A stretch of 64,000 nucleotides of DNA from Tubulanus polymorphus (lineage: Eukaryota; Animalia; Nemertea): NCBI RefSeq assembly GCF_964204645.1, contig NC_134026.1:31270150-31334149 (forward strand), read 5' to 3'. Shown here piece by piece: positions 1-64,000 of the stretch. Under the pieces are notes generated by a model. That model had not been told where the DNA came from, searched no databases, and worked only from the letters and a program-made list of their open reading frames with translations. How positions within the stretch are numbered: the first letter of the stretch is position 1; each line of letters begins with the position of its first letter. Made by a program: the position numbers and the translations under genes.

Positions 1-84
1 AAACGATTATTTACATATCAGTATTATATACAAAACTCTTATATTTTCCTCACCGACACAACAACATTTTTGGCCAGTATACGC

Positions 85-314
85 CCGATGATTGTGGCTA
101 ATAGTATTTAGCCGAAACGCTGCTCGTAATATATATCATTTTGATAATAAGATAAAAACCCACTATCTACAAATTAAAAGAATTTAACACACCAGACGAT
201 GATCTCTAGGGTGAGATCCAAACGTCGTGTATTCTATATATTTTAGATTGAATAAATAAATTCTTGTTTTTAAATTCTTTTAATGTGTAGATAGTGGGTT
301 TTTATCTTATTATC
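85..314 (+). mobile_element. Penelope-like terminal remnant with two degenerate hammerhead-like motifs and an inverted repeat
   Basis: Two core-like motifs: ccgatga-ttgt-ggctaa/ttagcc-gaaacgc (~86-120) and cagacga-t-gatctc/gagatc-caaacgtc (~193-226). A ~44-bp inverted repeat pairs 143-186 with 270-314. Confidence 0.5.
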
Positions 315-3300
315 CGTTCACCACGTTTGAGAACTTTTCATTTCTGGCTGTTATGGCAGAGTTATTGTGGGATTTCTCTCGTTAACATTTTTGGCTGTTT
401 CTCCACAACTATTTGACTATTTGAACAATATTATCCCCTTGCACAACCCCTCATTCAGAAATTTTCACAACTTCAGATTTCACTGAGTTACATTTTCCTC
501 GCTCGATTCTTGCCAAAACAAGTTTATCCTTGAACGTACTACATTTTCACCGAGGCGTCAAATAATTCATTTATCATTAATTTTCTAGTTCGCTAATTCT
601 GTATTCAGGAAAACTTTTGGAAAATAATCTTTTATAAGAAATTCCAGAATTTCATAATTTCTACGAAGTAGGAGGGTATTAGTTAGTTACATGGTCGTCG
701 TTCTGGTAAGCTTTTATAATCGGATGGGCTTATACCAAACTTATGTGGTTTGTGAAAAATCTCCAGGTTACTGACTAGGTTTACGTGAGGTTTCTAGAAA
801 AAAGATATCTAATCTTACGAATTAAAAAAAAAATCAGATGATGACAATTCCTTCTGTCCTTCGAAAATAATACAATAGGAAAAGTTATTTGGTGAATAAT
901 TGAATGAAATCGAATGAATTATGAAAAAAAGATTTTATGGACCAAGGACTCCATGAAACAGCGACAGAAATTTCACCTGTTAATAATTCTTATTATCAGA
1001 AATGAAATTTCGAACACATAATTAATCAAGCATTTCAGAAGATTTGTGAAGATCCGAATTTGAAATTCAGTGAAGATTTGGATAATTTACTCCAGAGAAT
1101 TCTCTATCTTATTCTAACAACAGAAACAAACACACTGACAATACCTTCAAATAAAATCCCTTCCAAACGAATCCCATGTTTTAAATCCAGAAAATACTAA
1201 AATCCAAGATTTGGCGCCACTAAACAGACGAGAACGTGTCAGTAAGCATCCTAACAGTGTGGTCGACAGCAGCAGTACTGACTGGTTACAGCATCAGCAG
1301 CATCAGCAGCAGCAAGGCGACGACATTCAACACGCAGGGGTGGCAGGTAGCCATTAAGACGATTGCAGAGAAACAACGTTTTTATCAGTTACAAACAATT
1401 TGAAGAGGACGACAGGATGATGAAACCCGTGGGACTTAGAAAAAATACGAGAGGACCAATAAATAAATGTTAACTTTACGGTAGAAATTTATCTATAAAC
1501 AACTTTCCAACTTTTCAAGATGATAGGATGGTGGTTCGGAAAGTTTAAAAACGATCAAATCAAAATACCCTCTGGCCGTGCCTTATACCCTTATGATGCC
1601 TGTCAGCCTCAAAGGCGAAACGATCTTATCGCTGAGTATATTTTTCTAAGGAAAGGTTACATTCAATAAAATCGATCGTTTTTCATCATTATCTTTCGTC
1701 AATACGTCAGGGTGATGAATAGAGCCGTGGATTTCGTCAGGTTTGGGGAATGTTCGGGTCAACGGGGAAATGTAGGGTCACATATTGACTGGTGTCGACT
1801 TACTCACAGCACTATAACGCGGACCTTTTAAACCTCTAGTGGAAGTGATAATACCAGTTATTTAAGCTTTTCTAAATCCAAAATTAATTGAATTGGTCTC
1901 GTCTGCCGATATAGCAGACGAATCAATTCGGAGTAAGTTGTAATTCTGTGTAATCGAGTATAAAGAGAACTCAACTGAAGTCTGTGTTGGATGCCTTTCC
2001 GTTTTCTCAGCTTACACTTTCAAAGCTCGAGTCTTTGATGATGATAAGATTCTGACTATTTCGTTCTCAGCCTCGGGGATAGAACTGTAATCTCTGAGAG
2101 TGGTGCAAGCAGCGCCGACACCGACGCGAGTTTACTGTGCGGCTCTGAATATTGAGATATGGATTCTAAACTAGAAAAATATAGATTCTTGTGTTTTTCT
2201 AAAACTTGGCCCGGAATTTACTGATTGATACAGAACGTCAATGAATAACCTGACTCTAATATTAGTCACGAGGTTGTGTAAAAATGGAATCGAACAAAGT
2301 TTTGCAAAAAGATATCTCGATATAAAAATGGCGCAGAAAGGAAATATCGTGGGGGGGGGGGATTTGTGTAGGGAAGGGGGTAGGTCGGACCCAACTACAC
2401 CTCCGGCCGAATCACACGCCATCCTCGGGTTAGGTCGCCTCTCCGGCCGAAGCTGACTCGGAGTCATCCCTTGGTCGGAGGCAACCTCATCTTAGAAAGC
2501 GAGGATTACATTTTTGTGACACTTGTTTCTAGTACCGGTACAAAGAATGCAGCTTTATTCCAGAAGCATTCAGTTCCAGGGTACAACGTATTTGACGCGG
2601 ACGTGACGACGTCCAAGTTGTTTTTTCCCTTATTTTATCTAGTTTTACATGTGCCCCTAATCACCTGCCCTAGGTCGGATGTGGTGCGGTGCTTATATCT
2701 ATAAACACCGCGCCGCTCAGATCAATTTTCACGCTACTTAATTTGCAGCGCGCGCTGTTACAATAAATCGAAATACAATGCGTTGATTTATATCAGTGTT
2801 CAGAAATTAGAAATTAGATCTATTGATCAGGTTTCAGTGCACCCGGGTGACAATTCTAATTTTTCTAGTTTCCGGATTACGATGGTACAATAGCAGTGAT
2901 CAATAATTCCAGGAGACTCCTGCAGTGAGAGAGATTCCGAAAGATCAATAAAATTATTGCGTCTGTATTTTGTATTGTAACCGTTGACTATTGTTGTTAT
3001 CATATTTTTCAATTCGTCCCCAAACGACAATCAACCCGACCGCACAAAGTCACTGAGTAAACTAAAAGCTGTCACATCTGGGAATGCGCTGATTCGTCTG
3101 GGATTCAAATTCATATAAATCATTCCTACGTGCGATCGCTTAGGACGAGACGCCTTGTTACTTTGACAACAGCCCGGTAAAATATCCATATAGCTGAACA
3201 GTGATTAAGGGCTGAATAATGATAAAACGGCTGTGGACTAGAAGTCAATGACTTCCCAACAAATTCAGGCAATTTATGGGGTCAATATTGTACAAACGGC

Positions 3301-4000
3301 GGTATCTTATTCGACGCTGTGTTTAACACAATCGATGAAAATAGAAATATTTCATCGATATCGTTACAGCATTTAACGATAAACGTTTAATTTTCGAAGG
3401 TGTTTCACAATGTACAAATATTCTCAGATTACAATATAACAGTCAATATCCGTATCAATATACACAGTAACAGTAAACGTATATTTTACTCTTAAAAATG
3501 ATGCCGCAATTCTTTCGCCTAAAGCGATCTTTTTTAAAATAGTATTTATTTAGTATCACATTACGTTGACAAAGGCCGACAACAAAGGCGAATATTGAAA
3601 TAACAATGATATCTATTTTACCGTCAACAAACGATCATTTCTAAATTCAAAATCAAATTTACGGAAATGTTATTTGAGTAGATATGTGGACGTACTTACA
3701 CTATAATTACAGTTTTGAAACAGATGAATTTCTTCTAAGTTTGGATGTCGACTATTATCTTACTAGTGCAGACGTCATCAATATCCATCAGACAAATAGG
3801 CCAACTAAACCTATAAATATAGAACAAATTCAAATGTGAAAACAATGAAGATCAGTTCTTTTAGTTCATCTTCAAGTTGAGTAAGAACTTTTAGTATTTT
3901 CAGCTATTGAAATTGAAAAGATGATCAAGTAATAAGAGTTATCAACTAAACAGCCATTATTGAAGAGATGGCGATCATGATGTATATATTTCTAACTCAC

Positions 4001-4376
4001 CCCTCTCCCCTCTCCTCCCCTCTCACATCACTCTCCCCTCACGCTTTCCCCTCTCATCACTTTCCCTTTCTCTCCCCTCTCTCTCTTTCTCTCCTCTCCC
4101 CCTCTCTCCCTCTCTCTTTCTCCCTATCTCTCCCCCTCTCTCTCTCTTTCTCTCCCCTCTCCCCATCTCTCTCCCTCACCCATCACATCACTCTATCTCC
4201 CTCATCTCTCCCTCTATCTCCCTCTCTCTCCTCTCTCCCTCACCCATCACATTTCTCTCCCTTTCTCCCTCTCTCTCTCTCTCTTTCTCCCTCTCTCCCT
4301 ATCTCTCTCCTCTCTCCCTCACCCATCACATCTCTCTCTCTCCCTCATCTCTCCCTCTATCTCTCTCTCTCTCTCT
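4001..4376. repeat. CT-rich low-complexity tract
   Basis: Degenerate (CT)n/(CCT)n with a recurring cacccatcacatc motif. Confidence 0.9.
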
Positions 4377-4699
4377 TATCACTGGTTTTGATATGTTGTT
4401 ATTCATCTAAACGAACAGAACATTCACCAATAAATATTCGATTAGAGAAAGAATTTTCTATAAATCACTGATTGTTTACATTACACAGATAAACATATAT
4501 AATTATATACGTCATCAGATAATTGTCAAGACTTGATGATGATGATTTGTTTATACGGTTATGCATGTTCGTGGATACTTTGTTTGAATGTAGTGTAGAT
4601 ACACTCTGTGGTAGGCCTACATATCTGATGATACATTGTATCATTAGGTGTATTTTTGTAGTTTTGGTTTGGATACTCATGTATTGATGATAAAAGGAC

Positions 4700-4935
4700 T
4701 AAAAGGAATCAGAAATGTTTCCTCTAGCCGATAATTATTTATCATCTTGACTCAATCCTAATAGTCTTTTTCATCTTCGGGATATAAGCTGGAGGAATAC
4801 TTTGAAATATTCCAAATCAAACACCATATTTTTCTTTCATATAAAATCCCACACTAGAAATAAAAGAGTCAGAAATGTTTCCATGAGCTAAATGAAATGA
4901 GCTAAAAGTTTATTCGACGTTTCAACAGTGTCTTC
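4700..4935 (-). mobile_element. Degenerate copies of the hammerhead-bearing dispersed repeat
   Basis: Contains gagtcagaaatgtttcc, atataaaatcccacactagaaa and tattcgacgtttc, which match the reverse complement of the family consensus. Confidence 0.6.
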
Positions 4936-6281
4936 TAAGGGCAGGTTATCAGGGAAAAAGGCGAATACCTCGGGGCCGTTTTGTGCCCGTTTTTTAATAG
5001 TGCTAAGTGACCCTTAATAGTCACGTGTCCATCTCCAGATCTGCCCGGATTTCTAAAACCTTTAACACGCTAATACGTGATCAATGTGACTATGTTAGTA
5101 AAGATAGGGCTAAAAGATCGCGGCCTTTAAGTAGTAATTTTGTACAAATTGATGTAAAATTAGCGAGAAGAAAGGTATTCCCCTTGTGAGTCATGAGACG
5201 GTACCGCCGACAATACAGCAGAGAAATTAGTGAACCCCGCACCTTCATAGCAATCTCCTGTCAAGACACAATGGACTAGCGATTATCAGACCGTAGAAAC
5301 CCATCTTATAAGCAGATGACTCATTTAAACATATTGGCACTTAGGATCCAATTAGATCACAGTGCATGGATGACATCCCTCACCGGTCGCCAATCAAATT
5401 TCCACAATTATGAAATTACTAAAACTCATATCAGACGCGAAATTGTCGCCTAGATACAATTTCACCTGGTGACCATCAGTCAACTAATATGCGTGACGTA
5501 GTACCTTATTCAGCCAATCAGAGGACACGGTATGAAAAGACCCATGAATCTGACTGTTCGGTTAGAGAATGCTTTTACCCATATTCAGAGATTCGAAATT
5601 CCAATTGAATATTTTACACACAAGATGAGTTTAGAATATGAACATGGCCTGCATCGTTTAATTCTTAAATGAATATCTTGAGGACCAGAATATATTCGAA
5701 CTGTTTCATTTTTTTTTGGGGGGGGGGGGGGGATAATACTCCGTGAACCCCCAAGGTCAACCACCGTATTTCATGATTTAGAGTGAAACCTTTAGATTGG
5801 ATAGATCCCCGCCTGCCCTATACGTGTCTGAAGTCAGAAACAAAAGCCCATAAAACAAACAAAACTACACTTAAAGATGCCTCGAATTCTAAGAGGCTAC
5901 GGTAGGATTTTATCTCATAAAATCTCATAGAGAAATAATAGAACTCAAGGCCGTATAACCCACCCCACAAATAAATTACAGTTTTAGCATAACCTGTGGG
6001 AAGGTCTATAGAAACTAATCTAGAAATCTTCAATAAATCAGTAAACAACAGAACCACTCATATCTGAAGCACCCCCTAGCACCCGGTCAATGTGAACCAC
6101 CCTAGATTCCAGGTAAAATACTTGTTTGTGATAATAACAACAACTGAATACAATGTGTATATCCTACAATATAAAATACAATGTATTGGTACAGGATAGA
6201 TACAAGTAATATTTCTAAACAATTCTAGAATGTGTAAGAGCCGTAGAAATAGAGATAATGGTTTCTATCGATTAGCTACGG

Positions 6282-6625
6282 ATATACCCCCGGTTTACTG
6301 GCTCTCATTGATCAGAAATACCCCCGGTTTACTGGCTGTCATTGATCAGAAATACCCCCAGTTTACTGGCTGTCATTGATCAAAAATACCCCCGGTTTAC
6401 TGGCTGTCATTGATCAGAAATACCCCCGGTTTACTGGCTGTCATTGATCAGAAATACCCCCGGTTTACTGGCTCTCATTGATCAGAAATACCCCCGGTTT
6501 ACTGGCTCTCATTGATCAGAAATACCCCCGGTTTACTGGCTCTCATTGATCAGAAATACCCCCGGTTTACTGGCTCTCATTGATCAGAAATACCCCCGGT
6601 TTACTGGCTGTCATTGATCAGAAAT
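6282..6625. repeat. 34-bp minisatellite, ~10 copies
   Basis: Unit aaatacccccggtttactggct(g/c)tcattgatcag. Confidence 0.95.
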
Positions 6626-7388
6626 AAACTCGTCTTTTTTGTTCCTGTTATCTATTACTTTGTAGCAAGGATTCAACCATAAATTGCGTTCAACAACAAA
6701 AACAAAATAGAAGAACATCTTTTAACGATAACAGAACAATATCGATTTATCTGTTCGCGTGTAAAATAGCAGCATGTCACGTCACGTGACTGAGTCTGCC
6801 AGACTAATTGACGAAAAGAGCTGTTCTCAGCGTCAAATCCGAGAACAATGTACGCGTACGATCCCGGCGTCTTAATACGTCGATCAAACTGTTAAATTTC
6901 AATCACCGGTACTACACATCACCGTTTAGAATCATCATGCGAATTCGAAATATAGATTGCTGATTTTTTTTGGTGACAATGTCTCGATAATCGCTGATTA
7001 GATTCAGCACCTGATCGAAAATGACGCCATTTTGTTTTAAGCCGCCATTGTTGTTGTCAACAATATAGGCAGCTACCAAAAATGCTGATATCTAATATTA
7101 TGTTCTGCTTTCGCTGCAGTCAACAATAGGAAACCTCCCATGATACTGCGCTCCGACTGAAGATTCCACTTGTGGCAAGTGAAGATCCACCAGGTGTCGC
7201 TAGTAGTAACTCGGTCTTCCACGTCTCTGTCATTTTCAATATTTCAGTATATATACCATATTTACAATCAACACAGAAAATATAAACTTTTCTTCGTAGA
7301 ATATAACAAAATAATTAGCAATGCTGCACATGTTATACACTATTTACAATATATCGGGGCCTACAAACTGACAGACTTAATGCTCGTC

Positions 7389-7403
7389 ACGCCATCTAGT
7401 GGG
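7389..7403 (-). promoter_or_regulatory. CTCF-like motif
   Basis: cgccatctagtgg is the reverse complement of CCACTAGATGGCG. Confidence 0.4.
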
Positions 7404-7644
7404 ATAGTTACTGATCCATTAAGTATTGATAAGTCGTTTAATTATCTCGTCGGAAACAGGCAGAGTTTGTTTCGATGCATTCATTTTATTATCGAAAACA
7501 TCGCGTGCTAATGAGGAAACTGACGAGAATAGAGAAAGAAGAGGATACAAGTTGCTATTGTCAGTTATTATAATTGACACGTGATATGTTCATTCAGTGA
7601 GGATTACACCATCGTTTGGTTCGTTAACGGTGTGATGTACAACT

Positions 7645-8546
7645 TCAGGAGGTAGATAGAGAGAGAGATAGAGGGAGATGGTACTGGTACATAAAGCTCT
7701 CCTCGGGAAATACCGTGTGGCTGCCCTCAGGAGGTAGAGATCGATAGAGGGAAGGAGAGGGAGGGAGGGAGAGGGAGAGAGTGAGGGGGAGAGAGGGAGG
7801 GAGGGAGAGAGGGAGGGAGATGCTCTCCTCAGGAAATACTGTGTGGTTGCCCTCAGGAGGTAGAGATAGATAGAGGGAAAAAGAGGGAGGGAGAGAGGGA
7901 GGGAGGGTGGGAGGGGGAGAGAGGGAGGGAGGGAGAGAGAGGGAGGGAGATGCTCTCCTCAGGAAATACTGTGTGGTTGCCCTCAGGAGGTAGAGATAGA
8001 TAGAGGGAAAAAGAGGGAGGGAGAGAGGGAGGGAGAGAGGGGGAGAGAGGGAGAGAGAGGGAGAGAGAGAGAGAGAGGGAGGGAGATGCTCTCCTCAGGA
8101 AATACTGTGTGGTTGCCCTCAGGAGGTAGAGATAGATAGAGGGAAAAAGAGGGAGGGAGAGAGGGAGGGAGGGTGGGAGGGGGAGAGAGGGAGGGAGGGA
8201 GAGAGAGGAAGGGAGATGCTCTCCTCAGGAAATACCGTATGGTTCCCCCTAGGAGGTAGAGAGAGATGGAGGAAGAGATAGAGATGGAGGAAGAGAGAGG
8301 GAGGGAATGAGGGAGGGGGAGAGATGGAGGGAGGGAGAGAGAGGGAGAGTGAGAGGGAGAGAGTGAGGGGAGAGAGAGAGGGAGGGAGAGAGAGAGAGGG
8401 AGGGAGGGAGAGGGAGAGAGGGAGGGAGGGAGAGGGAGGAGAGCGATGGAGGGAGGGAGAGAGATAGAGGGAGAGAGAGATGGAGGGAGAGAGGGAGAGA
8501 GGGAGGGAGATACTCTCCTCAGGAAATATCGTGTGGTTCCCCTCGG
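7645..8546. repeat. Compound repeat: ~50-bp conserved unit separated by variable GGGA/GA tracts, ~6 copies
   Basis: gatgctctcctcaggaaatactgtgtggttgccctcaggaggtagagatagat recurs with purine spacers of variable length. Confidence 0.9.
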
Positions 8547-8958
8547 GCTGAAGCGATAATAGCGAGCATGAGCATTTAGCCTTCATCATCTCGACTCACG
8601 TTCTGCAGACGCGAAGAAAATTCTACCAAATTGCTGTTATTTCAAAACACTTTTGCTTTTACGGTAGAAATTGCCTCGATTGACTGTCAGTCGGTGTGGG
8701 TAACGCACTGGTGAGACCTTATCGTCAACTCCGTGACGAATCGGTAAAACACAGGACAGATAGTACTGTATACTTTGTAAAACTTGTCAGGGCGAGATTT
8801 AAAAACTACATTAAGTACTTCGTGTTTACTGATCTACACAACTCCTTCATTACCCAACCCTGACAATTTACTCTTCAATTATATAACCATTGATGAAACA
8901 TTCTGAGTCCGGCATTTAAAGTTCCTGCTCACTTAAACATGAAAAGAGTCCGAAATGT

Positions 8959-9086
8959 TTCCTTGAGCTAGTGTAGTTTATTCAACGTTTCCACTATATC
9001 CTAATAGTCATCTTCAGGAATACTGTATTCCTTGAGCTAGTGTAGTTTATTCAACGTTTCGACTTTATCCTAATAGTCATCTTCAG
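8959..9086 (-). ncRNA. Two tandem minimal hammerhead ribozyme units (69-bp family)
   Basis: The reverse complement reads ctgaagatgactattaggataaagtcgaaacgttgaataaactacactagctcaagg, then a second unit with a gtggaaa variant. Confidence 0.7.
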
Positions 9087-9194
9087 GACCCAGTTCCACA
9101 GTTGTGAGTTAGAGTTAACTCTGAGTTAAAGTTAGTTCATTTTCAATGTTTTAACCCAGGGTCAAATCTTAACTCAGAACTGTGGAACTGGACC
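9087..9194. mobile_element. 108-bp MITE (PIF/Harbinger-like) with CAG target-site duplication, nested in the hammerhead element
   Basis: TIRs gacccagttccacagtt / aactgtggaactggacc. CAG lies at 9084-9086 and 9195-9197. Removing the MITE restores cttcaggaatac. Confidence 0.8.
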
Positions 9195-9789
9195 CAGGAA
9201 TACAGGTCTATGATAGGATATAGTCGAATTATCTTCAGGAATACTAGTGTTGTCCTCATTAACCATTGATACCAATATTCCTGAAGATGATCCTCAAAAA
9301 CATCAAATAGATAAAAGCTTTGAAACGTCGGTTCAAGAAAACATTTCAGACTTTTTATGCCCAATGTTGAGGGAATTCATATATTATATGTATTCGTCCT
9401 TCAGTTCTTGTGACTTCGTAATTTTGGAAACCAAGTAAAAACTTTAGCTGCAGGCTTTATCTGATAATCCATCGTCACCAGTAGAACAAGGCGGCAGCCG
9501 ATAATTTACTGGTCGTCGAAGTGTAATAATGAAATCATGTAAGGCGTCTTGTATCATGATTAAAACAAATTGAAGTAGAATATCATTGTTTCCTGAGTTC
9601 ATTCAGACGAACTGATAAAACTAATGTTTTCATCAGCTGCGATCTTATACAGCTTCTAAAATCTAATTATTACACTCTATATCAACATCTAATCCTTTAA
9701 ACATCATTAAATAATGATCATGTGACAGTTTTTAGATACCGCTCTCTAAGAGTAAAAGAGTCAGAAATGCTTCAATAAAGCATTTGACA

Positions 9790-10050
9790 ACAACCAAACC
9801 TGACAACCGGTAACCAGTCACCACACTGACTGGTTACCGGTCACCGCACTGACCAGACAAACTTACCAACTCTGTCAATCACTACCGATCTATGGTCTAG
9901 TGGTTAGCATGCTCGGCTGGTGTGCTTGTGGTTGTCGGATCGAGTCTCGCTAGGGTTCGGGACGACCCGCAAGGCTAGGGTTAGGGTTAGGGTGGAACGA
10001 GCTAGGGTTAAGGCATTTACTGCTGGTCTGTTTTTGGTAAATGTGTGTTT
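9790..10050 (+). mobile_element. Dispersed element with a hairpin, a tRNA-like head and TTAGGG repeats
   Basis: 15-bp perfect hairpin at 9806-9841, A-box-like tggtctagtggttag, B-box-like ggatcgagtc, then ctagggttagggttaggg. A homolog lies at 42165-42375. Confidence 0.65.
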
Positions 10051-10119
10051 CTCTCAATTTTTTGCCAAATGAAAGCGGGTGAATACGCGGAATGAAGTCA
10101 CCACATCTATTCTGACTGG

Positions 10120-10190
10120 TCACCAGCTAAATGGTTAGATCGTGACCTGGTTCGTGTGCTGGAGGTCCCGGGTTCGAATACTAGCATCAC
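10120..10190 (+). mobile_element. tRNA-derived SINE-like head
   Basis: A-box-like agctaaatggttag followed by ggtcccgggttcgaatac (B box). No complete acceptor stem. Confidence 0.45.
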
Positions 10191-11810
10191 TGCGTACATA
10201 GGGATGAACAACTTTTCCTCCGATTTTATAAAACAATCTTTTTAAAATGAACTGTCCTGTAACTTATCAACGCCTTCAGGGATTTTATCGTGAATCCCAA
10301 AAACTGTGGCAACTCAACTCAGAATGAGAATGACAGAAGTTATTAAAAGTTTCTGTACACTGAAAGATGATAAGAATGGCTGGTTATATGCAAGATATAC
10401 CGATACTGAGAAGCGAAGGAGCAGTCCCTCCCTCGAAGCACCGGAGCAGTCCCTCCCTCGGGTTTCAATTAACGAAAGAAAGAAACAGCAAGAATTGTTG
10501 ATACGCGGAAATAATTATTATATAGATATAATTAAATGATTACCCAGTGCTGAAATGTGCAGTGCGATACAGGACCCTGAAGTAGAGGAGGTATATCTAC
10601 TGGTGGTGAGATCATACAATGGTATTATGGTAATTAAACGGGCTACAAGTCTATGCATCTTCAGGCTGTGTTTGTATGTACTGAATACGAAGATTAATAT
10701 ACGACTTATGATATATTGCTTCAAGACATGTTCTTGACTTCATTACAGTGATGAGTATTCAGACTCGCTGACTACTGGCGTGTGATTAGTTATTGGGTCC
10801 ACTGACCCAATAAACAGCGCTTCCAACAACTCGCATTTCCAACTGAGACAACCTTGAAACAAGATAAACTTACTTAAAACTTTATTGAAGCCTTGAAAAA
10901 TATCGTCGACAATGTATGAAAGATCGAATACACATATTTGTCAATGATCAATAAAGTTATTTTAGATTTGAATGTATCGACAATTGAATTGAATTGATCG
11001 GCCACCAGTCGAGCCCCAATTTTGATGACGTAGTGCACAACGACTCACACAATATTCTAATTCCTTGAAAATTCATTGAATAGACGTTAGAAATTTGATT
11101 AATAACAAAATTAACGCAATTTTCCAAAGTTTTGATTGTTATTTTAAAACGCCCCAATATTGATGACGTAGACTGTACTGAGTGAGGGGATATGATGATC
11201 CCAAAAACGCCTGTGTCTAGAAAACTATCTTTATCCTAAATTCGGTTTCTTGAACTAGCTTTCTACCTCAGATAAATTCATAAGTTAAGCTTATGTCTGA
11301 AACGATCCGTAATTTTGATTGCGCCGCTAGCTATTTGGGAGTTCCCGCACAACCGCCGTGTCAGCAGACGATATGTTTTATGCCAATCACATGTGATCGT
11401 GGACGGGTTTTGTTTAGGAAATACGTCACGGTTGGCTGATAATAGCATTTGACTGATTAAAACAATAGGCAGTGAGCTAATGTCATTTTCTGTTGATTAG
11501 ATCAGAAGATCTTTTAATATATGACTCATCATTAACGGTTCCTAGCTCGGTATACCGCGTGAGCATCGCCCACCGAGTCATATTATGAAAATAGAAACAA
11601 TAAGCGATGTCTGAACTCGGCGAGTTTTTATGCACGGTTCGATCGGCTGACCGGACCGGCGGTAAATTTAGCAAATAAATCAATTTGTTACCGGTTCGCC
11701 TCAGAGGCGCAGTCAGCCCTCTGAGGACTCGTGTAAGGTAATAATCTGGCACGTGAAATGCGTGATAAACAGATAACACGATAAAGAGATGGAGAATTCC
11801 GTGAAGAATT

Positions 11811-11997
<187 letters not shown>

Positions 11998-12087
11998 AAT
12001 TATTAAGTTCGGTAATTTGTATTCCGATTGAATAATGTGACATTCTGGGCATTACTAAAAAAACCTAAACATTGCTACCAGTTTTAG

Positions 12088-12506
12088 AGGGTCCAGTTGT
12101 ACAATTGTGACTTAAGTCCAAGATTTGTGTTTATTCTGTAACTGATCTTAAGTTGTTAGATTGGCTATAGAACCAAAATGAGCTTAGACTGGTCTCAAGT
12201 TGTTAGATTGGCTATAGAACCAAAATGATCTGAGACTGGTCTTAAGTTGTTAGATTGGTTATAGAACCAAAATGAGTTTAGACTGGTCTTAATTTGTTAG
12301 ATTGGTTATAGAACTAAAATGAGCTTAAACTGGTCTTAAGTTGTTAGATTGGTTATAGAACCAAAATGACTTTAGACTGGTCTTAAGTTATTAGATTGTT
12401 TATAGAACCAAAATGGGCTTAGACTGGTCTTAAGTTGTTAGATTGATTATAGAAATAAAATGAGTTTAGACTGGTTGTCTTTAAGCCATGACTGTGCGAA
12501 TGGGTG
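12088..12506. mobile_element. MITE with internal 47-bp tandem array (~7 units)
   Basis: Ends gggtccagttgtacaattgtgacttaag / ttaagccatgactgtgcgaatggg. Internal unit ttaagttgttagattggttatagaaccaaaatgagtttagactggtc. Confidence 0.8.
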
Positions 12507-13139
12507 CTGTACCACCACCAGTGACCGCTCCTCACAATCACCCTTGAACTTTCACAATCACCCCACGTCCATGACCGATACCGACCACAGGAAAGTTACA
12601 GTAAAATCATCGGCAATTTTTATTCACATTGAATAAATGCGAAAGTTATCGACATATTGACATTGATTTCTGTCGTGTGTGAAAGTTTGTTTCTACCTTA
12701 AGGGCCTCTGGTAGTGTTTTACTTGTAAATATTGTCAAACTTTATATCGATGGAAATATTGATTTGAAGGATGTTTCGAATTACTCGATGGAAGAGATGT
12801 GGTAATCAGGATCGCGAGTTATTTGAACTGTGTATAGAAGAAGCACTTTATATCACTTGATAGAAGAAAGAAGTTTATACCGCCTGAGCGCTTGATTATG
12901 TTACCAGTACCCGGTAGATGATGATGTAATATTGGCTTTATTTACCGGCATTTCTGGTAATAAAATTAGGTAACCTTTGATTGATTATAAACCAAGCGTT
13001 CATACAATAATGCATATTCCACAGATTGAAAGATGCTTCTTCAAACTCATATATAAAACTGGTGATCAGTTGGGAAGTAAAGAGAATAACAAAACCGAAA
13101 TCTTTCCTTGAGTTTATTCGACGTTTCGACTTCATCCTA

Positions 13140-13503
13140 TGAGCTTATTTTTGTTCTATAACCAATCTAAGAACTTAAGACCAGTCTAAAGCCATTTTGG
13201 TTCTATAACCTAACAACTTGAAGACCAGTCTAAACTCATTTTGGTTCTATAACCAATCTAATAACTTAAGACCAGTCTAAACTCATTCTAGTTCTATAAC
13301 CAATCTAACAACTTAAGAGCAGTCCAAGCTCATTTTGGTTCTATAACCAATCTATCAACTTAAGACCAGTCTAAACTCATTTTGGTTCTATAACCAAAGA
13401 CCAGTCTATGCTTATTTTAGTTCTATAACCAAACTAACAACTTGAAGACCAGTCTTGCAAGACGACTTCTGGACTTGAGTCATGACTGTGCAACCAAACC
13501 CTG
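13140..13503. mobile_element. 47-bp-array MITE copy in the opposite orientation
   Basis: ctataaccaatctaacaacttaagaccagtctaaactcattttggtt units ending in gtcatgactgtgcaaccaaaccctg. Confidence 0.8.
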
Positions 13504-13779
13504 TAGTTTTGACATCGCCCTGACATAAACCGTTCAATTCTAGCATGTTATTTGTAACCCAAGTTGACTGTAGATACGGCCGCGTGAGATCGCGACCTCG
13601 CAATATTCTGTGTCCATTAAACCATCTGTAAACGTCAAATAGAAACCTGATTGATGTTCTTACAATCATCTAGCTATTTTTGATTAAGAATGAGTGACAA
13701 GTCGTGTTCGGTATTTTATCTGACATTGATGGCAGTGGAAGACACTTCGTGACAATAACTCGATACATTTACTTCTCTC

Positions 13780-13935
<156 letters not shown>

Positions 13936-14080
13936 CGCATCGTTACTAAAACTACTGACATCATTTTGATTATTAATGGAACATCAAAGATTTTTACAAC
14001 GGAACTCAGTCGATTGTTTAGTGAATGAATCACCGGTATCTGTGTGGTTGTTGTTAGTTAGTGGTGAAGTAGTATCGAAT

Positions 14081-14131
14081 CCCGATACTACTCGATACTA
14101 CCCGATACTACCCGATACTACCCGATACTAC
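14081..14131. repeat. 10-bp tandem cccgatacta, 5 copies
   Basis: Read directly. Confidence 0.85.
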
Positions 14132-15124
14132 AGACCTGGCTGAAAACATCATTTACTAATCACTAAAAGATCCCGACCCTTAATATCGATAGACGTATCT
14201 CAGACACAATCCAATTCAATCAATCTTTATTGAACCGTTATAGAATAAAGCTGAAACGTTGCTCAATAATATATTCATTTTATACAGAACTTTTTTGGAC
14301 TTAATTTCTGGATTTTACTCGGTCATTGTGAGCTACCGTATAAAATCTGACAAGCTGAATAAAATCTACGAAGACATGTCATTGTGAGCTGCCGTATAAA
14401 AACTGACACTCATGAAGAGTTGGTGTCTCATCGGTCAGGTGACCACTTAGCTCTTATAAGGAAATATAAAACGCGAAAAAATGTCGATGAATTTGAGTGT
14501 TAGGATTATTGATAACGGACCAGTGGTCCATTAATGGGCGGACTGAAATCCGTCTTGTTGTTTTGAGAGGCGGTATTTGTCGCTATAATCAGCGACGTCT
14601 CTGATTCAAAGTCGTGTTGACTAAAGGCCATTTACACTGCAAATTACGAGCCTGTAATCCAGTGTTCCGGTATCAATCGGGCAGGATCTCTTCCGTGCGT
14701 CGATACCATTGGACAATAGACTACAAGGCTTAAACCTACAAGATATCGGAACCGGAATTCACCGTGATGAGATTCTCAAAAACGATACCGAGAAGAATCT
14801 CTGAGAGTCTCGGTTTTGATGGGTGAGGATTTGGCACGTGTACACAACGGATTCTGCTCGAGTCAAACGGGATTACAGTCTTAACGACGGTTGTTAGCAG
14901 ACGCGCTCTTGAACAACGACTCATCACGATGACCTTTCTTTCTACGAGTATGGGGAGTCCAAGGATACGTGGAGTCAATGTTAATCGCGTTCTTAATCAA
15001 GGATGAAACGTGGAGGAAACTGGTTTTAACCTGGAGTCGAATCAGTAAAACGTAGGCACAGATAGTACTTTGTAACATTAAAAAATACCAGCTTTCGCTA
15101 CTAGGGTTTAAAAGCAGCTTCATT

Positions 15125-15215
15125 AGCCCCAGATCCTCCCCGCCAGCCCCAGCCTCAGATCCTCCCCGCCAGCCCCAGCCTCAGATCCTCCCCACCAGCC
15201 CCAGACTCAGATCCT
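15125..15215. repeat. 26-bp tandem, ~3 copies
   Basis: Unit cagatcctccccgccagccccagcct. Confidence 0.85.
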
Positions 15216-15759
15216 AATTTATGAGATTAAAATTAATCGCCCAGAAATCGTTTCACCCTTGAAATCATTCTGTGATTAGGTTTTTAAGATAGCCCGGAGC
15301 GTGGCGGAGGTCTTTGTCTCGTGGGCGGCTAGTCGGAGACTAAGTCGAATGTTTTTTTCCAATTCTTTCTCGGTAAATTGACCATAAGAATCAGACGGCT
15401 AACGCTACAGCTGTGACCGCGCAGTGTTAATACTGTCGGAACAAAAGCGACCTCCCGATAGGAAATAAGACCATTAGCAATACGTGAGATGTCAAATTGA
15501 AGACCGCTAAAATCAATTAGGAAACATTATTTTGCACTCAATACAGTAATTATTAATTTCAGCTTGTCTTTGATATGGACAGAAGGGTGGAGGGAGGGAG
15601 GGAGGGGGGGGGGGTAATATACGGTTTATTATTGTAAGATTCCGGCTTGTTCATTCTACCGGACTCTTTATTGTTTAAGTACATCTCGGTCCTCCGCCAT
15701 TTTCAGACATTTCTAATGAATGGATTTATTTTCAAGTGAAATAATGACAGTCGTTGTAA

Positions 15760-15980
15760 CAAATGATGACGTCACGCGCAGTGGGGTTGGGGTTTAAACC
15801 GAGTCCGCCGAGCTCGATGACGTCACTCGCGCAGCCTCTATTGGCGTTTTCAATAACGTCACGTGCCTCCAAACGGCCAGTGTGACGATGCTGAGTCAAT
15901 TAAATCTGTGACAATCAAAACAAATTAGAAATATACCAATGACAACGCCCCCTGTGACAGCGCCCCCTGTGACAACGCCA
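15760..15980. promoter_or_regulatory. Candidate enhancer/promoter: two CRE sites, CCAAT, E-box, MARE/AP-1 and CTCF-like repeats
   Basis: TGACGTCA at 15767 and 15818, reverse CCAAT (attgg) ~15840, gtcacgtg ~15858, tgctgagtca ~15889, and cgccccctgtg twice at ~15946-15971. Confidence 0.5.
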
Positions 15981-18005
15981 GCGGAAAGGTTAAAATTGAA
16001 TTCAACTTCCTGTTTATCTGAGGTTATCACAAGTCACCAACACTGACACATCTTTTAGTCAATACCACTGGATTCCACTCATCAAAGATTCCTTCAGACT
16101 CGGTGACAACTTTAGACCCTCTGTATTCCCCTCATCAAAGATTCCTTCACACCCGGTGACAACTTAGACCCTCTCGCAATCAATTTGTCAAAGACAAAGC
16201 GTCCGAAATTAAATTGGAGCGCGTTCACTCAGCCAGAAATTAAGATGATTCAGAATGACAAACAGCTCTTCTATTAGCCTCAAATTGGATTAGATTGTCT
16301 TGTATTTTTGTTAAAATGTCGCCCGCGGCCTCGTTTTGACAACAGTTCCCGCATTTTGTATCGCGCGGAGATGATTGGAGCGATGAATTTATGCGCTGAG
16401 AACCCAGTCCCCTTTAGGGCTGATCACGAAAATACTGATGAAGAGTTGTTGAATTAAGTACTGCTTTAAGAGGCATCAAAAGTGACAATTCCCCCGGTCA
16501 CAGGAAACAAGAACCTGACAGTCATAAATGACTGGAGATAGAAAATGCGGCGCGTGAATCTCGCGAGAAGTAACGAGAAGTAACGAGATCATCATACACG
16601 ACGCGCAGATAAAATACATAAACATTGAAACATATTCCTGTCACAGGACGGCTCCCACGAGGAGACGATAGAACCAGCAGAAAGGCATCATTACTTATGC
16701 AATTCTTGTTAGACGCAACCATAACAATTCTGGACGTTGTGTGTGTATTGTAATTAGTGACATATAGATTAATCGCGTTAATGGCTATTGAGGGAGAGAC
16801 GTGTTACCAATGGGTAAAATCCGATATGTGTGAGAGACAGCCGGCTGACAAATGGACATCCTGTTATAAACTCCGTTACAATTCAATATGTAACATCCTG
16901 TCGTCTGCGAATTGATTTCCGGTCAATGGATACCGATATGTTTACACATATAGGTGTCTAATCAAAAGAGTTCCAGGTCTTTCATCGTCTATGATATTCA
17001 TATCTGAATATTGAACGTGGTCTGATGAACTTAGCCGAGGTAAGATTGGCCTGAAATGACCGTGACGATTTATAGACCATTTCCTCACGCTTCCAATAAT
17101 ACCTACCTCCGGTTAAAAGGTGTTGCTATGACGCGTTATTTTTGTGAAAAATTCGAATTTCGCTCAACAATATCGTATCATAGCAATGTAATAACTCATC
17201 CACAAACCGGAGGTATTATTGGAAGTTTCAAAATGGTGCCGCATACCTCACGGTCATGCTAGATATTTCGAGGTTGGAAAGACGACGGTTTTGTGGATTT
17301 GTCAGATCAGATCAGATTCAAATGAAGAACGTGTGAATGTGAATAAGAAGTTGAGGCTGAATGCCGTGTCACAAGAGGCTAATCTCATTAAGGGCGTCTC
17401 AACCAGAGGAAACAGCACGGTTTGTAAGTGACAGCGTTATCTTCTCACCAACATTCCTCATGTTTAGTTACTGGCATTGTCTCAACGGATTAGCACCGAG
17501 ATTCATTTCAAGCGACATGGCGAACATTATCGTTCCGAACCCATGACATCATCGCCGGTATCCGCGCGGAGTGGAATCCCGTGGTCTCCTCGGATCACGA
17601 CACCGTTTGAAACAGACGAGTGGTTTTTGGTATGCCGAGCAACAACAAAACGATTCAGACAAAAGCATTTGGTGTAAAAGTAAATTTTCATGTGCTGTTT
17701 GAAATCCCTGATCGATGTCGTCTCCAGTGTCATTAGTCAAACAGATTGTAACTCGCTGAGAGGCAGGGCACATCTGACTCATCATCGCAGGCTCAGCAGC
17801 AGCAGCAGGCGTCAGCTCCTCCCTCTCGCCTCCAGACAGAAACTACTGAACCGCGCACTTTAACCGTCGCGAAGAAACTGCCTCTCTCACCCTGAAGACA
17901 ATATCTCGTGACAAAGCAAAGAAGTCATCCTCAGTTTTACAGACTTTCAAAGTTACTGTCATCTACAGCCTTTTAGTTTTATCTGTTAAGCTCGTTTGTC
18001 TAAAT

Positions 18006-18122
18006 ATGGCTCGAAGTTTTGGAGTGGTATTAGGTGCTGCTTCTGACAACGGCACAACAAGAACGCCATTGCGGGGGCTGGACCCTCAAGAAAAACGACA
18101 TATTCTGAAAATCATTTTTTGA
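18006..18122 (+). CDS. Candidate 38-aa micropeptide MARSFGVVLGAASDNGTTRTPLRGLDPQEKRHILKIIF
   Basis: The ATG has a strong context (AAT ATG G). It lies in unique sequence downstream of AP-1/CRE-half sites at ~17776-17813 and is followed by AU-rich UTR-like sequence. No homology recognised. Confidence 0.3.
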   Translation: MARSFGVVLGAASDNGTTRTPLRGLDPQEKRHILKIIF

Positions 18123-18455
18123 ACGGACAGATTATTTAAACAATGTTTTACAAGAAATAAAAAGTTAAAAAAACATTTTTCTCTTTAAGAAAAACTGAAT
18201 CCATGTTTAGCTTGAATTGTCTCAGACCTTGCACCTTGCCGTTTGCTTGGTGACCTCCGAGTAATCATTTTGTACAATGTATTTCGTGAATCAAAATTTT
18301 CTTTTGTTGAGAAAATGAATCATATCTATCTGTGTAAATACATCGCGAGACAAAGTTGCTCAAAAGTTGGTTGAATTTAACCATAACAGAAAACCGTTTG
18401 CAAAGTCGCAACTCTTGTCTACAACTCTTTCCATCAACTTTTGAACAACATTTTG

Positions 18456-18673
18456 AGGCTAAAAAAAATTGATACCTTGTTTCTCCGCTCTGCTGAGCTT
18501 AAATGTTGACCCGGCCGCCTATCTACCCTATACATTACTTTTTTAAAAATCGTGATCAATTTTACCATAACAGACCCGGCCGCTATAGAAATGAACTGTT
18601 TATAAATTTCATCATATGTTACAAAAATGACCCGGCCGCTGCGGAGAAACAAGGTATCATTTTTGTTTAGCCT
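18456..18673. mobile_element. MITE with ~33-bp TIRs
   Basis: aggctaaaaaaaattgataccttgtttctccgc ... gcggagaaacaaggtatcatttttgtttagcct, with internal gacccggccgc three times. Confidence 0.8.
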
Positions 18674-20089
18674 AGCCCCTGACTTTTATTGGGTTTATGT
18701 TGAAATGATATAGAGAACGTAATTAGTGTATATATGCGAACGGTATACATAACTATAACATAAGGCTCTCGTCGACCACACCCGGCCTCCAGCTTTTACT
18801 GGCTACCGACTTTCTACTTTTGTGTCAGTGACAAAGATAAAAAAACCTCCTGGGCTGGAGAGTATTACTGCAGCACTGATATTTGTTGAGTGCACACAAA
18901 AGGGGTTTCCTTGAGTCATTGTCAGCCGAGTCAGTGTGTGTATGACAGAGTCGGAATAATTGACAGTAGATCCTGCTTCAGATACACGATCGTTGTTTAA
19001 AGTGAAGATTCTTCACAATCGCTGACCATTACGTGACTAATACCACAAGTGTGTATTACTCCGAGTTTAATAGTCCGGCCGAGTCCCAGCGCCGCGGAAT
19101 GTGCGCCGAGTAGTGAGAGCGAACTGACTGACTGACTGACTGACTGACTGAGCTAACTTAGGTCAATCACTAAATATGATCTCATCTTCCGATCATGCAA
19201 TAAAGAGGAATCATGGAGAATGTGCATCACGCGTGTATCAGTACTGTGTGCGGGTCTCTGATCCCGAGTTCCAGTCTCACTATAAACCGTACCGGTCAAA
19301 AAGCTCATTATCTAGCCGGTGAAATTAACTAAGAAATTCATTTGCAAAATTGGGTCAGTTGCTCAAAGGTAAAAATAAAGATAACCAAAATTAAAGATAA
19401 CCAACCGCGGATTAATACCAAAATAACAATGAACTTTTATTGTCACTATGTCAACTATCCACTGGACCAACTGGACACTAAGCAACTGCAGTCCCATCTC
19501 TTCCCATGATTGTCCACTCCCCGAGTTTCCCAACGAGTTTCCTCAACGCTAACTATTTTTGAACGAAAATGCCCAATAATGACCGCCACAAAAAATCGAT
19601 AAAACTAATAAATCGATAGATGGTTAGTTACCAATATGGAGGAGTTTCTCGTAACAACAGTAGTGATCGTTATTATGACGGAGATATGCGTGCATAATCC
19701 TCCACAGGATTATAGAAACCAATATATAATCCCGATCTCCGCTGAGAGAGAAATTCTTCTTAATATAATTAGTATTCATGGCAGGTATTAATCAGTGACT
19801 AATATCGTTATGTATATAAAGTGAACATGCTGGGAATAATAAGAAATGTGTGAAGATGATTAAACCAGTTTACAGAATGACCTTTCATCTGCGCGCTCCT
19901 AAATAGAACAACTCGGTACAGAGACTATAGAATGTTCGCATGATCCAATAACCTTGACTTTCCTGACGAATATGAATGTGTGACGATATTTTTTCCTCTC
20001 AACGATTAGAAATATTGGGTGCATTTCCGAGTGGTAATAGAAACCGTTGTTGTTGCTATAAGAGGCCATTAATTTATCGATTTCGCAGG

Positions 20090-20099
20090 CCATATAAGG
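20090..20099. promoter_or_regulatory. Perfect CArG box (SRF site)
   Basis: CCATATAAGG. Other CC(W)6GG matches lie at 14528 and 35711. Confidence 0.3.
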
Positions 20100-21460
20100 A
20101 TACACGTAATATATATATATGAAGAGATATTTAAAGGATATTTTTTAAACGTTCTGTAAATGCTCCTATTAATGTTTGATTGTTGCATTCAAGGAAAAAC
20201 CATGAAAAACATAACATTTATTCAGAACCAAGACCTACTTTCGAACGTCTTGCGGTACATTTAGCCTTTTAAGTGCATTCTTTTATCATCGAAAGACATG
20301 AGGCACTATTAATTAGCAAAGGGTCACATTAAAAAATTTGTTGATGGCTTAGATGTATTATTTTACAGCATTTCCAAGTAGAACACTTGTTCTTTGTAAT
20401 TATCCTCAATAGTAAGACAATAAAATGTTAATGAGATTTGCCGGTCTTGTACAAGGGCCAAACGAGACCCCATCGATGGATTCGCGCCCGATTTAACGAC
20501 ACATTTTTGTGAGACAGGTCTATATTTTTCAAACTGAAACCTGGCACTAAAGTCAACAAGATACTTTCACGATCTAGAACTCGCACGCTCCGATTATTTT
20601 CGAGGTAATGCTTCTACTCCCAGTAGACAGAGAGGACTCGCAGGCAGGGCCCCTGAGGGATCAGCTGAAAAGTTAAAGGCTTAGCTAAAGCCCGCCGAAT
20701 AAAACCGATATCTTAAATAAGATTTTATTTTTAGTGCGAGAAGTCGTAAAACTCCCTACGGTAAAAACCGAAACTCGTCGAAGATCAACATCAGTGCCAA
20801 TGATTTTTACTTTTTAACGGTTTCTACAGAGCGTTTATAACTCCCTAAGGTTTACGGCGAAACTTGCCAGAGAATAAACAACCTCGCAGAATATTACAAA
20901 ATTAATAATTAATAAACTACAACAAACTATCGGACTTTTTACAAGCGGAATATTACAAAAAAAACATAAAATTTACAAAACAATCTTCAACCACCTTGTA
21001 ATATAATTACTTCCAAAATCTCGATGTATTAAATTAGGCTGTCAACAAAATTAAACCTAATAAGTCGCTTGCCGGTTCAGACTGGCTGGAAGATTGGAAC
21101 CGGAACCGAATCGCTGTCACTACTCAGTCAAAAACCAAATTTGTGAGATCAACATAAGGACTAATGGTTTGTACTTATAAACTGTTAAAGTTTGATTCAT
21201 CTTTATGAATTCATTTCTAGTAAATTTGGTTCCAACTTTATCATCCAAAAAATATTCGAGTATTTTTCGCTGCCGGGCTAAAGCACGCATGCGCATCGAT
21301 CAAAGTTTTTTAACCCGGGGATATAGACATCGAGATCAAGTCAACGCCTAAAAGCATTTCAGCAAAAATCAATGTGTAGATTTTACTTCCAGTAACCTTT
21401 GCATCCATCATTTAAAGTTGTAAATGTGTTGTAAGTTATTACAGTAGTCAAAGGCCGGAA

Positions 21461-21746
<286 letters not shown>

Positions 21747-22302
21747 ATGAAATAACACCACCAGAGAACGATTAATGAAATATATTTATTTATGTGTGTG
21801 AACGAAATGTTGTAATAAATCAATTTGTTGCGTAAGTTAAATCTAAAATATTGCGCAGTTCGTAGTTCGTCGTCTGGCGACAATATAATAGTAGTATAAT
21901 CATCAGCTGATCAGCCGGTAATATCCCCCAATCAGAGAACGACTAACTCAAATAGACGACTGCTAATAATTGAGCGAGTCTGGGACTGGATCCAGTTTTA
22001 TAAACAAAAAACTCCAATTTTTGGTTCCATGTTTTGGTAAAGTTGCTATTTTTTGTTTACTTTAATATGTTTTTTCAGTGAGGACAAAAATTAAAAGTAT
22101 GACTTTTTAAGCTTTTCCACAGAAAACTGGGCCCAAGGTTAGTTCATGATGGGGCCATGGTCACCTAGGCTTAACCGTGCATTGTGACAAATTTTGAATG
22201 ATTTTCGGCCTTTTTTGGAATGTAAGGTATTAAAAAGGTCACAGTGTTGACGGCCAAGAACATTACATTGTGCAAACTACTCAGGGAATTATGCACTGGC
22301 AT

Positions 22303-22364
22303 CCACGGTCTAGTGGTAGTAACACTTGTCGTCCACGCTGAAGCCCTGACGGTTCGAATCCCGA
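22303..22364 (+). mobile_element. tRNA-derived SINE-like head
   Basis: A-box-like cggtctagtggtag followed by B box ggttcgaatcccg. Confidence 0.45.
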
Positions 22365-22870
22365 ATTTATTTTTGAAAACTATTTTTCACATCATGTCTT
22401 CAAAATGATTGATGACCCTTTCCCTTGAAATGAATCCAGCAGAATATAGCCTTTGTGTAGATGCTATTTATGTCTTTAAAGATCTGATGCTCTAAACAGA
22501 ATTTTAAAAAGACACGAAGGAGAAACAAACAGCTAGTTATTTTGTGTTTGGAATGGGACAAAGTTGAAAAACCACTTAGAATATCAGACTGACGGCGCCC
22601 TAGCGAGATAACTATATAATATACATGTAACTACTATCGTATATTTGTATGTAACGAAATAGTTTTAGGAAAAAATAGAAATAAATAGAACGTAATGAAA
22701 AAGTTCGTATAAATATTGCATCACAAACTGCGGCTATAATTCAGAAACAACTGGCGTGAAATAGTGACACAGGAAACTAATGATCAAATTACCGAAATAA
22801 TATAGAACAAATTCAATAACTGTCGAATGTGGTGATTATATCACTAATCGTATATAATAGGGACCGCTTA

Positions 22871-23386
<516 letters not shown>

Positions 23387-23974
23387 TAAGGGCCGGTATC
23401 TGATGAAATAACCAATGAAGTAACCTGTCCTATCGTGAAGACGGCGACGATATGAAATGAGTGTCATAAGCAATTATATTGATATGGTGATAGAGACGGC
23501 TTGGGTTGACTCAGACCGTCGAACAGCCAGCTGCCGAGAGAGAGAGCTGATAGATATCAGTCCACAGCCACCGAAAAACAAACTAGAAAATCCGGATTTT
23601 TCGTCGCGGCAGAAAATCGAAAGAGATTGTTTTAAGATATGAACCGACGTTTGCGTTTAAACCGAGTTCATTGACTCGATTTGAATCCTGCCGCTGAGTT
23701 CCACTAACTCGGGACCCTGTTCAGGGCCCAGTTCCACTCTCTCAGGTTCAAACTACATTGTAATTAGGGACTACTTTTGAAGAACTTGTCAAATCCATAA
23801 AGGGCACTTTGATGTCCCAAAAATGCGATATTTTGCCCACTACCGCGCTGATATTGTAGTTTTGTTAACAGAACGAAAAAGGACACTCAAAAATATTTGA
23901 TGGACTGGTACAAGTTTCATAATTGAATTCTGATATTCTAACCCAGGTTCAACTTCCACAGTGGTTCACACCAG

Positions 23975-24112
23975 GGGCCGGTTGCATATTCATGGCTTAG
24001 AATTAAGACCATTCTAAGACCAACTTAGTTCTATAGCCAGTCGAACAACTTAAGACCAGTCTTAAGATTTAAGACCACTTTTCTACTTAAGTCATGAATG
24101 TGCAACTGGCCC
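23975..24112. mobile_element. Short, unexpanded member of the 47-bp-array MITE family (Harbinger-like)
   Basis: TIRs gggccggttgcatattcatggctta / taagtcatgaatgtgcaactggccc, flanked by CAG and CTG (CWG), with roughly one internal unit. Confidence 0.8.
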
Positions 24113-25956
24113 CTGAGTCTTTAATATCTCAGAGTAGTGGAACTGGATTTATGGAATCAAATCCCAACCCATTAAACATAACATTGCGGAGCCTCTATTT
24201 ATAGGTTCCTACATTTTCTGAAGTTGTTGTTTTTGTGTGGTTTATTTGTGTTGTTCTCGACAAAATGGAGATTTGATTTTTCGAGTAGATGAAACAGAAA
24301 TAGAAGACGGGAGAGAACAGCGAGAGGTCTCCTCGTGTAGTTGGGTGGTTTCTCATTGAACACACTGACTCTTTGGATTGTAGATAAACCGGTGAAATGA
24401 CCCTGTAGGCTTCTACACAAACCAGGTGTACAGATAATGATAAAGATATGATGTGCTTCAAACAACTATTTAAACCATCCAGATTCAGTCAAGCACAAGT
24501 CGATTCGATTCGCTATACTCCAGCAGCATAAAACAATCAGACATCCACTAAATAAATATTTGTACTAAAGCAATATTTACACAAATTGTGATAGGGGTTG
24601 TTTGACATTGTGACGAGTAGTTCGAAAAAAACCGACAGTATTGTTATTCTAACTGTTTCCTTTGTTACCTAACAACTTCATTGTAAATTCTATCGATAAA
24701 TTGTTCTGGTAATCTCGAGTCTTTTGGGGCTCGAACCTAGTCTAACGCGGCAGATCGATGAGGGTCGTGGTAACTTTTAATAAATAAATCGTAGTTTAAT
24801 CGAATTTTTGAATCGTCGACGAGGAATTTAATTTTCGCTGTTTATTAACGCGAGAAAAAAAGCTAAATGATTTGTGAGGTATAATTTGAAGTGATAGCGC
24901 GCCCTGGTAACGGCAGCCGTAGGCGGTTAGTTTAATGAGATCTTACGCGTAAATCTGCTCCAACTAACAACAGCTGTATGTAAAATAAAACTAATGAGCG
25001 ACTGGCTGAATTTCAAAAACTCTTCTTCATTGTTACTATGGTTACAATCTCTTATACACGGTATAGTATGAAATACAAGTAGTCAGAAAATGGTGAGGTT
25101 TTTTTATATGAAATCTGTTTGGCTTCATTCGATATACGGAATAATGAGGTTGATGTCGCGCGCGCGCTCGCAGCTCGCGGAGTGTCTGCTGTAATTAGAA
25201 TTATGGTAAAAACATGGTGGACCGGTTTATATTCCACGTGTATAACCTAGCTGCGTGAAGCGACCCCATGCGGCGCCAACTGGCATTCACCGAGTGTTTA
25301 TTACATGGCGTCCGACCGGGCTAACTTCCGGTGAAGGCAGCTGTTCCGATCCAGGGGTCAAAATAACTGCTCGTTTTCACGCAAACAGCAACACAACAGT
25401 TGTTGCTGTTTTCCTGTCTCCAAGGCGGCAATAGAGGCGACCAGTGAGGAGTCCATAGGAACCAGTCCTTTTATAACAACTTCAACTAAAATGGCGTAAT
25501 TGTATTGACTTCATAAATATTTAGGTAATCAGTCAGATCAGTAGGCGCCATTTCTCAACACTTCCAACAGAAACATCAAAGATCTCATAATGAGTACCAC
25601 AACCCAGTAATCCGGTTCATGCAACCCGGTTCATAGAACACACGGGCCACAAAACAATCTGCAACAATTAAACCGTCATAACCATAGTTACTGAGTTTTT
25701 TCGCGTCTGTAATTTCGAGGCCACTGCGGCTGAAATGACAACAATCATTGGGAAAATGTATTTCCGGTCGGGCGCCCGCCATATTGGTTGAATAAGTGCT
25801 ATAGTAATAAAAGGTCCTTGATCGAGAATCGTCATTATAACGCGGCGTGTGGGCGACAGACCGGTAATCATACCCTCCAACATTAACTACAGCGGTCAGC
25901 TACTAATTTGTCACAATTCCGACAAACAGTAAAAAGGATAAACTAAACAACAAGAT

Positions 25957-26444
25957 ACTGACCGGTGCTGCGGACACTGACCGGTGCTGCGGACACTGAC
26001 CGGTGCTGCGGACACTGACCGGTGCTGCGGACACTGACCGGTGCTGCGGACACTGACCGGTGCTGCGGACACTGACCGGTGCTGCGGACACTGACCGGTG
26101 CTGCGGACACTGACCGGTGCTGCGGACACTGACCGGTGCTGCGGACACTGACCGGTGCTGCGGACACTGACCGGTGCTGCGGACACTGACCGCTGCTGCG
26201 GACACTGACCGCTGCTGCGGACACTGACCGCTGCTGCGGACACTGACCGGTGCTGCGGACACTGACCGGTGCTGCGGACACTGACCGGTGCTGCGGACAC
26301 TGACCGGTGCTGCGGACACTGACCGGTGCTGCGGACACTGACCGGTGCTGCGGACACTGACCGGTGCTGCGGACACTGACCGGTGCTGCGGACACTGACC
26401 GGTGCTGCGGACACTGACCGGTGCTGCGGACACTGACCGGTGCT
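25957..26444. repeat. 19-bp minisatellite, ~25 copies
   Basis: Unit actgaccggtgctgcggac. Three adjacent variant units carry ccgctg. Confidence 0.97.
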
Positions 26445-27834
26445 ACGCGTTCGCAATAATCTTTTTTGTGCGTGTCATGAATTTGATTATCATCCTGTAG
26501 CTGATTCTCTAAGTAAACGTATTGTAAATATCAGACCAGAAATTCGTCTCTTAAAGAAAACAAATCAGTATCGTTCTAAAGTCAGACATTTACTTTAAAA
26601 AAAACCTGAGCGAAATATCCGCAAAATAATAAGCTACCTAAGGGTGCAGTTTTAAAAGTTAGAAAACAATCTTGTGGTTTTATTGCTATTGGTTACACGT
26701 ACTTTATTATGAAGACAATAATTCAAATTAAACCGTTTTTAAACTGAAACTTTTTATCCTGAAATCGAACTGTGACTCATGAAATATAAACTACGAACAA
26801 CAATCGATAAGATTTGTTACTTACCGCCGGTACAAATAATTATTTATTTGCAGTTTTAGCCTTTGGTTCATTTTTGTCCGTGAAACGTTTGACATTTCCG
26901 GAACAAAATGTCTTTTCTCGAGTTTTCCCGTTCAAATAAACAAAAATCATTATCGAAATACTAGTGACCTTTATGATTCGACCTATAGGCTGTTATAGGC
27001 TGTTACGTAAGATCTGAATATAACTAATATTATCGTTGAATCTATGACTAAAAACAATATCTGTTTATACTCCGTTCTTAATCAATATTGACACTTATAC
27101 TTTTAAACTCAACGTTGCTATATAAATGTCACAGTTACGTTAGATATATCACGTATATTGACATTGTTGTAGACTAATAACAGTCTGGTACGTAAGCTTG
27201 TTAAGGGCCCTTCAAATAGTACACACTCGTCCATGGGGATAGAAGGGGGGGGGGGGGGTTAGGGGGAAAATTGACCACTTCTCCCATATTTACGTAATGC
27301 TTGAGGGCTTCAATCAAAAATCCATCCTACCTCCGAATAGAGTAACTTTCAGTAATGTGAAAATTGTTATGATTTTTATGATTAGCCTTTTTCATAATAC
27401 GATATTTTTTCTCGTCCCTGCTGATGATATCTTCGTAGAGTATTTATTTCAAATGTCACCCGCTGTGACACAATCAAAACAAAGCTCAATTTTCTATTTA
27501 TAACAATCAATGACGTTCGTTTCTTTGGAAACAAATCGTTTTAAATTCATATATTTAAAGATTGTTGTTTTCGAGGGAAATGTCGTCGCATTACGAATTT
27601 CTATTTGTTTCAAATTGTGACTGTATGACATATTGGGATATACGCAGAACTGATCGACCGGTAATCCCAGGGTCTCTTTCAGACATCATACATATCAAAT
27701 ATCCTTTTAAATAGCACTTTTAGTAGAAATTTCGCAGCATTTTCCTGATATTCCATGTATTGCATAAATCAATTGATAAATCTTAAGAAATGAAAGGTTA
27801 TAGACGTTTACTCTACTATAGTAAAAATATCGGG

Positions 27835-28128
27835 ATCTAAAACTCATTTTAGTTCTATAACCAATATAACAACTTAAGACCAGTTTTAAGATCATTTTTG
27901 GTCTTTAACCAATCTAAGAAATTAAGACAAGTTTAAGCTCATTTTGGTTCTAATAGTCAATACAACAACTTTAAGACGAGTCTAAGCTCATTTGGTTTTA
28001 TAACCAATCTAACAACTGAAAACCAGTCTAAGTTCATCTTAGTTCTATAACCAATCTAACAACTTAAGACTAGTTTCAAGTCCATTAATTTGGTCTTCAA
28101 TGAGTCACGCCTGTACAACCAACCCCTG
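27835..28128. mobile_element. Diverged 47-bp-array MITE copy
   Basis: Same internal units, ending gagtcacgcctgtacaaccaacccctg. Confidence 0.75.
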
Positions 28129-29177
28129 TAGTGATGTTAAACGCTTTTAATCAATTTTCAACAGATAAAATACAATTTTTTCTTTTCGTCTACTCCAGAG
28201 TCCTCCATTCATGATTGCAATACACGTACCCTGGTAAGCGAGGATTCGAATCGATTTGTCGGTATATCATAAACCCAGGTGTTGCTTGTAAATAGAGAGA
28301 ATGAGAGAGAGAGAGACTCTCATCAATTTATTTGGTTTGACAGCAGCTCAACTGCGGAGAATACTAGACGAGAAATTTATCATCGCAATATTCAATATAA
28401 TTTTCTTCCCTTTGGCTCGATAAATAAATGAATAAATGTCGAAAATGGGTAGAAAATAATCGGAATCATTTCAATTTGCAGTGACTGAACATGACGCGAC
28501 GCCGCTATATTTACTCCAGTTTGTATAAAAGGTGTAATCGGGCAGAAAACGATTTACACCGCGATACATCGGAACAGTGACCGACTCATTCAATGAAAAC
28601 ACTCAAATATATCAATATCAAATGACCACAATCTTCCGCTAGGCTGAACCTGAATCGACACGGTTAAAATAGGATTAGGTTCTAAAGTAAATTGATGATG
28701 CTCAATAGGTAAAAGTTCACGCTCTCCTCTGCCTACAAGTGGTTACTCTGATACAGAATGAATTCACATAGTGTTAATGGACAAACTTGTTAGGGGGATA
28801 CATGGAGGCAGCCATTTTTTTATCGGAAGGATCTTGGTGTGTGTCCTAAACGCGCATTCCACTGCTGTATATAAAACTATTCTGTAAGAAATGTAAAACT
28901 TACAAAAATAGTGAAAGATAATTATCTTAGTATAAACAAATTGTCTATAAACATGAAGTGGGTTGAGAGTGAGGGAGAGAGGGAGAGAGGGGGAGAGGGG
29001 GAGAGGGGAGAGAGGGGAGAGAGGGGAGAGTTCTGTAAACATTTAGATGTGGGTATGGTATAGCAGGTATAAACCAGTTCTCGTTCTATGGAATCTATGA
29101 AAATGCATGAAAAATGTTTATGATGAAACTGTTTGAGGAGTTCGACCCGTTTTTGAGATGTCCTGAGACGCTATAAG

Positions 29178-29638
29178 ATCCGTTACATAGTCATGGCTTA
29201 GTTTTAAGACCAGTCCAAGACAATTGTAGTTCCATAGCCAATCTAACAACTTAAGACAAGTTTAAGCTCATGTTGGTTCTATAACCAATCTAGCAACTTA
29301 AGACCAGTCTAAACTCATTTTGGTTCTATAACCAATCTAACAACTTAAGACCAGTCATTTTGGTTTTATAACCAATCTAACAACTTAAGACCAGTCTAAG
29401 CCCATTTTGGTTCTATAGCCAATCTAACAACTTAAGACCAGTCTAAGCCCATTTTGCTTCTATAACCAATCTAACAACTTAAGACCAGTCTAAACTCATT
29501 TTGGTTTTATAACCAATCTAACAACTTAAGACCAGTCTAAACTCATTTTGGTTTTATAACCAATCTAACAACTTAAGACCAGTCTTATGTTTTAAAACCA
29601 CTTTTGGACTTGATTCACGACTGCGCAATTGGGCCCTG
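29178..29638. mobile_element. 47-bp-array MITE copy (~8 units)
   Basis: ccgttacatagtcatggctta ... tgattcacgactgcgcaattgggccctg. Confidence 0.85.
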
Positions 29639-29987
29639 GTTATTCTATTGTATTCTGTGTTGACTGTTTGTGTTAAGATGAATCTCTGTGATGTTTATAA
29701 GGTTGAGTAGATACAGAATATGGGGTCTGGTTGTCTGTCTGTAATACCGTACTCGCGCTCCATCGAACCGAAAGTATTGGTCAACCCACAATGTCTAAAC
29801 CATCTTCATTAAACCAGACAACAGTTCACTGAATCTATCATCCAACCATCGACTCACAACTCGCTACAGAAACTCATCACAACTCGCTACAGAAACTCAT
29901 CACAACTCGCTACAGAAACGACGAGAGAAATGCCACAATAACGAAGCCAAGATTGAAAAATTCTATATCAGAATGATTGTATTTGAG

Positions 29988-30030
29988 GAGCGACGTTTCG
30001 GCTAACAACTGTTAGCCATCATCAGGAGTA
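29988..30030 (-). ncRNA. Minimal hammerhead-like motif, second family
   Basis: The minus strand reads CTGATGA-T-GGCTAAC-agtt-GTTAGCC-GAAA-CG-TC, homologous to the motif at ~80-125. Stem I pairing is weak. Confidence 0.55.
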
Positions 30031-30168
30031 CTGCCCACAGAAACTCGCTAAAGAGACTAATAGCTTGCTGCATAAACTCAACATAACTCATTCCATAAAC
30101 TCAAATTCGCTCATTATGAGAATTACCCTTTTTTGAAATTACATAGGTCTGTTAGTTCGGGAAACGTA

Positions 30169-30352
<184 letters not shown>

Positions 30353-30789
30353 GTATTAATTATATCTATTTTCGGCGACATTTAGATTCGTCGCAAAATT
30401 CACAGAGACAAATCGTAATGCGCAAAGAATCAGCTTTATTGCATCAATAGCACATTAAACCTTACCTAACTTATACCTGCAATATGACATTTGAAGTTGA
30501 AAAGATAACTGGAAAAACCACACCTACAGTTCGTGAGGCCTGAGGGGCTTGAGTCGTCTGAATTTCATCATTACGGATAGGTTTGCTAATTCGGATCAAT
30601 ATGCAAATGATTTTGTCGGTCTCGCATGTCGTCGCGGTATTTTATGCGCGGCGAATATATTGCGACAGTCAATGTTGACGGGAATAATGTGTCTTTGTCC
30701 TGTGAAAACTGGCAGTAATGATCTCCTCATAGACCAGCAGGAGTTCAGCAGCATCTCAATCATCGTCAGATACCAGTCGGGGAAACTAG

Positions 30790-31110
30790 CTGTAGGCCCA
30801 CTGAACACTGTAGGCCCAGGGCGTCTAGCCAGAACACTAGGCCCAGGGCAACTAGCCAGGACACTGTCGGCCCAGGGCGTCTAGCCGGAACATTGTAGGC
30901 CCAGGGCGTCTAGCCAGAACACTGTCGGCCCAGGGCGTCTAGCCAGAACACTGTAGACCGAGGGCGTCTAGCAAGCCCTAGGGCGCCTAGCCAAAACACT
31001 GTAGGCCCAGGGCATCTAGCCAGGACACTGTAGGCCTAGGGCGTCTAGCCAGAACACTGTAGGCCCAGGACGCCTAACCAGAAAACTGCAGGCCCAGTGT
31101 GCCTAGCTAG
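30790..31110. repeat. 29-bp minisatellite, ~10 degenerate copies
   Basis: Unit ccagaacactgtaggcccagggcgtctag. Confidence 0.9.
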
Positions 31111-31609
31111 GGTAGTATGTATGTAAAGGACGCCTAGCCAAATCCTAACTACACGCCTATAGCCAGCAAAATAGAAAAAAATATAGAAACATTTTACCGC
31201 GTGAATAAATAAACAAACGGCTTAAAACTAACAAAGGTCCGAAATCTAAAGGGCCGCCATCTGAGCTATACACAGACTGGGAGCTTTTATAAAAACCACT
31301 TTCTATAGAAACTGTTTAAGATATTGCTATCCACATCTTCACACATTGAAACACATTAATTCTGACGTCGTCATTCGTTCAAAAGGTCACATAGCCTGCA
31401 GAAAAGTTGCCTCTAATAAAGTCATCGGTCCATCATTACTCATTCGCTTCATGGGTCTCATGTGTTTGACACAGAGTTTTTAATAAACCAGTGTTTAGCG
31501 CAGCAGAGCAGTAGAGTAATTATACTGACAGATAGTAACTACCTCTCCGAGTCACAAAGACAATGTACTTTCTCATAATCCCTGTGAACTATAAGAAATA
31601 AAAAATACA

Positions 31610-31846
31610 GTACGAAATGTTTTCTACTTGAGCTAGTTTTCATTTCAACGCCCTTAGACTGTCTAACTAAAGTATTCCTCAATATGGCTTATTACTAGTT
31701 CAAGGAAACATCGTTATTATTAAGCGTTGGATTTTATATTATCTTTACAACACGGAATCAGCGTGTTGTTTCATCAATGGTTATAATGAGGACAACATCA
31801 GTATTACTGAAGATGTTTCGACTATATCCTATCATAGACCTGTATT
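31610..31846 (+). mobile_element. Body of the hammerhead-bearing dispersed repeat, preceding the array
   Basis: ctagttcaaggaaaca...ggattttatat...tttacaacacggaatca...gtttcatcaatggttataatgaggacaacatcagtattactgaagatg, then an inverted stem-II fragment. Confidence 0.7.
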
Positions 31847-32590
31847 CCTGAAGATGACTATTAGGATATAGTGGAAACGTTGAATAAACTACACTAGCTC
31901 AAGGAATACAGTATTCCTGAAGATGACTATTAGGATATAGTCGAAACGTTGAATAAACTACACTAGCTCAAGGAATACAGTATTCCTGAAGATGACTATT
32001 AGGATATAGTCGAATCGTTGAATACACTACACTAGCTCCAGGAATACAGTATTCCTGAAGATGACTATTAGGATAAAGTCGAAACGTTGAATAAACTACA
32101 CTAGCTCAAGGAATACAGTATTCCTGAAGATGACTATTAGGATATAGTCGAAACGTTGAATAAACTACACTAGCTCACTGAATACAGTATTCCTGAAGAT
32201 GACTATTAGGATAAAGTCGAAACGTTGAATAAACTACACTAGCTCAAGGAATACAGTATTCCTGAAGATCACTATTAGGATATAGTCGAAACGTTGAATA
32301 AACTACACTAGCTCAAGGAATACAGTATTCCTGAAGATGACTATCAGAATAAAGTCGAAACGTTGAATAAACTACACTAGCTCAAGGAATACAGTATTCC
32401 TGAAGATGACTATTAGGATAAAGTCGAAACGTTGAATAAACTACACTAGCTCAAGGAATACAGTATTCCTGAAGATGACTATTAGGATAAAGTCGAAACG
32501 TTGAATAAACTACACTAGCTCAAGGAATACAGTATTCCTGAAGATGACTATTAGGATATAGTCGAAACGTTGAATAAACTACACTAGCTC
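31842..32590 (+). ncRNA. Head-to-tail array of 11 minimal hammerhead ribozyme units (69-bp period)
   Basis: Each unit reads tattc-CTGAAGA-t-gactat-taggat-atagtc-GAAA-cg-tt-gaata: stem I tattc/gaata, stem II gactat/atagtc, palindromic AACGTT at helix III. Unit starts fall at 31847+69n up to 32537. Confidence 0.8.
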
Positions 32591-33249
32591 CAAGAAACGC
32601 GCGCTCATCAGTGTTTTCAGCCATTATTTTTTTCTCAGAGACAAAGTCACTATCCACACCTCCCGTTATTACCTCTCTACAATTTAAATACCCGTTTTTT
32701 GTTCATATTCATTTCGATTTTAATTCGCCTGATAAATAGCACAATATTTCTCCTAATAGACTTAAACGAATGACATTTTGAAATCATAGTTTTATCGAAT
32801 GAACATCTATATTGTGTACTGGCTATTTCTATACGGACCAGTTATCAATGTGAAATATATATAACCCGACATTGTTTACATGCAATAAACAAAATTATCA
32901 AAATAATGACAATTTGAAAATAGTTTTTTGACTCCGGTAAAAATATGGCAATTAGCATTGCGCTTACCTTATATCAGTATCAGTAACAGGGGACGGATAG
33001 AGTAGTATCCATAACACTCTCCACGATCACTCGGCTATACACGTATCTAAATTCTCAATTGACAATTGACAATTGCGAAATAATCCATAATTAAAACTTT
33101 GCGACTTTGTATGAACGTCGACGCGATATGAAACAAATAAACCAGTAACATCAAGAAGACATCAATGGATTGACGAGAAGGTTTATAAATGTTTGATACT
33201 CTGCGCGTACAGTTGCGTCTAGCTAGTCGAGTTGACTCAACGACTACTG

Positions 33250-33250
<1 letters not shown>

Positions 33251-33289
<39 letters not shown>

Positions 33290-33290
33290 C
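33251..33290. repeat. (CT)n microsatellite
   Basis: Read directly. Confidence 0.9.
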
Positions 33291-34154
33291 ACTGTAGCCG
33301 CCGCGGCCGCCGCGCTCAACGGGAAGCGTTAAAAACTAATAGGACGTGTTACAAAGACTTCGTTTCATTATGATTTATAACTCATAGCTCTCGCTGGTCG
33401 TCGTCGACACTTTTGGCGATTCATTCATAGCAGGCGGTTGGGCAGAAAAAAAGAACACGTTAGAATCTAACACTTGGCCCATTGTAAGTTCTCACCCGCT
33501 AGGCCTATTATAGGCACCCGAACTATTGTACACCTGGGCCAGACAATAGAACTGGCTTGTGTTCTTTACACGTTTCATTCACGTTCATGAAGTAATAAAA
33601 TCTGAACATGATTCTTCATAAAGATTAATAATTTATTTTTATTGAAAGTCATCCGAACAGAAAATTGATTAATTACAACAAGCTGAGGGAATCGTATGAA
33701 CCTAATTTACTGCCCTAGATTTCACGATATTCTATTTTAACTGATCGTGTAGGATGTAGAAACTTGTGTCTGCTCGTTCGGCGGGAGGATTCAGTCTCAG
33801 ACGCGTCGGGTCGCTCTGACGGATGGAATAAACATCAATAAATTGTATTGAATTTGACCACGGCGTCTCACACGATGTTGATCGGAATAATCTTAAACCG
33901 ATCAATAATATCGATCGATCGATCGATCGATCTATTGATCGAATAGTGTATGATATTCCGGAGACTTCATCAAACGATAAGTAAATTAACAATTTAACGA
34001 TATATCATTGATTTTACACATGAAGTGTGACGTAGTACACATCAAATATTCACGCCTGCTGTGTATGATGTTGAATGTCTGTATTCATCAATGGCAAACT
34101 CTGAAGCTACTAACATTCTGACTAGTGATTATCAGGGGCCAACAACTTCCCCTG

Positions 34155-34420
34155 TCTCCCGCTAGAGGTCTCTCATATCAACCGCTAGGGGTCGCTCACA
34201 TCTCCACTTGAGATCTCTCATACCACCCCGATATAGGTCTCTCACACCTCCCGCTAGAGGTCTCTGTAAATCCATCACATCCCCCGATAGAGCGGGTTCT
34301 CACATCTCCCCGAAAGAGGTCTCTGTACGTCGCACACCTCCCGCTAGATGTCTCTGTACATCACTCGCATCCCCCGATAGATGTCCCCACGTGTCGCTAA
34401 CACCTCCCGCTGGGGGTCTA
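34155..34420. repeat. Degenerate tandem repeat with CTCF-like cores
   Basis: Recurring ctcccgctagaggtctct, ccccgatag and accgctaggggtcgct. Confidence 0.7.
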
Positions 34421-35191
34421 TGTCATCACAATCAGTTTAACAGAATTTTCAAATGATTACAATGTGAGAATAGGTTGTAGCGAAATAGATTGCTGATTTT
34501 CCTCCCTAACACGACGCGGAGAGTGCAGTGAACGAGTGATCATCTATTTCACCGAACAATATCACTTGATCTATTATAATCTCGCGATTCTTCTGCCTAA
34601 ATTCAATTTCGATTCGGAATCAATAATGTAAAAAGCGATGTATTTCAATCAGTTTTTACCGGTGCAGATTCTATTTTCCCCGAGAGAGAGATAGAGAAGG
34701 GAAATAGAAGAGGCTATTATTAGATTCCGATATCGTGTCGTCCCCATCATTCTAATCATATCATTATATCTGATAAATCACAAGCTCCGGTAACAAAGGG
34801 ACGTCTGAAATGAAAATGACCATTTCCCCTTCTGTAAAGTGCAGACGAATCCTCGTCGAATATCTGTTTAGCGATTCATCAGCGGGTATCAATTTGACCG
34901 ATGGATTAACTTAGCGATGAATGAAACACGGCGCTTATCCCCCTCGAGGACCGTACATCATTTTCCACAGAAGAAAAGGTGCTGCATGACTGGCGCGAGG
35001 AGTCTCGGTGGCCACGGCGCGCATCAGTCTTATGTTTCGCGCAAGCTAATGGCTATACATTAGACGACAATGTCGTAAACAATTGCGATTTGAAACCGGG
35101 GCGTCGGGGTTGGATCTAGGGTACTAGCGAAATCGGTGCGTCTGGGTTGGATCTAGGGTCCAAAGAAAATAAGTAACATTTTCATGCCCAA

Positions 35192-35320
35192 CTGAGAAAC
35201 AGAGAAACAGGAGACAGAATTATGTTTCCGAGGGTTTGCATGCATCGTGTGCGTTTACGAGAAACAATGTTTCCATTCGAGAAACAATGTTTCCAAGATC
35301 AATGTTTCTCTGTTTCCCAG
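35192..35320. mobile_element. Small MITE-like inverted repeat
   Basis: ctgagaaacagagaaaca ... tgtttctctgtttcccag. Confidence 0.55.
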
Positions 35321-36299
35321 CCGTGGGGGAATCACACCTTCATACACAATTAAGAAGTCATTTTAACCATGTTTTGTTTTTTTGTAAATTCAATGAACGC
35401 CTTCGAAATTTTACTTAGAAATCTTTGTCTCACTAAACATTTCAAAAGTTCAAGGTCGTTGAGAATTTCTTCTGCCCTTCGTTCTTCAACAAGGGCACGT
35501 CTGTTGAGTGGGCGTCACGTGAGACACCACGTGACGAGGCACCCCTGGATCCGCCCTGGTGCAGCAGCGGTATCTCCGTCAGCGTCATCTAACCACGTGA
35601 TCTATATCACCGAGCAGAAATAGGTAGATCTTCGTAAAAAGATATATCATAAACCTTTGATCATTGTATCGTCTGCAAATTACATTTTCCGTCCGTTCGG
35701 CTAACGATAGCCAATAATGGAACCACGAAATACGTGTACGCAGACGGGTAGAGACATGACGTCATTGAATTGCGTGTAATTTCTTCCATGGCTGATTTTA
35801 GATAAAGGATGAGCTTTGAACCGTGGTTAATGGCGAAGATTGGATATACTCCCGGTGAGGAGTCTCAGCAGACATTGAAACTATCGCGCGGAGCTCTTCC
35901 GTAAGACAACAGCATATTCTCGCTTCGATAACTGCTGATCTGTTAATGTACACAGCAGACCTTGATACGGCTGTATCAAGTTTCTCCGCGAGTCCATTAA
36001 AACTTCGACACTGGTTTTTTAACGACTGATTCATCGTAAGGTTTAAAGCAGTAACTCTTACGCGGCCATTACGGAGGTAGTTAGGGAGGCGGGCAGATAG
36101 CGGCGCTTCAGATAACCTAAACAATATAATCCGTTAATGTATTGACTGGTGGGAAGGGGATTTCCAAAACTTATTACACTTTCACTGCAACCTCGCTCCA
36201 AGAGATCAACCATGGACTCTATATTTACATATAAAACTTTTTTTTCCATATTGACAGGTGACTTCTTTATGTCAAAATAAGAAAATCTTAATTAGGAAG

Positions 36300-36720
36300 C
36301 AAAACTAAGAGAGTAGTGTATATAGTGACCTTTCGACTCAATGAGCCATTTTCAAAACTAAGAAAGTAATGACGTTTAGACTCAATTCTATGAGCCATTT
36401 TCAAAACTAAGAGAGTAGTAATGACGTTTAGACTCGATTCTATGAGACATTTTCAAAAACTAAGAGAGTAGTGACGTTTAGACTCAATTCTATGAGACAT
36501 TTTCAAAACTAAGACAGTAGTGACGTTTAGACTCAATTCTCTAAGCCATTTTCAAAACTAAGAGAGTAGTTATGACGTTTAGACTCAATTCTAGGAGCCA
36601 TTTTCAAAACTAAGAGAGTAGTGACATTTAGACTTGAGAACATAGAATTGAGTCTTAATGTCACTACTCTCTTAGTTTTGAAAATGTCTTATACAGAATT
36701 GATTCTAAACGTCACTATCT
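36300..36720. repeat. ~49-bp tandem array (6-7 units) ending in an inverted copy
   Basis: Unit ttttcaaaactaagagagtagtgacgtttagactcaattctatgagcca. The reverse complement of the unit lies at ~36641-36720. Confidence 0.9.
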
Positions 36721-37448
36721 TCATGATTATTGGTATTTTTCTTTAATCTTTATAGTGATTGGATAGAATGAAATTGGTCGGCTGCTTGGTTTGCTCCGAT
36801 TTTAGAGATTCGCGTGGATGTGAGGAGAGACCACTGGTGGTAACTCTGAAAATGTTTTTCTTGCACGAGTATAAGAAACCTTGCACATCCATGAATAAGA
36901 AAGGATATTAGATGTTTCCAATTTCCCTTAATCACGAACTGCGCGAATTGAAAACTCGACAAGACACTACATCATATCGGTCTACGGAAACCGACCGAGG
37001 TTGATAGCATTCAGTTCGGTAGCATCATTCTGACCTGAAGTCAAGGCGCAAAATTCTGTTTTTATAACCGACCTAAACAAACATAATCAGCAGATTGGAA
37101 AAACAGTCGCAACTTCAATTATTGACTTAGGAAAAGTGATATATTCAAACGCCGGGACCACGTTCGCGTCTTATACTGGAGAAGTTTCATGTCGTGTTCG
37201 ACTGAGCAAATCGTTCGTCACAGTCGCCTAAAGCGAAATAGGACACAAAGAAGCTTACTTTGTTCGCGCCAGTCAGCAGCACACAACTCGAGACGAGCAG
37301 ACGAGAGCACCAGTAAAAATATAGAAAAGAACGTTCCACACACAAAGCAGAGATTATACTCGGGTATAAGCAGATCAGGGGAGGATACCATAGAATCTTC
37401 GTAGCATCATGACTAGCAGCTTGTACCTCATAACCGCATAGCATCCAC

Positions 37449-40190
37449 CCTCAGTCAATCCACCCTCCATCTCTCCAGTCCTCAGTTAATCCAACCTCCA
37501 TCTCTCCAGTCCTCAGTCAATCCACCCTCCATCTCTCCAGTCCTCAGTTAATCCACCCTCCATCTCTCCAGTCCTCAGTCAATCCACCCTCTACCTCTCC
37601 AGTCCTCAGTCAATCCACCCTCCATCTCTCCAGTCCTCAGTCAATCCACCCTCTACCTGCCAATCCTCAGTCAATCCACCCTCTACCTCTCCAGTCCTCA
37701 GTCAATCCACCCTCTACCTCTCCAGTCCTCAGTCAATCCGCCCTCCATCTCTCCAGTCCTTAGTCAATCCACCCTCCACCTCTCCAGTCCTCAGTCAATC
37801 CAACCTCCATCTCTCCAGTCCTCAGTCAATCCACCCTCTACCTCTCCAGTCCTCAGTCAATCCAACCTCCATCTCTCCAGTCCTCAGTCAATCCACCCTC
37901 TACCTCTCCAGTCCTCAGTCAATCCACCCTCCATCTCTCCAGTCCTCAGTCAATCCACCCTCCACCTCTCCAGTCCTCAGTCAATCCACCCTCTACCTCT
38001 CCAGTCCTCAGTCAATCCACCCTCTACCTCTCCAGTCCTCAGTCATCCCCCTCCACCTCTCCAGTCCTCAGTCAATCCACCCTCTACCTCTCCAGTCCTC
38101 AGTCAATCCGCCCTCCACCTCTCCAGTCCTCAGTCAATCCACCCTCTACCTCTCCAGTCCTCAGTCAATCCGCCCTCTACCTCTCCAGTCCTCAGTCAAT
38201 CCGCCCTCCACCTCTCCAGTCCTCAGTCAATCCACCCTCTACCTCTCCAGTCCTCAGTCAATCCACCCTCTACCTCTCCAATCCTCAGTCAATCCACCCT
38301 CTACCTCTCCAGTCCTCAGTCAATCCACCCTCTACCTCTCCAGTCCTCAGTCAATCCGCCCTCCACCTCTCCAGTCCTCAGTCAATCCACCCTCTACCTC
38401 TCCAGTCCTCAGTCAATCCACCCTCTACCTCTCCAATCCTCAGTCAATCCACCCTCTACCTCTCCAGTCCTCAGTCAATCCACCCTCTACCTCTCCAGTC
38501 CTCAGTCAATCCGCCCTCCACCTCTCCAGTCCTCAGTCAATCCACCCTCTACCTCTCCAGTCCTCAGTCATCCCCCCTCCACCTGCCAGTCCTCAGTCAA
38601 TCCGCCCTCCATCTCTCCAGTCCTCAGTCAATCCGCCCTCCATCTCTCCAGTCCTCAGTCAATCCACCCTCCATCTCTCCAGTCCTCAGTCAATCCGCCC
38701 TCCATCTCTCCAATCCTCAGTCAATCCACCCTCCATCTCTCCAGTCCTCAGTTAATCCAACCTCCATCTCTCCAGTCCTCAGTCAATCCACCCTCTACCT
38801 CTCCAGTCCTCAGTCAATCCACCCTCCATCTCTCCAGTCCTCAGTCAATCCACCCTCCACCTCTCCAGTCCTCAGTCAATCCGCCCTCCATCTCTCCAGT
38901 CCTTAGTCAATCCACCCTCTACCTCTCCAGTCCTCAGTCAATCCGCCCTCCATCTCTCCAGTCCTCAGTCAATCCACCCTCTACCTCTCCAGTCCTCAGT
39001 CAATCCGCCCTCCATCTCTCCAGTCCTTAGTCAATCCACCCTCCACCTCTCCAGTCCTCAGTCAATCCACCCTCTACCTCTCCAGTCCTCAGTCAATCCG
39101 CCCTCCATCTCTCCAGTCCTCAGTCAATCCAACCTCCATCTCTCCAGTCCTCAGTCAATCCACCCTCCACCTCTCCAGTCCTCAGTCAATCCACCCTCTA
39201 CCTCTCCAGTCCTCAGTCAATCCACCCTCCATCTCTCCAGTCCTCAGTCAATCCACCCTCCACCTCTCCAGTCCTCAGTCAATCCACCCTCTACCTCTCC
39301 AGTCCTCAGTCAATCCACCCTCTACCTCTCCAGTCCTCAGTCAATCCGCCCTCCATCTCTCCAGTCCTCAGTCAATCCACCCTCCATCTCTCCAGTCCTC
39401 AGTCAATCCACCCTCTACCTCTCCAGTCCTCAGTCAATCCGCCCTCTACCTCTCCAGTCCTCAGTCAATCCACCCTCCATCTCTCCAGTCCTCAGTCAAT
39501 CCACCCTCTACCTCTCCAGTCCTCAGTCAATCCACCCTCCACCTCTCCAGTCCTCAGTCAATCCACCCTCCATCTCTCCAGTCCTCAGTCAATCCACCCT
39601 CTACCTCTCCAGTCCTCAGTCAATCCGCCCTCCATCTCTCCAGTCCTCAGTCAATCCACCCTCCATCTCTCCAGTCCTCAGTCAATCCACCCTCTACCTC
39701 TCCAGTCCTCAGTCAATCCACCCTCCATCTCTCCCGTCCTCAGTCAATCCACCCTCTACCTCTCCAGTCCTCAGTCAATCCACCCTCCACCTCTCCAGTC
39801 CTCAGTCAATCCACCCTCTACCTCTCCAGTCCTCAGTCAATCCGCCCTCTACCTCTCCAGTCCTCAGTCAATCCACACTCCATCTCTCCAGTCCTCAGTC
39901 AATCCACCCTCTACCTCTCCAGTCCTCAGTCAATCCGCCCTCCATCTCTCCAGTCCTCAGTCAATCCGCCCTCCATCTCTCCAGTCCTCAGTCAATCCAC
40001 CCTCCATCTCTCCAGTCCTCAGTCAATCCGCCCTCCATCTCTCCAATCCTCAGTCAATCCACCCTCCATCTCTCCAATCCTCAGTCAATCCACCCTCCAT
40101 CTCTCCAATCCTCAGTCAATCCACCCTCTACCTGCCAGTCCTCAGTCAATCCACCCTCTACCTCTCCAGTCCTCAGTCAATCCACCCTCC
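37449..40190. repeat. 31-bp satellite, ~88 copies
   Basis: Unit ccagtcctcagtcaatcc(a/g)ccctc(cat/cac/tac)ctct. Confidence 0.98.
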
Positions 40191-40291
40191 TCTCTTCAAT
40201 AGTTTGTATAAGGCGCTCTGTAAATTTGTCTGTCGTCACAGGTGCGCGTGTCATTGCTAGCTGACGATTAGAAATATCTGCTAACTGCAGT

Positions 40292-40325
<34 letters not shown>

Positions 40326-41243
40326 TCCCAGTGACAATATAATAGGACTATTGTTGGGTCAATGGATTGAAGAATGAAGAAGTGTTGGCTGTAATCCGGT
40401 GAAGTGTTAAAAAACTCATCTGTAAACACGTGCTAGATGATTGTGTAAATTCATTCACAATCACCTGGATGATTGTGTAAATTCATTCACAATCACCTCG
40501 CACTAGGTATATTTGTTCTGAATGAGGTGACAGGTATAGCAAATTAGACTTTGGCGGAAAAGTAAATGTTTTCGCATGCCGCTGCTGAGAGTGATGACAG
40601 GCGTCGTAGGTAAAAACTGAATACATTTTTCCGAGTCCGAATCCGTAAAGTTTATAAATAGCCAGTGGGCACAAACACCGCGCTGATACAAGCAGCCGCC
40701 GACGGAATAAATTCTATAATAACAAATTCCCCAAACGAATAAAAATTGTCTTTATTCTATTAGAACCAATGGCCCGGGGCTTGGCACGAGTTTTGAAAAG
40801 GTGCGCACGCGCGTAGAAAAATAGCCATTGCGGAACCCGCGGGCAACAATGCGAACAGTTACAAATAACGGTTGTTTCTGTTGGGATTTCGTAAAAAGAT
40901 ACCGAAATTCGTTGTTTCTAATGAATTACTTCTGAAATCATTAAATAATCAGCCACGTGACAGACTGATATCTGACAGTCACGTGGCTTTTCCCACGTCT
41001 ATTTTTCTTGTATTGCGACAGAATTTTTATGATTGTGTAAGAAACTGTGGAAGTCACCTGCAGCGCCACCTCGTGGCACAGAGTGACGGAATACGAATAC
41101 GAATACGAATATTTATTACACTCCAACCATTTCCATGGTATATGGAGGAGAAAACAGTATTTACAGTTATTACATAAACGGTCATAAAAGCTACAAAACT
41201 TAATTAACTGGTCTCACACATGTACATAATATGCTATTTACAA

Positions 41244-41429
41244 TGACGGAAGCCCTGCTAGCAGCGCCACCTCGTGGCACGAAGTGACGGAAGCCCTGCT
41301 AGCAGCGCCACCACGTGGCACGGAGTGACGGAAGCCCTGCTAGCAGCGCCACCACGTGGCACGCAGTGACGGAAGCCCTGCTAGCAGCGCCACCACGTGG
41401 CACGGAGTGACGGAAGCCCTGCTAGCAGC
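41244..41429 (-). repeat. 41-bp tandem (4.5 copies) carrying CTCF-like motifs
   Basis: Unit gtgacggaagccctgctagcagcgccacc(t/a)cgtggcacgga, whose reverse complement contains CCACGAGGTGGCGCTG. An extra copy lies at ~41058-41090. Confidence 0.85.
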
Positions 41430-41442
41430 CCAACGAAATCCC

Positions 41443-41555
41443 AAACTACACTAGCTCATGGAAACCTTTTCGGAATTTATTTATTCTGTTCTGTTGTAGG
41501 ATTTCATATCGTCTTTGCAACACGGACTCAGCAGATTGTGTTTCATCAATGGTTG
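41443..41555 (+). mobile_element. Partial copy of the hammerhead-bearing dispersed repeat
   Basis: aaactacactagctcatggaaac...ggatttcatat...caacacggactcag...tgtttcatcaatggtt. Confidence 0.7.
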
Positions 41556-42164
41556 TCGTTGTTGTCGCAGCGCGGACTAAAGAAAAATTGCCTCAGAATG
41601 CGTCGCTAAAAGGTCTCACATATTATTATTCAAGTAGAAATTGGTCATTAGAAAAATACAGAATCGGTGGGAAAAGAGGAGGAGGGAGAGGATGAAAGTC
41701 ATCTCGTGTATAGATGTTAGCAGGGATTGTTAAGTGTTCGTCTCTTAATACATAATTGATGTTTCGGTAACAGCAGTGACTAAACAGTCATTACCGACTC
41801 TGACGTGCTGTATTCAACAACAAAAACATCAAGTTGTTATATTGACAAAACACGAAATTATTTCAGCGTTTCTTTTGTAGAAATAGAAACAAAAAAAACG
41901 AGAAACGTTAGCACAAAGTGACAGCATAGCATCAGAATGCATGTTATCGACCCCGCAGATCCCTTCGTGAGAGATGCAGAACTGTGGGGCGGAGGACCGA
42001 CCCCAGCAGATCTCTTGCTGAGGGATGTAGCATAGAAATATGGGGCGGCCGGTTGCCCAAAAGATAGCTAACATTTACTGGTGGACAAAATACTACAGTT
42101 CCAATGTAGTTTCATTCAGTTTTAACAGCGATAATTTGGGTATTGTAACTGAGTAGAGGATTGA

Positions 42165-42375
42165 CGACCAGTCACTTCACCTGACTGGTCACCACCAGTT
42201 TACAAACCAGCTGACCACCTGACAAACTTACAAACCCAGTCAATCACTACTGGTGTATGGTCTAGTGGTTAGCGTGCTCGGCTGGTACGCTGGCGGCCCC
42301 ATGTTCGAGTCCTGCTAGGGTTAGGGTTAGCGATGCCTTAGGGTTAGAGTTGGGCTGGCTAGATCTTTTTGGTAG
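42165..42375 (+). mobile_element. Second copy of the hairpin/tRNA-like/TTAGGG element
   Basis: gaccagtca...tgactggtc hairpin, then tggtctagtggttagcgtgctcggctgg and gttcgagtcctgctagggttagggttag. Confidence 0.65.
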
Positions 42376-43587
42376 AAAAATCCCGCATTTGGCCAATTCG
42401 TTATTCCTCGCTTTGCCTTTGAAGTATATGCTCATTTTTATTTTTGCAAAATAGTAACTTAGTGACGGACTTGGAGTCAAACTGGTGGCAGCAATTCGTG
42501 AACCCCTGACTTGTTTTCGATATGATATCGTTTTCAAAAATGCTCATCATCGGCTCGACTCGGCTCGACTCGGCTCGACTCGGCTCGACTCGTATGTTAT
42601 ATCCACAAAGGATCGTGTTGCGTTCGAGAGAAGCCTATTTTAATATGCAACATCTGGCAAAGGACATCGTGGATGGTGAATCATAGATTCTCAACTAAAC
42701 AGAGGAATAAAGACAAATGTAGCCCAGCTGAGGTGTGCTGGATTATTTATAAGAGGATAATGCAATATAGAGCTGATTGATCTGCTATACCAGCTCACCC
42801 GCAGTCGAGGGGCGCAGAGCGGGGATTGATCAGGTTTTTTTATCTTTAATAATTTCTGTAAGATGTTTCCATTGTTAGTGTGCGCGAGCCTGAGTTCAAA
42901 GACGCGCATGGATGTTTACACGCACCGTTCTCGTCATGGCGACACGAGACAATACTTTGATGTACATGTACCTCACCAATCTTTGTCCTTAAAAGAACTA
43001 CTTGACGACACAACATTTCGCGCTGTTTGTAGTTAATGAACGTGTGGACATCGTCTGCATCTTCACGAGACCAAACCTTTTATCTTTTCACTTAGAAATG
43101 TCCGCGGTGTATAGAATAATGGAGTTAATAGGCATGGGCAACATTCGGTTCTTTATTAGTGAACTGTCACAAGAAATTGGCTTGTGTATTTGTTCTAACT
43201 TACTGGCTGGTCAGCCTGAGAATCTAACATATGATCAAATATCTTGATACTTAGAGGGGGAATATGAATCATCAGCTACCTATACTGGCACTCGACACGG
43301 TTAGTGAAGCGTTAGAAGGACATTGATTAATGGAAAGTATGACACCTTACAGCATAATAATCACATTTCTCTGTCACTTGTATTACTTGCCGATTACGGG
43401 GTGAGTCACGTCTGGACCGCGTTTGGCTTCGTTTCTAATACCGAGTTTTATAGGTTTTAAACGCGCAACACGCGGCGCGAGTATGACGGTAATTCGTGGT
43501 CAAAAACAACGTGACAAAAATAATCCTAATGAATTGTGGCAGTTACTGCAATCAAACTACACTGTACATATTAGACCACTAGTATAC

Positions 43588-43895
43588 CTAACTTAAGACC
43601 AGTTTAAGCTTATCTTAGTTGTATAATCAATCTAACAACTTAATACCAGTCTAAACTCATTTTGGTTCTATAACCAATCTAACAACTTAAGACCAGTTAA
43701 GCTCATTTGGTTCTATAACTAACCTAACAACTTAAGACCAGTCTCAGCTCATTTTGGTTCTATAGCCAATCTAACAACTTAAGACCAGTCTAAGCTCATT
43801 TTGATTCAATAACCAATCTACCACTACTTTAGACTAGTCTAAACTCATTTTAGTTCTAGAACCAATCTAACGTTAAGAAGTCTGATTCTGGTTCT
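43588..43895. mobile_element. 47-bp-array MITE-derived tract
   Basis: About 6 units of the 47-bp repeat. Confidence 0.75.
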
Positions 43896-44220
43896 ATTGT
43901 AAGTAAAGGTTCTTTGAACTCTTTTTGTTGCCACAGTAAATAATTGTCCCTCAACGATCTTAAGATTTCCTGGACAAATATTGACACAGAACGGAATAGA
44001 AAATACAGATATAATCGACGTGTTAGTCACATACGGGTTATCAGAGATCTCAGAGATCTCAGAGATCTCAGAGATATTAGAGATATAGATTATCTATCAG
44101 TGAGATTCTCTAAGATCCGACTCAGTCTCCCAGGTGCAACATGATTGCGGCTGTAATTAGTGCGACTTATTTCTACAGCTTTGATCTGATAACTATACGG
44201 TAAACGGTGTAGATACAGTC

Positions 44221-44628
44221 ACCAGGTGGCGCTGCAATCATCAGTAATTACCCCCCCCCCCACACACATCAATAACTACTCTATCGGTCCGCCAGGTGGC
44301 GCTGCAATCATCAGTAATTACCCCCTCCCCCACACATCAATAACTACTCTATCGGTCCGCCAGGTGGCGCTGCAATCATCAGTAATTACCCCCTCCCCCA
44401 CACATCAATAACTACTCTATCGGTCCGCCAGGTGGCGCTGCAATCATCAGTAATTACCCCCCACACACACACACATCAATAACTACTCTATCGGTCCGCC
44501 AGGTGGCGCTGCAATCATCAGTAATTACCCCCCACACACACACATCAATAACTACTCTATCGGTCCGCCAGGTGGCGCTGCAATCATCAGTAATTACCCC
44601 ACACACATCAATAACTACTCTATCGGTC
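44221..44628 (+). repeat. 68-71-bp tandem (6 copies), each with a CTCF-like motif
   Basis: Unit ccgccaggtggcgctgcaatcatcagtaattacccc(var)cacacatcaataactactctatcggt. Confidence 0.9.
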
Positions 44629-45421
44629 TGTTGCTGTTTTCCGGTTGGTTGTTCAACGTGTTTCGTGCAATCGCTTTGATGATTTCTGGCCGGGAATATT
44701 TTCTGAGCCGGAGTCGTTGATTAAGTAAAATTAGTCGCCAGAGTCTTTTCTTCTATTTAGATGTCGACTTCATTGCGGATAATACTTGGTAAATATGCGG
44801 ATAAAAGCAAAGCCGACAAGCCGACAAGCCGACAACTCAAATCAAACACGGTAAAAAAGAGTAACCTATTTGTAGGCAACAACATCAATCCATCACGGTT
44901 TACATGTTTCACATCACTTAGCGTGATTAAGTTTTCCAGTTTTATAGACAGAGAACACAGTGTACCAACTGTGAGGTAAAGCTTTGAAGTGTCCAAAGTA
45001 AAAAAAAAAACAACTATATTCAAAAACGTCTACGGTAAAAACTGTTAATAGAAACACTGCGCGCGCACGTCGACATAGACCGCGGTGTGTGGTTTGTAAA
45101 TAGTTACCACTACAAAAGGGATGAAGTTGATGGTAAAAGAGGGACGGTAATGTTTGCAAACAGCGGGAAAGTTGTTTCTGTGTATTGCGCAGATGATATT
45201 TCACAGTAGGTTGTTTCTTTAGAAGTTGATACCATCGAGAAAAACTAACTGAATACAAACACAGAGCGGAATCTAAGCCCGATATCGTGTTCTTAAAACC
45301 CCCTGACGCGCGCGCGATTCGTTAGATTCTTAGCGAATCGAAAAGATCCGCGCTCAGCGTAAAATATCTATCGATGTTCGTGGAAAGCTTCAGGGTGAAC
45401 GAAGTGAACGCGCCACCGGTC

Positions 45422-45845
<424 letters not shown>

Positions 45846-46096
45846 ATTCCTAGATCAAATATAGATCGTAAAAGACTCATTCCGGTCCCATCCACAGTAG
45901 GGACAACTTTCACAAAACATTTACGAACTCATGATTCGATTGGGGAAAAGTTTGGCCCAATTTGTGACCCACTGTCACTCGCCATATTGTGAACGCCCCC
46001 TAGCGGTACCCTAATAGATGAAACACGAACATCACTTAAAAATGGTCACGGCTTCATAAGCTGAATGTTCACTCAGAGTCTGTTTCCCAAAATCTT

Positions 46097-46443
46097 GGGT
46101 CCAGAACTGTGGAACTGTGTCCAGAACTGTAGAACTGGATCCAGAACCGTGGAACTGAGTCCAGAACTGTGGAACTGAGTCCAGAACTGTAGAACTGGGT
46201 CCAGAACTGTAGAACTGAGTCCAGAACTGTAGAACTGAGTCCAGAACTGTGGAACTGGGTCCAAACCGTGGAACTGAGTCCAGAACCGTGGAACTGAGTC
46301 CAAACCGTGGAACTGAGTCCAAACCGTGGAACTGAGTCCAGAACCGTGGAACTGAGTCCAAACCGTGGAACTGAGTCCAAACCGTGGAACTGAGTCCAAA
46401 CCGTGGAAACTGAGTCCAGAACTGTGGAACTGAGTCCAGAACT
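46097..46443. repeat. 19/20-bp minisatellite related to a MITE terminus
   Basis: Unit gtccagaactgtggaactga matches the MITE end cagaactgtggaactggacc at ~9175-9194. Confidence 0.9.
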
Positions 46444-48139
46444 TTTCCTCTAAGAAGTAGACCAAACCTTGAAAAAAGTCTCAATAAACTTGTGATACAG
46501 CTATGCGAGAGGAGAGAGTTTGTTTTTTTGATACTACTACAAATATTCCTCTCTCTCTCCCTCCGGCTCTCAGGCGTGAACGCGTATACTTTCACTGTAA
46601 ACAGTTTTACACAGGTAAGCATTGACAAATATACCACGCAGTTTTCTAATGCACCCACCTAGTTTTTTTTCTATCATTCAGCAAAAGAACATTCTCTATT
46701 TACACGGTACGATTTATGATAAGACAACCGCATCTCAGTTTCATTTGCTTAATCAACAAATAAACTTTATACTTAATCTAACTGGTCGTTTAGATAAGTT
46801 ACAAGCCCCGCGCCGGGAATAGATTCGTTAGAAACGTATATAGTACGGAATTATAGATAGTAAGATAATCGTATAGTGGAGATTTTAATACAGGTATAGA
46901 TAAAAACATTGCATACCACGCACCTAGCCCTCCCACCTGCTCAAACTCCAGTGGTAGGATCTAGGCAACATAGCCTAACTGTAAAGAACGTAGCCTAAAC
47001 TCCTGTAAGAATTTTATGAGTTTTCGCAACTTAGTGCAGAGTGGCTAAGTAGCTTCATCGGGTAAATGAGTAAACCGATAGCTCTGTGTTTAACTGATTT
47101 TATAATAGAAATCACGAGTTTACGCGGCTAAAAGCTTCGTAATAGGTAAATGAGTCCACGGAGAAACAAATCATTTTTAATAGAATCAAAGTTAACCTGT
47201 AAAGTACTTCTTGTCATATTTCAAGTTTACTTTTAAGTTTATTCATTGGGCAATTTTACCCGTCAACAATCTATGTATTATGGTGTCGATTTCTCTAGTA
47301 ATTCTAAACACGATAGCACAATATTCAATTCCACCTGAATTCTATTTTGATTTTCGAACACCCGACCGGGAGGAGAGAGAGGGTTGCGAGTTACACAGTT
47401 CTCTCGAGTACCAAACCAACGCGCGTTTGGTATAAAATATTTCCGCATATTCGTTTCAAGAATAGCCACAAGTAGCGTAGAATATATTAGCTACATTCCG
47501 AAGTGAAACACTCAATAAAAGAAATATAAGACTCTTTCGGATGTGTTTAATTATTTACAACAGAATTTGTTTCCCAATTAAACTGGTTTCGTCGTCTCTG
47601 TGTTTGAAATCGTGTTTGTATATTGACGAAGCTCTTATATATTGACTGTATTCGTCAAAGTGAAGTATAATAGCTCAGGCAGGAGTTGCTTCTTGACCCA
47701 ACTCTCTCTCCAGCGAGAAACCGTTCACACACATCGACACATTTAAAAAAAAATAAATCCATAAGAATAAAAACACGTGAATCAAATTATGATTGATACG
47801 ATCGTGAAATAAGAAATATGGTCTCGGAAAACATTGTTTCCGAGATAAGAAATGATCGATTCTATTTTCTACTTGTGTCGTCTGCGTTGGTATTGTTATC
47901 GCTTCGTTCGATAACCTCAACCTTGGAGTTGGAGTTATGATAAGATTTAAAAATTGTATTATACTCCACGACTGAGCAACTCACTCTATCTACCGAATAT
48001 TTTAAACAGAAATCTGATGCTTACCAGAGACACGTCGGTTTCAGATTCTTCTTTACTCGATACAGAATCTACTGAAAATATATATAAAGAAAACTATCAA
48101 AAACATTCACATGTTTACAGGATCAATGTTAAAGCAAAT

Positions 48140-48368
48140 CATAATGCGTAGGGCCTATACATAATGCGTAGGGCCAATACATAATGCGTAGGGCCTATAC
48201 ATAATGCGTAGGGCCTATACATAATGCGTAGGGCCTATACATAATGCGTAGGGCCTATACATAATGCGTAGGGCCTATACATAATGCGTAGGGCCTATAC
48301 ATAATGCGTAGGGCCTGATACATAATGCGTAGGGCCTGATACATAATGCGTAGGGCCTATACATAATA
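48140..48368. repeat. 20-bp minisatellite, ~11 copies
   Basis: Unit cataatgcgtagggcctata. Confidence 0.95.
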
Positions 48369-49697
48369 CGCTGGTGATGAGGGAGTTTTCACACATACGT
48401 GTAAATGTCCAATTAAACTAACGTGTTGCCGATGCCGGTGCCGGTCGTGTTGACTGAATTATATTTCATTTTCAACATCATTAAATTAAATGTGTTTCAA
48501 TTTAAAGCAACATTTTTTCAATGGAGGAGGTGGTGATGGGGGCAGTGGGGGTGGGCTGTGGGGGGGGGACGCATTGATATCATGAGGAAGGGCAGGACAG
48601 GAAATATTTGATAATGTTGTTTTGATAATGGTTTATGAAATGTGTGTTACGCGTAGGTCCGCGGCCTCGCGACTGTCCCAGTGAGAGAAGGGAGGGGGTA
48701 AATTGAGATTTCAGCCCTGATTCGGTTATCTGAGTTAGTCGACTATTTGCGAACTTTACGAATGTCAGTTAGTCGAAACTATAGCCCGGAAATGGTCGAC
48801 CACGGGATGAGCACGGTCGCTGTAGTTCCGACCCAGTTTCAGGATGGCCGAAACTGTTTAAGCATCACCGCCGAACTATAATGTGTTCTGTTATTAGCTC
48901 CGACCATTGTTTTAGCTACGAAATCTGAAGTTGGCCTCAACTGGCGATCTACCCTAAACCTGGATACGGCTGGTTTGCTCCCAGTATCTGTCACGTTCTA
49001 ACTCCGATACTACCCCGCCTTTAAGCTGCCCGATGACTGACTGTATATCTGTGACGTCACACATTGCTGTTAAGTGGCCTATGATATTACTGAACTCGAA
49101 AGTGTGCTTGACCGAACGGATATCAAATTATAGTCGTTTCGACCGAGCGGCCCAGAAACCCTCCATCATAGCATTTAACCCTGGCTCCTGGCTCTCCATC
49201 AACCCAAGCTGTCCAACACGCGTGAGGCAGATCGTGGTGGATAATTAACAGTCTCCCAGTAAATGGCCATAAAGACGATGAGAGAGAGAGAGAGGAGGAG
49301 AGAGAGGAGGGATTGTCATGAGTCACGGTAGAGTCTGTTTACATTAATGAGCGAAAGTAGCAAAAAACACTACAGCTTTACGCCATTATTTCTGACAAAT
49401 TGGATCCGTTCATCAGAACTCGACACTCAGTGAACTTGTTACGTTTTTCTGTTTCTGCTTGTGTCGTTCTGAATCAGCATTTAGTGTTAACCATTAATGA
49501 AACAATCCGAGTCCGTGTTGTAACGATTATCAGATGACACATTGAAAAAAATAAAAACAGTCCGAAATGTTTCCTCGAGCTAGTAGTTTATTCATGGTTT
49601 CGACTTTATCCTTAAAAGTCGACTTTAAATGGTTAAAATATGACAGCATTTTGTTTCAGTATCGACTGCAGGAGTTAGAATTGACTTATGTTGTTCT

Positions 49698-49830
49698 GGG
49701 GATGGTTGCACAGTCATGACTTAAGTCCTAAAATGGTCTTAAATCTTAAGACTGATCCTTAAGTTAGATTGGCTATACAACTAAGTTGGTCTTAGACTGG
49801 TCCCAAGCCTAAGCCGTGACTGTGTAACTG
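49698..49830. mobile_element. Short copy of the 47-bp MITE family
   Basis: ggttgcacagtcatgacttaag ... taagccgtgactgtgtaactg. Confidence 0.75.
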
Positions 49831-49929
49831 TTCTGGATGAATAGTTGCGGGATTCCCATTCAAATGAATAATGACGTCACTGGAGATTCCACTCTATGAA
49901 TTCCAGTCGAGCATGTCAGTGATCACACC

Positions 49930-50000
49930 GGTCAGTGTGGCTGAAGCGTAGGACGATCGCCTCCGAGACCGGAGGTCCGAGATCGAATCCTCGCTAGGAT
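49930..50000 (+). mobile_element. tRNA-derived SINE-like head
   Basis: gtggctgaagcgtagg, hairpin ctccg/cggag, then ggtccgagatcgaatcctcg. Confidence 0.4.
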
Positions 50001-51295
50001 GGCCGCCTTAGTTACGAAGATCCCACATGACCCCAAACAATTTTTTTTCTCCGATTGTTCTGGTTTTAACTGAAATCCTAATAATTTGTTTATCAGCGGT
50101 AAGTCTAAGCGGGCTAGGGGTTGAGAGGTCCGTGTTTTATCTATAAGAGTCAGAGGAACAGTTCAAACGTTCTTTATTGTCCTGTGCTGGGATTTTATAT
50201 GATTTTTACAACACGGACTCAAGGAGTGTTTCATCATCGATACAATTTCGCCGTTGTTTCAATCTTGACTTCTCGATAAGTTTATCACCTGCTTTCATTG
50301 TTTTTACAATCCGTTTCTGTTTATTCCGCGGTTCATTCTCGACGTAAATTTACTCAATGACAAATCGCGACGACCAAACAAAATCCGACACAACTCGTTA
50401 CACGACCTCCACAGTTCGTCTGCTACTCTCGCGACTGTTGTGTACTTTTCTTTGTCATCCTGTCGTTCATTTTCTCCGGTTTTCGATGCGGCCAATAAAC
50501 TAACGTTGTATGTCTCGTGGTATTGACACAATGTTCTCAAACAGCCTCTAATTGCATACCTGGCATAATTCTACCCGGCGTGATGTCCGCATAATGAGAC
50601 TCCCCGTGACTCATATCGTAATTAAAACTACGTGTTACGGATTTCAAAGGTCACAAAGGCTTCAGTTTCACTGATCCCGGCAACCACTACAGGAATGCAA
50701 TATCGATGCTATTATTATGAGATTATTGCTGATATATTCCAAAGCTTCGATGATTTTGATATTTCACAGAATATCATCTCACGCAATATTTCAGATTGAG
50801 ATTATTGTCACTCTTATTCGTTTAACTGATTTCATGTTTATTTCGTGTGACCCTTGCTGGCACACCTGCCGGGCACCGTACAGGGGGTTAATACAGCCAT
50901 TGTTATTGAACCCGGTAAGTTTGGGAGGTTTGTAACTCAATTTGACACGATAACTAAGAACCAAATACAGATTAAAATCTTTAGTTAATAAATCCCCAAT
51001 TTATATAAATCTGTCGTGGTTTTATTCATTTTGATTCACGCAAAGATCGTCACATATCCGTTACAAAAAGACGTGGAAAACAACAGGACAAAATACCGTC
51101 CAAAAAGACTTGCCGTAAAGGCGTAACAAAAATGTGATTTAACAATGTATATTTCACCTATCAACTTTGAAATGTTAATATCAGTTTAACTCTAGTCGAA
51201 CTATAAAATCCTGGATTCATAGGCCTGCTAGGAACTGAAACCCATCAAAAAATACTATGTTACCTACAGGATCTGATTCACGACACGAAATCGCT

Positions 51296-51523
51296 GACAG
51301 TTTGGATCGGGTTCAGCTGTGTCTGGAGACAGTTTGGGTCGGGTCAAGCTGTGTCTGGAGACAGTTTGGGTCGGGTTCAGCTGTGTCTGGAGACAGTTTG
51401 GATCGGGTCCAGCCGTATCTGGAGACAGTTTGGATCGGGTTCAGGTGTGTCTGGAGACAGTTTGGACCGGGTCCAGCCGTATCTGGAGACAGTTTGGATC
51501 GGGTTCAGGTGTGTCTGGAGACA
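51296..51523. repeat. 32-bp minisatellite, ~7 copies
   Basis: Unit tctggagacagtttggatcgggttcagctgtg. Confidence 0.93.
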
Positions 51524-51917
51524 ACATGTACAAAATGTTATGAACTATAAAGTGAATTTTAATGAAGTAAATATCGTGAATGTGTCTTTTGTCGTTTCGA
51601 CAATATATCAGAAATCCTACGTTACGCTGTATCAAAGCAATAAGGCTTCTCAGTGATGTTTTTGACGCACGATCTTTGACTCATTCCAATAATAAATCTA
51701 ATCAGAAAGTCAAATTTGATCCGCAGTTCGTGAGCCCGTGACAAAATACAAGAAGAGTAATCGTAACGAGGTTAAATCAAACACCTTCCTCGGTTGTCAT
51801 ATTTAATAAGCAAAGTTTGTTGTTGTTGAAATTTGTTGACGTTTTGATTAACTTTGATGCAGTCATCAAATAACGATATTCGTGATGTTATAAAGTGTTC
51901 GTGTTTCAGCCCTGATG

Positions 51918-52510
51918 AGAACTGGGTTCAGAACTGTGGAACTGGGTTCAGTACTGTGGAACTGGATACAGAACTGTGGAACTGGGTTCAGAACTGTGGA
52001 ACTGGGTTCAGAACTGTGGAACTGGGTTCAGAACTGTGGGACTGGGTACAGTAACTGTGGAACTGGGTTCAGAACTGTGGAACTGGATACAGAACTGTGG
52101 AACTGGATTCAGAACTGTGGAACTGAGTCCAGTAACTGTGGAACTGAGTCCAGAACTGTGGAACTGGGTTCAGTACTGTGGAACTGGATACAGAACTGTG
52201 GAACTGGGTTCAGAACTGTGGAACTGGGTTCAGAACTGTGGGACTGGGTACAGTAACTGTGGAACTGGGTTCAGAACTGTGGAACTGGATACAGAACTGT
52301 GGAACTGGATTCAGAATTGAGGAACTGGGTCCTGAACTGGAGAACTGGATCCTGAATTGTGGAACTGGGTTCAGAACTGTAGAACTGGGTTCAGAACTGT
52401 GGAAATGGATTCAGAACTGTGGAACAGGGTACAGAACTGTGGGACTAGGTTCAGAACTGTGGAAATGGATTCTGAACTGTGGAACTGGATTCTTACTGTG
52501 GAATTGGACC
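51918..52510. repeat. 20-bp minisatellite related to a MITE terminus, ~29 copies
   Basis: Unit cagaactgtggaactgggtt. Confidence 0.93.
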
Positions 52511-53094
52511 AATGCTGTTTTATGTAAATAGTACTCCAGTGAGAAGGCATATAGTTTAAATTCCCAGTGTGGTGATATCAGAGATAGACGATTTGAAACT
52601 AGCTGGTAATCTCTGGATATAACTGGCGGATATATAAATGAAGTGATGGGAATCTAGGGAAATCAGTGCAGGATAAGTAGTCTGTATGATGTAAATAAAA
52701 TAGCTTAACATGACAATTTCCAACTTAATTAGTTCATACTAATAAAACATTATGAAACTATAAACAAACAACGGCCATAATGGATACTAGCAGTGTATAT
52801 ATAGAATACATTTTATCTAGAATATGTAGCATTGAAAAGCAGAATGGTAGTATTGGTCACTGGCAGCACCAGAAAACTGACAAACCTTCATCAAAATTCA
52901 TTTACTTTGATAAGACCTCAGTTGAAATATGACCCCATAGTCAAATAATAAGTTACTCAGACTGAGTGACTTCGGTCGCTAGTTTACTGTTACAGCCTCC
53001 TTCAGCCATGGTCGAAATGAACCAATGAAACGACTCCAGTAGTGAGTGTAAACTTCAGTTTATTTCAACTTTAATGCTGCAACCTGCGTGAACT

Positions 53095-53305
53095 AACTGA
53101 TACTGGTACTGGGATACTGCTACTGGTACTGGTACTGGCGCTGGCGCTGGCGCTGGTACTGGGATACTGGCACTGGTACTGGGATACTGCTACTGGTACT
53201 GGTACTGGCGCTGGCGCTGGCGCTGGTACTGGGATACTGGCACTGGTACTGGGATACTGGTACTGGTACTGGTACTGGGATACTGGCACTGGCACTGACA
53301 CTGGA
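53095..53305. repeat. Hexamer-based (ACTGGT/ACTGGC/GCTGGC) compound repeat
   Basis: Read directly. Confidence 0.9.
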
Positions 53306-55269
53306 AAAACGAAGAACCGTCCTTGAGCATTCCTAGCCACGCCGCTTCTGATAACCACTGGCTGAACTCGTCATAAAACTGAATGCTCTGAATGAGTGAA
53401 TGCTAAGTTGATGTGTAGTTGGCGTGAGTTCGGCTATCAGCGGATTTCCGCTTTTAAGGCGACTATTTTTTATTTTTATCTATTGTACAAATTACGCATA
53501 TATTTCGATAAACGTAATTTATAATAATTTTACCAAGCTCAAAAATAGATAATAATCCACTTGGAAAATAATCTAGTTTTTAAGTCTCAGTCACTCGGAA
53601 AACGGGATTACAATTTCCGATAAACGCCACCGTTGTCACTATTAGTAGTAATCGATGCATTAGGAGCTTTCAAAATATATGGATATCGTGGAGAGACTGA
53701 AGCCAAGATCCGATCTGAAGCTGTATTGAGCACATATACATACAACGACCGAACTTTGGGTTCGAATCCCTGAATATGTGGAGACAATGACCGAACCCAA
53801 TTCAAACGGGCAAACTTAGCGCATGGGATTCATTTCCACAGTTCTGAGTTAAGGTTGGTCTATAAAATAATTTAAACTCGAGTCGTTGATAGTCTAGGCT
53901 TAGTTCAAAGCGGTGAAACCCAGTGCGTCCTGATTCGTAAAGCGCTCTCAGGCGAAAAGTACTGAAACCTCACCCGCTACGGCGGTGAGTGCAATAACCG
54001 GACTATAGGTGGGTTCGAATCCTTGAATATTGACCGAACTAAACTCAAACTAATGCATCACATATCTATTAAGTCTCCTCAGGTATATAGAATGCACTGA
54101 AGGCGCCTAATTAACTACACTAGTTTTTACAGTGTCCAGCACTAAACATCGATACACTGAACAGACACGTGAAGTACCATTGGACGATATAAAGTATAAC
54201 TCGAGTCCGATGTCTGAACGACCATCAGATTCTAGCAAGTCCGAGTCAGAAAGTGCAGTGAAAAATTGATCATCTCGCCCGGGGACCGGGTTCCGGGCGG
54301 TCGGCACGCATGCGCGATGAATTTTGATCAATATTTGATGGACTGTGTCTAGTGTTTGCCTCGAGGGAGACATTCAAGACAAAAAACACAACAGCGGTTT
54401 AGAGTGATTAGTACAGACTATAGTTTCCAGTAATTAACCAAACAATTCACTAGTGGTCTGAATCAGATATACGTGACCAAAATACCATCACCTGCTCGCC
54501 GCCTCCTGACTCGCCCGCGCCGCCTGACTCGTCAGGTCAGGTACAGCGCTAATGTCATTTATCGGCCCACGTGACCCTGCATGTCTCTGGTGATTAAACA
54601 CAAGTTGTTTATTTCATTACAGTCTGTGACTTGTTTTAGTAAACACGAAAAACATCGGGCAAAAAACTCTGAAAACTTTCGAGATGAGGAGAGGGCGCTG
54701 CGATCAGGAGCAGAGGGCGCTGCGATCGTTCAAATTGAAGAATAAAGTTAAATCTCATCTTATCTTGTCAATTATCTAAGACCATACTATGTCTAACTTA
54801 AACAGTCTTAACATTTAAGACCACTCCAAGACTTACGTCACGACTGCAACTGAATGACTATCTCTCGGCAAAACTGATGGTTTTGAAGTAAATGTTGGTC
54901 AGATCTCTGTTCGGTATATGACCCTTGAATAAAGCGGTCGTACATTGAGACCATCAGCCTTACGGGCTGGAAATGAATTAGAGTCAAATTTATATAAACT
55001 GTAGAACTGTAAGATGAGATCTTGGAAAGTCAAATGATTACTCCAAGGTAAGATCTAGTATTCATTCATAATGAGAGATGTACAGTGGCCGGTCACTGGT
55101 CTCGTCACTGGTCTCGTCAATCCAGGGTTTATAGGTTCAAACCCTGGTGGCGACAGAGTTTCTTGGTCGAATAGTTCTTCTCTGGTCTCTCCCCCATTGG
55201 GAAAACGAAGCATCGAACCCGCTTATAATGACCTGCGTGGCGCTTAGCGGGTTGAGGGTGTTTAAAAAA

Positions 55270-55530
55270 AAGTATTCCTGTAGACTATTGGGATAAACAC
55301 GACTGGGTCAAGGAAACATTTCGTACTCAATGTCTATTCTTAACGTTGGATCTTGTATCATCTTTTACAACACGGACTCAGAGTCAGTTTTATCGATGTT
55401 TTTGATAAGAAGTAGAAAAAAAGATTAACAAATCATAATTCTGATGAAACACTAGAATTCCTGAAGATGGTTATTGTAGTCGAAATGTAGAATCTGGTAC
55501 TAGCTCCAAGGAAAGATTTCAGACCATTCA
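55270..55530 (+). mobile_element. Two degenerate copies of the hammerhead-bearing repeat
   Basis: agtattcctgtagactatt...caaggaaacatttcg...tttacaacacggactcaga, then acactagaattcctgaagatggttattgtagtcgaaatgt. Confidence 0.65.
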
Positions 55531-57590
55531 TTATCAGCGCCGTGATCAGAGATTTATCAGCGATGCAGGTGTCGTCTGCCGATACCAGACGATACGTCAT
55601 CACTGGCTATAAGCGGATAACGATTAATTAAACAGAAAATCGATAATTGACTGAGATGAAACTGAGAGGAAAAGGAGGAGGAATCGGTGATGATGACGAG
55701 GATGATCTGTCATCCTCATTAATACTCTACTCATCATCCACGGCGCGCGCTGGACCAAACAGAATCCTCACCCCAAGATATAAATCTTTTATCATAAATA
55801 TCTCACCAGCACCGCCTGATGTCGTGACAATATTCTGATTTATGATTTCAATTCGACTATTAATTACACTTATGACGATGACTGTGGTTGCAGTTAACGG
55901 GGCTGGTGCGCGGTGTGCGGTGCGGTGTGCGGTGCGGGGTGCGGCGCGGTCAATTGGAGCTTCTTCGACGAGCGAAATCGACTCGCAAACGGTGAATCAC
56001 AGAATCAGTCGTCAAGGGAAAACAAAACGCTCATAAACAATCTGATGAAGGGATATTGCCGAGTAATGACATTGTTGGTGTAACCAAGGGAATTGCTCCG
56101 GTAAACTGCGACTGAGATTAAGCACATTTGGTTATAATTTGATCGGGTAGATGAGTGTACTAGCGCGCGTACCACGCCCGGGGTAACGGAGTATATCACC
56201 TGACAACGCGCGCGCATCAACAATCAGTCATCCCACGTCGATACAAGATCAGTTTTCAACAATAGTCCATTTATCAATTGATGAGATCTTTGGGTTACAA
56301 ATCTTATTTAGGTTTTAACGTGATCCCAAAAGTCGCCTACGCGGGTTTAACCATCGATTAGTGACCGGATCCAGTTCTGGCTTAGATTCCAGTCCAAGAC
56401 CATCTTAGTTCTATAGCCAATCTAACAACCTATGTCTTTAGATTTAAGTCTCGCCTATGGAACCGGCCCGTCCAGTTCGGTGTCGATATGAAGGATTGCA
56501 AAACAATCTTCTTGTACTCAAGTTGCATCAAAGACATTGAGATGATCGCCCATTCATCAGAGTAAATATAGGATCCATTTTGTGAATAACCTCGTGGTCT
56601 CAAAGGTTTTCAAATCCCCTGTTAGTACAAAGAATTTATGTGAAAAAAAGAATTAAAAGAAACTGCTGCAGTTTGATTACGATTCTACGAATAACTGATC
56701 GGAACTGTCCTCTTGAAACTAAATTTCAGAAATATCATTTTTCGCAGCACCGTTTTAAATCCAAAGTTCACTCAGTGTTAAATCATGAACAGTTAGTTGA
56801 TAGTGATATTGAGATAGTTCTATCACGAGGGTACAAACAGTCTGTTATACATTTGTATGTTCATATAATAAGCGGTTTTTTAACGGACACTTCACGTCGT
56901 TTAGTTGTAACCATCGCAAACACTTCACCAGGACTCCTGACGTTATTGACAAGAGCCGCAAAAACAAGTTTATTCTTAGTAAAGCAAACATTTATTCAGG
57001 AATGATATAATGTCATTGAGAAATTGAGAGGCAGCGGGTTGACGTCCTGCTGGTGCTGCTGCTGCTGGTGCTGCTGCTGCTGGTGCTGAGTAGGGTATCA
57101 ATAGAACAATAGTACTTATAATACAATATCCCCCAGAATAGAATACCCTAATTGAAAATTCGTTCTAAGCCTCTTGTCGTTCATTTTTTTTATACAATTT
57201 TTGAAAGGCACAACAAAAGAAAAAAACCGCTCGTCCATAAAAAGAGCCAAATGGCTAAAACTAGAAGCATTATGTGTGTTATAAGTATTACGGAATAGCG
57301 GAACAGCAGATGCCGAGCAGCAGAGTATTATTGTTGATTGTATGGACACCAACTCGTTGTCAAGGATATACATAAAATATCACTATACTCCTTACAAGAT
57401 GAGTCATGTGATTTAATATATGGAAAGGGCGCTACATTTAGCGACATATCCGTTTTAGATGATTAGAAATAATTGCCACGCTAGACACAATGTGCTCTCT
57501 TAAATCAGAGGCCACCGCGTGGCTCTCACTACGCGTCGCTCATATTACTGCGTTTCATAGTGAATTATGAAGACAGGTTATGAGGAGTAA

Positions 57591-57634
57591 GGGTAGGGGG
57601 TAGGGGGTGAGGGGTGAGGGGTGAGGGGGTGAGG
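57591..57634 (+). other. G-quadruplex-forming tract
   Basis: gggtagggggtagggggtgaggggtgaggggtgagggggtgagg. Confidence 0.5.
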
Positions 57635-59284
57635 CAGGATGTGACTGTTATACCGCCCACCACTACCGGCTTCTTGCATTCAGTATTACTTACAATCCAT
57701 CCATTCATCACATCACTGAATTCATCTCTATTTTTGAGTCACAATTTGTATTTCTAGTTTAATTTACTAAAAAAAGTTAGTCGTCATTCAGGTAAGTCGT
57801 TATATCGCACTATTCAACTGATAGGAAAAAACCTCTTCCCGCGATACCGAACTCATACATAATGGAGGTGATTTAATAAAATGCATGTAATAAGTCTTAT
57901 TAGCATGCAATAGTACGTGACCAGTAAGCGGTATTATCAGTGTCTGATTCAGCCGATTATGAATGGAATTTTATTGAATATAACGGTTACTGCCACACGC
58001 CTGCGCGCGATTCTATATAAGGAAATGCCTTTTTGTCGTCTGTGAAAGAAGCCGCGAGAACACGAAGTGAAATTAGGTAAATGGAAGAACAAAAGCGATT
58101 CGAATAACCGCACAGAAACTGGTCTGGATAGACATTCCGTAATGTCATGTTTAGGCCTGCAGGCTTTTCGTAAAATTGATCGTCAACAAAATGTCATCTT
58201 TTGAGCGAGAAATCCCTGTAGGAGATGAGAGAAAATTCGGGCATTAATTGTGTTCTGTGTAAGATGAGATATAGACATAAAAGTAAAGGTTTAGGGATTA
58301 GAAATGAACGCGCATACTGCAGTCTCTTCACAGATCAAGGGTCTTAAAACACTTTTCATGATGCGTTCGACAATTTACGTAAAGGTCTTTTAGCAGTAGC
58401 TGCAGTAGCTGCAGCTGCTGCTGTTAGCTTAACTTATAAAATAGGTGTTCAGACTAGAATACAAAAGGTTTGCTTTACTTTAATGAAAAGGACCCAGTTT
58501 TCTAATCCACACGAGTTTAGTTTAATATTTCGATAGTGAAAAAGTCTCGAGTGTCATTAAGAAACAACACGCTCATCTCAATGCTATCTCAACTACTCGC
58601 ATGGTCTATATATAGCTTAGTTCTGATTTTGTTCTGATGCGGGTAACATTAGTTTTGGCCGAAAGGTGTCAACAAGATTTTTGGTGTAAAATATAACAAA
58701 AAGGATCTAAGATTTTCGCCTTGTCTTTCTGTTTATCATTGACCTTAATGACTTTGTTTTCTAATTTATTACGACTTAAACAAAAGATTATTTAGCATTT
58801 TGACTTTGTTATTCAATCTCCCTGTTTTGGTCCCGGTAGGTGTGACTGGTGTCGGTAAAGGGCACATCTCAATGTGAGGCCTTTAGAAACATCGTCGGTG
58901 CGATGACCAGAACACATTTGCATGACGGAACAATTTAACCGCGCACAATGTGATCGGGGACATTACAGAACTGATGCTGATTAGCGCTGATGAAATTCCC
59001 GCAAAAATGATAACGAATAATCGAATGACAATAAAAGGAGTGCTCCGTCTAATTCACATTCCGTATGGCATTCACGCTGGCTGAAAATTTGTCAACAGAT
59101 AATCTTACGCTCGATTAAGGTAACCACGGTTTGATAAGCATTGTAGGGTGTGTTTGACCGGATTATTGACGCCACCAGACTAATTCCAAAGAGCAGACGA
59201 TCATTTGATTTACGAATCGCGATTTAGTAACAATGTGACATAATATCTTGATGATCTGAAAAATCCCTGCACCCCTGAAAATTG

Positions 59285-59492
59285 AGTCCGAAATGCTTCC
59301 TCATTGGGCTGGTATTTTTCAACGTTTCGACTATATCCTAATAGTTATCTTCAGGAATACTGTATTCCTTGAGCTAGTGTAGTTTATTCTACGTTGCGAC
59401 TTTATTCTAATAGTCATCTTCAGGAATACTGTATTCAGTGAGCTAGTGTAGTTTATTCTACGTTGCGACTTTATTCTAATAGTCATCTTCAG
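59285..59492 (-). ncRNA. Three inverted, partly mutated hammerhead units
   Basis: aacgtttcgactatatcctaatagttatcttcagg, plus two copies with acgttgcgac (GAAA changed to GCAA). Confidence 0.65.
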
Positions 59493-59519
59493 AAAAGGTA
59501 TTCTTGGTTAAGTATATAG

Positions 59520-60165
59520 TTGAAACGTCGAATAAACTACACTAGCTCAAGGAATACAGTATTCCTGAAGATGACTATTAGGATATAGTCGAAACGTTGA
59601 ATAAACTACACTAGCTCCAGGAATACAGTATTCCTGAAGATGACTATTAGGATATAGTCGAAACGTTGAATAAACTACACTAGCTCAAGGAATACAGTAT
59701 TCCTGAAGATGACTATTAGGATATAGTCGAAACGTTGAATAAACTACACTAGCTCAAGGAATACAGTATTCCTGAAGATGACTATTAGGATAAAGTCGAA
59801 ACGTTGAATAAACTACACTAGCTCAAGGAATACAGTATTCCTGAAGATGACTATTAGGATATAGTCGAAACATTGAATAAACTACACTAGCTCAAGGAAT
59901 ACAGTATTCCTGAAGATGACTATTAGGATAAAGTCGAAACGTTGAATAAACTACACTAGCTCAAGGAATACAGTATTCCTGAAGATGACTATTAGGATAT
60001 AGTGGAAACGTTGAATAAACTACACTAGCTCAAGGAATACAGTATTCCTGAAGATGACTATTAGGATATAGTCGAAACGTTGAATAAACTACACTAGCTC
60101 AAGGAATACAGTATTCCTGAAGATGACTATTAGGATATAGTGGAAACGTTGAATAAACCACTAGT
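59520..60165 (+). ncRNA. Head-to-tail array of 9 minimal hammerhead ribozyme units (69-bp period)
   Basis: Same unit as the 31.8-kb array, with starts at 59564+69n up to 60116. The family body sequence follows to ~60360. Confidence 0.8.
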
Positions 60166-60789
60166 TCAAGCAAACATTTAAAACTCTTTTCATTCATAGC
60201 TCGGAATTTTTTATGAAAAAAAAACCTCTATCCTGAAGATGAAGTCGAAACGTCTCGTAACAACACAGGAAATATTTCGGGCATTTTATTATATTGAGTG
60301 CACTGGGATTTTATATCGTCATGAACTACACGGACTCAGAGAGTGTTTCATCAATGGTTTTCTATTCGCCGTTTTAATGCAGCATATTTTCCATTTCATA
60401 ATAGATCATTGTTCCTACTCGCGCACTTGACACTGAGTAACAGTGAATTTCCGGAGCTCTCCTAAACTGAGCAGCTATCAGTCAGTCAGTCCCCTGTTTA
60501 AGTGCTCTCCGTCGCTGTTAGAACAGTTCAATTAATGCCACGCACTCTAATTATGCTTTAATGAATGGCGAACAAACAAACTTCAATTAATGGCAAATTA
60601 TAACGAAATGATGAATTGTCCGATTTTGACTAAAACGTCAACTTATCGAGAACAAGAGTTCGACTTGACCCTCTCACTGATCGTAGGTTCCATTACCAGT
60701 AAAATGGATTCTAAAAAAAACTACTTAAATCAATGAGTTGTGTTTAATCACTGAGTCGATGCGTCATCAGTTTTATTGCTTGTATATTT

Positions 60790-61131
60790 GATACAGGGTA
60801 CCTGCTCTGTAGAGATACAGGGTACCTGCTCTGTAGGAAGGGTACCTGCTCTGTAGGGATACAGGGTACCTGCTCTGTAGAGATACAGGGTACCTGCTCT
60901 GTAGGGATACAGGGTACCTGCTCTGTAGGGATACAGGGTACCTGCTCTGTAGAGATACAGGGTACCTGCTCTGTAGGGATACAGGGTACCTGCTCTGTAG
61001 GAAGGGTACCTGCTCTGTATGAAGGGTACCTGCTCTGTAGGGATACAGGGTACCTGCTCTGTAGGAAGGGTACCTGGTCTGTAGGAAGGGTACCTGCTCT
61101 GTAGGAAGGGTACCTGCTCTGTTGGGGATAC
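60790..61131. repeat. 21/24-bp minisatellite, ~15 copies
   Basis: Unit gggtacctgctctgtag(ggataca/agataca/gaa). Confidence 0.95.
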
Positions 61132-61566
61132 CATGTGTTTGCTGTAGTGGAGTGATTGCGTGTCAAACCGGTTCACAGACTTCTAAACGTCATCCAGACT
61201 GAAAACCAATAACACAACCTGCACAGAGTATATCCCCATTTCCTATTTCTGACCTTTTCCATAAATCACTTCAAAGGAAGAGTTTTTATAGAAGAACAAC
61301 GGACACGTCGTTAAAGTCACTGCAAATAACTCCACTATACAAAATAGCCTAATGCCATTAGTGTGGAGCTTACCCTGGCACGCACATTTTGACAAATATT
61401 GCGATGACACGCGAACGCCGAGTGACGACTGAAGTCAGTGGTGGACAATCGGTAGAATGTATAACTGATTCAATGAAGCTGAAGGCATTGTTGTAACCAG
61501 ACAGACAACAATGGTTTATCGCGTCTCGCTAATAAGCAATGTCAACAATAATCAGTACTCATGTTG

Positions 61567-61860
61567 TCTCATCATCTACCAGGCGGCTCTCTCCATCTCC
61601 TCTCTCCCTCTCTCCCCTCCCTCTCTCTCATCTACCAGGCGGCTCTCTCTATCTTCTCTCTCCTTCCTCTCCCTCTCTTCCTCTCCCCATCTCTTCTCTC
61701 CTCTCTCTCTCTCTCATCTACCAGGCTCTCTCCTCTCTCCCCATCTCCCATCGCTCTCCATCTCTCTCACTCTCTCCCCATCTCTTCTCTCCTCTCTCTC
61801 ATCTACCAGCCTCTCTCCCCATCTCCCATCGCTCCCCTTTCCCTCTCTCCCTCTCTCTCG
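61567..61860. repeat. CT-rich compound repeat with tctcatctaccagg units
   Basis: About 4 recurrences separated by CT tracts. Confidence 0.85.
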
Positions 61861-62544
61861 CATCACTAGTCACTCAGGTATAGCCGACCAATTTTCATTA
61901 ACTGAATTTGATATTTTTTTGTGAACGCGAGAATCCGATCAGCTCAGTGTCTGCCCTTCTGATATCATGAACACTTGATTGTATTAATTTAGCGATGAAT
62001 TCAGTGAACGACTATTAATAAAACGATGACTGGTTGTTCGTTCAGATCGCGGTGCAGCGGCAGCAGCAGTGCACGGCAGCAGCAGTGCACGGCACCAGCA
62101 GTGCGCGGCACCTCAACCGTTCATCATTCGAACGATGCCTGATTTTTAGTGTTTACCCAATAAATTGATGTCATGCTCTGAAGGATTCATCATCATTATT
62201 AGATTAAAACACACACCTGCAGAATTCGTGTACAGTTATTCTGTGACATCATCGACCGAATTATTTCTAGTCTGACTCAGACGCAGCAGACGGCGGGAGA
62301 GGTATACTCATAAAATATCCCGACATTCAGCAGATTCTACGAAATAGTTCCGCGCACATAAAATCAGGTATCAGAATCGAATAGCTGATCAGAATCTGAG
62401 TCAGTCTCTGGTCATCAGAGAGTTCGAGTCCACAAACTAACAGGTCTATATATTCACACGAGTTTCACAGTCCTCGGTTAAAGTGTGACTTTCAGGTTAA
62501 AAGAAGGACCGATTAAAACTGCGGGGTCAAACTGAACCAAAAAC

Positions 62545-62770
62545 AACCTGCGTCATAATGGCCGTCAGCTGTTACTTCTTACTTCAGTAACGCTGCGTGT
62601 ATGGCCAGCATGATGCGCTGTGACGTCACCGTGGCGTCACGTGGATATAAGGTCTGGGATTCTCCAGGCAACAGTTCTGTAGGCCTGATATCGATAAAGA
62701 CAGATATGCACGTATACCACACGCCGAATTGGCCGCCAGATGGCAGGTGTACAATATGACGTCACACTTC
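62545..62770. promoter_or_regulatory. Candidate regulatory module: two CRE sites, CRE half-sites, E-box and CTCF-like motif
   Basis: tgcgtca ~62549, TGACGTCA at 62621 and 62757, gcgtcacgtgg ~62634, ccgccagatggcag ~62733. Confidence 0.45.
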
Positions 62771-63399
62771 GTGATGACTTTCGTACTCGTCGCATATCGA
62801 AGTTAAACAAGCCTCTTGTTTTCGTAATTCGTAACATACAATGACAGTGAAAATATATGAATAAGTCATGTCGCCTTGTTACTGTTACTGTAGTTACTGG
62901 TGTAACTGACGGTACTGTTGGGAGTGTTCACCTTGACACTGAATTTCTGTCAGAAAATTAATTACTAAGCAATAAATGCCTTCTACGCGTTTGTGCAAGG
63001 ACGATGTGTGTTTCTGGATTGGCGCATGACAAAGCCTGACTGGTTGATTAACTCAAACGTATTATCCGCGACGATTGTTGAAGTGTCACGGTGTCACAGG
63101 CTGAGGTGATAAATTCACAATAAGTTCCCCTCATCGAAAAAAAACTGAATTAATCGAAATCAAACGAGAATCGAACAATCATCGAAAATAAAGGCAATAA
63201 TTTCTGCGGCGAAACGCGATACGAAATACTACAACGATTTCAACCTTTCAGGTGACGACTTGATCATGACTGCCGCGACACAGTCAGACATCGTAACCGA
63301 CATTTTCAATTTTGTATCTTCAGATTTGAAAACGAACAGATTCGACCAATCATCGCCTGCTTCAATTTCCGATTTCGAAATCAAACCCCCGTCGTTTCG

Positions 63400-63496
63400 T
63401 AACCAACTTAGTTCTAGCCAATCTAACCACTTAAGACTAGTCTTAAGATTTAAGACCACTTTTAGACTTAAGTCATGACTATGCAACCGGCCCCTG
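63400..63496. mobile_element. 3' half of the 47-bp MITE family
   Basis: accaacttagttctagccaatctaacc...taagtcatgactatgcaaccggcccctg. Confidence 0.75.
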
Positions 63497-64000
63497 AACT
63501 TGAAACTATGGTGGACAATGAGGTGCATATCTTACACGAAATATGGGGTACCATTTTAAGTTCTTCGAGATAAAAAAGTTGATCATGTGCCTTGCTTTCA
63601 GATCCATGGATTTTTGAAAGCACTCGTTGTTCGTAGCTTACGCCATTGGATGCATGTAACTATAGCAGTCGTTATGGGTTGACTCCAATTTTAAAACTTG
63701 ACCCCAGCAGATGAGTTGGAAAATGGAGGTCAAGCACATTTTTTTGCGACAGAGTCAACTCCCTGTTACTTGAGTCAACATTGCTAGTAAGCAGTTCGTG
63801 AAGCATGGTCAATACTTAGTTAAAAAGTAATCCTAACTCAGACTGACAAATCGTGCTGGCGTGAGTCAGTAAAATGAAAAAAAAAACCATAGTTCCAAAG
63901 ACAAGTTGCAGGGGTATCAGATTTTACAAATTTAAGCCATGCATGGATGTCATTGTAATTCAACCTTGTATTCCGCCGGTTCGCGGTGACTCAATATTCT

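What the first reader, a model, noticed from the sequence alone, without database searches (positions are those of the whole stretch)
31842..32590. 69-bp satellite built entirely of minimal hammerhead ribozymes
Seen: 11 near-identical 69-bp units, each with CUGAAGA, a 6-bp stem II (gacuau/auaguc), GAAA, a GUU triplet and a 5-bp stem I (uauuc/gaaua). Known: Penelope-like elements and metazoan non-LTR retrozymes carry minimal type I hammerheads whose palindromic helix III (here AACGUU) cannot close in a monomer and is thought to form between two copies. Inference: a transcript through the array gives each ribozyme an adjacent partner and could self-process into 69-nt monomers or circles, shorter than the retrozyme monomers I know of.
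Basis: partly seen in the sequence, partly recalled or inferred. Interest (0 to 1): 0.85.

Follow-up and report, generated by a model that had tools for sequence, protein, structure and literature searches.

The report
Self-blocking hammerhead minisatellite from Penelope end
Most units of this 69-base repeat carry a minimal hammerhead (self-cutting RNA) motif, but the repeat is likely a shortened offshoot of a longer repeat from the end of a Penelope-type jumping gene, and each spacer is predicted to pair with and switch off the next ribozyme, so it likely spreads uncut rather than making tiny RNA circles.

Summary
The array is real: 10.9 x 69 bp, 96% identical. 8 of 11 units pass a minimal type I hammerhead descriptor; only 3 have the 6-bp stem II claimed, and 3 carry core lesions. 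Raw reads show roughly a thousand such units genome-wide and a ~167-nt parent repeat (hammerhead plus tail). Window copies of the parent show ragged 5' ends, a shared 3' end and head-to-head inversions, the insertion pattern of Penelope-like elements (PLEs). No reverse transcriptase was found, so the PLE link is inferred. The 69-nt junction adds an 8-nt complement of stem I plus C3/U4. Folding predicts it traps every core that has a unit upstream (stem I probability about 0), so processing into 69-nt monomers or circles is unlikely. The arrays are mosaics of shared variants, and their cores are no better conserved than the linkers. Best reading: a PLE-derived hammerhead tandem repeat that spreads uncut. 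Tandem hammerhead repeats of 51-972 bp are already reported (bioRxiv 10.64898/2026.07.22.740005), and this scan noted similar arrays in other genomes. Cleavage and transcription are untested. New member of a known kind; interest 0.3.

The parts
31842..32590 (+). Tandem array, 10.9 x 69-bp units; 8 of 11 with an intact minimal hammerhead motif
31912..31955 (+). Model hammerhead (unit 2): stem I 5' 31912-16, CUGAAGA 31917-23, bulged U 31924, stem II 31925-30/31937-42, GAAA 31943-46, ACGU palindrome 31946-49, U17 31950, predicted cut 31950|31951, stem I 3' 31951-55
   Evidence: the cut site is inferred from hammerhead numbering
31971..31978 (+). Linker 8-mer AGGAATAC, complement of GTATTCCT (stem I 5' plus C3, U4); predicted blocker, repeated in each unit
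31952..31957 (+). AATAAA overlapping stem I 3', one base after the predicted cut (possible poly(A) signal; untested)
   Evidence: sequence
31695..31800 (+). Diverged tail of the ~167-nt parent repeat, with the tail-to-hammerhead junction
31801..31841 (+). Truncated hammerhead start followed by an inverted stem II fragment (31815-31831); this composite junction is 91% identical over 78 nt to 9270-9195
32591..32598 (+). Remnant of the tail start where the array ends; about 800 reads run from unit into tail here
   Evidence: C32591A 766 of 870 reads, A32593G 809 of 862
8882..9385 (-). Sister composite: inverted diverged copy (9273-9385, + strand), shared junction, foldback insert in the first core, 1.9 units, tail
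59250..59498 (-). Sister array of about 2.6 units plus partial tail, head-to-head with the array at 59511
59511..60362 (+). Sister array, 9.6 x 69 bp, then a short tail, a deleted hammerhead (60231) and a full tail
55445..55530 (+). Diverged solo hammerhead of the family that passes the descriptor; stem II kept through G-U pairs
41443..41554 (+). 5'-truncated solo (no core) ending at the shared 3' end; similar solos at 49488-49620(-), 50150-50236(+), 55280-55403(+), 13086-13139(-), 4735-4926(-)

Best explanation
The array is a tandem repeat of a minimal type I hammerhead motif that likely arose from a ~167-nt repeat resembling the end repeat (pLTR) of a Penelope-like element, and its linker is predicted to switch the ribozymes off, so it likely spreads as uncut multimers. 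Shown: the motif, the parent repeat, the sister arrays, the shared variants. Inferred step 1: the parent is a non-autonomous PLE derivative copied by a PLE reverse transcriptase. Inferred step 2: the 69-mer was born when the AGGAA at the start of the tail was joined to a fold-back copy of the hammerhead's 5' end, either by slippage at a head-to-head insertion or by a template switch; this dropped about 100 nt of tail and left an 8-nt complement of the core's 5' strand. Predicted step 3: that complement forms a local hairpin before the core is finished. It lies downstream of each cut site, so every released piece would still carry its blocker; at most a 5'-most core with no linker upstream could cut once. 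Inferred step 4: arrays grow and mix by DNA-level exchange, and move as uncut (69)n-plus-tail transcripts, with no selection on catalysis.
For: Parent repeat: 236 reads join the unit end to the tail and 318 join the tail to the hammerhead start, giving 167 nt. PLE-type scars: 7 window copies end at about the same tail position with ragged 5' ends; head-to-head copies at 9273/9250 and 59495/59511; 136 and 154 reads with opposite-strand joints at the hammerhead's 5' end. These match the PLE description in PMC8557442 (passages). As in anole Poseidon (PMC11167929), an ATG sits at the base of stem II (31923-25). Blocker: duplex -8.7 vs stem I -1.1 kcal/mol; stem II probability 0.97-0.99 and stem I 0.0; C3 paired at all 15 nascent lengths tested. 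Mosaic arrays: T28A in 10 of 25 units across all 4 arrays, C32G in 3 arrays, and the doublet AG>CT in 2. 10 of 25 units have a core, G10.1-C11.1 or palindrome lesion. 3 of 4 arrays end in a tail and the fourth in its first letters. In vitro, hammerhead cleavage was not needed for Poseidon insertion and unprocessed RNA was the main substrate.
Against: No RT or GIY-YIG domain among 85 ORFs of 75 aa or more in the window, no genome was available, and the tail read as protein found no relative: the autonomous partner is not identified. Folding energies omit Mg2+, tertiary contacts and proteins, and Poseidon's hammerhead cleaves only with its protein. Parent-type contexts also pair the core's 5' strand (-4.3 vs -7.3 kcal/mol hairpin; duplex -5.1), so the blocker is strengthened, not new. 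A free 5' core needs only 3.9 kcal/mol to cut its neighbour. In reads of all core-bearing copies the most variable sites are loop 2, position 28 and H17 (14-16%), while nine non-CpG core positions are absent from the listed rows (63 rows hidden), which fits past selection for catalysis in the family. Opposite-strand joints at a palindrome can be library artefacts. The second, shorter 3' end (a PLE 'tail' signature) rests on 2 clear and 2 doubtful copies.
Confidence: 0.55

Rival explanations
1. A PLE-derived but purely DNA-level minisatellite: the 69-mer arose once from a parent copy, and arrays then spread by local duplication, unequal exchange and gene conversion, never through RNA.
For: The window holds 25 units where reads predict about 0.2 per 64 kb (rough, other individual). 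Two loci 22 kb apart share a complex 78-nt junction at 91%. Mosaic variants and no excess core conservation fit this equally well.
Against: Arrays end in the tail that marks the family's fixed 3' end, and two loci have head-to-head partners. The two loci share no flank beyond the element in the self-comparison.
Confidence: 0.25
2. One reading: an active retrozyme whose adjacent ribozymes cleave as dimers, perhaps with a PLE protein as chaperone, giving 69-nt monomers and circles that are reverse-transcribed by rolling circle.
For: 8 of 11 units keep the core, including a run of four. The nested double-hammerhead fold can be drawn. Minimal hammerhead dimers cleave weakly in vitro (PMC4209133). 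Blocked ribozymes occur in plant retrozyme and viroid circles (PMC7229834 discussion).
Against: 12-25 kcal/mol penalty and a blocker upstream of every internal core. One circle as template would give uniform arrays, not mosaics of shared variants (inference). GUU rather than the faster GUC or GUA triplet (PMC3138052 passages), and U17 lets A14 pair in the dimer. 8 of 9 Xenopus dimers did not cleave. The 69-mer lacks the tail where family insertions end.
Confidence: 0.1
3. Each array is a fresh reverse-transcriptase stutter: near the RNA's 5' end the enzyme folds back, jumps to the AGGAA at the tail start and re-copies the same 69 nt several times.
For: The junction is exactly fold-back plus microhomology, and arrays lie 5' of a tail. 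The lead came from note e1-8641139 (unreviewed).
Against: A stutter on one template gives identical units, yet arrays are mosaics, with transversions and a doublet shared between loci. The exact 69-nt joint dominates in reads (2,742, against at most 116 for any other listed back-joint).
Confidence: 0.1

Closest known systems
[quoted passage not shown]
   Same: Short helix I (4-5 bp), long helix II, an unpaired base between 9 and 10.1, G10.1-C11.1, palindromic 15.2-16.2, no helix III, thousands of dispersed copies, nearby inverted pairs.
   Different: Here the motif is amplified head-to-tail at 69 nt and carries an 8-nt complement of its own 5' strand; no PLE ORF was found next to it.
Animal non-LTR retrozymes as PLE derivatives (Li, Clavereau, Pollet 2026, bioRxiv 10.64898/2026.07.22.740005; parts 1-3 of 5 read, supplements closed)
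   Same: Tandem repeats with a type I hammerhead per unit, 51-972 bp, related to pLTRs; multimers clustered in a few regions; most tested dimers inactive.
   Different: A two-tier family (167-nt parent, 69-nt offshoot) and a predicted built-in blocker are not described in the parts read.
Non-LTR retrozymes of coral, mussel and axolotl (Cervera and De la Pena 2020, PMC7229834; passages and discussion read)
   Same: Non-coding, AT-rich, dispersed tandem arrays with type I hammerheads; PLEs proposed as helper.
   Different: Those are about 170-400 nt, have canonical hammerheads, are shown to be circular RNAs, and mostly leave the ribozyme free to fold.
Anole Poseidon PLE, PAc (Frangieh et al. 2024, PMC11167929; parts 1-2 of 4 read)
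   Same: ATG at the base of stem II; insertions end at fixed points downstream of the hammerhead, near an AC-rich stretch (111-118 nt from the ATG there; by my count roughly 103-113 here).
   Different: PAc is autonomous; this family has stops shortly after the ATG and no RT.

Membership tests
Minimal type I hammerhead (PLE type) | CUGANGA and GAAA boxes, base between 9 and 10.1, G10.1-C11.1, helix I 4-5 bp, helix II, UH site | tested here: met
   8 of 11 units in the array, 16 hits in the window, 0 in shuffles
Minimal type I hammerhead (PLE type) | Palindromic 15.1-16.1 allowing an inter-copy helix III | tested here: met
   ACGU; duplex -1.7 kcal/mol; nested dimer fold possible
Minimal type I hammerhead (PLE type) | Self-cleavage as a dimer | not testable with these tools
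   Predicted disfavoured; needs an in vitro assay
Rfam hammerhead families | Covariance-model hit | tested here: not met
Non-LTR retrozyme, operational sense of Li et al. 2026 | Tandem repeat with at least two consecutive complete type I motifs | tested here: met
   Runs of 3 and 4 passing units, with my descriptor rather than theirs; their -5 kcal/mol filter only approximated (stems I+II fold -7.6)
Non-LTR retrozyme, sense of Cervera and De la Pena 2020 | Canonical type I hammerhead in a 170-400 nt monomer | tested here: not met
   Minimal motif, 69 nt; the parent is about 167 nt but also minimal
Non-LTR retrozyme, sense of Cervera and De la Pena 2020 | Accumulates as circular RNA | not testable with these tools
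   Needs RNA from the organism
Penelope-like element (non-autonomous derivative) | 5' truncation, fixed 3' end, partial tandems, inverted 5' copy | tested here: met
Penelope-like element (non-autonomous derivative) | Optional 30-40 bp tail (two 3' ends) | tested here: inconclusive
   7 copies at the long end; 2 clear and 2 doubtful about 43 nt earlier
Penelope-like element (non-autonomous derivative) | Homology to the pLTR of an RT/GIY-YIG element in the same genome | tested here: inconclusive
   None in the window; no genome held; protein searches blank

The most novel reading that the evidence does not exclude
The 69-mer is a minimal selfish replicon whose linker is a true off-switch: a PLE protein opens the hairpin, the dimer cuts, and the monomer closes into a locked 69-nt circle, well below the 150-400 nt of the animal retrozyme circles in the papers read. 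Alternatively the blocker was favoured because uncut multimers are the better PLE substrate, which would make the 167/69 pair a natural on/off test of what PLE hammerheads are for.
Probability: 0.12. Interest if true: 0.75.

Novelty: new member of a known kind. Interest (0 to 1): 0.3.

Why it matters
The role of the minimal hammerheads in Penelope-like elements is stated as unknown in the reviews read (PMC7761336 passages), and cleavage was dispensable for insertion in vitro. This family offers a matched natural pair, a 167-nt parent and a 69-nt offshoot with a stronger predicted cis-blocker, so one linker mutation can test whether cutting helps or hinders spread. It also warns that motif-based retrozyme counts can include self-blocked repeats. 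As a class it is known.

Tried and rejected
Rfam: no hit at gathering thresholds; 9 chance-level hits at E<=10, none a hammerhead. Own genome not held, so no assembly-wide survey. Expression: no RNA holder listed, and the one run guessed to be RNA laid 0 contigs (X14); neither is evidence either way. PLE ORF: 85 ORFs against Pfam gave only sub-threshold hits (ORFs under 75 aa and low-complexity ORFs were left out). The idea that the tail is the start of a PLE ORF was tested with a natural copy read with X at its three stops: no homologue in either search, so it is unsupported, though a 43-residue degenerate query is weak. The tail pattern in viral contigs and a unit 25-mer in prokaryote genomes gave 0 matches. 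Runs X7 and X9 (organisms B, D) each gave one 99-nt contig at depth 2.5 and 4; I take these as possible carry-over and do not use them. No tRNA; the sigma-70 scan was at chance level and is not relevant to a eukaryote. A Helitron-type carrier was considered and dropped, because the flanks shared between arrays are parts of the parent repeat. Lunse et al. 2017 (PMC5785218) is not held; I saw it only as cited. Literature searches returned no description of a hammerhead-only satellite with a built-in blocker; the library lacks most subscription papers, and the supplements of the 2026 preprint, which list the short families, were closed. Scan look-ups by sequence, genome and relatives were blank.

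Full report
Observation. Tandem Repeats Finder gives 31842-32590, period 69, 10.9 copies, 96% matches. A descriptor for minimal type I hammerheads found 16 hits in the window, none in any of 100 dinucleotide shuffles, and none in 20,000 shuffles of the unit. In the array 8 of 11 units pass. Three have the contiguous 6-bp stem II; five carry T28A and keep 4 contiguous pairs; three fail through C11.1>G, A15.1>T or G10.1>C. The features match those listed for PLE minimal hammerheads in PMC4209133: short helix I, long helix II, a base between 9 and 10.1, and a palindromic 15.2-16.2. The usable palindrome is ACGU, not AACGUU. Rfam has no matching model. Related solo motifs in metagenome contigs keep a 6-bp stem II in 6 of 7 distinct cases, with swaps at pairs that my pattern did not fix; this supports a conserved RNA structure as the ancestor.

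It is a family, not one locus. The same unit forms arrays at 8959-9088(-), 59318-59498(-) and 59511-60170(+), and about a dozen older fragments lie in the window. No assembly was held, so I used reads. In X12, raw genomic reads under the same species label as the best holder, 11,139 of 12.9 million reads were laid on one unit plus flank; core depth was about 10,750 against 3-8 on covered flank, and 2,742 reads show the exact 69-nt head-to-tail joint. This gives about 5.6 core copies and 3 array units per Mb, or 750-1,500 units if single-copy depth is 4-8 (rough). A contig of run X1 crosses from the last unit into the same flank, so the locus is not an assembly artefact; the count of 11 units cannot be checked with short reads.

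The parent. On 31560-31935, 236 reads join the unit end through 33 further letters to the tail, and 318 join the tail to the hammerhead start, against 1,864 with the 69-nt joint. The longer unit is 167 nt. Seven window copies stop at about the same tail position and begin at different places. Two loci have head-to-head inverted partners, and reads show opposite-strand joints at the hammerhead's 5' end (136, 154; these could in part be library fold-backs, though two X1 contigs show the joint too). 5' truncation, partial tandems and an inverted 5' copy are the PLE pattern described in PMC8557442 (passages). A second 3' end about 43 nt earlier would match the PLE 'tail', but it rests on 2 clear and 2 doubtful copies. 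As in anole Poseidon, an ATG stands at the base of stem II. By eye the frame stays open through the tail if two common read variants are taken; this was not computed, and a natural copy read with X at stops found no homologue. No RT or GIY-YIG was found in 85 ORFs. The PLE origin is therefore inferred from anatomy. Tail-bearing solos are much more diverged (about 70-87%) than array units (96%), which suggests that the 69-mer is the younger form.

The junction and the blocker. The tail starts with AGGAAAC; the array has AGGAATAC there, followed by A and GTATTCCT, its exact complement. A head-to-head insertion at the hammerhead's 5' end creates this same sequence, so slippage or a template switch at AGGAA would yield the 69-mer (inference). 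In a natural 3.5-mer stem II forms with probability 0.97-0.99 and stem I with 0.0. The blocker duplex is -8.7 kcal/mol against -1.1 for stem I. The double-hammerhead with open cores is 12.1, 24.9 and 24.2 kcal/mol above the ensemble in three contexts, and 5.8, 7.1 and 6.9 when the 8-mer is forbidden to pair; the best fold is then the hammerhead monomer. C3 is paired at all 15 nascent lengths tested. The loophole is a first core with no linker upstream: it can cut its neighbour at 3.9 kcal/mol, or 9.3 once the next linker is made, against 16.6-17.3 for internal cores. Since the blocker lies downstream of each cut, released pieces stay blocked, so no ladder of monomers is expected. In this array the only unblocked core, unit 1, carries C11.1>G. 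Limits: the model ignores Mg2+, tertiary contacts and proteins; parent-type contexts also pair the core's 5' strand, more weakly; and Poseidon's hammerhead needs its protein to cut.

Selection and mode of spread. Across 25 window units, core changes are 9 of 325 sites, stems 11 of 540, loop 4 of 150 and linker 7 of 540 (core against linker p=0.13), and 10 of 25 units have a lesion. The same variants recur in different orders in different arrays, and T28A (15.5%) and C32G (3.9%) are also in the reads. One 69-nt circle as template would not give such mosaics; multi-unit templates or DNA exchange would (inference). Against this reading, in reads of all core-bearing copies the largest variants are at loop 2, position 28 and H17 (14-16%), then CpG transitions at C11.1, G12, C15.2 and G16.2 (5-8%) and U4>C (3.7%); C3, G5, A6, G8, A9, A13, A14, A15.1 and U16.1 are not among the listed rows (63 rows hidden, and linker sites lay at the ends of the reference, so they are under-counted). 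That fits selection for catalysis in the family's founders with neutral decay since, but it is not a full test.

Comparison. Li, Clavereau and Pollet (bioRxiv 10.64898/2026.07.22.740005; parts 1-3 of 5) report hammerhead tandem repeats of 51-972 bp, relate them to PLE pLTRs, propose local tandem amplification from a terminal repeat, and saw cleavage in 1 of 9 dimers. This array meets their operational definition. It does not meet that of the expressed coral, mussel and axolotl retrozymes, which have canonical motifs in 170-400 nt monomers and mostly unblocked ribozymes (PMC7229834; passages and discussion). Other papers were seen as passages (PMC6765202, PMC6155905, PMC7761336, PMC3138052) or passages and one section (PMC8490949). 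This scan's notes list eight similar hammerhead repeats in other genomes, one at a 50-51 nt period; they are unchecked and were used only as leads.

Verdict. This is a new member of a known kind, with one useful twist: a predicted built-in off-switch that makes a clean, cheap test of whether PLE hammerhead cleavage matters for spread. Interest 0.3.

Noticed in passing
window 9089-9194: A ~105-bp fold-back element (arms 9090-9111 and 9170-9191, 95% complementary) sits inside the hammerhead core of the sister copy; its ends match the 20-bp satellite at 51919-52507 and 53831-53856.
   Followed up: partly
window 12141-12475, 13147-13397, 27843-28074, 29204-29585, 43590-43871: A 47-bp satellite in five dispersed short arrays, with related stretches at 23981-24106, 49705-49828 and 63402-63499; possibly carried by a Helitron-like element (recalled pattern).
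   Followed up: no
window 29990-30035 (-): A different minimal hammerhead: CUGAUGA, 7-bp stem II, GUC site, but no stem I.
   Followed up: partly
reads of X12 on window 32522-32598: Two more large subfamilies share the core: one with other flanks (2,244 loose ends behind 32574) and one with a linker about 2 nt shorter leading into the tail (1,767 loose ends behind 32582).
   Followed up: no
run X8 on window 31842-31892: Organism C has 213 contigs with nearly the same hammerhead core and different downstream sequence: a related family in another species.
   Followed up: partly
whole window: About 100-fold more 69-bp units than the read-based genome average (25 against about 0.2 per 64 kb), plus about a dozen older solo copies, in a window crowded with tandem repeats and with no Pfam-supported gene among 85 ORFs.
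   Followed up: partly
L001-L011: Metagenome contigs hold solo motifs of the same type; 6 of 7 distinct ones have a 6-bp stem II, with A-U/U-A swaps at pairs 5-6 that the search pattern did not fix; stem I is often weak, and no long ORF lies nearby.
   Followed up: partly
window 37449-40190: A 31-bp C-rich satellite of 88.6 copies with strong strand skew.
   Followed up: no
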